Assembly: GCF_009914755.1 (NCBI RefSeq)
Contig: NC_060937.1
Source: the human T2T-CHM13v2.0 reference genome, Homo sapiens
Direction: 5' to 3' (one strand)
DNA: 64,000 bases
Positions 1 to 64,000 of the stretch are shown in pieces. The notes under the pieces were generated by a model. The model was given only the letters and a program-made list of their open reading frames with translations, had not been told where the DNA came from and did no database searches. Each line of letters starts with the position of its first letter. The stretch's first letter is position 1. Both the position numbers and the translations under genes were made by a program.

Positions 1-143
1 GGCCCTTTGCACATAGGCTTGGCTGCCTGACACGTTCCAGCCAAGGGCTGCAGCTGGCCCCTTCCCCCCGCCCCGGTGATGCCAGAAGCCACATGTTCCG
101 GAGTGTGGAGCTGCAAGATGCAGGCAACCCAGAGCCAGAAGGG

Positions 144-372
144 GACCACCCGATGGGGAGGACAGAGACCACCCGATGGGGAGGATGCAGACCACCCGAT
201 GGGGAGGACAGAGACCACCCGATGGGGAGGACGCAGACCACCCAACGGGGAACACGGGGATCACCCAACTGGGAAGATGGGGGCCACCTGGACGGGGGGA
301 ACGGGGACCACGTTGATGGGGAGGACAGAGACCACGTGGATGGGAAAGATGGGGACCACGTGGATGGGGAGG
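144..372. repeat. ~23-bp minisatellite (gaccacccgatggggaggacaga)
   Basis: About 10 degenerate tandem copies. Confidence 0.85.
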
Positions 373-1254
373 GCGGCACCACTCAGCCTGGTTCACACCT
401 TTTGCAATAAGCAGCCGCCTCCTCCTGGGCTTTGGGCTGAAGGGGGACCTGCTCCAGGTTCTTAGCCGTGAAATGGGCACAGACCCGTTTCTCACCCCTG
501 ACAGGGAGGCTGTCCAGCCCTGGAGATGTTGTCACTCAGGCTCCCAGTGACCTCCTGTGCGCTGTGTATCCTGGGCCAGGGCACTGACCTCTCTGGGCCC
601 AGCGCCATCTCATGCTCACAGGTCTGATGACAATACTTCTCAGGAGGTGCTGGGAAGGCCAAAGGGATCATCCCATGTGCTTCTAAGTCAAACACGATTC
701 AGCGTGAAAAACACTGGCCTGGGTCATCAAGAAACCGGGTGCCAGGCAGGATGAAAGGAAGTGCCGCTGGCCTCATCTGAGCCAGAGCCTCCTGTCTGTC
801 ATGTGTGTGGGCTCTGACGCAGGGGGACCAGGATGCCCGGGTGGCAGCCGTGATCAGGGGAGGCATTCGGGCCACCTCAGGGGCCCCAAGAGGCTACCTG
901 CCTGCCTGGCCCTGCCCATGCGGCCAAAGTCCACCCCAGGGGCGGGGGCTGCGCCTCGGCCTCAGATGCACCGTCAGCTGCATTTGGCTCCTCTTACTAC
1001 TGAAGAGGGGAAGGAAGAGTGTGCAGCAGGGGCCTGGGCCGTTTCCCCGGAAGCGAAGAGCAGGAGGCCAGAGCCAGGTGGGCTCCCCTAGACCCTGCGG
1101 TGCTGCCGCCAAGCCCCCCACCCCCAGATGAGCCAGCCTGCAGCACACACTGGCGGGGTGGATGCCAGCCGAGTATTCCCAGGGGAAGCACTTTCCCTGT
1201 GCCACCCAGACAGAAGACGCAGGTGCTGGTTTCCTATGGGGCTCTGCGTGAGGA

Positions 1255-2020
1255 TGGGCGTCTGGGACCCTGGTCTCCTCTAGGACTCCATGTGTGAGGC
1301 TGGGCATTCGAGACCCTGGTCTCTGGGACTCCATGTGTGAGGCTGAGCGTTCGAGACCCTGGTCTCTGGGACTCCATGTGTGAGGCTGAGCGTTCGAGAT
1401 CCTGGTCTCCTCTGGGACTCCGTGTGTGAGGCTGAGCGTTCGAGACCCTGGTCTCTGGGACTCCATGTGTGAGGCTGAGCGTTCGAGACCCTGGTCTCTG
1501 GGACTCCATGTGTGAGGCTGAGCGTTCGAGACCCTGGTCTCTGGGACTCCATGTGTGAGGCTGAGCGTTCGAGATCCTGGTCTCCTCTGGGACTCCGTGT
1601 GTGAGGCTGAGCGTTCGAGACCCTGGTCTCTGGGACTCCATGTGTGAGGCTGAGCGTTCGAGACCCTGGTCTCTGGGACTCCATGTGTGAGGCTGAGCGT
1701 TCGAGACCCTGGTCTCTGGGACTCCATGTGTGAGGCTGAGCGTTCGAGATCCTGGTCTCCTCTGGGACTCCGTGTGTGAGGCTGAGCGTTCGAGACCCTG
1801 GTCTCTGGGACTCCATGTGTGAGGCTGAGCGTTCGAGACCCTGGTCTCTGGGACTCCATGTGTGAGGCTGAGCGTTCGAGATCCTGGTCTCTGGGACTCC
1901 ATGTGTGAGGCTGAGCGTTCGAGACCCTGATCTCCTCTGGGACTCCATGTGTGAGGCTGGGCATTCGATACCCTGGTCTCTGGGACTCTGTGTGTGAGGC
2001 TGGGCGTCTGAGACCCAGGA
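1255..2020. repeat. 43/46-bp VNTR (gggactccatgtgtgaggctgagcgttcgagaccctggtctct)
   Basis: About 17 near-identical units with a recurring 46-bp variant. Confidence 0.97.
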
Positions 2021-3557
2021 ACGTGCTGGAAACAGGAGCTGTTGACATCGTTTCCCAGGCTGGGCTGCTGCTGTTTCTCTGCCTGTCAGATGGAGACACA
2101 GTTCCAGCCTCGCAGGTGGCCTTCAGCACAGCACGCCAGGCACCCTGGGTGCTGCCCCCACTCTCCCCACCCAGAAGGCAGCTGCGCAGGGTCCCTGGCC
2201 TGGAGGACCTGCCTGGACCTGCCCAGCGCCCTGGACGAGGTCTGCCCTAGGCCTCCGCATGTCACCTGTCCTCTGAGCAGTTCCTGCCACTGCTTTACTC
2301 TCACCGCCTTCCTCTCCCCTTAGCACTTTACCTCCAAATGGGCTGTCCTTGCCGGCGGCTGACTCATTGCTCCTCCAGAGCAGGGAAGTTTGCAATGAGC
2401 TGAAGTCCTGTGGAGCCCAGAGCCGGAGGCTCACCCCCAGATTTAATTAATTAAAAAGTAAGAGCTTGTGAAGGTCACAGGGGCCAACATGAAGAGCTGC
2501 CAAAGGCCGATCATGGTGGCATGAGCAACAAAACGCACAGAGGCCGTGCTGATTGCAAACCACAGAATCCACTACTGTGGTCACTGACCTATACTTTTCA
2601 CAAACCACAGAATACAATAGACGCATATGAGTTCTGCTGCTGTCGCCACTGGCCGGGTCAACACGCAGCCCGGGAGGAGGGACCCACTGCTCTTCCCTGC
2701 AGGAGAACCTCGATGGATAAATGCCTGAGGAAATGGGGAAACAGAAAATCACCACGAGGCAAAGTCCACGGAACTGATTGCTGCTGACAAGACCCCCATG
2801 GATGCCAAAATCAGAGAAGTTCCAGGAGAATCAGGATTTGGTCTCCCAGTGTCTCCAGGACGATTATCCCCTACAGAGGAAGGACGGCGATTTGACCAGG
2901 AGACTCGGCAGACACCACCTGGACCTGTAGTTGGACACATCAGCTCAGGAGCCACTGAGAGACAGCCTTACCTCCACAGGATGCTTGCCAAATGGGCTGG
3001 ACTTCATACAGTCCTGAGAACACGAGACAGCAAAATCCATGCCCAGCCCCCAGGACAAGGATGGCCAGAGCTGACGCGGGCACGGGCAACCAGGGGACTG
3101 GGTGTCTGGATGCAGTGAGGGAGGATGAGGGAGACGGCAGGGCGCGGTAGGAACCCCTGGGCCAGCGGGCTCCAGGCAGCGGAGGCGGCCTGTTGGTGAT
3201 CGGTCAGCCAGTTACTGTGCCCTTTACCTTGAGGATGGGACACAGGTCCTCTGGCGTCTCCTTGGACTCCCTGATGCCTCTGAGAAAGGCACAGCGCCCC
3301 AGTGCCCGCCGGAGGTGAGGTGGGAGCCAGGTGGGAGCAGTCAGTGCCCCTCACGAGCACTGCAGATGGCCGGCGGCCATGGCTCTCTAAGGCCCGCTTG
3401 GTGGATGCTGAGCCCTGCCCTCAGGGAGCGCTGGCCCCTCGGGTCCCTGGGCCCTGACAGTCCCACTGAGGCTCGGCTCCATTTCTGCAAATGGCTGCCT
3501 CCCACAGGAGAGCTCGGGGAGAGCTCCGGGCCGGGGTCAGACAGCAGCGTTGGCTCC

Positions 3558-4151
3558 TGTCAACAAAGAGTCAAACTCTGTAAAATGTGGGGAGATTCAT
3601 TCTGAGCCCAAGACAAGTGACCGTGGGCCATGACCCAGCCCTCAGGAGGGCCTGAGGACATGTGTCCAGGGTGGTCAGAGAGTAGCTTGCTTTTATGCAT
3701 TTTAGGGAGAATGAGACTTCAGGCAATACATTTAAGAAATATGCTGGTTCGGCTCAGAAAGGCAGGGCAATGCAAAGCAGTCAGGGGAGCAGAACTCTCA
3801 GGTTATAGGAAGATTTAAAAACTTTCCGGTGGACAATTGGTTACATTTATCTAAAGACCTGGGATCAATAATAGAAAGGAATGCCTGAGTTCAGATCCAG
3901 GATCCTGGAAACCCAGGTTCTTATTTGTGGAGGAGGCCTTCAGGTAGCAGCTTCAGAGGGCTGTGAAATGTTTCTCATCAGACTTCAGGTCTGTGTGGAC
4001 GTTAATGCTGGAAAGGTAGAACGAGGCATGTCTGACCCCCGTTCCCGTCATGGCTGGAAACCACCTCTCGGGTTACATTTTAAGAGGGCTCTGGTGAGGA
4101 CGAGGTCCACTCAGATGGTTGGGAACCTTAGTGTTTTATTTTTGGCTTACG
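3558..4151 (-). mobile_element. MER4-group ERV1 solo LTR
   Basis: Reverse complement begins GTAAGCCAAAAATAAAAC...CCCAACCATCTGAGTGGAC and contains the ccctcagga/acatgtg.ccagggtggtc block; family assigned from recall. Confidence 0.75.
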
Positions 4152-4914
4152 CTCTGTTGGTGGGTGATGACGAGTGTCAGGCATGGCCCCTTGCAACGTG
4201 AGGGAAGGCAGCAGGGCCTGTGGCCAGGGCTGGTGGGAGCCCTACCAGACATTCCATGGAAACACCTGGTGGAGGAGGCTCTCAGCAAATGCCCGCAGTC
4301 CCTGCACCCGGCTGGCACATCTCCACGAGCGCGCCTCCTCCACACACTCATCGTGGGCAGGTTTGGTCATCACTGACGGGCTGCTCTGCCTCTCCTCTCC
4401 TCTGGCTCGGGACCTTCAGTATCCCGACAGGAAGGAATGCGGTACAAGTGCATCCCAAGACGCACGCTGCAGGTCACCCCAAGGCCTCACAGACCCCAGT
4501 CACCCCGGGATGGATCCCTCCCCAGGTTGTGACCTTGCTCCCCTCCTGCTGGAAACCTTCTCCAGACACAAGCCCCTCAGGTGGCAGGGCTCATCTTGTC
4601 CTGGAGGCTGCCTTCCCCTCCCCTGATGCTCCAGACCCCTCCAGGTCACCTGGAGATGGATGCAGAGAAGCTGCCCAGCTCCCCATGTCCAGGGTCACCT
4701 CACTGCCGGGACCCCCTCCAGTGGGCTTGCACCCCCCTGCCACCCCATTCTGATCCCGGCTCTGCTGAGGCCATCCTGCTGCCTGCCAGGACCAGGTGCC
4801 AGGGCAGGTTGCTGCTGGATGGGCTTCCTTGCTGGGTTACCTGCTCCGATGGGGAGAAAGGTCCTCCTTACACCGCACTGACAATGGCCTTGGAAATGTT
4901 CCCCTTGCGGCCCT

Positions 4915-5725
4915 GTAGGTGTGTGATGGGCCCTCCAGGTGTGTGACGGGCCCTCCAGGTGTGTGATGAGTCCTGCAGGTGTGTGCTGGACCCTCCAGGT
5001 GTGTGACGGGCTCTGCAGGTGTGTGACAAGTCCTCCAGGTGTGTGATGGGCCCTCCAGGTGTGTGACAAGTCCTCCAGGTGTGTGATGGATCCTCCAGGT
5101 GTGACAAGTCCTCCAGGTGTGTGATGGGCCCTCCAGGTGTGTGACAAGTCCTCCAGGTGTGTGATGGGCCCTCCAGGTGTGTGACAAGTCCTCCAGGTGT
5201 GTGATGGGCCCTCCAGGTGTGTGACAAGTCCTCCAGGTGTGTGATGGGCCCTCCAGGTGTGTGACAAGTCCTCCAGGTGTGTGATGGATCCTCCAGGTGT
5301 GACAAGTCCTCCAGGTGTGTGATGGGCCCTCCAGGTGTGTGACAAGTCCTCCAGGTGTGTGATGGGCCCTCCAGGTGTGTGACAAGTCCTCCAGGTGTGT
5401 GATGGGCCCTCCAGGTGTGTGACAAGTCCTCCAGGTGTGTGATGGATCCTCCAGGTGTGACAAGTCCTCCAGGTGTGTGATGGGCCCTCCAGGTGTGTGA
5501 CAAGTCCTCCAGGTGTGTGATGGGCCCTCCAGGTGTGTGACAAGTCCTCCAGGTGTGTGATGGGCCCTCCAGGTGTGTGACAAGTCCTCCAGGTGTGTGA
5601 TGGATCCTCCAGGTGTGACAAGTCCTCCAGGTGTGTGATGAGTCCTCCAGGTGTGTGACGGGCCCTCCAGGTGTGTGACGGGCTCTGCAGGTGTGCGAAG
5701 GACCCTCCAGGTGTGTGTCAGGCTC
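4915..5725. repeat. 20-bp VNTR with alternating units ccaggtgtgtgatgggccct / ccaggtgtgtgacaagtcct
   Basis: About 40 units, directly visible. Confidence 0.97.
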
Positions 5726-5870
5726 TCCAGTTGTGCGTGGGCCGTTCCGGGTTTCATGGGCCCTCGGATGTGTGATGAGGCATCTTCCCGGGAACAGCAG
5801 GCAGGTTACTTTGTGCCCTCTCCCAGGCCACACCACATGGCTTGTGGTCCACTGAAACCATCAGGTCTTC

Positions 5871-6118
5871 TCCCAGCACTTTAAGAGGCCAAGACAGGCG
5901 GATCACGAGGTCAGGAGATAGAGACCATCCTGGCTAACATGGAGAAACCCCATCTCTACTAAAAATACAAAAAACTAGTCAGGTGTGATGGTGGGCCCCT
6001 GCAGTCCCAGCTACTCAGGAGGCTGAGGCAGGAGAATGGCGTGAACCCTGGAGGCAGAGATTGCAGTGAGCCGAGACTGCGCCACTGCACTCAGCCTGGG
6101 CGACAGAGCGAGAATCTG
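5871..6118 (+). mobile_element. Alu (AluY-like, 5' truncated)
   Basis: gagaccatcctggctaac and ggagaatggcgtgaacc diagnostic segments. Confidence 0.92.
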
Positions 6119-6165
<47 letters not shown>

Positions 6166-6167
6166 AA

Positions 6168-6243
<76 letters not shown>

Positions 6244-6253
6244 GAAAGAAAAA
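6119..6253. repeat. (GA)n/(GAAA)n microsatellite in the Alu tail
   Basis: Directly visible. Confidence 0.97.
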
Positions 6254-6489
6254 CCAAGTCTTCATCTGAGCTACTCCCAAGTCAAGGCCCTTAATACTGT
6301 GCTCTAGTAAACGAAAATGTAGCTCATTTTGTTCCTCCCTTGGGAGGCGTCGAATCGTCAGTCTGTTTCTCTACATATTGACCCTTTTGTTCAGATTGTG
6401 ACAAGATCTGGCCATTGCCAGTCTTATCCAGGCCATGTGACAGGAGGTCAGCCAGGGGAACCACCTTGAGGTCAGTGCATGTTTAGAGT

Positions 6490-6980
6490 CCAGTGCTCTG
6501 TGGGCTGGAGTGCAGGGCAGTAAACCCACCGCTGACCGTTCACTGTGATTTAGGGTCCAGTTCACCGCACTGTGGGCTGGAGTGCAGGGCAGTAAACCCA
6601 CCGCTGCCCGTTCACTGTGATTTAGGGTCCAGTTCACTGCACTGTGGCCTGGAGTGCAGGGCAGTAAACCCACCGCTGCCCGTTCACCGTGATTTAGGGT
6701 CCAGTTCACTGCACTGCGGGCTGGAGTGCAGGGCAGTAAACCCACCGCCGACCGTTCACTGTGATTTAGGGTCCAGTTCACTGCACTGCGGGCTGGAGTG
6801 CAGGGCAGTAAACCCACCGCTGCCCGTTCACTGTGATTTAGGGTCCAGTTCACTGCACTGTGGCCTGGAGTGCAGGGCAGTAAACCCACCGCTGCCCGTT
6901 CACTGTGATTTAGGGTCCAGTTCACTGCACTGTGGGCTGGAGTGCAGGGCAGTAAACCCACCGCTGCCCGTTCACCGTGA
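6490..6980. repeat. 72-bp VNTR, about 6.8 copies
   Basis: 24-codon periodicity in ORF 6493..6984. Confidence 0.96.
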
Positions 6981-9729
6981 GTGAATGCCGCGTTTAAAAC
7001 GCTAACCGAATTTGGCGTTCTTGCTGACACATTTTTATTGCTATTGTACGAGGTATCAGTGCAGAACGGGTTTGGATTGGTGACGGCTTTATTTGCGCCC
7101 CGCTGTGTCAAGCTCCCCAGCGGAGACCCTCACCTAGCACTGTACTCCCCACCGGCCAATTGGACCAACGTCGCGTGGAGGAAGAACTTGATGAAAGCTC
7201 ATCTTGAGAAGCACACGCACCCCTCTAACTCACGTAACAGGACCTATGTGGCATGTGGTTGGAACAGGGCTTCCCAGGACCCTCGGGGGGACCAGTCCCC
7301 CTCTGTGGTGGGGCATCCTGGGAACTGAAGGGCGTCCTGCAGGCTCTGCACGCGGCACACAGGAATGCCAGCCACACACACACTTGACACACAATGCTGG
7401 CGCAGGAGGACCCAGGCCAGGAGGCTGTGTGGCTCGTCAGCCGGGTGAGGTGGTCAGCTGTGTCAGGTAGTAGCTAGGCCAGCACAAATATCCCAGTGTG
7501 CTGTGGGTGGCAGCTGTTGGTCCAGGGAGGACCCCAGGGTGAAAGGAGGGCACTGGGGTGGGAGCAGAACGGGGCCGCAGAGGACGGAGAGCCTGTCCCT
7601 GTGCCCTATGGCATCGTCAGGCCACGCTGGCTGTTGGCATCCAGGCCATTGGGTCTCCTGGGTCCTCCCCTCCACCCTGGAACAGTAGAGGGGTCCGAAG
7701 CCTGGTCTGACTGCTCGCTGGCCGAGGAGGAAACCTGCGCCCGGCAGCTCTCTGAGGGTCTCACAGTTGGGGAACAGCAAAGCCACAGCAGAGCTGGGGC
7801 TCCTGGCTGCCCTTTGGAGCCCCACAGCGGCGACAGGAGAGGAAGGCCTGGCACCCTTGGGGCCGACCGGCAGGTGCGTGGGCCGAAGGCACCCGTGGTT
7901 ACTGCTGGGGCTGTCTCTTCCCTCTCTCTGGCTGTGGCCAGCACTGCAGGCCAAGATGCTCTGGGAGAGAGGGGCCAGCCACAGACCCGGGGGCTGTCGT
8001 CAGCCTGGCAGCACTACAGAAGGTGAGGTGGAGCGGGAAGCCTGAAGATTCCTGAAGGGGCCTTTGGCCCTGGAAAAGGCACATCAGAGCTGCGTGCTTG
8101 GAGGAAACGCTGTATATAAAATTTGGTTCCTCAATGCTGCTGGAATCTTCCACACCGTGGCTCCAGGACAAGCATCGGGGCAGGTTACTTACGGGGAAGG
8201 GGGTTGGGGGAGGCTGGAGCAACTGGGAGTAAAATACTGGCTGCTGCCAGGGCAGGAGGGCGGACCAACCTCAAAGGGCCCAAAAGACCCAGAACCCGCT
8301 CCAGATGGGCAGGGCAGCCAGGAGTAGGTCACTGCTGCCGTCTGCTGTCGGAAGCAGGAGTTTCATTCTGCCCACGTGGCCTCCAAGTTCCAGCAGAAGA
8401 CAGCTCCTCAGGAAGCAGGGAGCTCAGGGCCTGATGGGGCCATTAGGCCTTTTTATTTACCTGAAATGATGGCCCAAGGCTGGGTGAGGCTTCACAGATG
8501 TGAGAAGCAGCTGGCATCACAGTGGGTGGAGCGGGGAGCTGGCAGCAAGGCTTGGTTGGTTCTTGGCCCCACCTGTGCAGCTTCTGCGGCCCCGGGTGTC
8601 CATTTCCACCTCCCGAGATTCCTTGGGCCCAGGCCTGTAGTGGACACAAGCAGGTCCCGGACACACAGCCAAGCAGATGCGCAGCCATGTAGACAAGGAG
8701 CCCAGGAAGCACACAGGCCGACCCCGTGACACTTCCCCCCAGACACTCACTCAGGGGTCCACACCCACCATGGCCCATCAGCCAGGCCATTGGGAGGATG
8801 ACAGCATATCCATGGGATTGGGGGTCAGCAGTGCTTTCCTGACCCCTCCTCCATGATTCTGGCCTGCCGAGCACTGACTGCCCTCTCTAGGAGCCCATGT
8901 CCAGCCAGGGTGCTGCCCCAGCGCCCATCGGGGCCATGGAGCGGGGCTCAGGCTGACCCATGAAAAGCCCACGTCCTGCCACAGGGACTCAGGGGACTTC
9001 TCATCGTTCCCAAGAGATGGTGTGGAGTTCTCAAAAACCTGCCTGAGCACACATTTATATCTGGCAATTTTTTAAAAAACTAACTACTGAGGAGTCACAT
9101 AGACATGACTCAGCATGAAAGGAACCAGCCCCAGAAGAGCCCACAGCACCGGTTCAAGACCAGGCAAAACTAGCAGAAGGGACCAACGTCTGCCTGGCAC
9201 CTGCCTCCTGGGACTGAAGCCCAGTGACTGGGGAGGCACAAAGAGGAAACTTCTATTTATTGTTCTTGACATCAAAAATGTTAAATTACTTATGAGTGGC
9301 TTTGACCAAAACAAGTGGTGGACATATACTCGGAAAGCTACATGAGAAAGTTAACCAGGAGGCCCTGGGCTGAGGCGGCTTCAGTGCCTGGGACCCTGTG
9401 TGAGCACACCGAAGCCCACTGGGAACTGGGCCACGAAACTGACACTGCCCAGAAACTGCCAAACCAGCCTCTCACCAGGGACTTCCTTTTAACCAGATGT
9501 CTTGTCTTTGTCCCGCTTCTGCAGACACTTAGAAAAGAGCTCCGCCCCTCAACCTCAGTGGAGCGCTGAACCTCACGCTGAACCTCACACGTTCTGGTAC
9601 TGCTCAGTTCATGAATTGCTGAACGCTCCAACAGACCCCTTTGAATCTCAGTGTGCATGAGCTTATCACCTAAAACTACAAAACGCTACTGAGATAAATC
9701 GAAGGAGACCTGAATAAATTAAGAGATTT

Positions 9730-10410
9730 GTATTGTGGTATAATAAAAAATACATCTGGTCTTTGTCCCCTGTTCCAGGGACAGAACTCCTTAAATCTTT
9801 GGAATTTCCTGATAGGGGTGTCTGATTTCATAACAACTCTTTTTCACCACATTTGTTTACCCTAATGAGGTGACTCTTGGGGGACCCCAAGGTAGCTTTA
9901 GGGTGGGAGCTTGTTGCCAGAGGAACCAACCATGTAATTAGAGAGGAACTTCCAGCCCCCCTCACCGCCCCCACTCCTGGGAGGGGCCAGAGATTGAGTT
10001 TGTGTTCAATCACCAATGACCAATGACTTAATCAATCATACCTGTGTAATGAGGCCTAGATAAAAACTTTTGGGCATCAGGGTTGGGGAGCCCCCAGGCT
10101 GGGGAGCCCCCACGGTGCTCAGAGATCAGTGCCCACCTCCCCACTCTCTTCACTGAGCTGTTCATGGGTTTCCTTCATAATAAGCATGATTGTACGTAAA
10201 GCACTTTCCTGAGCCCTGGGAGGTGTTCTAGTGAATCTGAGGGGATGTAAAGTTCCCCAAATCTGCAGTTGTCAGGAGTGAGTGTGGGTTGCCTGGGTAC
10301 CCATGTACGGCTGTCATCAGAAGTAGGGGCAGAGTCTTGTGGGACAGAGCCCTTCACCTTCAGGGTCTGTGACACTCCAGGTCGTCAGTGTCAGAAGAGT
10401 GTGTGTGACT
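9730..10410 (+). mobile_element. MER21-like LTR
   Basis: Start tattgtggtataataa...ggtctttgtcccc...ttggaatttcctga resembles the MER21 consensus (recall). Confidence 0.7.
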
Positions 10411-10659
10411 CCCCAAAACAGGAAGGGCCTTTGAGATGAAGACGATTAAGAAGAAACAGGTCCAGGAGTGCTCTCCGGATTCCTCTTTTTGCCTAAAGCA
10501 GGGCATAGATTTACAAAGACAAAGGGCATTCTGTCCCCTCTTGCAGGGAGAACAAAGGCTAAGCCCTGAAGACAGTGTCAGGCCCTCACACCCGCAGATG
10601 CCCCGACAAGCTGTGCTCCCAGCCTCTGCCAGTCCTGTGCCTGGCCCCAAGCTGCCCAC

Positions 10660-11435
10660 AGAGGGACCTCGGTGCTCCCATGTGTGGAGTGGGGTCATCA
10701 CTCATGTCTCAGGCACCTTGGTGCTCCCATCGCCCCCTGCCTTGGGGACCTTGGTGCTCCCATCTGTAGAGTGGGGTCATCATTCTTGCTTGAGGGACCT
10801 CAATGCAACCATCTGTAGAGTGGGGTCCTCACTCCCTGCCTCAAAGACCTCAGTGCTCCCATCTGGAGAATACGGTCATCACCCCCACCTCGGGGACCTC
10901 AGTGCTTCCATCTGTAGAGTGGGGTCCTCGCCCCCTGCCTCGGGCACCTCGGTGCTCCCATCTGTAGAGTGGGGTCATCACTCTTGCCTGAGGGACCTCA
11001 ATGCACCCATCTGTAGAGTGGGGTCATCACCCCCTGCCTCAGAGACCTCGGTGCTCCCATCTGGAGAATATGGTCATCACCCCCACCTTGGGGACCTCAC
11101 TGCTCCCATCTGTAGAGTGGGGTCCTCACCCCCTGCCTTGGGAACCTCGGTGCTCCCATCTGTAGAGTGGGGTCCTCGCCCCCTGCCTCGGGCACCTCGG
11201 TGCTCCCATCTGTAGAGTGGGGTCATCACTCTTGCCTGAGGGACCTCAATGCACCCGTCTGTAGAGTGGGGTCATCACCCCCTGCCTCAGAGACCTCGGT
11301 GCTCCCATCTGGAGAATATGGTCATCACCCCCACCTTGGGGACCTCACTGCTCCCATCTGTAGAGTGGGGTCCTCACCCCCTGCCTTGGGCACCTCGGTG
11401 CTCCCATCTGTAGAGTGGGGTCATCACCCCCTGCC
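10660..11435. repeat. ~50-bp VNTR (ctcggtgctcccatctgtagagtggggtcatcacccc...)
   Basis: About 15 copies with higher-order variant cycling. Confidence 0.95.
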
Positions 11436-13189
11436 TGCCCCTCAAGGTGTTCAGGGCCAGAAGGGCTGTGTCCTGCCTCTCCCCAGAGTGGCCTGGCTTC
11501 TGTCCCTGAGGAGTTGCTTTCACATTGCCCTTTTCAGACCTGGACACAGCATTGCAACACGGAGAGTTGACCTCCCAGCCCAGACCAGCCCAGGTGCCTC
11601 TGCCCCTGTGTGCACCAGGGCTGGCCCTGCCTCTCCTGCAGGGCCCTGGGCAGCTTTCTCCCACAGCTGGGTCTGGGGTTCAGCAGGAGCCGGCGCCCAG
11701 GGGAGACACAGGAGAGACTCCCTCCCGCTCCAGGGCACGGGAGTCCTGCCGTCTCTGGTGAACCTTGCACCCACCACAGCCTTCAGAACCAGAGCCAGAG
11801 AGAAGACCCTGTCTCCCGGCAGGGCCACCCTTCCCCGGGGCCCCGGGATGTCCGTGGCGCTGGCGAGGCTTGGGAAGGCCGGGCGTTCAGAGGAACTCGG
11901 GATGTCCACGGCTGAGGGTTTTGTGGGGTCACGTGGGAAGGACACAGGGGAATTTCCACACCATTCACAGCACAGGGTTTCCCATGGGGGCTCTCTAGGC
12001 TGAGGCCTGTGGGGCCCTCATGGGCGTGTGGTCCTGGTGTGGGGAGGCCCAGCCTCTATGAGGTGATCATCATAAGGGACGTAGTGACAGCCCCGTCCCC
12101 CTCCAGCGAATGCTCAGCTGGGGAGGAGGTATGGAAATCCTGCCTTCCTTGCTTGGATCTCGGGTGTCTGTGGTTTCCAGGACGGAAACAGGCAGCCTGA
12201 GCCCTGAGCACCGGGGCCCCCACGGGGTGGTGCTGTTGGCCAGGGAGGAAAGAAGGGCAAGGTCGTCCCTGCGGGCCGGGCTGGAGCCGGGCGGGGCCTT
12301 TGCTTGTGGGAGGCGCCCGACGTCCCTTCGTGGACTGCGTGTGGATGGAACTGCTTTGGCCTCGGCTCTGCCCGGCCACACAGTGCCAGCACCACTCCCC
12401 CCCGCCGCCACCAACAGCACTGCCCACTCGGGGGAGATCCCGGCCGGGTTTCCAGACCTCAAGACTGAAAGGCATAGAGGGGCCCAGCCAGGCCCAGGCC
12501 CCAGCGCCTGCCCCAAGGCTGCACTCGCTCCCCGCCCCCCATGCCCTGCTCCCCAAGCCTCCTCCAGGCCCCAGCGCCTGCCCCAAGGCTGCATTCATCC
12601 CCCTGCTCCTCCTCCAGGCCCCACTGTAGTCACTCACAGGCGTCGCCAGGCCATGGCGCTGCGGCCCTCCCATTTCAAAGTGGTTGCCTTTTTTGCGAAA
12701 CTCCACGTAGAGATGTGCTGAACTCGACTGTCTACGACGCCCAGAGGGAACGGGGCTCCAAGAGGCTGGGGACCGGCGGCACCTGCTGCTCTGTGTTCAG
12801 CACTCCGGACAGGGCCTGGCAGGGGCCACAGTGCAACGCGACCCCACTCTCGTAAGACAACCTATGCCTCTCTCCGTATATGGCACCATCTATATGCACA
12901 GGGATTGAATACATGGTCCCGTGTGTGGGCATCTAAACCCAGACAGAGAAAACTCTGGAAAGAACACACGATTGTTCCGACAGCCCCCAAGGAACCAGAA
13001 CGTTGAACTGAGACTCGCCCTTTCCCACATCACCTGCAGTGAAAACACACAGAACACTTGGCAGGGGTGGGGGTGACACGGCAGGGAAGAGGTGGCCAGT
13101 GGCACGGACACAGGTGTTTGGAGCCCGGCAGGGACACAGCCAAGGTGTAGCTGGCGTGGCTGGAGGAACTGCGCCGGCTCAGGGTCTGT

Positions 13190-13326
13190 GCTGCTGTGTG
13201 GCCGCCGCTCCCGCCTGCCCAGGGCCGCTGTGTGGCCACCCCTCCGCCTGCCCAGGGCCGCTGTGTGGCTGCCGCTCCCGCCTGCCCAGGGCCGCTGTGT
13301 GGCCGCCGCTCCCGCCTGCTCAGGGC
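13190..13326. repeat. ~34-bp repeat, 4 copies (gctgtgtggccgccgctcccgcctgcccagggcc)
   Basis: Directly visible. Confidence 0.9.
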
Positions 13327-15664
13327 TGGGTTCCAAGGGGGCCACCTCGGAGGTGCAGGCACCATGTGGGGCTGGGCCATCTCCCCCAGCCTGGGAGGGC
13401 TCTGACAGCCTCGCTCACTTACTGGAATCTGCACAGGTCAGGGGCCAGTGGGGACTGAGGATAAAACTGAGGCAGACTGGGCCTGGGGCAACGGGGGCCA
13501 CCACCCCAGGACCACTGGCCGGCCCTAGAAAGCCCAGGCGGCATCTGTGCCCCATAGGACTGAAGGCCAAGGGCAGCGTCCTTCTAGGGGGAGCCTGGGC
13601 TTCCACCCCTCCCTGGATGTCACCACAGCTGATTTGCTGAGCTCAGGGCTGTGCATCTACAGGGGGTTCCTGCCCTGGGCCCCTGCCTGGTCCACTCCAT
13701 CGACCCCAGCGCTGCTGCCTGAGCCTCTCAGCCCAACGGGCCGGGCAGCAGCAGGAACACGCTCATGCTGGGCGGGGCGGCGGGGCAGAGGCAGCCCCCG
13801 GCCTCAGCAGCATCAACCACGTGGCAGGAGCTGCTCTCCGGCTCTGCGGCGCATAGACCTGTTTCCTCAGGGATGTCTCCTGCTCCCCACAGTCTCCAAA
13901 GCCCAGCCTCGTCCCCTCCACTAAGACGGGGCTTGGCCTCACCGCTGACCATCCTGGACGCTGACTGCCGCTGCCAGGACCCTCTGAGTTCAGCGCCCAC
14001 TGAGCCCTTCCCCAGACCCCCGGCCTGGCACAAGGCAGCCCCATTCCTTGGGTGTGTGGCTGCTGAGTGCCCTGAACAGCTCGCTCGGGACCTGCCCGCT
14101 TCTCTGATGGGAGTTGGGGCCCAAGCCAGGTGGCCACTCACATCCCACAGGGCGTGTGCCTGCGCCACGGAAATCTCCCTGAGGTAGGAAGGTGTGAGCC
14201 AGGCCTGGCCGCCCTGGAGTGCCCAGAATCAAGGCTCAGAGGAGCAGCACGTGGAACTTTACCCCCCGTGGCAACAATCACCTCTCCGGGGTCCCAAGAG
14301 TCAGCCCTTCCCACCCCAGCACTGGCCCTGATCAGCTCTTCCCCCGGACACTGTGACCCCCACCCCACCAGACAGTGAAGGAGGAACAGAATTACCCTGG
14401 GTTTGAGGAAATGAGCTCAGAGCCCAACAGAAGGCAAAGGCGCGTCTGACTCTGGAAGGCTCACATTCTAACAGCTAAGCCACTGCCAAGCTCCTGTGTC
14501 TGCAGAGCCATGGGACCTCCCTGTCCTAGAGGTGGCTGCCGCCAGCATACCCAGAATGAGGCCAGCCACACGCGGCGACAGGACGAATACACGGGTGGAC
14601 AGACTCATGCCGATGTTTGCTCTGTGGGGGAGGGTGCTGGGAGCCACCCGGCAGAGCTGCCGCCTCCTGCCCCACCAAGGGGACAAACCAACCGTATTTC
14701 CGGAAGCTTCTCTGGGTGCCTTTCTGGTTGGCACAGTTGGAGGCCGCAACTGAGTCACACCCAACTGCCCGGCAGCCTGTCCAGGACAGCCCGTCCAGGG
14801 CCCATTTCCGGTTGTCTGGGAAATGATGACTCTGGGGCCGATGGGCACTTATCTTCTGTGGTGTCTTTCAGTCAAGGGTAGGTGCTGGCTTTGGGGGGTC
14901 CCCTTTCTCTCTTCAGCCTGGATGGTGCCCCACTTTGATCAGAGGAAACTACCCAGTGGGACAAGCTCTGCGTGGCATGCGGCTCCCTGAAAAGGGCCCC
15001 TCCCTCCCTGGCTGAGTGATGGGCAGAGCTCACCCTCTGGGAGCCTCTGCGTTATCATGTGCACCACAGGGACGGCCCCCATGTGTCTCCACGGGAATAG
15101 ACAGTGCACACAGCATCTCCGCCTGTGGCCTCTGACTGCCTTAGAGACACCCGGATCAGAGATGCTGCAGGTCACCTGCCCGTGCCCTCCTGTGCACATG
15201 TGTGGTATGTACGAGCATGTATGTGCTGTGTACATATGAATATGCACGTGTGCGTGTCTGAACGAGAGGGCTCTGGGTGGATTCTGGTGAAACTCGTCTT
15301 ACAGGCATGTCCTGGAGCCCCCCACACCCCTAGGAAGACTCCCTCTCCTCCTCTGAGTGGGGAGCATGTGGCTTCCCTCCAGGGACAGATCCTAGTGCCA
15401 GCACCACAGTCTCTGTTGCTCTCGCAGTCACAGCCGGGGCTCAGCTGCGTCCACCGTGCTCCTGGCTCCTGCAGGGACTTTGGTGACACAGCAGATGCTC
15501 CATCCCTGCCCTGCACCTCTCACTCCTGCCTGGTGGGGGTGCTTCCAGGAGCTGCAGCTCACACGAGGCCCACAAAGGGCTGAGCCTCCCCTGCTGTGCC
15601 CCAGGGGCCTCTGTCCCCACCCAACAAGCCACTGAGCAAGAGGCCAGGGCAGGAAGGGGCTGGA

Positions 15665-17285
15665 GTCCTCCAGCTGGTGGAGACGAGGAGCAGCTGGTGG
15701 AGACGAGGAGCATCCGGTGGAGATGAGGAGCATCCGGTGGAGATGAGGAGCATCTCGTGGGGAGGAGGAGCATCTGGCAGAGACGAGGAGCATCTGGCGG
15801 AGACGAGGAGGAGCATCTGGCGGAGACGAGGAGGAGGATCTGGCGGAGACGAGGAGGAGGATCTGGCGGAGACGAGGAGGAGGATCTGGCGGAGAGGAGG
15901 AGTAGGATCTGGCGGAGAGGAGGAGTAGGATCTGGCGGAGAGGAGGAGCATCCGGCGGGGATGAGGAGCATCCAGTGGGGATGAGGAGCAGCTGGTGGAG
16001 AGGAGCAGCAGCTGGTGGAGACGAGGAGCATCCGGTGGAGATGAGGAGCATCTCGAGGAGAGGAGGAGCATCTGGTGGAGAGGAGGAGCATCCCGTGGAG
16101 ACGAGGAGCATCCCGTGGAGATGAGGAGCATCTGGCGGAGACGAGGAGCATCTGGCGGAGAGGAGGAGTAGTATCTGGCAGAGAGGAGTAGTATCTGGCA
16201 GAGAGGAGTAGTATCTGGTGGAGAGGAGGAGTAGTATCTGGTGGAGAGGAGGAGCATCCGGCGGAGAGGAGGAGCATCCGGCGGAGACGAGGAGCATCCG
16301 GCGGTGACGAGGAGCATCCGGCGGAGATGAGGAGCATCCGGTGGAGAGGAGGAGCATCTCGAGGAGCGGAGGAGCATCCGGCGGAGACGAGGAGCATCTC
16401 GTGGAGCGGAGGAGCATCTGGCGGAGACGAGGAGCATCTCGTGGAGAGGAGGAGCATCTCGTGGAGCGGAGGAGCATCTGGCAGAGACGAGGAGTAGTGT
16501 CTGGCAGAGACGAGGAGTAGTGTCTGGCAGAGACGAGGAGTAGTGTCTGGCGGAGAGGAGGAGTAGTGTCTGGCAGAGACGAGGAGTAGTGTCTGGCAGA
16601 GAGGAGGAGCATCCGGCGGAGACGAGAAGCAGCCGGCGGAGACGAGGAGCAGCCGGCAGAGACGAGGAGCAGCCGGTGGAGACGAGGAGCATCTCGAGGA
16701 GAGGAGGAGCATCTCGAGGAGAGGAGGAGCATCCGGTGGAGAGGAGGAGCATCTCGCAGAGAGGAGGAGCATCTCGCGGAGACGAGGAGCATCTGGCGGA
16801 GACGAGGAGGAGGATCTGGCGGAGACGAGGAGTAGGATCTGGCGGAGAGGAGGAGTAGGATCTGGCGGAGAGGAGGAGTAGGATCTGGCGGAGAGGAGTA
16901 GGATCTGGCGGAGAGGAGGAGTAGGATCTGGCGGAGAGGTGGAGTAGTATCTGGCGGAGAGGAGGAGTAGGATCTGGCGGAGAGGAGGAGTAGTATTTGG
17001 CGAAGAGGAGGAGCATCCGGCGGAGACGAGGAGCATCCGGTGGAGACGAGGAGCACCCGGTGGAGACGAGGAGCATCTCGAGGAGACGAGGAGCATCTCG
17101 ACGAGAGGAGGAGCATCCGGTGGAGAGGAGGAGCATCTGGTGGAGACGAGGAGCATCTGGTGGAGAGGAGGAGTAGTATCTGGTGGAGAGGAGGAGTAGT
17201 ATCTGGTGGAGAGGAGGAGCATCTGGTGGAGAGGAGGAGCATCTGGTGGAGAGGAGGAGCATCTGGTGGAGAGGAGGAGCATCTT
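15665..17285. repeat. 21/24-bp purine-rich VNTR (ggagacgaggagcatctggc variants), 1.6 kb
   Basis: Directly visible; unit lengths are multiples of 3, which explains the 600+ aa pseudo-ORFs. Confidence 0.97.
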
Positions 17286-17295
17286 CCCGTGCTTG

Positions 17296-17301
17296 TTTAT
17301 T
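17296..17301 (-). terminator. Candidate AATAAA poly(A) signal for C13orf46
   Basis: tttatt on the plus strand, ~325 nt after the stop codon and just before the 15665-17285 VNTR. Confidence 0.6.
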
Positions 17302-17625
17302 GTGTTTGTTGAAGGTCACGTCATCACTCACCCAGTGGGCAGTGGGTTTCAGGCGTGGCTCACACCTGGTGTGGTCATCGGCACCCCAGCGTTGCTCAGG
17401 GCTGGCGGGATCTTTAGCCCAAAGGCGCAGTCTGTGCTCTCGCTCCTTCCAGGCCTGGCCAGTCCCACAAGAAGAAAACAGAAACCTCAGTGCCTGGCAG
17501 AGAAGGCTCTTGGGCGGCAAGTAGGTGGCCGGATCGCCCTCCGTCCCGCCTCCTGTGCCCCCAGCCCCTCTGCACCCCGTCTCCTTCCTCTTCTTCGCCA
17601 AGCTCTGAGCACCCTCTCCGGGGCG

Positions 17626-19150
<1,525 letters not shown>

Positions 19151-19848
19151 TAGGGGCTGTGGTGAGTGGCGGATGAGAAGCCCAGTTTGCTGGTTTCTGC
19201 TTGAGCCCTGACTGGGAGGACATGCAGGTCTCCAGAAGGATGCCTGAAGACAAAACAGCAAAAAGCACAAGGGCCCTGCCTCCGTCCCCACCTGGAGCCA
19301 CTATGTTCTTAAAAGATCAGTGACCTGGGTCCGTGCCTTTTCCTGCACACGACGTCTGCCGCGGTTCGTGATTACGCCTCTGTAATCTACAGCCAAACAT
19401 GCCCTCGCACTCAAACCTTGATGTGATTCTGCATGCGCCCAGCCCCCGCCGCCTGTCCAGGAACCGTGAACAGAAACACGGCGTGGGGCAATGGACAGAC
19501 GGCTCGCGGGCGACAGCCTCAGTGCACAGTCCTCACTAAGACTTCCACGTAAAACAAACTCTTGAAAAGCTTTTTTTTCCTTAATTGGCAATCATCGTGC
19601 CCATGAAGGGACTCCTAGCGGACTGCCCAGGGACACTGCAGGGACCTGGCACCTTGACCCCAGCACAGGCCCTTGGGGCCTCTCTGGCCCCTGCACAGCT
19701 GCACGTGGTGGGGTCTCTCCTGGGGTCTCTCTGGGTCCTCTCCTGGGGCTGTGCTAGGGCTCAGACCTCCTGCTTGGCTGACAGCCCTGAGTTTTGGAGA
19801 CTTTTCATTTGTTAAGGAGAAAAATTCTCCTAGTTGAAAGATACTAGG

Positions 19849-20143
<295 letters not shown>

Positions 20144-20822
20144 CTAGGAAGAAATGGATGTGTGAGGCTGATTGGGTAGAATGTGTGAGGCTGCATGATT
20201 GGCTAGGATGTGTGAGGTTGTCTGATTGGGTAGAATGTGTGAGGCTGTCTGATTGGCTAGGATGTGTGAAGCTGTCTGGCCAGGTTGAGCAGGTGCTTCC
20301 CCTTTTAATCTGACTCCCAGTGGGAAATGAATCATAACAAAGTGAAACAACAGGCACTGGACAACCAACCTCCAGTCAGTGCCCAGCAGGCGTGTGACAC
20401 ATGGAGCCCTTCTAGATGGGAGGGGTTCATGAAAGGAGATTTAATGCAGAAATGGTCAAAAATGGTGTTCTTAAACATTAAGGCATACCAGGCTTTCTAA
20501 GGCTGTCACTGGCCCACTCTTTTGCTTATTTTAAACCAATGAGCAAATTATATCAAGGAAAATTTGGAGCTCAAATGGCAATCTGCGATGATAGAGTTAA
20601 CATGTGGACTTGTCCAAGTTATCTCTCTTTTTATCCTGAAGCAAAATGACTGGCTATTTTAAAAAGAAGTGTAGGACAAAGCACAAAGTCCAAGCATGTC
20701 AGAATGGTCTGTAAAAGTCATGATAAGGTTTATGAAAAGATAATTTTGAAAAGAATTCTGTGTGTAAGTTGGCTGTGATTAAAAGGGAATTATTTATATG
20801 TCCTTCTAAAGATTGAGCTTTG

Positions 20823-21117
20823 GGCCAGGCATGGTGGCTCATGCCTGTAATCCCAGCACTTTGGGAGGCCAAGGCGGGCAGATCATGAGGTCAGGAGATC
20901 GAGACCATCCTGGCTAACATGGTGAAACCTTGTCTCTACTAAAAATACAAAAAAAAAAATTAGCCAGACATGGTGGTGGGCGCCTGTAGTCTCAGCTACT
21001 TGGGAGCTGAGGCAGGAGAATGGCGTGAACCCAGGAGGCGGAGCTTGCAGTGAGCTGAGATCGTGCCACTGCACTACAGCCTGGGCGACAGAGCGAGACT
21101 CTGTCTCAAAAAAAAAA
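20823..21117 (+). mobile_element. AluY with TSD AAAGATTGAGCTTTG
   Basis: Full-length element; the same sequence flanks both sides. Confidence 0.95.
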
Positions 21118-22589
21118 GATTGAGCTTTGATATTAAATATACATTAATACAAAACTAAAGATTGGTCCCCTATGTCACCACAAAGTTTCCTTAAAGTACT
21201 GGTTTGCTCTTAATGAAATTGCAAGAGGTTTTGATTTTTAACTCTGAAATCATTTCTTTTGAAACTGCTCAGGTCTACAATTTAGAAACTCAGCTTCTGC
21301 TGTCCCTTGTCACGTGTGGTTTGCAGGTCGTGCGTGGCTGCCTCAGCTCTTTCTCCCCTTAAGAAGGCCTGGGATAACAACTTTCTCCTTCAAACTTTTT
21401 GTCAAGTCCTGCAACTTTTTCCTCCAGTTCTAACTCTGCTGTTTAAGCAACGTTTTCCTTAAGTGCAGCTTCAATTTATACACTTGGCTTTTCTTGCTAT
21501 GTCTGAATTGTTCAACATAATCAGGCAACTTCTCATGCTGTTACCAACAGCTGTGTGTTCCCCAGCTCAAGGCCCTAGTTTCCTTGTTTACTGTCCTCTG
21601 TAATCAAGTGCACACCCACAGCCCTGAAGATGCTCTTCCTGTGTCAGGCGAGGTTCCATCGGATCTGACTTCCAGGTTACCTGCATGGGCTTCCCTCAAG
21701 GAGAGGCAATCACACTGCAGGTTTTTCTGTACCTTTTGGTAACTGGCTTAAAAACCAAATATTTTATATTTTATCAAGATAATTTCTCCTTTATCTTTAT
21801 TAGATTTTGATTACTTAAGACAACTGAGCTTTAAAAGGGTTATGGTTTTTACAGCAATGTAACTTCCTAAATTGCCTGTGAAGTCTTTTGATAATCACTC
21901 TGGTTAAATGAGTGACTATTATTTTTAAATGATCTGTAATTCTGTTTTGATTGTTTTGAACCTTTTGACATCTTTTGCAGGTTTCCACAGAATCAAAATC
22001 CTACATAAAGTCTTTTCAGATTAAACAATTACATTTGGTAAAACTCTATGGGTAGCATCATCAAATGATAAATGATACTAAATCTTCTTTTAGTTTTAAT
22101 TGTGAGCATGTTATTGATATAAATGTTCTAAAAATTACATACATTTATATTAATATAATATCAGTCATAATTTTGATAACGTCCAATTGTAAATTATATT
22201 TGTATGGGCATGTTATCCGTGTGAATATTCTAAAGATTATGTGAAAATGTATAGAAGCTGGGCAGTCCTGATGTGACACTGTCAGTCATGATTTTGGTTG
22301 TTTTCTTACAATGTTATGTGTAATAGAAATAACTGTTTTCTTGTTGGTTAGAAGCTTTCATCAAATTTTAACTGTGGCTGTTCTAAGGTTTTGCATCTGT
22401 AGTCATTGTTCTGAAGTATTCTCTAAAAACATTTATAATCAGCTCTAGTCCAAAACTGCTTTTTGTGGAAAGGACTGTAATAAATATGGGTACAAAAAGG
22501 TGGGAAATATTAAGAGCACAATTAATGACATAATATACAAAAGTGGTTCCAGTTTTGTTCACTGGTTATCCATTTTTTTTCCAATCTGT

Positions 22590-22870
22590 AGTTACTGTGA
22601 TGCTGTGAAGTGTGCAGTGCTCTGTGTGCTCTGTGTGATCTGTGGCTACTCTGGAACTATGAAGTGTGCAGAGCTGTGCGTGATCTGTGGCCCCTCTGAT
22701 GCTATGAAGTGTGCAGTGCTCTCCATGATCTGTGGCTACTCTGGAACTATGAACTGTGCAGAGCTATGTGTGATCTGTGGCTACTCTGGAACTATGAAGT
22801 GTGCAGAGCTCTGCGTGATCTGTGGCCCCTCTGATGCTATGAAGTGTGCAGTGCTCTGCGTGATCTGTGG
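22590..22870. repeat. ~45-bp tandem repeat, about 6 copies (tgaagtgtgcagagct...gatctgtgg)
   Basis: Directly visible; produces the Cys-rich pseudo-ORF 22500..22958. Confidence 0.9.
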
Positions 22871-22974
22871 TTTCCCTGTAACAGTCCTGGGGATGTATTG
22901 TGTTGGGCAGGTACAGGAAAAGGCAACACTAGGAAAAAGAAAATCCAGATCATGCTAATTAAAAAAGAGATGGA

Positions 22975-23270
22975 GGCTGGGTGCGGTGGCTCACGCCTGT
23001 AATCCCAGCACATCGGGAGGCTGAGGCAGGTGGATCCTGAGGTCAGGAGATCGAGACCATCCTGGCTAACACGGCGAAACCCTGGCTCTACTAAAAATAC
23101 AAAAAAAATCTAGCTGGGCGTGGTGGTGGGCGCCTGTAGTCCCAGCTACTCAGGAGGCTGAGGCAGGAGAATGGCGTGAACCTGGGGGGCGGAGCTTGCA
23201 GTGAGCCGAGATGGTGCCACTGCACTCCAGCCTGGGCAACAGAGTGAGACTGTGTCTCAAAAACAAAAAA
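22975..23270 (+). mobile_element. AluY with TSD AAAAAAGAGATGGA
   Basis: Full-length element with flanking duplication. Confidence 0.95.
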
Positions 23271-24004
23271 AGAGATGGAGCCTGCCAAAGCATTTTCCAA
23301 TGAACACGCAAGTGTGCACGTGAGCTGATGCCCATTCATTACAGCCACGGCTGAGGACTCTCGGCCTTCCTGGGCGGGAACCTCCCGGTATTGGGAAATC
23401 AGCATTGGGTCTTGTAAATGCAACTGGATGGTGATCCAAAGGGGGAATTTGTGAGATGAGGTAGCAAACCTAAGAAGCCACGTCAGCTCGTTTCTGCTGG
23501 CAGCTCTCCCCACTGCACGCCACCAGCAGCCCCACTGGGCAGGTTTTCTGGGATAGCTGAGTCAAGGGGGATGGAGGCTGAGACCAGGAGATTTCGACCC
23601 AGGATTGTCCAGCTTGGGGCAGAAAACAGCCATCGAGCTGTGTGCCGAGTGCCAAATCCATCATCAGGAAACGATGAGAAAAATAGAGCTGTACTTGGAA
23701 AATACCTGCCCATTTTAAGCCCAGACTCAGGAGTCAAAACAACCCCAATGTCCTAGTGAAAGCTGGTGTGACCTGGTTACGGTAGGAGTCAAAAGAGGCA
23801 GAGACTCTGCTGAGTTGGGGCAGAGTGCAATGTTCTCGAGGACTTTCTCTCTCCCTGGAGACATAAAAATCTGAGAGCAGGTAGCGCAGGTAGGGCTGTC
23901 ATCATCACAGCAGCAATCCGTCAGCAAAGCCAGACCAGTCGGGGGCCGAGGGCTGCAGCTCTCAAAGCTGGCCCTGGGCAAGGATGCCGCTTGGCAGGTA
24001 CAGC

Positions 24005-24575
24005 TGCAGCCCCTGTCCTCAGCCTCCCCCCTATCCTCAGCCTCAGCCCGTCCTCAGCCTTGCCCCTGTCCTCAGCCTCGGCCCCTGTCCTCAGCCTCGC
24101 CCCTGTCCTCAGCCTCGGCCCTGTCCTCAGCCTCGGCCCCTGTCCTCAGCTTCACCCCTGTCCTCAGCCTCGGCCCCTGTCCTCAGCCCTCGCCCCGTCC
24201 TCAGCCTCGGCCCCTGTCCTCAGCCTCTCCCGTCCTCAGCCTCGCCCCTGTCCTCAGCCTCGCCCCTGTCCTCAGCCTCGGCCCTGTCCTCAGCCTCGGC
24301 CCCTGTCCTCCAGCTTCACCCGTCCTCAGCCTCAGCCCGTCCTCAGCCTCGGCCCCTGTCCTCAGCCTCGCCCCTGTCCTCAGCCTCACCCCTGTCCTCA
24401 GCCCTCGCTCCAGTCCTCAGCCTCGCCCCTGTCCTCAGCCTCGGCCCCTGTCCTCAGCCGCAGTCCTTGTCCTCAGCCACAGCCCCCTCTCCTCAGCCTC
24501 GCCCGTCCTCAGCCTTGCCCCTGTCCTCAGCCACGGCCCCTGTCCTCAGCCTCAGCTGCAGCCACTGTCCTCAGT
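24005..24575. repeat. 17-19-bp VNTR (cccctgtcctcagcctcg)
   Basis: About 30 copies. Confidence 0.96.
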
Positions 24576-24707
24576 GTCGAAAGTCAGGTGCTCCCATGTG
24601 CTTTTAAGAGGTGGAAGCTGGGGTGATTTTTAAACATTTCTCTCTGTTGTGCTATTCCACATAATTCCCGTTATTGTAAATGACTGGTTAAAATGTTAAT
24701 GTAACTG

Positions 24708-24983
<276 letters not shown>

Positions 24984-25779
24984 GAAAGAAGGTTTAGTAT
25001 CATGTGACTGTTTTATAAAGCCGATAGAACAATTCATCCTTTAAAAAAATCTGTAAGAAATCAAAATACTGATAAACTGTTAATTCTGAGTGGTAGGCAT
25101 TTGGACAATTGCTTTTTGTATTTTTGTGTGTTGCTTAAAATAAAACACTATAGATCCATGGGCCCCCTTCAATGGGCCAGTGTCTTCTCTCCCCACACCC
25201 ATCTTCAGGGCCTCGGGCCTCGGGGAGTCTTGGGGCTTCCCTGGACCTACACAGCATCCAGCCTGGGGACACGGATCATCTCTTCGGAGGCTGCCTAGCC
25301 CCGGCCCCAGGGCCCGAGGCTTGTTGTGAGAGAAGCCTGCTTGGCTGTGACACCAGCCGTGTATGCACGGCTTCCCACTACCTGCAGGACCCAAGTCTGC
25401 AGCTAAAACCTAAACAGGAGAAGTCAGTACCATGCACTTATCACCTCTCCCCCCTCCTTCCTCCCTACTCTCCCTCCTCTTCCCCCTTCTCATCAGGTCC
25501 TTTTCCTGGCTGGTGGGTAGGAGACACGGCCTGGTTATGGGGTGAGGTGGGGCATCGTGAAGCTCGTCCCTGAGCCCTTCGAAGGTCCGATGTCCTGTTC
25601 CCTGCCCTCAGTCCCTCAGGCTCGGCAGGTGCTGAGCCTCGGCAGTGCCCAGGGAGAAGGGGGGACCGCCTGGGCTCGGCTCTGCCCACCACACACAAGG
25701 CATGGTGGGCACACCAGAGACCGTGGTGGGGGGAAAGTCCTCCTACCCCCACCTAGTGTGAGCCCACAAGCATCACTCA

Positions 25780-25884
<105 letters not shown>

Positions 25885-26374
25885 TCAGCCACGGGCACTG
25901 AGGCATAGCCTGTGGACCTGCTGGAGGATCAGGCTAGGGCACAGAGGCTGGATGACCTCCCATCAGACAGGGCTCTCTATTGACTGGACATTTCCAGTTA
26001 GGGGAACCTGACCAAGGAACTGCACCCTTGATGAGGCCTGGCTCCTGGACTGAAGACCAGGTCTGGCCTGTCAGCCCAACTGTGCCACTGGCTGGCCCTC
26101 CTTGAGTCCTTAGAACTCATGTGCCCCAAGAATAGCCTTGTTGGGGGTTAACAACCAGCTCTCTCTGTGGCTCTGAGGGCAAAAGGGAGAGAAGGTACAG
26201 TCTGGAAAATAACTGACCCCCAGGAAGGAGCTTAAACTTGCCAAGAAAGAACTTCAATAAACTTCCAGAATGATGACTGTTCACTACAGCAAAGACATGG
26301 AGGAACACACCCCAGATGTTAGTGTTGGAAGTGCCCAGACAGGTCATTAAGTCAGCCTCTTCTTCTTACAGATA

Positions 26375-27685
26375 AGGATGATGATTATGGTGGTGATAAT
26401 GTTGATGGTGATGACGATGGTGATGATGATGATTATAATGGTGGTGATGATGACGGTGACTATACTGGTGATGGTGGTGGTGATGACAGTGATGATGATT
26501 GTGACAATGATGATGGTGATTATAATGGTGATGATGATGATGGTGACAATGGTGATGGTGATTATAATGGTGGTGATGATGGTGAAGGTGATGATGGTGA
26601 TGATGATGGTGATGGTGGTGATGATGGTGATGGTGATGATGGTAATTATAATGGTGGTGATGATGGTGAAGGTGATGATGGTGATAATGGTGATGGTGAT
26701 GATGATGGTGATGGTGGTGATGATGGTGATGGTGATGATGGTGGTAATGGTGATGGTGATGATGGCGATGGTGATGGTGACAATGATGATGATGATTATG
26801 ATGGTGATGATGATGGTGATGGTGATTATGTTGGTGATGATGGTGACAGTGATAGTGGTGATGATGATGATGGTGGTGATGATGGTCATGATAGTGATGG
26901 TGATGATGATGCTGGTGATGGGAATGATGGTGATGTGATGATGGTATTAATGATGGTGATGATGATGATGGTGATGATGGTGATTATAATGGTGATGATG
27001 ACAATGGTGACGGTGATAGTGGTGATGGTGATGATGATGATGGCGGTGATGATGGTCATGATGATGGTGATTATAATGGTGGTGATGATGGGGATAGCGA
27101 TAGTGGTGATGGTGATGATGATGGTGACAGTGATGGTGGTGATGATGGTCATGATAGTGATGGTGATGATGATGCTGGTGATGGGAATGATGGTGGTGAT
27201 GTGATAATGACGGTGATATTAATGATGGTGATGATGATGATGGTGATGGTATTAATGATGGTGATGATGATGATGATGTGATAATGATGGTGATGGTATT
27301 AATGGTGATGATGACGGTGGTGATGATTATAATGGTGATGATGATGGTGATGGTGATTATAATGGTGGTGATGATGGTGAAGGTGATGATGGTAATAATG
27401 GTGATGGTAATAGTGACGATGATGGTGATAGTGATAGTGGTGATGGTGATGATGATGGTGACAGTGATGATGGTCATGATAGTGATGATGATGATGCTGC
27501 TGCTGATGGGAATGATGGTGGTGATGTGATAATGATGGTGATATTAATGATGATGGTGATAATGTTTATGGGGATGATGTTGCTGGTGGTGATGATGATG
27601 ATGGTTGTGATATAATGATGGTGTTGATGCTGAGGATAGTAATGGTGGTGATGATGATGATGATACCCCATGATGATGATGATAA
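26375..27685. repeat. (GAT/GGT)n trinucleotide low-complexity tract, 1.3 kb
   Basis: Directly visible. Confidence 0.97.
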
Positions 27686-27689
27686 GCTT

Positions 27690-27830
27690 TCCTGGGTGTG
27701 AGGCACTGCTCTGAGAGCTTTCCCAGACAACCCTGGAATGCGGGTACTAATATGATTCCTACTTTATAGAGGAGACAACTGAGGCACAGGGAAGTATGAT
27801 GAGTTGTTTTGAGCATTTACTGACAGAACC
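27690..27830 (-). mobile_element. MIR fragment
   Basis: attcctactttatagaggagacaactgaggcacagggaagt is MIR-core like. Confidence 0.65.
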
Positions 27831-28197
27831 ACACATCCACCAAAGCCCAGTCTCTGAGCTTCCAGGCCTGTGCCCTTTTCACCATCCCAACGTGATCCCC
27901 CACAAGAGGTTCTGAGGACCCATGGGCACCTTGAAGGTTAACCCAGGCCCCAGAGTCTCTGATAGTGCTGAAGTGTGCGTGAGTTGGAGTGTGGGAGGGT
28001 AAGGAAGAGGCTAGACCAATCCTCAACACCAGGGAGCTCTCCTGGAGCTGCTGGCCCCAGGTCTCTGCCTCCCCATCCAACACATGGCTATTGTGGGGTA
28101 AGTTCCCAGAAAAGCCTCCCAGGCTGGCCCTGCCAGGCAGCACAGGCGCTTTCCTGGTGGCTTTGGCTCTGCTTGTCTTGCGGTTTTCCATTTTTAC

Positions 28198-28245
28198 CTC
28201 CTCAGCATGGTCTCCCAGATCAATCTCCACAAACACAGATGCTTT
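28198..28245 (-). CDS. C13orf46: C13orf46 exon 5: KASVFVEIDLGDHAEE
   Basis: Acceptor cattcgcag|AAA, donor GAG|gtaaaa; 48 nt. Confidence 0.87.
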
Positions 28246-29323
28246 CTGCGAATGGAAACCACAGAGGTGTGGATGGCAGGCTTGGGTGAGCTGGAGAGGA
28301 ACGTTGATTCCCTGGGAGGAACAGTGGCCCCTGGCCCTTGGGGCAGCCGGGGCAGACCCTGGTGATGACCATCAGGTCCCCAGATCCTGGCAATGCTGAA
28401 CGAGGGCTCCTGGGACGCTGGGCAGAGCTGACGGCAGTATGGACTGTGAGGTGCCCATGTAGGAGAAGGATGTAGGAGGGATATGGCTTTCTCACCCCTC
28501 CCTACTCACCTCCCATCAGGGCCCTGAGACCCCAGAGGGTCTCCTCCAACCTCATCCTCTGAGAACTCGGGCCTCCAGGAGATGGGGCAATGCCCAGATC
28601 TTGGGGAGCCGGGCTGCTCCCACCCCAGCCCTGCTCGACAAGGCAGCACTCCTGCCCCACAGCCTGCCTGTGGGCCACACTCCACACCAAGGAGCAGGAG
28701 AACCCCCCCGGGATGTGAACGGCTTCAGCGGCTCAGGGTTTTGCTGTCCCAAGGCCTCCAACGGGGCACCTGGGCCAGCCCAGAACGTGTGTCTGATGGG
28801 AGCATTTGAGTCAACTCCAAGGGCAGTGTCTGGGGGTGGGTGAAGGACTTCCCAAGAGCCCTGGAATGAAACCAAGGCCCGCCTGGCAAGCAGCGTGTCT
28901 GGTTGTGTTACCGTCCCCACCACACAGCTTGGAGGGAGAACAAAAGCCACTTTCCTTCACACGGTGCCACGTGAGAACCCCCACAGCATGACGTGTCCCT
29001 GGACAACACATCAAGCCTGGGGCTCTGGGTGTTTTCTGGGCCAAGGTCAAGCTGAGGGCACCTCCTCTCAGGGCCTCATACACCTTTAGTGACTGCACGT
29101 TTGGCAAGCAGGGGTCAGGCTGCCCTGGGATCGGGTAAAGAGTCTCAGAGCTTGGCCCCAAGCCTCTCTAGGGTAGCAGGGGCCCAGTCAGTCCAGCTTC
29201 ACAGCCTGGCGCCTGCTGAACTGACCCCCAGGCCACCGTCCCGGGCAGGTCCAGGCTCCGGCAGAACTCCCGCCTGGACAGGCCTCCCTTCTCACTTCTA
29301 TTACTAAAGGGAAAAGCTCTTGC

Positions 29324-29371
29324 CTCTTCTTCCTGAAGGTCATTTAGCTTTATGGACTCTGCCTCCTGTTC
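29324..29371 (-). CDS. C13orf46: C13orf46 exon 4: EQEAESIKLNDLQEEE (GC donor)
   Basis: Acceptor gtcttacag|GAA; 48 nt; the in-frame donor is GAG|gcaaga and the nearby GT sites are out of frame. Confidence 0.8.
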
Positions 29372-29439
29372 CTGTAAGACCAAAGAGGTTAAGTGAAGGC
29401 CGGGCTCCAAGGCAAGAGGAAAAAATGCACCGCTCCTCA

Positions 29440-29913
<474 letters not shown>

Positions 29914-31027
29914 TCAAAGAACCAAAATCTGATGAGAAGATGCAGCCACCCTGTCGCAGATCCACACTCCATGTGGATACCAAATGGGCCATGCTGGCCA
30001 GTAGGCTGGAAGGTCCACGGTTGGCCCTGCTGTTACTCGCACCAACCTCGTGACCCCTTCTGTGGTCTGCTATGGTGTGTGGCCAGGGGCAAGAGGAATG
30101 CAACAGGCAGTGAGGATGACAGGGGCTCCGCCACCATCTGCAATGGCGTTGACTTGGCCGAGGGTATCGACTGACTTGGCCAACGTGAGCAGACGCTTTC
30201 AGCTTTGCCACCCTAAAGGTGTGTGGTCTTCCCAGCTCAACTGCCCTCACCAAGGCCATCAGCTTCCCTGAGCTCTACGGAGTGGGAGGCTCCAGGCGCC
30301 GCACACATGCTGTCTAACACACGAACACTCACTCTCACCAACTGATTGCACCTTTGGCCGCTTCGGCGGCCGGACACCTTCCTTGGTCTCCACTCAACGG
30401 GAGCCATTTGTAAATAAGGGGGACTTGGCCCGTGCCTTGCCATGGTGCTGGTAAATCGACTTTGTTAGATCTGAGACAAATTTTTGAGGAATTCAATGAC
30501 TTTTAAGTCTTCTTTGATGGCAGGAGGGTGAGTGGGTGGGAGAACCAGAGCTGGGTTAGAACGGGACGCGAGGTGCAGGGAGGCAAGAACTCGGCAGTAC
30601 GAAGTGGGGATGTGCTGTCCAGGGCCCCACGCCCTCTCCCTAAAGGAGCACTCGAGTTGTTTACATCTAAGGTGGGCCCAGCAGTCCACTAGTGAGACGA
30701 CGCCTCCTTCCCCAGAGGGCCATGGGGTGTCTACTGAGAGGGATGCAGCTGTGTGACCCTCAGGCCAGGGCCCGAGTCCTGAGGACACCACCCCGCTACA
30801 GGTGGGTCCTGTTCCCACGCTGAATTCCTCTCAAAATAAGGAGGATTTCCCAGCCCTCCCATCCAGGCCCTGCGCGGGGTCTTCGCAGGACCCAGGGCTC
30901 CCTCTGTCCCCTTCTAAGTGTCTACCTTGATGCCCGGGTACCACTCCCACACCCCACCCTCTCCTGTGTCCACCTCACTTTTCCCAGCTCCACCTTCACA
31001 AAGGCCAGCGTCGGACAGGCTGCTTAC

Positions 31028-31079
31028 CAGCTGGCATCTTCCGCGTTACTGCTTGGGTCTTTCCCTTGATCTTCGGACT
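31028..31079 (-). CDS. C13orf46: C13orf46 exon 2: (E)SEDQGKDPSSNAEDAS(C)
   Basis: Acceptor cctccccag|AG, donor CTG|gtaagc; 52 nt; phases fit. Confidence 0.88.
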
Positions 31080-33916
31080 CTGGGGAGGAAGGACAGAGCC
31101 GTCAGCACCATTACACCGCAGCTACCGGAGCTCAGGACCTGCCCCAAGCCGCCCACAGCCACCCACAGCAGAGCTCAACTCTCAGCCATGGCTACAGCTA
31201 ACTTGAGTTTCTCCCCGACCTGTGCCCATGCCCGGCCCTCCGGTATTTGCTATCGGCACTTTCCACAGCCTGGTGCCAGGGCCTTGAGCCTGGCTCAGCC
31301 CCAGCAGCTCAGCCCACACCTGGGCTCCACCTTCTCCCTGCAGGACTCAGGGTGAGGCATGGCCAGCCGCCTTACAGTAAACACATGAGGCTCCGGGACC
31401 TCTTGAAACTCCTCTTTGTCCTAGCACAGCTGGCTGGAGGTAGCTGAGCGGGAGGGTGGGAGAAGCCCACAAGACCTGCCCATGCCGGCTACTACCCCCA
31501 ACCCAGGCTTCCTCTCACGGACAGGTGGGACTTGAAACCCCACTTGGCTTGTCCAGGAAAATCCACCAATCCCCAGGGTCTCTGGGCTCCCCGAGAGGCA
31601 TTGCGGGATGTTTCTAGCAGTCTTTTTTCGGGACCACTTTATGTCTCGTGAGGATCTTTACCTTGATGTGACAGAGGACAGGGGCCCAGGAACATCAACT
31701 CGGGTGAGCGGTGCTCTGGTGCTCCCGGCAGGAACCCAAGCCTGGCTGTTGGCCACCGGCTTGCACCGAGCACACACTGCTCCCTGGCACACTTGGCTAA
31801 AGGTGTTGACTGACTTGGCCAACGTGAAACATTCCATTCTAGTTAAACACTGAGTTCTCCGTTCCCAGGAGCTTGCAAACCAGCACAGCCTTGTGAGGAA
31901 GTCATGTGGCAGAGGATTCTCCAAGCCCTAGGTGCTCAGGAGAGCCTTGGAGTGAGCGGATTCCAGATCCCACAGGGCCTCCAGCCGCATCGGAGCCGGG
32001 AATGTTTGCGGAGACCCTGGCTTCCCGCAGCTACTCCCTCTTCCCACAACACCCCCTTGGCCCGGGATTCAAATACAACAGGGATGATTCCAAAGCTTTA
32101 AATGATGCTTGTGATGGAAGAGACCAGACCTCCTCCCAGAGCTCGGCAGAGTCACATGGGCCACTCCAGGCAGGTCACTCAGCTCAGCCCACAGGCCCAA
32201 GGGGCAGCTGGGGAATGGGGCTCTTCCAGGGAAATGAGACCAATGGCCGACCACGAGGGGCTGCCCCCAACAGAGAAGCCACGAGTGGGGCCCAGAGGTG
32301 GAGCGCAGAGCCTTTGCAGAATCAACAGGCGTCCAGGGTGCATGTGGGCTCAAGGCAGGGCCTCAGTGGGTCTGGAACCCAGCGGATTCTCACTGTGCTC
32401 TTGCCGGCCTCTCTGGGCTGCCCTCCGTGAGCGCTGGTCTCCTGTGCTCCGCATGGCCCAGGCCCAGACACACCCCACTGGTGCCCCCGTGAAGTCGGCC
32501 ACCCCACGTCTCCCGCATCCCGGAGGCCTCCCTGTGAAGTGGACGCGGCGTCTCACACATCCGGGCACCTGTGGGTGCACGTGGCACTGGGCATGTCATG
32601 GAGCCCACCAAGTCTGCGAGGGGTGAGGAGCTGAGTCCCTGCAGAAACCAAGGTCACGTCGGACTCTACCAGTGGTCAGCAAGGCCCGGCCCTTCTCCTC
32701 GGGTCACAGGGCTGGAAATGCCTCCTGCTCTTCTCCGGCAGAATCTCAGTTGTCTGGGGGCAGCCACAAAGCTCCAGGGAGGATGCGCTCCTGGGCCGTG
32801 GTCTCGAACCCTGAGGGTGCTGGTGCCTGGGGGAGGCTGTGCAGGGTGGACATCTTTGCCAGACAGGACAAGCGGCCACACAGAAGCCCGGCCTCCCTGC
32901 TGCGGCACCTCCCATCGTGCAGTTTTGGGCAAATCCAGCAGGTGTTGAGGGAAATGTCAGCCACAATGGGGCTCAATCCCTCCCTCCATCCGACCCCGGC
33001 CTCTAAGTCCGCACTGTGGTGGCATCGGGCGGCATTATTGGAGATCCGCTCCCCGCCCCAACTTAAATTCCCGCTAAGCAGCCTTGGCGTAACTTATTCT
33101 TTTGAGAACTTTGCACGTCTTGAGGGAACCCCGTGGGGAGGGAGGTAGGGTGCAGCCTCCTAACTACTCACGCCCCCCAAATAGCACATATTTGGATTTT
33201 TAAACTCAGAGAAGAACACATATTTTTACATCATTACCTCTTAAAATTGTCCCCAGGGCTTGAGCAAGCAAACCCCGAGTCCTACCGGGCTGTCTCACTT
33301 CCACGGCCCCGTGGACACCTTTGCGAAGGGGAGGCGGAGCTGCCGAGGCCGCGGGAGGGGAGGGGAGCGCCAGCTCGCAGCTCCGTGTCAGCCCCTCAGC
33401 CCTGTGCTCTGGGCCAGTATTCAAGGTGTGAGGAGGTGACTGCAGCACCATCCCCAGGCCCACACCACCGTCCGTTCGGCACACCTGGAAACATCTCAGA
33501 GTGGCGAGTGTGGACCGACACAGGGGCAGCCTACACGTTTCGCGGTTTAGAAGCCAACCGTGTCAAACACCAGCTACGCAGGTTCCTTGCTGGTGGGTGA
33601 GGCCCAGAGCTCCTGGCAGGGACCCAGGCCCTCACCAGGGCCTTCTTGCAAACGGGGCACCTGGCTATGATCCTCCCTTCAGGCATCGGCTGGCTTCGGA
33701 GGCCCATGAGGGTCCCAGGCCTGCCCTCCTCTCACCCCTCCCGCCCTTGGCTGTGCCCGGCTGGAGCCCCCACAGCTCCGCCCCAGCAGCGCAAGGCCTT
33801 CCCAGCAGCCCTGGGTGGGTTACGGGTGTGGACCTGGAGTGCTCCCCACTTCCACCCTTAGCGTTCCGAGCACAGGGCAGCGGGAGGCAGGAGGCCCGGC
33901 CCGGTCCCTGCTGCCG

Positions 33917-35250
<1,334 letters not shown>

Positions 35251-36577
35251 CAGGGCCTGCAGATGAGACGCCGGTCTCCCTCTGTGACAGGGTATTTGAA
35301 TCTTTCTCTCCCTATCAGGGCAAATGGGACACAGATCAACTCAGGAAGACAAAGGCAGCCCCTGCAGGCAGTGGTGGGGTGCAAATGCTGCCGGCCCAGC
35401 GCCTCTCCCCACCCACACGGCGCCAGGACGAAACCCTGATGTGGCCGGGGCTCCGGCGAGGGCTTTCCGGGCCGACGGTGTGAACTGCACAGGTCAGCGT
35501 GGGTTTGCTGGCACTCCCAGGCAGGCGGCTTAAACAGCGGGAGCTCATTCCCTCCGGTGCTGGGGGCAAGGTGTCTCGCAGCGCTGGTTACCCGAGGCCT
35601 CTCTCCTTGGCGCGAAGATGACGTATTCCGTGTCCTCACGTGGTGGTCCTGTGTGCTGCGTCCTCGTCTCCCCTTCTCATGAGGACGCTGGTCACACTGG
35701 GTCAGGGCCTCGCTTTACCTTGACAATCTCTACAGCTCCACGCCCAAGTGCAGCCACACCCTGAGGTCCTGAGGGTCACAGGGTCACAGCTCCAGCATGA
35801 GGATTTGCCGGGACAGAGTTCAGCCTGTACTGAGCCGAACAGAAAATCCCCGGCACGCTGTCTCCTCCAGCCTCCAGACCACGGTGGGTGGGGAGGCAAC
35901 ATTTTACCTCTTGGGGTTTTTTGGTCGGGCCTGATAATTAAAATCAGCAGATGAGCTGGAGAAAGGCACACGCACTCCAGCACGGTCTGTGTGGCCGGGA
36001 ATGGCCTTTCCTTCCCGAAAGAGGAGGTAACACCCCACGGGGAAGACGCTCTCCAGAGCCAGAAGAAAGCAGCGTTCTTATCCTTGTGGATGGCTGTTTC
36101 AGCTCAAAACAACCCTTACAACAGTGTGGCTTATTTGGGCAGCCCCTTCTGCCCCTTGACAGGCACCTCGCGAGCCGGCGCACCCCCCCGCCCCCAGGAC
36201 CCGCTTCCCGCACCCGGGGCTCCTCAGCCAGGGGGAAGCAGGTGTGACCCCCAGGCTGCAGGCTCCCCTCCTTCTGATCTCTTCTTTTGAAGAGCCCACA
36301 GCCTCTCAGCACCCAGGAGGCCTCAGCTCTCTGGGCAAGTGGTGGGTGCAGGGTGGGGGCCTTGGCCTCACACACGCTCTGGCACTGCCTGGCCTCCTGG
36401 GACGGTTCCTCAGAGGCACCTGCTTTGGACACTCTGATGTCGGGAGCCCCGCGGATGCTGCCAGGATGGGAGAGGAGGCCGCTGTCTCTCTCCAACAAGT
36501 GCTGGGTCGTCTGGAGCAACAAGGGCAAATGGGCGTCACTGGGGTCTCCACAAAGCCACCTGCAGTCTCTTGGTGGG

Positions 36578-37277
36578 TGTATTAGACAGTTTCCATGCTG
36601 CTGATAAAGACATACCTGAGACTGGGTAATTTATAAAGAAGAGGTTGAATGGATTCAGTTCCACATGGCTGGGGAGGCCCTGCGATCATGGTGGAAGGTG
36701 AAAGGCACGTCTTACATGGCAGCAGCAGGAGAGAATGAGACCAAGCAAAAGGAGAAACCCTCATAAAACTTTCACATCGGATCTCGTGGGACTTATACCA
36801 CGAGAACAGTATGGGGGAACCGCCCCATGATTCAATCACCTCCCACCAAGTCCCACCCACCACACAGATTCAATCACCTCCCACCGGGTCCCACCCACCA
36901 CACAGATTCAATCACCTCCCACCGGGTCCCGCCCACCACACAGATTCAATCACCTCCCACCGGGTCCCGCCCACAACACAGATTCAATCACCTCCCACCA
37001 CACAGATTCGATCACCTCCCACCACACAGATTCAATCACCTCCCACCACACAGATTCAATCACCTCCCACCGGGTCCCGCCCACCACACAGATTCAATCA
37101 CCTCCCACCGGGTCCCGCCCACAACACAGATTCAATCACCTCCCACCACAGAGATTCAATCACCTCCCACCACACAGATTCAATCACCTCCCACTGGGTC
37201 CCACCCACCACACATGGGAATTATGGGAGCTGCAACTGAAGATGAGGTTTGGGTGGGGACACAGCCAAACCATATCA
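36578..37277 (-). mobile_element. THE1 (MaLR) solo LTR with an internal tandem expansion
   Basis: Reverse complement starts TGATATGGTTTGGCTGTGTCCCCACCC and ends CTAATACA; TSD gtggg/gtgga. Confidence 0.92.
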
Positions 37278-38049
37278 GTGGAGACGCGCAGGGGCTTCCG
37301 GCCCCCATACACTCCCACCTCCCACTGCCCTGTAGGACTCTCCTGGCTGTTCCAGAAGGGGCTTCCATTCTCCACGTTCCCTGGGGCCTCGTCCTCCTTG
37401 CCCTTCTACTTCCTCTTGGAGGGGCTGACCTTGGCCCTCCTGGGCTGACCCCAGCACAGCTGTGCCCAGAGTGTGAACGGAGCCCCCTGGCTCCCGACAC
37501 TGCCTGAGGCCCTGCCGGGAAGTGTGGCTCCAGGAGGACGGGCTGGCCTCCCGGGGAGGATGCCCCCACCTGCAAGGGTTTGTCCACCACCCATAGCCAC
37601 TCCTGGACTGGGGCAGACCCCACACCTCAGCATGGACTAAGGAGGCCGGCCAGGCTGAACCAAGCCTCACCCTTCCCTGGGAGAAAGGCCTGGGTTGGTG
37701 TCCCCAAAGCCACACCTCCTCATTTTTCTCATACCAGAGCTGACTCACAATAGAATTACCAAAAAAGAGGAATTCAAATGGAGCAAGGAAAGGAATAAAG
37801 AAATGAGGCAACGTATCATGGAGTCTTCACCCAGAGCCCCCCTTAACCCTCTCCTGCCTGGAGGGACAGCAGCCACCTGCCTAGAGGCGCAGTCCGTTCT
37901 CTTCTCCCAGGGCCTCCAAGTGGCCTCCCCCTCTGCATTCCTGGAGATGGCAGCACGTGGTGGTCTGTCTGCCCAGCACTCCTTGAGTGGACACGCCTTT
38001 CCTGAGGTTATCACAGGGCCGGACTCTCACCTGAGGCACCACAGGTGAA

Positions 38050-38340
38050 TGCCACTGTCAGAGCAGCGCTGCCCATCACCAAAGATGTCAACTGTCACCA
38101 GTGATGTCACCTGTCATCAGGGCGGTGCCACCTGTCAGAGCAGCGCTGCCCGTCATGAGGCGTCAACTGTCACCAGCGATGTCACCTGTCACCTGTCAGA
38201 GCAGCGCTGCCTGTCACCAGAGATGTCACTTGGCATCAGCAATGTGACCTGTCATCAGGGCAGTGCCACCTGTCAGAGCAGCATCACCCATCACCAGGGA
38301 CGTCACTTGGCATCAGCAATGTCATCCTGCTCCCCAGGTG
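38050..38340. repeat. Degenerate repeat (gtcacctgtca...gagcagcgctgcc)
   Basis: Several imperfect copies. Confidence 0.7.
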
Positions 38341-38424
38341 CCACCCTCCTCCCTGTACCCCCCACCCCTAATGCCCACATGTGCAATTCCCAGTGGGTAC
38401 CACTGGAAAACCAAGCCAGTCCTC

Positions 38425-39986
38425 AGAAAGAATAAAACATCTGTTTTAATTGGCCAGTAAAATACATTGCAAATCATTAGTATTTTATAAACAGAAACAT
38501 TAAGTTATAAATCCATGTTAAAAATTGCAGCTCAGTGCAGCCCCAACAGCTGTGTGTCCAAAAGTCTATTTTTACAACATTTTCCTCCAGTATTTTTGTG
38601 ACAAGAAAGTTCCTATCTGTCATCTAGATCAAGAGCCTGAACTACAGTATTTTCAAACAAGAACCGGGAGAAGTCGGTACAAGGATACGTCGTGCTGTGT
38701 ATTTAAACGGCGCTTCCCACACACCTGCCGTCTGCATCCCGGGAGGACGCCCTTTGGGAAAGGCCTCCTCGGCAGTGTGAGGTCTGGAGGGGTCTGCCTG
38801 GACCCCATTTTTAGGATGCTCCCCTCCCCAATAAAACAGCAGCCCCCGCCCCTGCCCTGCACAGCATCTGGGGGTTCATAACACAGGTGCAATACTGACC
38901 ATGGGCCCTGGAGGGACGTCTGCACCCCGAAGCCCCTGTACCTCAAACTCAGAGTTTCTTCCCTTCTTTGATTTTCTGGAGGACCTGCAGCTGGCCTTCC
39001 TGAGACAGGCTCCATTCCTGTTCCATTTGCCTTCCCGGCAGCCTTCCCTTTAGTGGGTATAGGTTTTGACGTTCTGAGTTACTTTGTATCAAAGAGCTAA
39101 TTAAAAATGGTCCTTCAAAAACATAAAGAAAAACAGCTTGAAAAATGTACATTTCTATTTTTAAAATCTTCAAACTTCCACGGGGGGTGGCAAATGTTAA
39201 TTCTGATTTTAAACCCCATTCAACAGCAAAACGATGTGGGCTTCAACTGTGGGCTCCGCAGACGCCTGGAGAAGCTGGAGCCCACACCTTTCCCTCCAAG
39301 GGACTCTGTGGACAGAACCCGTATCCCCCAAGCACCAAGGACATCCTCAGACTGGGACTTCTGTGTAATTCTGCACCTCCCAGCCATAAAACTGACCCCT
39401 CAGCCAGGAATCAAACGAACCTCGAAAGTGGAACAGGGAGGCCGCCTCCCATGGCTGCCTGGATGGCAGGCACAGTGGGAGAGTAATGCTCTGAACCTCC
39501 CAATGTGATGAAGCCGAAAGCCGAGGCGGGGCCAGCAGGCCTCCCGGGCACAGAGCCACAGAGCCCAGCGTCACACGCACCGTGCACGCAAGACAGACGT
39601 GCACGAGACTGACGCACACACGGCCGGAGGTGCATGTCACAGTCGACTAGACGGGCCGTGGCTCCCTGAGGCTGGCTGTGGTGTGGCTAGGGCACAGCCC
39701 ACACTTCCTGATCCTTCAGCTGATCCCCAGATCCCCACAAACAAGGAGCAAAAAGCACAGAATCAAATGACGACACGTTCCACAGGGCCAGGTGGGCTTT
39801 CTGCGGAGGGCGTGGCGGTGGTGGCAGCGGTTCTGGGAGAGGGAAACCCCAGCGCCACTTGTCTATGGGCCGGGACGGCGTGCATCTCACTTTGCCGGCT
39901 CTGCGCTCTTCCTTCTCTTCTCCCTCCCAAAGGCTGCAGCTTTGCATGGGCAGCTTGCTGGCGCCACTGGGCGCGTCCCGCAGACT
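38425..39986 (-). other. RASA3: RASA3 3'UTR (~1.55 kb)
   Basis: Follows the stop codon and becomes AT-rich toward a minus-strand ATTAAA; the exact 3' end is inferred. Confidence 0.8.
38445..38450 (-). terminator. Polyadenylation signal ATTAAA (RASA3)
   Basis: tttaat on the plus strand; followed on the minus strand by U-rich GTTTTATTCTTTCT. Confidence 0.7.
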
Positions 39987-40062
39987 TTAAATGGAATGAG
40001 TGGAGGTCTCGGACTGCTGCCGGATGTAGTTCTGGAAGCTCTTGTCTCCGATGGGGTGCTCC
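39987..40062 (-). CDS. RASA3: RASA3 last coding exon: [24 protein letters not shown]
   Basis: Acceptor cttttcag|G; TAA at 39989-39987; phase matches the previous exon (CA+G=Gln). Confidence 0.96.
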
Positions 40063-40489
40063 CTGAAAAGGGGGATGGGAGAGGGAATGAGGCACAGACC
40101 CCGTTGCCTGGTGCTCACCCGTGGCTGCGGGAGCTTTTCCTGTTCCTAAATGTGACACACTCACACTGCAATCCACACAAAAAATAGAGGAGCCAAAGGA
40201 ACCACAGTGCCCCCGGAAGCACCCACGGTGACTCTGATGTGTGTGCACAGGTGGGTCAGGCGTGCAAGTACATGTGCACGTGTGCTCTCCCTGTGGCACG
40301 TGTGTAGCGCATATACATGTGCAGATGTGGAATATGTAGAGTGTATGGCACGTGTGCAGAATGTGCACATCTGCACTGCAAAGAGTGTGCTCATGTGTGG
40401 GGAGCATGAGCTCCAGGGACACAGATCTGTCCCAGTGCTGGGACACTCAGCAGGCGTGGGCACCTCCTCCCCACATGCACACCTCCCTC

Positions 40490-41170
40490 ATACCATGTGT
40501 GTGCACCTCCTGCCATGTGTGTCCACTACCTCCATGTGTGTGCACCTCCTCCTACGTGCCTACCACCTCCATGTGTGCATCTCCTCCCACGTGTGTGCAC
40601 CTCCTTCCACGTGTACCTCCTCCCATGTGTGTGCACCCCTCCGTGTGTACACCTCCCACGTGTGCACCTGTGTGTGCACCTCTGTGTGCCTGTGTGTGCA
40701 CCTCCTCCCATGTGTGTGCACCACCTCCTCCCACGTGCGTGCACCCCTCTCGCATGTGTGCACCTCCTCTGTGTGTACCTCCTGCCACGTGTGTGCACAC
40801 CTCCTCCCACGTGTGTGCACCTCCTCCCACGTGTGTGCACCACCTCCTCCCATGTGTGTGCACCTCCTGCTGTGTGTGCGCCTCCTCCATGTGTGCCTTC
40901 TCCCACATGTGCGCACCTCCTCCCACGTGTGCACCTTCTGCCATGTATGTGCACCTCCTCCGTCTGTGCCTTCTCCCACATGTGTGCACCTCCTGCCATG
41001 TGTGTGCGCCTCCTCCGTGTGTGTGCCTCCTCCCACGTGTGCACCACCTCCTCCCACGTGTTCACCTCCTCCGTGTGTGCACCTCCTGCCATGTGTGTGC
41101 ACCTCCACCCATGTGTGTGCACCTCCTGCCATGTGTGTGCATCTTGTACCATGTGTGCCTCGTGTGCGCC
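40490..41170. repeat. ~20-bp minisatellite (gtgtgcacctcctcccac)
   Basis: Directly visible, in the last RASA3 intron. Confidence 0.93.
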
Positions 41171-42318
41171 TTCTACTACAACAAACAGCATCATGCTTCG
41201 CGCATTTTCAACCTGCTGGCTTTTGGCCATGAGGTTGATGGACCTGCTGATATCAACGAGGCAACATATTTGGAAGGCAAATGGGGCTGTCTCCCCAGAA
41301 GGGTGTCGAGAGGGATCTGATATGATGATGTCAGAGGTGAAGTCACAGCACTCAGGAGGTGTTGCAGGCTCAGTCCCCTGAGCAACTCGGTCCAAGTCCG
41401 GGCCACAGGGACCTGTCACTCTCCTGGAGCCTCACCACTGCCCTTCCCAGACCAGACCCGCATGGTGGAAGGAAGGAGGGGTTAAGAAGGAAGGAAGGGA
41501 AGGAGGGAGAAGAAGGGTGGAGGAGGAGAGAGGGAGGATCGAAGGGAGGGAGGACCAAAGAGAGGAGTGAGCAGGAGGATGGAAGTGAGGAGGAGGCTGT
41601 ACAGCTACACAGGGCTCTAGGGCTTACCCGCCCCTGAATGAGCCCGTGTGGGGGCTTCTGCCATGGTGGACCTGGGTACCCACTGGATGGAGAGAGTGAC
41701 ACAGACACATCTGCTCACTCCAGGCTAAGAGCCAGCCTAGCACTTTACATAGTTTAAGTCAATCTTCCAGCAACTCATGAGGGTCTTACAACCCTCTGTT
41801 CCATGGAGTGAGGGGGAGTGGAGCTTAGCTAAGCGCCACCTAGCCTGCAGCTGGTGACTAAGCTGAACGTACTCAACCTCGCCACACCTGCCTCATGAGA
41901 CAAGAGTGGGTTTCGTCCAGAGCTGGCCCTGCTCCCGGGCACCATGGGTGGCCTGGAGAGATGCCAGAGGGTGTGCCACTGAACCAAGGCAGAACAAGAC
42001 CTGGGCCTAGAGACTGCCAGAGCACGTGACACCAGTATAGCAGAGAGGCTGGGAGGAAGCAGGTCAGGGAGGCAGCCCGGACGCTGGCTGGGGGCCTGGA
42101 GAGCAAAGGCAGCACCTGCTCTGAAGGAGGGACCAGCAGCGCCGGGCCACGTCCACTGACTACCGCCAGGTGCCAGCCCGGTGCAAGTGGGACTCTCCTC
42201 CCAGGCGGACACCTGAGCACGGGCGGCCCCACCCGGGAGCTCCCTGCAGCCCCACCCCCACTGCAATCTCCCGCCCACTACACTGGCCGTCCAGGGCAGG
42301 CACGGGAGTGGCACTCAC

Positions 42319-42502
42319 TGGCTTCCATATTTCGTCTTCTTGAACTTGTCCCTCTTATACTGGGCGTGCTCCTGCTCCAAAGCCCCAACCCCAGCGATGA
42401 CTTGCTTTAGCGTCTTGTAGGTCTCCTGGGGGTCGTCAATGACGAACGTCGAATACTCCTCCTGCTCCGGGCCGTCATACACAGATTTGCTCCCACAGGC
42501 CT
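42319..42502 (-). CDS. RASA3: RASA3 penultimate exon: (E)[19 protein letters not shown]...KKTKYGS(Q)
   Basis: Acceptor ctccacag|AG, donor GCCA|gtgagt; 184 nt. Confidence 0.96.
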
Positions 42503-43304
42503 CTGTGGAGGGCGGAGGGGTCAGCGCAGGGCAGGAGCCCAGGCCACCGGCCCCGTCTCCACACAGCTGCGTCGCTGCAGGCCCCACCCACGGTACACAT
42601 CCTTCCAACGCAAGCTCCTCCAGAAAGGGCTGACCACCACTCGTAAACGCAGACGGAGATAGAAACCATTCCCGCAGGTAGGCGAGTTGTGCCCACACTG
42701 AGCCCAGGGAAAGCCCATTGGGAGCTGGATGCTGAGCAACCTCATTCACCTCTGAGGGCTCTGCTGCCCCCAGCTCCCAGCCTTGTCACCAATCAGCCAT
42801 TCTCACAGGGGGATGTGCACATCTCTGCACGCCCCACCAGCCCGCCCAGCCAGAACCAGGAGGAGAGACACCTGCAGCTGGACGCTGGGCTGGCTCATGG
42901 GCCCTGGGGCAGCCCTGAAGAGTCAGCTGAGGGAGTGAGCACGATGGGGTTCAGCACATTTCACACCCAGCTGCCACTGAGCATGTCCAGCCAGGACAGG
43001 CCTAGCCCAGGGCTGGCCGAGCACAGGGCGGACACCAGTCTGTGCCGCAGCTTCTAAAGACCACTGCCCCGGACCCCACCTACGCACCGGGGCCACCTTC
43101 CTAATCGGACCACATCACTCCTGCTGAAGGCCATTCTGGTGCCTCGCCCCTAGCGGACAGCCATGGAACCCTTGAGCCAGGGCAGGGCCCTGTGCCACCT
43201 GAGTCCAAACACCTGAACCAGGTACACGTCTCTGCCTCACTGCTCACAGCGCCTGGGCACGCACTCCCGGAGCCAGCACCGATGCCCTGCAGCTGTGTCC
43301 ATCT

Positions 43305-44510
43305 GGATGGAATGAATGTTTGTGCCCCCAAATCTGTGGGTTGAAATCCTAACTCTCAAGGGATGGCATCAGGAGACGAGGCCTTTGGGAGGTGACAAGG
43401 CGTGAGGGTGGAACCCTTGTGCAGGGGATGGGCGTCCCTATAGAAGACACCAAGGAAGCTGGCTTGCCTCTTCCACATGTGAGGACACAATGAGACACTG
43501 GCGGGCTGCAGCCCAGAAGAGGACCCGCAGTTAAACCAGCACTGCTACGCCCGGATCTCAAGCTTCTCAGGCCTTCAATCTGGGAAGTGAATTCCTGCTG
43601 TCTGTAACCACCCAGCCTATGGTACAATTTTTACGGCAGCCCAAACTCACCAAGAACTTGGTACTGAGAAGTGGCTGCTGCTGTACCTTCAAATGTGGAC
43701 TGGCTTTGGAACTGGGTGCTGGGCGAAGGCTGAAGGGGTTTGGGGGTGCAGAGCGGAAAAGGCATGGCTGCCATGAATGTCCTTAAAGGACAATGCTGGG
43801 GGCTTGGGAGAGGAGAGCTGCAGAGAAGTCCTGTCTTAGGGGATATCTAAGTAACCCTGAACAGAATGGTGGCATGAGCATGGGTGGCAAGGCTGTTCTA
43901 ACAACATCTCAGACAGAAAGGACGGCCATGCTACTGGACCGTGGAGAAAAAGCCATCCTCGTGACAAAGTGGACCTGTGTTCATGCCCTCGTGTTCTGGG
44001 AGGGTGGAACTCGCGAGTGATGACATCAGACACGTAATTGAGGAGATTTCTAAGCAAAATGCTGTGGGAGCGGCTTGGTTCCTCCTGACTGCTGACAGCA
44101 AAATGGGGGGAGAGAGATGATTTGAAGGTGGAATTGTTGAGCAAAAAGGAACCAGAACTCAAAGGCTGGTTGAGTTAAAAGATTTGAGAATTAAAATTCC
44201 AGCCTACCCATATCTCAAAAAAAATGAGACAGCATGTTTGGAAGAGACCATTAAGCAGGTGGCTGTGTGGCTATCTGATAAGGAGACAAGTGTGGGGCTG
44301 AGCCTTGGACTTGACCAACCATCTCAGCAACAGCCGGGAGCAGAGAAGGAACCGCACCAGCAGAGGCACTGCCAGAAGAAACCAGGAAACAGAGAAAACA
44401 GGATGAAATGAAGGCAGGCTGCGGTGTCTTAAGCCCTACAAGCCAGGCCATAGAGCTATTCAGCTGTGAACATGTGCCATTCTTCAAGACGAGGGAAGAA
44501 GGACCCTGAA
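43305..44510 (+). mobile_element. MLT1 (MaLR) LTR followed by MaLR internal sequence
   Basis: atggaatgaatgtttgtgccccc...gttgaaatcctaac; ends near ttacggcagcccaaact, then ttggtactgagaagtgg...gctttggaactggg. Confidence 0.8.
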
Positions 44511-44649
44511 GCGGGTAGGGCCATCAGAATGCCACTCTCACCCAGAATGAGTCCATGGACCATGTATCAGATGCAAAATTCTCAGCTGGAATATTGATTA
44601 AAAAATAAAACTGGCAATAACTAGAAAAAAAATCGCAATAAGGAATCTG

Positions 44650-46520
44650 TCCACCCAGCCATCACTCACCCATCCGTCCATCCACCCATCTGTCCATCTA
44701 CCCATTACTCACCCATCCATCCCTCCACCCATCACTCACCCATCCATCCATCCACCCATGACTCACCCATCTGTCGATCCACCCATCATCACTCACTCCT
44801 CGGTCCATCCACCCATCACTCACCCATCTGTCGATCCACCCATCATCACTCACTCCTCGGTCCATCCACCCATCACTCACCCCTCAGTCCATCCATCACT
44901 CACCCATCTGTCCATCCATCACTCACCCATCTGTCCATCCATCCATTACTCACCCATCTGTCCATCCACCCATCACTCATCCCTCGGTCCATCCACCCAT
45001 CACTCACCCTATCCATCCACCCATCACTCACCCATCCGTCCACCTACCCATCACTCACCCATCCGTCCACCCATTCATCACTCACCCATCTGTCAATCCA
45101 CCCATCACTCACCCCTTTGTCCATGAACTCAACACTCATCCATCTGTCCATCCACCCATCACTCACCCATCCGTCCATCCACCCATCACTCACCCATCCG
45201 TCCATCCACCCATTACTCACCCATCCATCCATCCACCCATCACTCACCCACCCATCCATCCATCCACCCATCACTCACCCTTTGGTCCATGAACCTAACA
45301 CTCACCCATCTGTCCATCCACCTATCACTCACCCATCCATCCATCCACCATCACTCACCCATCCTTCCATCCACCCATCACTCATCCATCTGTCTATCCA
45401 CCCATCACTCACCCTGTCCATCCATCCATCACTCACCCATCTGTCCATCCACCCATTACTCACCCATCCATCCATCCACCCATCACTGACCCACCCATCC
45501 ATCCATCCACCCATCACTCACCCTTTGGTCCATGAACCTAACACTCACCCATCTGCCCATCCACCCATCACTCAACCATCTGTTAATCCACCCATCACTC
45601 GTCCATTGCTCCATCCACCCATCAGTCACCCATTGGTCCATCTGCCCATCACTCACCCATCTGTCCATCCACCCATCACTCGCCCATCTGTCCATCCACC
45701 CATCACTCACCCTGTCCGTACACCCATCACTCACCCTGTCCGTACACCCATCACTCACCCATCGGCCCATCCACCCATCACTCACCCATCTGTCAGTCCA
45801 CCCATCACTCACCCATCTGTCCATCAGCATCACTCACCCATCTGTCAGTCCACCGATCACTCACCCATCTGTCCATCACCATCACTCACCCATCTGTCCA
45901 TCCACCCATCACTCAACCCTCGGTCCATCCTCTCATCACTCACCCTGTCCTCCACCCATCACTCACCCATCTGTTCATCCACCCATCTACCCATCCATCC
46001 ATCCACCCATCTCTCACCCATCTGTCCATCCACCCATCACTCACCCATCCGTCCATCCACCCATTACTCACCCATCTGTTCATCCACCCATCACTCACCC
46101 ATCCTTCCATCCACCCATCTCTCACCATCTGTCCATCCACCCATCACTCACCCATCCGTCCATCCATCACTCACCCATCCTTCCATCCACCCATCTCTCA
46201 CCCATCCGTCCATCCACCCGTCACTCACCCATCTGTCCATCCACCATCACTCACCCATGCTTCCATCCACCCATCACTCACCCATCCGTCCATCCACCAT
46301 CACTCACCCATCCTTCCATCCACCCATCACTCATCCATCTATCCACCCATCACTCACCCCAGTCCATCCTCTCATCACTCACCCTGTCCAACCATCCATC
46401 ACTCACCCATCTGTCCATCCACCCATCTACCCATCCATCCATCCATCCACCCGTCACTCACCCATCCTTCCATCCACCCATCTCTCACCCAACCGTCCAT
46501 CCACCCATCTACCCACCCAC
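44650..46520. repeat. ~27-bp CCAT-based array (ccatccacccatcactcacccatctgt), 1.9 kb
   Basis: Directly visible. Confidence 0.96.
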
Positions 46521-46663
46521 TCAGCTGCCTGCCCCGCCATCTGTCCAGCACACCCATCCAGGTGCTAGGCACTTCCTCTGTGCCAGGCCCAGGAAGGTCA
46601 CTGCATATGGAAGCTGAGGAGATGGGAGATGGTTGTGACTTTGGTGACACAGGTGAGCCCAGG

Positions 46664-47011
46664 TGATGTGGTTTGGATTTGTGTCCCCACCCAAATCTCA
46701 GGTCAGACTGTAATCCCTAGTGTTGGAGGAGGGGCCTGGAGGAAGGAGAGGGGATCATGGGGACAGACTTCCCCATTGCTGTTCTCGTGATAGTGAGTTC
46801 TCACGAGGTCTGGTTGTTTGGACGTGTGTGGCATCTACCCCCATCTCTCTCTCTTGCTCCTGCATGTAGGAGGTGCCTCCTTCCTTCCTCTTTGCCCTCC
46901 CACCATGATCGAAAGTTTCCTGAGGCCTCCCCAACCATGCTTCCTGTACAGCCTGCAGAACTGTGAGTCAATCAATCTTCTTTTCTTTATAGCAACATGA
47001 GAACTAATACA
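46664..47011 (+). mobile_element. MST (MaLR) solo LTR with perfect TSD CCAGG
   Basis: TG...CA termini; ccagg at 46659-46663 and 47012-47016. Confidence 0.92.
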
Positions 47012-47689
47012 CCAGGCTATGGGGATGGTGAGGTTGGGAAGCGCCTGGAGGAAGACACTTCCAAGGTAAACAGGGTCTGCCAGCCTGATGCGCAAGGGTG
47101 TTCCCAGCAGAGGAAGAGCTGGAGCCGTGATGCGGGGCGCACGGCCTAGGAGGAGCTGAGCAAGGTTGGACAGTGGTGCAGGGAGCAAGCTGATCATGGA
47201 GGGCCTGGTCAGCATCTTTCAGAACCTGGGTCTTGTGTGTGATGACCTCACCCTCTCCGAGGCTCCCTGACTCTGGCCTCTGCTGTGTCGGTTCCTGCTA
47301 TGAGAGGGCTGGGAAGAGGCTGGCTGATGCCAGACCCACTGTCTTGGCCACCCTGAGGCCTTGTGCCATCTTCACAGTATCCAGGGACCTCAGACCCAGG
47401 GACAGCACCTCGCACACTTGCTGGGGGAGAAGACGCTGTGGTGGGTGGTGGCCCATGAGTGTGTACATGTGTGGTTGTCTGCACATGTGTGTGCATGCCT
47501 GCACATGGGCCTGCACATGTGAGCGTGTTGTGTTCAACTGCACATGTGTGCAGGTATTGTTGCCTTGCCTGTCTGCACACACATGTACCTGTATGTTCAT
47601 TTCACACATGTATTGCTGGGAACATGTGTGTACATGGCTATGCATACATGTGTATGTGCCTGTGTGTTAGTGTAGGCCTGGAACCCACG

Positions 47690-47955
47690 TACACCCAGGG
47701 CATGTGGGGCTGGAGAACAGGCGTGGCCAAGCTCACAGATGGGCAGCTGCGCGGACACTCAGGGCATGTGGGGCTGGAGAATAGGCATGGCCAAGCTCAC
47801 AGATGGGCAGCTGCACGGACACCCAGGGCGTGTGGGGCTGGAGATCAGGCATGGCCAAGCTCACAGATGGGCAGCTGCACGGACACCCAGGGCGTGTGGG
47901 GCTGGAGAACAGGCGTGGCCAAGCTCACAGATGGGCAGCTGCATGGACACTCAGG
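47690..47955. repeat. 64-bp repeat, 4 copies
   Basis: Unit ccagggcgtgtggggctggagaacaggcgtggccaagctcacagatgggcagctgcacggac. Confidence 0.93.
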
Positions 47956-48399
47956 CAGGACTCATGTGTTTCCAGGCCAAGGCACACTTGACACTTCTGG
48001 GTTAAATCAGGGGAATGAAAAGAAGAAAATCTAACAGGCATAACTCCAGGCACATTCCGCTCTATTTCCATTCTGAGTGGGACTCAAGGGCCCTGTCATA
48101 TGATCTCCAAGAGCAGATCCGAGTTCTACCAGACACTGGCATAGAAACAAACGCAGCTGCTTCACCCCCGTGGGCTTTTCTTGTCTCTGCCTCTCCTGAA
48201 TCACAGACCTCAAACCACTGTCCCCATGTGGTCTAATTGGGCTTATCTGGATTGCTATTTCAATTCTGTAAAGCAATTCAATGTCACAGATAATGATACA
48301 TACTGCATATAGATTTGAAACACACGGTGTGCCTGGCACTGTTTCAAATATATATGCAGTATCGTTATCTGTGACATTGAATTGCTTTACAGAATTAGA

Positions 48400-48815
48400 T
48401 GGCATGTGTGTACCCACATATATGCATGCTGACACATGTGCCCAAAGACATACATGCATACTCACACGTGCCCTCATGTTTCCACACATGCACAAATTCA
48501 TGCATGCTCACGTGTCCCCACACACACATACTCACACATGTACCCACACATTCACTCTCATACATGTCATGTCCACACATTCACACACACTCACACACGT
48601 CCATTCATGCACTCACACGTGTCCACACATTCACACATGCTCACACATGTCCACATTCACACATCCACACTCATACATGTCATGTCCACACATTCACACA
48701 CGCTCACACATGTCCACATTCACACGCTCACACATGCCTACACATATGCACACATCTCATACGTGTGTCCGCACACATGCAAGCACACTCACATACGTGT
48801 CCACACACATGCACT
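48400..48815. repeat. CA-rich low-complexity tract
   Basis: Directly visible. Confidence 0.85.
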
Positions 48816-49122
48816 TATCCCTCTGGAAAACAAAGGAATGAAAAAATAGGTCCTCTAAAGAAACTTGGCAGTACAGAGGTTACAAGTTAAATTCCATCTA
48901 AAAATTATCTATAGAACCTATTATACAGGTAATTGTCCCCCAGATAGCTGCCTACCCTGCAAAAAGCTTTTCGCATCCATCCGTGCTACAAAGACAACTA
49001 CATGTAGCCCACACTACACCAGAGGCTCAGACCACAGGTTTTCACCCCACAGCATGCTCCTGAGGCCGGGGCCTCGCCAGCCATCCCCTCGCTGCACAGA
49101 TCTGTGTGCCGGGCAGACTCAC

Positions 49123-49226
49123 CCTGCATCTTCTCCAGCTTGCTCATGTACAAGTTGAAGAGGGAGTAGATACGCTCCGTCTCACGGTCCCCATCAATGT
49201 CCAGCTGGATGTTGGCTGGGAGGCCG
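49123..49226 (-). CDS. RASA3: RASA3 exon (probably 22): [34 protein letters not shown]
   Basis: Acceptor ctggacag|C, donor CAGG|gtgagt; 104 nt. Confidence 0.96.
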
Positions 49227-49856
49227 CTGTCCAGACACAGCAAGAACAGAAAGATAAAAACACTTATTTAAACGATGCTTTTAATAATGACATTCATTTT
49301 TAAAATGTCACTGAAGAAAGACAACGATTGTGTTGGAAGTGAAATTCGACAGGATCGATTTGCTGTCCGTCTGTGCACAGCCGGTGTGTTGGCTTGCTGA
49401 GCAAGGCTGACAGCGTCCACAGCAGCACGGACAGCAGTGTCACCAGGCTGCAAACCGGAACTAACTAGCAACCTCTGCTTCAGTTACCATTGACCTATTT
49501 GGACACGTGGCAAAAGATCCTTGCTGTTTAGTATTTAAAATGTGCTTATCATTTGTACTAACTGACCTTTCCTGAAATCACGCAGTACTGAGTTATGTCT
49601 TGTTTAAATCTATTCCTACTCCAGAATCTTATCAATACATAAGAAATTTAGGAAGACTAGGTGCTAAAATCCCCAGTGTAATATGTAATACTTGTACATT
49701 TTTAGTATCATACAGAACTCAATTCCCAGGAACTATGAACACTCCAGACCTCATGTGGTTTATTCCTTCAGTCATTTCAAACACAGAAGGAGGCTGTGTG
49801 CTTGTTTCCCTGCTCATTCTATGTCTGCTTCTCCTATGTTCACACCAGCACACGTC

Positions 49857-50113
49857 AGGCTGGAGCGCGGTGGCACGATCTCAGCTCACTGAAACCTACG
49901 CTTTCTGGGTTTAAGCGATTCTCTTGCCTCAGCCTCCTGAGTAGCTGGGATTATAGGCACACACCACCACGCCTGGCTAATTTTTGTATTTTTAGTAGAG
50001 ATGGGGTTTCACCATGTTGGCCAGGCTGGTCTTGAACTCCTGAGCTCAGGTGATCCACCCACCTCGACCTCCCAAAGTGCTAGGATTACAGGCGTGAGCC
50101 ACTGAGCCCGGCC
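49857..50113 (-). mobile_element. Alu (AluS-like)
   Basis: Reverse Alu ending gtgagccactgagcccggcc. Confidence 0.92.
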
Positions 50114-50135
50114 TCATGTCTTTTTATAAATCTTA

Positions 50136-50486
<351 letters not shown>

Positions 50487-51104
50487 CTACATTGTACAGA
50501 AGCACGTCTTTGATGGCTTCAGACAAAGTGGCCTCACGGTTAATTTCACATTTGCACGCAGGTGCAACCAACAGGGAGGGCCTGATAGGAACGCGCGGGG
50601 CTGTTATTTTTAGCAAAATGCTGCCTTGTGCAGAACGTGTGAAATATGCTCTTTAATTTAGTAAATACTTTTTAAAAGGCAGAAATGCTTATTATAGCTA
50701 AAACAATTCTTAAATCATAAAATTTCTGAAACGTCTGTAATTTTTTCCATACTGATTAGAAATTGTTTCCAACTTATTTTTGTTTGAAGTATGACAGTTT
50801 TTCCCTTTTCTTCCCAACTTCTCTTGTAAAAAAAGAAGTGGGTTTCTGCTAATGAACTGATCAGATGTCAATACTGTATATGCCTTTTGAGCTGAGTAGC
50901 TCAGTATTTGGATACTTGGTCATTTGTTTTATTAGGTAATTGATAAAATTGTGTCATTTATTCATGTTCAACCATATATTTATGCTGTCTGGGGATGGGT
51001 GGTTATAGTTCTGTGTGAGAAATAATTTGTCAGTCTTCAACAGCTTGTAAAAACTTTGCAGTGAGAGCTTAAACATCTAAATAAATAATGAAATGCATTT
51101 ATCA

Positions 51105-51632
<528 letters not shown>

Positions 51633-52229
51633 CATCCCCGAGCTGGGAGAACTGAGGCTGGCTGTGGGTGTGCGGGATAGGGGAGGCTCCCGAGCTGTCC
51701 GGCCTCAGCGGCTGGAGCCTCTTGGGACCCACAGATCTGCCAAGGCAGTGAGCAAACTCGGCAGACGTGTTCTCATGGAGAGAAATGGCCTGGAAGGAAG
51801 CCTCCTGGGACTGTGTTCCCTGCACGGTCGGCTGCGGGTGGGGACAGGCCAGGTTTTCTCTCCTCGTCAGGCTGCAATGCTTCCCGCTGTCCTGGGATGC
51901 GAGGACATGGGAGAGCGCTGGCCTCTCCTGGGGGATTCTGGGGCGGTGGCCACGCATGCCTGAGCAGCAGCCAGGCCCCCTTCCTGAGCTTCAGCCTCTG
52001 TGTCCACGAAGCAGGATCTAAGGTCCCACCTCTGAGGCTGTGGGAGGATTAAACGGTGGCCCAGCATGGAGCACAGCTCATCCCCTGCAGGGCCCTTATG
52101 CGAAAGCATCACGTGGCCACAACAGCAGCGAGGTGCATCTCACGGAGCATAACCAGGGGGACCGCCAGGCACCCAGGCCTCCTCCTTAGGACCGGCAGAT
52201 ATGACCCAAGCCTCTGTGCAACTGCCAGA

Positions 52230-52732
52230 GGCCCGGCTGATGGGGGGCCCTGCTGATGGGGGGCCTGACGGGGGGCCCAGCTGACGGGGGGCCCAGCTGA
52301 CGGAGGACCCAGCTGATGGGGGCCCGGCTGATGGGGGGCTGGCTGACGGAGGACCCGGCTGATGGGGGGCCTGGCTGACGGGGGGGCCCAGCTGACGGGG
52401 GCCTGGCTGACGGGGGGCCCGGCTGATGGGGGCCCGGCTGATGGGGGGCCCGGCTGACGGGGGGACCCGGCTGATGGGGAGGCCCGGCTGATGGGGAGGC
52501 CCGGCTGATGGGGGACCCGGCTGATGGGGGGGCCCGGCTAATGGGGGGCCTGGCTGATGGGGGGGCCAGGCTGATGGGGGACCCGGCTGATGGGGAGGCC
52601 CGGCTGATGGGGAGGCCCGGCTGATGGGGGACCCGGCTGATGGGGGGGCCCGGCTGATGGGGGGGCCCGGCTGATGGGGGGCCCGGCTGATGGGGGGCCC
52701 GGCTGATGGGGACCCGGCTGATGGGGGGCTGG
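52230..52732. repeat. 15-17-bp G-rich VNTR (ggcccggctgatgggg)
   Basis: About 30 copies. Confidence 0.96.
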
Positions 52733-53140
52733 GAAGACAACGGGCTGCTGCGTCATGTGGAATCAAGGTGGGTGTCCTGGGCCAGACGAAGCTTTCAGGG
52801 AGGGGCTTGCTCCCAGCCTCCTCCTAGAGAAGCAGGATGGCCACGGCCTGGGGAGTCCCCCTTCACCCTGACCTCCCGCTCCCCCGGGGCAGGGCCTCAG
52901 GAAGACCCTCGAAGGCCTGTGGCACCCTGGAGTCTGCGCAGAGCCTTCCAGAGGCTGGGCCCCAGATGCTCCCTCGAGGGAGGACCCCTCGGGTGGGAGG
53001 CTCCTGGGAGGAGGCGAGGGCAGCCCTGTTTATGTGCAGCTTACAGGCAGGCATGCACTGTCTGCTGGTCCCTCCCTACTCAGCCCCTTGGCCACATTTC
53101 CTGCACAGTGCATGAGCTGGGCACCGAGGCACAGACCTAC

Positions 53141-53349
53141 CCAGTGCAGGGCGAGCAGCCCGGAGCCGAGTCGGATGGCGCCCTACAGCACAGCCAGTGG
53201 CCGCTCAGGTAGGCGGACGGGTGGTAGACGGTGAGGCGCTTCTGGTTGCACTGGCTCACTTTGGTGAGAATGTCGATCCAGTCCTTGGCCTCCACGCAGT
53301 TGTTGGCCTGGATGTACAGCGCACGCTCTGGCTGGATGACCTGGAACAT
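53141..53349 (-). CDS. RASA3: RASA3 exon (probably 21): end of PH domain plus Btk zinc motif ([26 protein letters not shown])
   Basis: Acceptor gtcctcag|ATG, donor ACTGG|gtaggt; 209 nt; matches ORF 53137..53349. Confidence 0.97.
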
Positions 53350-55289
53350 CTGAGGACACAGGTGGGCTCAGGACAGCGCACATGAGGTCTCGTGGCTGAG
53401 CACGTGCAAGAGTCCACCAGGCACCTGGCCGTCCTCGCCGGAGTCGTAAGAGGGGACGCTGAGGGTGCACAGGCCCAAAAGTCCTGGAGCTCTAAGCCCC
53501 AGAAGAGGCCAAGGCCAGGGGGTGCATGGAGCTCTCTGCCACCCTAAAACCTGACAGCTGGGGCCGTGGGGAATGGAGGTGAGAACTGGTGCAGCTGGAG
53601 ATGTGGCCAGGTGGCCAGGAACAGCTTGGCCAAGGCCCTTTATGTCCTGGAGCCTTGGAGGTCTCCATTCAAGACAAAAGAGGGGCCCTGTGGCCTCCCC
53701 ACGAGGCCCTCCTGCAGCTGACTGCAGGCATCCCATCCACGTGGTGCTCGTGCTGTGTCAGCCCAGGTGGCCCGGCCTGCTCAGCTCCTTCCCCAACTGA
53801 CCAGCCCAGGATTCTTCCTCCTCCTCCCAGCTGGGGTTAGGGGGCTGCTTCCTCTTGAAGCGTCTCGGGGCAGCAACAACCTTTACCATTTATTACTCAT
53901 TCAACAAACATGACTGAGCACCAGCACTCTCCTATGTCCCGGAGACAAAGCCTGGCATAGAGTTTCTACTGAACCTGCAGCCACCAAGAAAGACTAAACG
54001 AGGGCAGGTGTCAGCAGAAGCTGGAAGTGAGCAGTCCTGGTGCTGTAGTCGGCGTTGACTCAAAGTTAGTTAAGCAGGGGGTGGGGGCAAAGGGTGTCAA
54101 AGGCAGAAGAAATGGGAGGCACAAAGGTCCTGGGGCAGGTGGGACAGGGGTCCTGTGATTGGAGGGACAGGTCTCCCGGGGCAGGAGTGACAGAAGCCTT
54201 AGGATTAGAGGGACGGGGGTGCTGGGGCAGGGGGGACAGATATCCTAGGATTGGAGGTCAGAAGCTCCCAGAAGGAGCCGGCTCTGTTGCACACAGAAGA
54301 CAGGTTTTCTGAGTAGGAGACTGACTGGAGGTTGGGAGGGCTCTCATGTGGGACTTGCCCTTAAGTCAGGAGTCAGGGGGACAGTGGCCTTCTCTAGGGG
54401 ACGGGCCTTCTGCACTCATCTGGGGAGGATTTGGGCTCCAGGTTTCTGGTGAACAGCTGAGGTCTTATTTACAGAGGCCAGAAGCCTCCCGCCTTGCACC
54501 CGGCACATGTGTATAGGTCTCGGACTGGACGCCCCCGTGCATGGCTGTGATCCCCCATGGAGGGCGTCCTGGCCATCATCCCAGGCTCGGCCCTGCCACC
54601 AGGAGCAGCCTTCAGAAAGGTCTCCCCAGCTGGTGAGAGCCTGGCCTGGCAGTGGCCTCAGGGGAATCGGGCTCTGAGGAAGTCAGTGGGAATGAACAGC
54701 TGGGAACAGGCGGCTGAAACTAGGGAATTATTGGGAATCTATGTGAAGGGCTGGAGGTGCTTCCAGGACATGTCCACACTGCTTCCTTCGAGGGACGGTC
54801 TCAGGGCCAGGTTCCGGCCATCCCCCTCAGTCAGCAGGCATTGAGCCCACACCCTCCTCTTCCCATCTCCCCCTCTTCCCAACCCTTCTCTTCCCAGCCC
54901 TCCTCTTCCCAGCCCTCCTCTTCCCACGCCCTCCTCTTCAAATTACTCTCCAAACTTATGCCTTTTGCAGGATCTGTCTGGACTGCCTGTGAATAACATG
55001 CTAGTAAAATTCTGCCAATGGTAAGGAACATGCGTCAACTTTGGCACGAGGCCCAGGGACTGTGCCTTCCCTGCAACTGTTCTATGACCCTCATGCTGCA
55101 GTCGGGGCACAGAAGGCTTGTCCCAGCCAGCATGTGTCAGGGTACGGGGTCAGCCTCAGGATGGCACGGACGGCGGGGTCACTGGCTGAAGGGGCACTGA
55201 GTCACCAGGGAGAACGTGGCCAGCGGCCGACTCTGGGAGGCCACCACACAATGGTGACGCCACGGACACCTCTAGGGGATTCCCGCCAG

Positions 55290-55800
55290 AAATGCATCAT
55301 CAGAACCTGCCACGTCGGCACATCCGACAAACCCACAGGGAGGGACGTCCAGAAAACCGAAGGCCTGCACGCCTCAAAGATGCCAAGGCCACCACACACA
55401 AAGAAAGGCTGGGAGTGTCCAGTGGGCCAGACGGAGGGGGCAGCAGAATGCAGCGCAGACTGGATCCAGAGGGGAAGGAACCACAGCCGGAAGAACGGGA
55501 CTGGACAGCGGCAAACTCGAATGTGGTCGCGCCGGCGACGTGCGATGGTGGCTGCTGTGGTTTTGGGGACTGCACGGTGGGAAACACACTTGGAAGTGTT
55601 GATACAATCAGAAAAGCACGGGCGGGACCGTGAAGGGAGAAGGAACAAGTGTGACTGGGGAACGAGGCGACATGTGGGTCCGGGTCAAGCGTGACCGGGG
55701 AACGAGGCCACACGTGGGTCTGGGTCAAGGGTGTGTGGAAAGTACTTGTTCTACTCGTGCAACTTCTATAAATTCAAAATTATATCAAAATAAAAAAGCT
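55290..55800 (+). mobile_element. Old L1 (L1MC-like) 3' end fragment
   Basis: catccgacaaacccacagggagggacgtcc...gcaacttctataaattcaaaattatatcaaaataaaaa resembles an L1MC 3' end (recall). Confidence 0.6.
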
Positions 55801-56154
55801 TCCAAAAGGAATTCCAGACGGTCCCAAGCCTGCTTCTGGGATGTCTTTGACAGAGGGCCCCTTGACCTTGGGGACCCTGCGGGGGACGCCACCTGAAGCA
55901 GCTCAGGCCCCACCTTCCGGCAGGTTCCACCCCACCCCGGTGACCCCGGGCACAGAGAGTGTGGCTGCTTTGATGCGAGATTCCGACACAAACTCACCAG
56001 CACCTGGTGAACAACCCGAGTAACACGAAGACTCTGAGAAGCCTGGAGTGCAGTGGGTGGGGAAGGGTGAGCCCAGGGCCAGGTACGGGAAGAGAGCAGA
56101 GAAAACCTGGCCAGGCCTCAACCCGAAAGAGAGGCTTGGGGGCCCCACACTCAC

Positions 56155-56237
56155 GTTTTTCATTTTGAAAGACTCCTCCTCCAGCTTCTCCACTGCCAGG
56201 ATGTTCTCGATGGGAATGCTGTAGAGAGGCTGGTCCC
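56155..56237 (-). CDS. RASA3: RASA3 exon (probably 20): (G)[27 protein letters not shown]
   Basis: Acceptor ctgctgcag|GG, donor AAC|gtgagt; 83 nt; phases consistent with both neighbours. Confidence 0.96.
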
Positions 56238-56304
56238 CTGCAGCAGAGATGGACTGTCAGTGGGTGCGGGCCCCGCTGTCCCGGCTGGGGTCCGGGTGGG
56301 GCTG

Positions 56305-56770
56305 AGGGGTCTCTGCCGGGGGGTCTCCCAGGGGGTCTTTACCGGGGGGTCTCTGCCAGGGGGTCTCTACCGGGGGGTCTCTGCCAGGGGGTCTCTGCCA
56401 GGGGGTCTCTACCGGGGGTCTCTGCTGGGGGGGTCTCTGCCAGGGGGTCTCTGCCAGGGGTCTCTACCGGGGGTCTCTACCGGGGGGGGTCTCTGCCAGG
56501 GGGTCTCTGCCGGGGGGTCTCTGCTGGGGGGGGGTCTCTGCTGGGGGGGTCTCTGTCAGGGGATCTCTACCGGGGGGTCTCTGCTGGAGGGTCTCTGCTA
56601 GAGGGTCTCTGCTGGGGGGTTCTCTGCTGGGGGGGGTCTCTGCCAGGAGGGTCTCTGCTGGGCGGTCTCTGTTGGGGTGGTCTCTGCCAGGAGGGTCTCT
56701 GCTGGGGGGGGTCTCTGTTGGGGGTGTCTCTGCTGGGGGTCTCTGCCAGCTGGGGGTCTCTGCTGGGGTG
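56305..56770. repeat. ~14-bp G-rich VNTR (gggggtctctgcc)
   Basis: Directly visible, ~70 nt upstream of a RASA3 acceptor. Confidence 0.95.
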
Positions 56771-57394
56771 CCCTGGGCCGGAGGAGGTGCCCCATGTTCA
56801 TCTCCTTGGGGATGATGGCTGAATCACTGACAGGCTGCAGGTGCGGGGGCTGAGGAAGCCTGGGACCCACCTGGCCCTGCCATGCACCCAGGCTGGGCCC
56901 AATGCTCGCATCCTCACAGCTGCCGTGGCCTCAGGCTCTGTCCCCAGAACATGTTCCCGTTCTGGGACATGAACATGGGAGAAACTGCTAGATATTTCCT
57001 AATCTAGATCTGAGCCAGCAGATCTGACAGCGAGGGGCAGGAGGTGGTGGGAAGCCCCGTCTACCTCGGCGGAGCGGCACCCTGGCCATGACGAGGCGAC
57101 CAGAGGAGGAAGGGACGTGGACAGAAAAGCACCTTACTGATGTGGTCAGCTCTGCGTTTACTGGTTCTCTGGGGAAGCAGATTTCCCTCACTTTCCAGCA
57201 GCAGGTCTGAAAGACCCCTTCAGGGATCTTTGAAGGGAGAACCAGAAGCAGAGGGCTCTGGGTCACCGCGGCCCCGGGCTCTGCCCGCAGCACTGAATCC
57301 TTCCTCCCCTCAGCTCTCCCCCTGAAAAAGCAGACTCAGTCCCAGGGCCCAGCACGCTCCAGCAAGAGCCAGGGAAAGCGACCTTGCTCCTTAC

Positions 57395-57501
57395 CTTTGC
57401 TTTTGTGGTAGGTAAATTCATGGTTGGTCAAGCGAAACCATCTCTTCTTAAAATTCTTCATCCCAAAGCGCTTCCGTCCTTGGGCCCTCTTGATCATGAA
57501 C
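57395..57501 (-). CDS. RASA3: RASA3 exon (probably 19): [35 protein letters not shown], basic PH-domain N-terminus
   Basis: Acceptor ttcacacag|G, donor AAAG|gtaagg; 107 nt; lies within ORF 57336..57518; typical GAP1-family PH motif. Confidence 0.96.
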
Positions 57502-57814
57502 CTGTGTGAAGAGCACACAGGGCCGGGGTCCGGGCCTCAGCTGCCTCCCTGCACAGGTGAAAAACCACACCCCCCACTTTCTGCGTTCTGAGACCTGAGG
57601 CAGGCAGTGGATTTTCAATATCTTATCATTTTACTCCGAGTGATGAGATTAAAATTGGAAGGCAATGCCTCTCCTTTGAAAAGTTGAGCGCTGACTGCTT
57701 TGAGTCACCAGTTGGTGATGGCACCAGGTTTTAGGAGATCTCCAACCCTCCTGCCTCCCACACTGAACTTTCAACAGTGGTGCTGCCACTGGAAATGCCA
57801 ATGCGATGCTCCCA

Positions 57815-58890
57815 CGGCGGACCTGCGGCCGTGGGCTCAGGGTCAGGGAGGGCAGCGGACGCCCACACAACACGGAGGACCTGCGGCCGCGGACCTGGGA
57901 TCAGGGTGGGCAGTAGACGCCCACACAACATGGAGGACCCGCGGCCGCGGGCTCGGGGTCAGGGCGGGCAGTGGACGCTCACACACAGAGGACCTACGGC
58001 CGCGGGCTCGGGGTCAGGGTGGGCAGTGGACACTCACGCAACATGGAGGACCTACAGCCACGGGCTCGGGGTCAGGGCAGGCAGTGGACGCTCACACACA
58101 GAGGACCTACAGCCGCGGGCTCGGGGTCAGGGCAGGCAGTGGACGCTCACACACAGAGGACCTACAGCCGCGGGCTCAGGGTCAGGGTGGACAGTGGATG
58201 CCCACACAACACAGAGGACCTACGGCCACAGGCTCGGGGTCAGGGCGGGCAGTGGATGCCCACACAACACGGAGGACCTGCGGCCGTGGGCTCGGGGTCA
58301 GGGCAGGCAGCGGACGCTCACACACGGAGGACCTGCGGCCGCGGGCTCGGGGTCAGGGTGGGCAGTGGACACTCACGCAACATGGAGGACCTACAGCCGC
58401 GGGCTCGGGGTCAGGGCAGGCAGTGGACGCTCACACACAGAGGACCTACAGCCGCGGGCTCGGGGTCAGGGCGGGCAGTGGACGCTCACACACGGAGGAC
58501 CTGCGGCCGCGGGCTCGGGGTCAGGGTGGGCAGTGGACACTCACGCAACATGGAGGACCTACAGCCGCGGGCTCGGGGTCAGGGCAGGCAGTGGACGCTC
58601 ACACACAGAGGACCTACAGCCGCGGGCTCAGGGTCAGGGCGGACAGTGGATGCCCACACAACACAGAGGACCTACGGCCACAGGCTCGGGGTCAGGGCGG
58701 GCAGTGGATGCCCACACAACACGGAGGACCTGCGGCCGTGGGCTCGGGGTCAGGGCAGGCAGCGGACGCTCACACACGGAGGACCTGCGGCCGCGGGCTC
58801 GGGGTCAGAGCGGGCAGCAGACGCCCATACTCAGAGGACCTGCAGCCACAGGCTTGGGGCCGGGGCAGGCAGCAGACGCCCACAAAACCC
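57815..58890. repeat. 56-58-bp CpG-rich VNTR (ggaggacctacagccgcgggctcggggtcagggcaggcagtggacgctcacacac)
   Basis: About 19 copies. Confidence 0.96.
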
Positions 58891-60546
58891 ACACCTGTGT
58901 TGTGCGGGAGTCACGCACCAGCGCCTCTGCCAGACCAAACCTGCCCCCTCAGGGCCAGCCCTGCTGTGGTAGAAGGCGCCACTGGGCCACGTCCTCAGGA
59001 AACGTGGGGAGCAGGAGACAGGATGGCCATCGAGGATGCAAGGCCTCAGCGAGGAGGACCTCAAGCCTTGCCCTGGGCAGGGTCCTCGAACACCCTCCCG
59101 GCAGCCCAGGGCCCTCTGAGGCTCGGCCTTCATTGCCGGGCAGGGGTCCCTGACCAGAACCGGCGGCCGAGCTGGAGGAGAAGAAAGTGGCCAGACAGAG
59201 TGACTGGAGGACAGAGGTGGAAGCTGAGGACGAGAAGCCAAGCTGGAGAGACAGAGTGGGGAGGTGGGCGGGGGAGACGCACCTCGACAAGCGCACTCAG
59301 AAATCGGAAAGAGGGGCTTTGAGCAGCAACACAGCCAGATGTGGCCAGAGAGCTGTGGACGCACACCGGAGGGTGTGGAAGCTGCTGGGAGCTGTTCAAG
59401 AGAGAAAAGGGCGGGGCGCTGGGAGCCGCCAGGACAGCGCAGTTCACAACCAGTGGATGCCGAACGCCGTTCATTCCAGGGATTCACAGGCAGGAAGTCA
59501 GCCCAGGAGGCTGTTGAGGACCAGCAGGACCCAGTGGGATGCGCAGGGCGGGGCCTACACAGACGGGGGTTGGGGGGGGACTGGGAGCTCCACGACATGC
59601 CGGCCTCCTTGAGGGCAACAGGGCGCCTCTGAGAAGACTCTGGACCATGTAGCAGTTAGATTTGAGTAGCAGTCTTGTTATAAATGTTTTCGGCTTTAGG
59701 ATTTTTTTAAGAACCCCAACTTTCTGAGGGCCTTCAGTGGATGAGGCTGCATGTGAATTTTATGTGCAGTTTCCAGGTTAAGGCAGCACTGAGTGGAGAG
59801 AAGCCAGTGGCTCCTCACTGCACAGCTCTGGTCTGGGCGCCTGGCTCTCCAGGAGTCGGTTTTCTAACCGGGCCCATCGCGCGTGTGGGACGGGGAGGCA
59901 GGAGCCACGGCTAAGCCGGAAGCCTCAGGCTGAAAGCAGCTCGGCCCCGCGCAGCCACGGCCAACTCAACTCAGCAAACACACGCTGCGCTGCAGAGGCC
60001 CCGTCCCCAGTCCTGTGTCCCAGTGGGTGAGGACACACACAGCCCTGAGAGACGGCAGAGGTGTGGGAGCATCTCAGCACAGGGTGAGCCCTCAGGAAAC
60101 ATGGTCATCACCACCCCCACACATGGACGAACATGGCAAGACACACTTGGCACCAAGGGCTGAGATGGCAGAACCGAGGCCCTAGGACGGCCCATGCTTG
60201 CACAACCGAGGGTGGCCCTAGGTTTGGGGATGTGACAGAGCTGAGGTGCCGGAGGAGAAGCTGATCCAGGGGCTGGAAACTCGAGGGCCTGATGGACCAA
60301 AACCTTGGTGTGAGTCGCAGGTGGTGCAGCTGCTGGAAGGAGCTGGTGGAGCCTCAGCTGCATCCAGGGCACCTGGGAGGCGCCTGTCCTTGAACCTCTG
60401 GCTGGTGGCACCTGGGAGGCGCCTGTCCTTGAACCTGTATCTACAGCAGCTTCTCGGCGTCAGACACACAAGCCCTGAGTGTCCTGTGTTGCTTTAGGGA
60501 TTACAGGATGAATATCTGTTGCTTTGAAAGCTGTGAATTTATGAAA

Positions 60547-61117
60547 TGTAGAAAGTAAAAAGTTTCCTCTTCAAAGTTTCCCTTCTTGTTAAAGAATAAA
60601 TCATAAGTGTTAGAAATAATAGTTTCTTTTAAAGACTAACTTCCTTCAAGCCTCCTTGCTTTGTGCTAATAACTCTTTGTTAAGCTCTATCCTGTGTAGC
60701 TGTTGGACGTGCCCACAGGCTCGTAATATATTGTGTCCTTGTACCTTAACCAAGGCAATTGTGTTAGACGTACTCATAGGCATGTCCCAGCTCACAGCCT
60801 ATGCCCCTTCCTTATTTAAACATATTATTATTTTTCTACCTATTTAAAAAAGTTTTAAATTATTAGCCAATCAGGTCTTAATTTAGATTGTGAGGTCCGG
60901 CTCCAGGCAATGGGGACAGGACACGACAACAGGAACCTCGTGCGTAAGGAATAAATATTCTGGCGTCTCTTTATTCTGTGTGTGCCCTTGCCATTACTCC
61001 TTCTGCCAGGGACACCCTTTCTGCAGAAAGTAAAAATTGCCTCGCTGAAAGAACTTTTTGTCTAAATGCTAATTTTTCCTTATGGCACCGAAGAACAAAC
61101 ATTTTGCATTTCTAACA
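60547..61117 (+). mobile_element. LTR10-like (HERV-I family) solo LTR with perfect TSD TGAAA
   Basis: TG...CA termini; tgaaa at 60542-60546 and 61118-61122; internal AATAAA; the start TGTAGAAAGTAAAAAGTTTCCTCTTCAAAG is recalled as LTR10. Confidence 0.8.
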
Positions 61118-61264
61118 TGAAATGTGTGTATTGCAAATGTTATTGGTTAATATATGATTAAGTTAAATGAAGGTGATTTTAAGAAAAATAGCAATGTAAG
61201 TAATGCCACTGGGGTATGGTCCACCAGTGACCCAGAGATGATCCAGGTTTCAGCAGATGGCTCT

Positions 61265-62340
61265 AACAGAGTATCCACAAAAATAGACAAATGGGACTTA
61301 ATTAAACTAAACAGCTTCTGCACAGCAAAATAAATAACCAACAGAGCAAACAGACGACCTGCAGAATGGGAGGATATTTGCAAAGCACAGATCCAATAGG
61401 GGACTAACAGCCACAATTTAGAAGGAACTCAAACAACTTAACAAAAAAAATAAAAATTAAAAAAAAATTTAAAAGTGGCCAAAGGACAGGGGGATAGACG
61501 TTTTTCAGAAGACAAATGGCCAACAAGCATACGATATAAAGCCCAGCGTGGCTCATCACCTGAGGAATGAGAGCCAGAGCTGCCTGTGACCCCACCTCAC
61601 GCCAGGCAGAACGAAGCCACCTGCGACCCCAGCTCACGCCAGGCAGAATGGTGCCGCCTGAACCCAGCTCACGCCGGGCAGAATGGCTGGGATCAAATAA
61701 AACACGGAAAAATGACAGACGCTGCAGAGCTGTGGAGGACGTGAGCGCTTGCACGCTGTGGGGAATGGAAATTAGCGCTTAAGGAAACCCACGGAGATTT
61801 CTCAAGGAGCTAAAGGCAGAGCCGCCATTCGATCCAGCAATCCCACACCAGGCCCCACCCAAAGGAAGAGCAATTACCAAAAAGACACCTGCATGCGTAT
61901 GTTTACCGCTGAACCACTCACAACAGCAAAGACACGGAATCCACGTGTCCACCAACGGACGACTGGATAAAGAAAACGTGGCATAAATACACCACGACAT
62001 GCTACTCCACCATCAAGAGGAAGGAAATCTTATGTTTTCCAGCAACGTGAACGGAACTAGAGGTTGTTATCTTAAGGGAGATGACTCAGAGACGAAAAGC
62101 CAAACGCCCCATGTTCTCACTGGTCCATAGGAGATAAACACGGAGGGGCGGGGCGCTCTGGGACACGTATTCGGAATCACAGACTGAGGCCTCGGAAGGG
62201 TGGAGGCGGGAGCGGGAGAGGAATGAGAAATTACTCAGTGGGCACAAAGTGCCCGTTCAGGTGACGGTTTCACGAGAAGCCCCATCCAATACAACTGCAC
62301 TTGTGCCCGACATGTTGGCAAACACATAAAAAATACAGGA
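61265..62340 (+). mobile_element. L1 (L1PB/L1MA-like) 3' fragment
   Basis: aaatagacaaatgggacttaattaaactaaacagcttctgcacagcaaaa and later L1 ORF2-end/3'UTR motifs. Confidence 0.88.
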
Positions 62341-62809
62341 ACATGGTCCACACCAGGCAGAGCAAAGCCCCGAGCGGGAGTGGGAGCCGGGCCACAGGAC
62401 GGGGTTGGTGGAAACGGGCAGACGTGTCAGTTATGTAAGGAAGGTTGATGGGCTCTGATGCTCCAGGGACCTCTGGGTGGAGGTTGAGGGAGGACAGGCC
62501 TGTGTCAGAAACACGGGGTGGCTGTGGGACACAGACGTCCCCCTCCAAGGTCACCGAGAAGGTGGCAGGAGGGGTCCCAGGCTGAAGGTGCAGGGGCCAG
62601 ACCCCCAGGGCTGTCCCCTCTGACTCTGGTTCCCTGACCAAAGAGCCCTCGGGAGCCTGGAGGGAAGGCCAGCCCCAAGTGCGGGTGTGGACAACACGGC
62701 CAGTGGTACAGAAATCACAAGGCTGCTGGCCAGCAAGGGAGGAGGCTGCCCCCGACTAGGGAGTCTTCTGGAATGTGCTGGGTGCTCTGGGGACTGGGGG
62801 CCCCCATCC

Positions 62810-63520
62810 CTTTCTCCCCTCCGGCCCTGCCGGATGCCACCTTACCCTTCTCCCCGCTCCTGCCCTGCCGGACACCACCTTACCCTTCTCCCCGCTCCTG
62901 CCCTGCCGGACACCACCTTACCCTTCTCCCCTCCTGCCCTGCCGGACACCACATTACCTTTTCTCCCCTCCTGCCCTGCCGGACGCCACCTTACCCTTCT
63001 CCCCTCCTGCCCTGCCGGACACCACATTACCTTTTCTCCCCTCCTGCCCTGCCGGACGCCACCTTACCCTTCTCCCCTCCTGCCCTGCCGGACACCACCT
63101 TACCCTTCTCCCCTCCTGCCCTGCCGGACGCCACCTTACCCTTCTCCCCCCTCCTGCCCTGCCGGACACCACCTTACCCTTCTCCCCTCCTGCCCTGCCG
63201 GACACCACCTTACCCTTCTCCCCCCTCCTGCCCTGCCGGACACCACCTTACCCTTCTCCCCCCTCCTGCCCTGCCGGACACCACCTTACCCTTCTCCCCC
63301 CTCCTGCCCTGCCGGACGCCACCTTACCCTTCTCCCCGCTCCTGCCCTGCCGGACACCACCTTACCCTTCTCCCCACTCCTGCCCTGCTGGACACCACCT
63401 TACCCTTCTCCCCACTCCTGCCCTGCTGGACGCCACCTTACCCTTCTCCCCCCTCCTGCCCTGCCGGACGCCACCTTACCCTTCTCCCCTCCTGCCCTGC
63501 CAGACGCCACCTTACCCTCC
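62810..63520. repeat. 36-38-bp VNTR abutting a RASA3 exon donor
   Basis: About 19 copies of cttacccttctcccc(c)ctcctgccctgccggac(a/g)ccac. Confidence 0.97.
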
Positions 63521-63524
63521 TTAC

Positions 63525-63598
63525 CCTTCTTTAAGCACGATGGGCTGCTCAACACTCTTGGGGTCTCTTCTCCCCGAGGACGAAATCAGATCCAAGAA
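63525..63598 (-). CDS. RASA3: RASA3 coding exon (probably exon 18): FLDLISSSGRRDPKSVEQPIVLKE(G), end of GAP region and start of PH domain
   Basis: Acceptor ccaactttag|TTC, donor GAAGG|gtaagg; 74 nt, phase joins the next exon (GG+G=Gly). Peptide recognised as RASA3. Absent from the ORF track. Confidence 0.93.
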
Positions 63599-64000
63599 CT
63601 AAAGTTGGAAGAAATCAGGTCACCGGGAGGAAGCCACACATCTGACGTGCACGGCTCTCTGTATAACAACAGCGTCGGCGGCTACTGCCTCCTTTGTAAT
63701 ACCGGTGGAGACAGAATCTGGGCAAGTGAGTCCTTCCCCGAGGGCTGTGGGGCCTCTGCTCCCCACTGTGCCACCCCAGCCCCGGCACTGCCACAGAGAT
63801 CTCAGGTGAGAGGCCGGGCTCAGGCAACACCTGGGGATCAACCTGCATCTCCAGAGGCCACCCAGGGGTGACTCTAAGCAGGGAATCTGGGTCCCGGTAG
63901 TGAGGAGGCTCAGGCATCCCTGACTGTGGGGAGGAGCAGAGCCCTGGGGCCTGGAGGTTGCCCCCACGCACCGCGTTCCTGACTGTGGGGAGGAGCAGAG

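What the first reader, a model, noticed from the sequence alone, without database searches (positions are those of the whole stretch)
62810..63530. VNTR made of copies of the RASA3 exon's own splice donor: 19 extra 5' splice sites, all leading to a stop codon
Seen: the authentic donor is AAAGAAGG|GTAAGG at 63525/63524. A second AGG|GTAAGG follows 9 nt into the intron. Every 36-38-bp unit after that carries GAGAAGG|GTAAGGT, except two units with AAG|GTAATG. I count 19 extra donors, 17 of them with a -3..+6 9-mer identical to the real one. Any downstream donor extends the exon to read ...AAA GAA GGG TAA, a stop immediately after KEG and just before the PH/Btk module. Established: stops far upstream of the last exon junction usually trigger NMD, and the RASA3 PH domain mediates membrane targeting. 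Inference: repeat copy number could act as a heritable dial on productive RASA3 splicing (donor competition or U1 loading), or yield a PH-less GAP.
Basis: partly seen in the sequence, partly recalled or inferred. Interest (0 to 1): 0.85.

Follow-up and report, generated by a model that had tools for sequence, protein, structure and literature searches.

The report
Intron minisatellite repeating RASA3's splice donor
A 0.7-kb tandem repeat that begins at the end of a RASA3 exon copies that exon's splice signal 19 more times, a real but already known kind of arrangement whose effect on RASA3 output is still untested.

Summary
On the minus strand, exon 63525-63598 ends AAAGAAGG|GTAAGG. A tandem array of 36-38-nt units (62808-63518; 19.1 copies, 92% match) starts at that donor. 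It holds 17 exact copies of the 9-mer AGG|GTAAGG and 2 AAG|GTAATG, so 19 extra donors. Any of them reads KEG-stop. The next exon opens the PH domain.

A paralogue on contig C3 has the same 74-nt exon ending AAAGAAGG|GTAA, with no repeat after it. The donor and its stop are therefore ancestral and the array is a later copy of them. The unit occurs nowhere else in the genome.

The kind is known. The ABCA7 intron-18 VNTR also starts with its exon's donor. There, one-unit retention was about 2% of transcripts and did not depend on repeat length.

In RASA3 every decoy but the first is preceded by two G-runs. G-runs favour the upstream donor and silence when they lie in an exon. I expect the real donor to dominate and decoys to leak at low level into NMD.

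Not shown: copy-number variation, decoy use, or any dial effect. Only one assembly and no RNA data were available. Verdict: new member of a known kind, moderate interest.

The parts
63525..63598 (-). RASA3 coding exon (74 nt, FLDLISSSGRRDPKSVEQPIVLKE plus GG), the last exon before the PH domain
   Evidence: Hub annotation. Frame checked. No Pfam match for the exon itself. The homologous 74-nt exon in the C3 paralogue was found.
63519..63527 (-). Annotated (authentic) donor AGG|GTAAGG. The exon's last 6 nt (AGAAGG) are the same as the end of each repeat unit.
   Evidence: Predicted U1 duplex energy -9.4 kcal/mol. Positions -8 to +4 are identical in the paralogue.
63510..63518 (-). First decoy donor, 9 nt into the intron, made by a 9-nt duplication (GGTAAGGAG / GGTAAGGTG). 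No G-run separates it from the real donor.
   Evidence: TRF period-9 row..
62808..63518 (-). Tandem array of 19 units of 36-38 nt (unit GGTAAGGTGGYGTCCGGCAGGGCAGGAG(G/C/T)GGG(GG)AGAAG). It is G-rich and 78% purine on the RNA strand. It carries 17 exact and 2 variant copies of the donor.
   Evidence: 12 distinct variants among 20 pieces. (G-runs). (GC skew about -0.65 on the plus strand). (unit unique in the genome).
63025..63033 (-). Variant decoy donor AAG|GTAATG, part of a two-unit (73-nt) higher-order duplicate
   Evidence: Predicted U1 duplex energy -7.6 kcal/mol.
62952..62960 (-). Second variant decoy donor AAG|GTAATG
62808..62846 (-). Degenerate last unit (GGTAAGGTGGCATCCGGCAGGGCCGGAGGGGAGAAAGGG...), where the array decays into unique intron sequence
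   Evidence: It matches the unit pattern with 2 mismatches.
57395..57501 (-). Next exon, whose acceptor any of the donors would join. It is the start of the PH domain.
   Evidence: Hub annotation. Pfam PH profile positions 6-36.

Best explanation
This is a G-rich minisatellite near the chromosome end. It arose by tandem duplication of a roughly 38-nt segment made of the last 6 nt of the RASA3 exon (AGAAGG) and the first ~32 nt of the intron, so each unit carries a full copy of the ancestral donor AGG|GTAAGG.

Shown:
- the anatomy of the array;
- the identity of the decoys to the real donor;
- the in-frame stop;
- that the donor is ancestral;
- that the unit is unique in the genome.

Inferred mechanism. 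The authentic donor stays dominant because of where it sits.
- It is the only copy with ordinary exon sequence upstream.
- It has the whole G-run-rich array downstream, where G-runs bound by hnRNP F/H act as intronic enhancers.
- Every decoy beyond the +9 one has two G-runs directly upstream. Those would lie inside the extended exon and act as silencers.
- Decoys from the sixth onward (63327) would make exons longer than 250 nt.

I expect decoys, above all the one at +9 nt, to be used at a low level of a few percent. Those transcripts end at KEG-stop and should be removed by NMD. On this reading the array is largely self-insulating, and its copy number has at most a small effect on RASA3 output.
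For: Anatomy.

Donor ancestral, array secondary: the paralogue's 74-nt exon ends AAAGAAGG|GTAATT. TRF finds no repeat in the 638 nt after it that I held.

Unit unique in the genome: 16 of 16 matches with up to 2 mismatches lie in this array, and the reversed-pattern control gives 0.

Minisatellite character: 67% GC and strong strand asymmetry. The 10-nt part GGGCAGGARG of the hypervariable minisatellite core is present in 13 units. The window holds 17 matches in all against 1.55 expected, and 0 of 100 shuffles reach 17. The core is named in PMC9069542 Table 2. The window is packed with other tandem arrays.

G-run bias:
- 56 runs of three or more G in the 717-nt array (7.8 per 100 nt);
- 1 in the 74-nt exon;
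- 67 in the remaining 5306 nt of the intron (1.3 per 100 nt);
- 2 G-runs in each of 18 of the 19 intervals between donors, and none in the 9-nt interval.

The position rule for G-runs is stated in PMC4176321 (discussion passage) and in PMC12062376. The second paper shows that G-runs between a weak native TP53 exon-6 donor and a strong cryptic donor 63 nt downstream keep the native donor in use.

Precedent for low, length-independent decoy use: ABCA7 (PMC5954066, section 21).

The hub's table lists no alternative RASA3 exon in this window among 14 RefSeq transcripts.
Against: The decoys look fully competent.
- They have the same predicted U1 pairing energy as the real donor (-9.4 kcal/mol), near the strong end of the 12 annotated donors in the window, which range from -4.9 to -10.1.
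- A thermodynamic fold predicts the inner decoys to be more exposed (unpaired probability 0.78-0.98) than the real donor (0.42).
- The first five decoys would give exons of 83-233 nt, well within normal size.
- The +9 decoy has no G-run between it and the real donor.
- From memory only: in vitro work on duplicated strong donors found a preference for the donor nearest the acceptor.

NMD would hide decoy use from transcript catalogues, so the silence of RefSeq is weak evidence.

I could not compute MaxEnt or SpliceAI scores. I saw no RNA data and only one human assembly.
Confidence: 0.55

Rival explanations
1. The 19 decoys compete with the real donor for U1 and for pairing with the acceptor. 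A fraction of transcripts that rises with copy number is then spliced from a decoy, ends at KEG-stop and is degraded by NMD, or yields a GAP without its PH domain. Repeat length would set RASA3 dosage.
For: 17 of the 19 decoys are identical to the real donor in the 9-mer and in predicted U1 duplex energy. They are predicted to be unpaired. The stop and its position before the PH/Btk module are confirmed. In ABCA7 a donor inside such a repeat is really used, and its product rises after cycloheximide (PMC5954066).
Against: In ABCA7 the decoy isoform was about 2% of transcripts and did not change with VNTR length. Two G-runs precede each decoy beyond +9 and should silence it. No RefSeq model in the hub's table uses a decoy. 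The array is not among the significant expression-associated loci listed for RASA3 in the Lu 2021 and Lu 2023 supplements that I could search, though I cannot tell whether it was tested. Copy-number variation itself is not shown.
Confidence: 0.15
2. The array works as an intronic splicing enhancer. It is a dense block of G-runs and U1-binding sites just downstream of the exon. This block recruits hnRNP F/H and U1 and strengthens recognition of the small 74-nt exon and its first donor, so more copies would help productive splicing rather than hurt it.
For: G-run density in the array is six times that of the rest of the intron. G-runs downstream of a donor act as enhancers (PMC4176321 and PMC12062376). 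[quoted passage not shown]
Against: The real donor already pairs well with U1 (-9.4 kcal/mol), so it may not need help. In the TP53 study an exon with strong sites tolerated loss of such elements (discussion passage). The paralogue's homologous exon ends in the same junction and has no such array.
Confidence: 0.15
3. The effect depends on length and not on the donors. The G-rich non-template strand forms R-loops or G-quadruplexes, slows RNA polymerase II or lengthens the intron, and thereby changes inclusion of the flanking exons, as with ABCA7 exon 19 skipping. Both flanking exons (74 and 107 nt) would shift the frame if skipped.
For: GC skew is about -0.65 across the array. There are 13 G-quadruplex-type motifs if one long loop of up to 21 nt is allowed. 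ABCA7 exon 19 skipping rose 3.2-fold from the smallest to the largest allele pair.
Against: There are no canonical G-quadruplex motifs with loops of up to 7 or up to 12 nt. The array is only 0.7 kb here, whereas the expanded ABCA7 alleles were up to 9.7 kb. No data on RASA3 exon skipping were available to me.
Confidence: 0.1

Closest known systems
ABCA7 intron-18 VNTR (De Roeck et al. 2018, PMC5954066; passages and section 21 read)
   Same: Both are tandem arrays that immediately flank an exon and include its splice donor. In both, each unit begins with a donor GT, and use of a donor inside the repeat gives a premature stop and an NMD substrate. Both lie in an intron inside the coding region of a dosage-relevant gene.
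   Different: ABCA7 has a 25-nt unit in a region the paper calls C-rich. RASA3 has a 36-38-nt G-rich unit with two G-runs between donors. In ABCA7 the stop comes from a frameshift after one retained unit. In RASA3 the stop is the TAA of the real donor itself (GG|G TAA), so it is the same for all decoys. For ABCA7 the variation, isoforms, NMD sensitivity and disease association were measured. For RASA3 none of these has been.
Hypervariable GC-rich minisatellites of the Jeffreys type (core GGAGGTGGGCAGGARG as listed in PMC9069542 Table 2)
   Same: Unit length of tens of nt, high GC with strong strand asymmetry, a location near the chromosome end (the chromosome length is recalled), patchy unit variants with local higher-order duplicates, and the 10-nt core part GGGCAGGAGG in 13 of the 19 units.
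   Different: Only 10 of the 16 core positions form the exact motif that I tested. By my own reading the full 16-mer matches at 11 of 16 positions. Variability between people is not shown. The recalled PRDM9 13-mer is essentially absent, with 1 hit at the 9-nt duplication.
G-run control of competing native and cryptic donors, TP53 intron 6 (PMC12062376; passages read)
   Same: Runs of three or more G lie between an upstream native donor and a downstream donor that is as strong or stronger. In TP53 they keep the native donor in use and the cryptic one silent.
   Different: TP53 has one cryptic donor and five G-runs in 85 nt, tested by deletion. RASA3 has 19 decoys and 56 G-runs, untested. The RASA3 native donor is strong, whereas the TP53 one is weak.

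Membership tests
Minisatellite / VNTR | Head-to-tail tandem units of roughly 10-100 nt | tested here: met
   TRF: period 38, 19.1 copies, 92% matches. Units are 36-38 nt.
Minisatellite / VNTR | Copy number differs between individuals | not testable with these tools
   Only one human assembly is held. The array is absent from the VNTRseek list, where consecutive rows jump from hg38 113999163 to 114080667 (prefix look-ups found 0). It is also absent from the Lu 2021 list, where indexes 18556 and 18557 jump from 114001808 to 114043822. The hg38 position is my own projection from neighbouring arrays.
Minisatellite / VNTR | GC-rich with purine/pyrimidine strand asymmetry, and a Jeffreys-type core | tested here: met
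   GC 0.67 and purine 0.78 on the RNA strand. GC skew about -0.65. GGGCAGGARG in 13 units, enriched over shuffles. Only the 10-nt part of the 16-nt core was tested.
Donor-containing intronic VNTR (ABCA7 intron-18 type) | The array starts at the exon's donor, and units carry donor sequences | tested here: met
   The exon's last 6 nt plus the donor are in register with the units. There are 17 exact and 2 variant donor copies.
Donor-containing intronic VNTR (ABCA7 intron-18 type) | Donors inside the repeat are used in real transcripts | not testable with these tools
   No RNA data. The hub's table shows no alternative RASA3 exon here. No paper on it was found.
Donor-containing intronic VNTR (ABCA7 intron-18 type) | Repeat length is associated with splicing or expression | not testable with these tools
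   No RASA3 entry in the Hamanaka 2023 supplements (one file not searched). The RASA3 entries in the Lu 2021 and Lu 2023 supplements concern other arrays.
Unproductive splicing coupled to NMD | The alternative site introduces a stop more than 50-55 nt upstream of the last exon junction | tested here: met
   Read-through gives KEG*. Six coding exons with 763 nt of coding sequence follow.
Unproductive splicing coupled to NMD | The isoform is observed and is stabilised when NMD is blocked | not testable with these tools

The most novel reading that the evidence does not exclude
The repeat is a variable, heritable regulator of RASA3 dosage. Alleles with more, or differently composed, units would divert a measurable share of transcripts to decoy donors and NMD. 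Conversely, G-run-rich alleles would protect the real donor. Unit number and unit sequence would then jointly tune RASA3 levels in blood cells and other tissues. The array would be a self-insulated decoy cluster, in which the same unit carries both a perfect donor and its own silencer. Loss of G-runs, for example by the G-to-T or G-to-C unit variants already seen in 5 units, would unmask the decoys.
Probability: 0.12. Interest if true: 0.65.

Novelty: new member of a known kind. Interest (0 to 1): 0.4.

Why it matters
RASA3 is a Ras/Rap GTPase-activating protein that appears sensitive to dosage. Nonsense variants made it a high-confidence candidate gene for short stature (PMC6777496, passage read). 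From memory, mouse mutants show platelet and red-cell defects.

If the repeat varies and alters productive splicing, it would be a hidden source of RASA3 expression variation. Short-read studies miss an array of this length, and it is absent from two short-read-derived VNTR catalogues.

It would also be a clean natural test of how the spliceosome chooses among many identical donors, and of whether G-runs can insulate them.

If the decoys are silent, as I think more likely, the locus is an ordinary minisatellite near the chromosome end that happened to be seeded at an exon border.

Tried and rejected
- PRDM9 hotspot motif (CCNCCNTNNCCNC, recalled). Only 1 hit in the array, at 63507-63519. The window total of 14 is not clearly above chance (mean 7.88; 5 of 100 shuffles reach 14). 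Rejected as a feature of this array.
- Canonical G-quadruplexes. 0 motifs with loops of up to 7 or up to 12 nt, and 13 only if a 21-nt loop is allowed.
- Secondary structure hiding the decoys. Rejected, because the decoys are predicted to be more open than the real donor.
- Internal pseudo-exons. There is no pyrimidine tract of 8 nt or more on the RNA strand of the array, so there are no acceptor-like sites.
- A coding role. Stops occur in all three sense frames. The plus-strand open frames of 253 and 345 aa are low-complexity products of a stop-free repeat unit.
- A dispersed repeat family. Rejected, because the unit is found only here.
- The validated 38-nt RASA3 VNTR of the VNTRseek paper. 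It is a different locus, hg38 chr13:114098935-114099206.
- A CUL4A repeat at a splice site, which I recalled as another precedent. It could not be verified: the search returned 2 unrelated papers, so I dropped it.
- The RASA3 exon-junction entry in the platelet proteomics paper (PMC2654914). It gives only Ensembl exon ids that I could not place.
- A five-term search for other repeats with cryptic donors and NMD found 0 papers.
- The multi-term RASA3 sQTL search was badly framed. It returned 7,744 papers, and only 1 of the 15 listed mentions RASA3.

Full report
**1. What is there**

On the minus strand (the RASA3 strand) the coding exon 63525-63598 ends ...CTT AAA GAA GG and is followed by GTAAGG. 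Tandem Repeats Finder reports one array at 62808-63518 with period 38, 19.1 copies, 92% matches and score 1142. It also reports a small 9-nt duplication at 63510-63531.

Cutting the array at each GGTAA(G/T)G gives one 9-nt piece and 19 units of 36-38 nt, the last one degenerate. There are 12 distinct variants among the 20 pieces. The variants are patchy:
- C or T at one CpG site (8 C, 11 T);
- GGGG or GGGGGG runs;
- AGT or AGC variants in 5 units;
- a two-unit (73-nt) block containing the GTAATG variant, present twice.

This is the usual look of a minisatellite that has grown by local duplication.

**2. The count and its significance**

Listing every GT on the minus strand of 62600-63600 gives the 9-mer AGG|GTAAGG at the annotated donor and at 17 more places, plus AAG|GTAATG at two.

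In the whole window the 9-mer occurs 19 times: 18 here and one unrelated on the plus strand at 27996. Shuffles expect 0.51, and 0 of 100 shuffles reach 19. The excess is explained by the repeat and is not independent evidence of selection.

**3. Frame and consequence**

The exon and the six downstream coding exons add up to 837 nt with one stop, at the end. Reading past the donor gives ...IVLKEG followed by TAA. Every decoy must include the real donor's GTAA, so every decoy gives the same stop.

Six exon junctions lie downstream. By the 50-55-nt rule (established knowledge) the products should be NMD substrates.

The next exon matches Pfam PH profile positions 6-36. Exon 53143-53349 matches PH positions 70-104 and the BTK motif (E 3.6e-15).

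**4. Which came first**

The assembly holding the window can be searched. The PH-start exon finds a paralogue on contig C3. From memory of its chromosomal place this is RASA2; no tool named it.

In the 10 kb upstream of that hit, tblastn finds the homologue of the 24-aa exon (FLDEISSTETKESSGTSEPVHLKE, E 0.001 in that small search). The sequence shows a 74-nt exon of the same length and phase ending AAAGAAGG|GTAATT. This is identical to RASA3 from -8 to +4, including the GG|G TAA stop. TRF finds no repeat downstream of it in the 638 nt I held.

The donor and its stop are therefore older than the split of the two genes, and the RASA3 array is a later copy of them.

The register fits a tandem duplication of a 38-nt segment that included the last 6 nt of the exon. 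The exon ends AGAAGG, and so does every unit before its GTAAGG.

The unit is not a dispersed family. A pattern search of the whole genome with up to 2 mismatches found 16 matches, all in this array, and none for the reversed control.

**5. Surroundings**

The window lies, by my recall of the chromosome's length, within about half a megabase of the chromosome end. It is crowded with tandem arrays (52 TRF rows in 36000-64000).

The array is 67% GC and 78% purine on the RNA strand, with a GC skew of about -0.65.

The 10-nt part GGGCAGGARG of the hypervariable minisatellite core is present in 13 units. The window holds 17 matches against 1.55 expected, and 0 of 100 shuffles reach 17. PMC9069542 Table 2 lists the core as GGAGGTGGGCAGGARG.

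The recalled PRDM9 13-mer is not a feature of the array (1 hit).

**6. Are the decoys competent?**

By the tests I could run, yes.
- It is -7.6 kcal/mol for the two variants.
- The 12 annotated donors in the window range from -4.9 to -10.1.
- In a partition-function fold of the exon plus array, the real donor's 9-mer has a mean unpaired probability of 0.42, the +9 decoy 0.48, and the inner decoys 0.78-0.98. Structure does not hide them.
- The first five decoys would give exons of 83-233 nt, and the last one 753 nt.
- The array has no pyrimidine tract of 8 nt or more on the RNA strand, so it cannot supply acceptors. Only exon extension is possible.

**7. Why the real donor may still win**

The array holds 56 runs of three or more G in 717 nt (7.8 per 100 nt). 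The exon has 1 in 74 nt, and the rest of the intron has 67 in 5306 nt (1.3 per 100 nt). Each of 18 of the 19 intervals between donors holds two G-runs. The 9-nt interval holds none.

G-runs bound by hnRNP F/H enhance a donor from downstream and silence from inside the exon. This is stated in the discussion passage of PMC4176321 and in the introduction of PMC12062376.

The second paper also gives a direct experimental parallel. In TP53 intron 6, G-runs between a weak native donor and a strong cryptic donor 63 nt downstream keep the native donor in use. Deleting four of them switches splicing fully to the cryptic site.

Applied here, the first donor has the whole G-run block downstream and ordinary exon sequence upstream. 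Each later decoy would carry G-runs inside its extended exon. This step is inference and was not tested. The +9 decoy escapes this logic and is the likeliest to be used.

**8. What is known**

The kind is documented. The ABCA7 intron-18 VNTR has a 25-nt unit. It immediately flanks exon 18, and its first two bases are the exon's donor (PMC5954066).

A donor one unit in is used and gives a frameshift and a premature stop. That isoform was 2 +/- 1% of transcripts, rose with cycloheximide, and was not affected by VNTR size. Skipping of the next exon did increase with size (section 21).

For RASA3 I found nothing in print on this array.
- The searches were RASA3 with VNTR (3 papers), with tandem repeat (9 papers) and with splice site (16 papers).
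- The one validated RASA3 VNTR, also with a 38-nt unit, is another locus at hg38 chr13:114098935-114099206.

I placed the array in hg38 by anchoring on neighbouring arrays:
- window 52230-52729 corresponds to hg38 113995592-113996120;
- window 57813-58884 corresponds to hg38 114001242-114001808.

This puts the array near hg38 114,005,700-114,006,450. That is my projection and not a tool result.

It is absent from the VNTRseek list and from the Lu 2021 locus list. It is not among the entries of the Lu 2023 supplements I could search (one file not searched, one cut). The Hamanaka 2023 supplements have no RASA3 entry (one file not searched). These absences do not show that the array was tested.

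**9. Verdict**

The structural part of the interpretation, copies of the exon's own donor that all lead to a stop before PH/Btk, is supported and strengthened by the paralogue comparison.

The functional part, a heritable dial, is open. I could show neither variation nor decoy use. The nearest precedent and the G-run layout both suggest low, length-independent leakage.

I file it as a new member of a known kind with moderate interest. It is easy to test with public junction data and long-read assemblies.

Noticed in passing
window 57813-58884: A second large tandem array (periods 55/113/339/452, about 1.07 kb) lies in the same intron, 312 nt upstream of the acceptor at 57501. It carries 7 of the window's 14 matches to the recalled PRDM9 13-mer. 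By my coordinate projection it is locus 18556 of the Lu 2021 list (hg38 114001242-114001808; 566 bp in hg38, mean 579.9, sd 58.1). It would then be about twice as long in this assembly.
   Followed up: partly
window 56306-56768: A 14-nt unit repeated 32 times (GGGGTCTCTGCCGG on the plus strand) ends 69 nt upstream of the acceptor of exon 56155-56237. It lies close to where that intron's branch point should be.
   Followed up: no
window 38050-38191 and 40493-41157: By coordinate projection these arrays are the RASA3 expression-associated repeats listed in the Lu 2023 supplements. They are hg38 113977408-113977549 (thyroid, p 1.5e-55) and 113979851-113980497 (testis). RASA3 expression is thus already linked to other repeats at its 3' end.
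   Followed up: partly
window 62773-63871, plus strand: Open frames of 253 and 345 aa run through the array on the plus strand. They encode low-complexity Pro/Leu/Ser-rich repeats. This is a mechanical result of a stop-free, pyrimidine-rich unit. Nothing is annotated here and there is no other sign of a gene.
   Followed up: partly
window 57387-57397, minus strand: The donor of the next exon (57395-57501) is AAG|GTAAGGAG. It shares the intron part GTAAGGAG with the authentic donor of exon 63525-63598. Probably coincidence.
   Followed up: no
window 61587-61686: A small 37-nt repeat of 2.8 copies lies 1.1 kb further into the same intron. It is unrelated in sequence to the donor array.
   Followed up: no
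window 44683-46519: A 27-nt unit repeated 69 times (1.8 kb) lies in a RASA3 intron. The shift in offset between hg38 and this assembly across this part of the window (about 4 kb, from the anchors) suggests a large length difference somewhere between 41 and 52 kb, possibly here.
   Followed up: no
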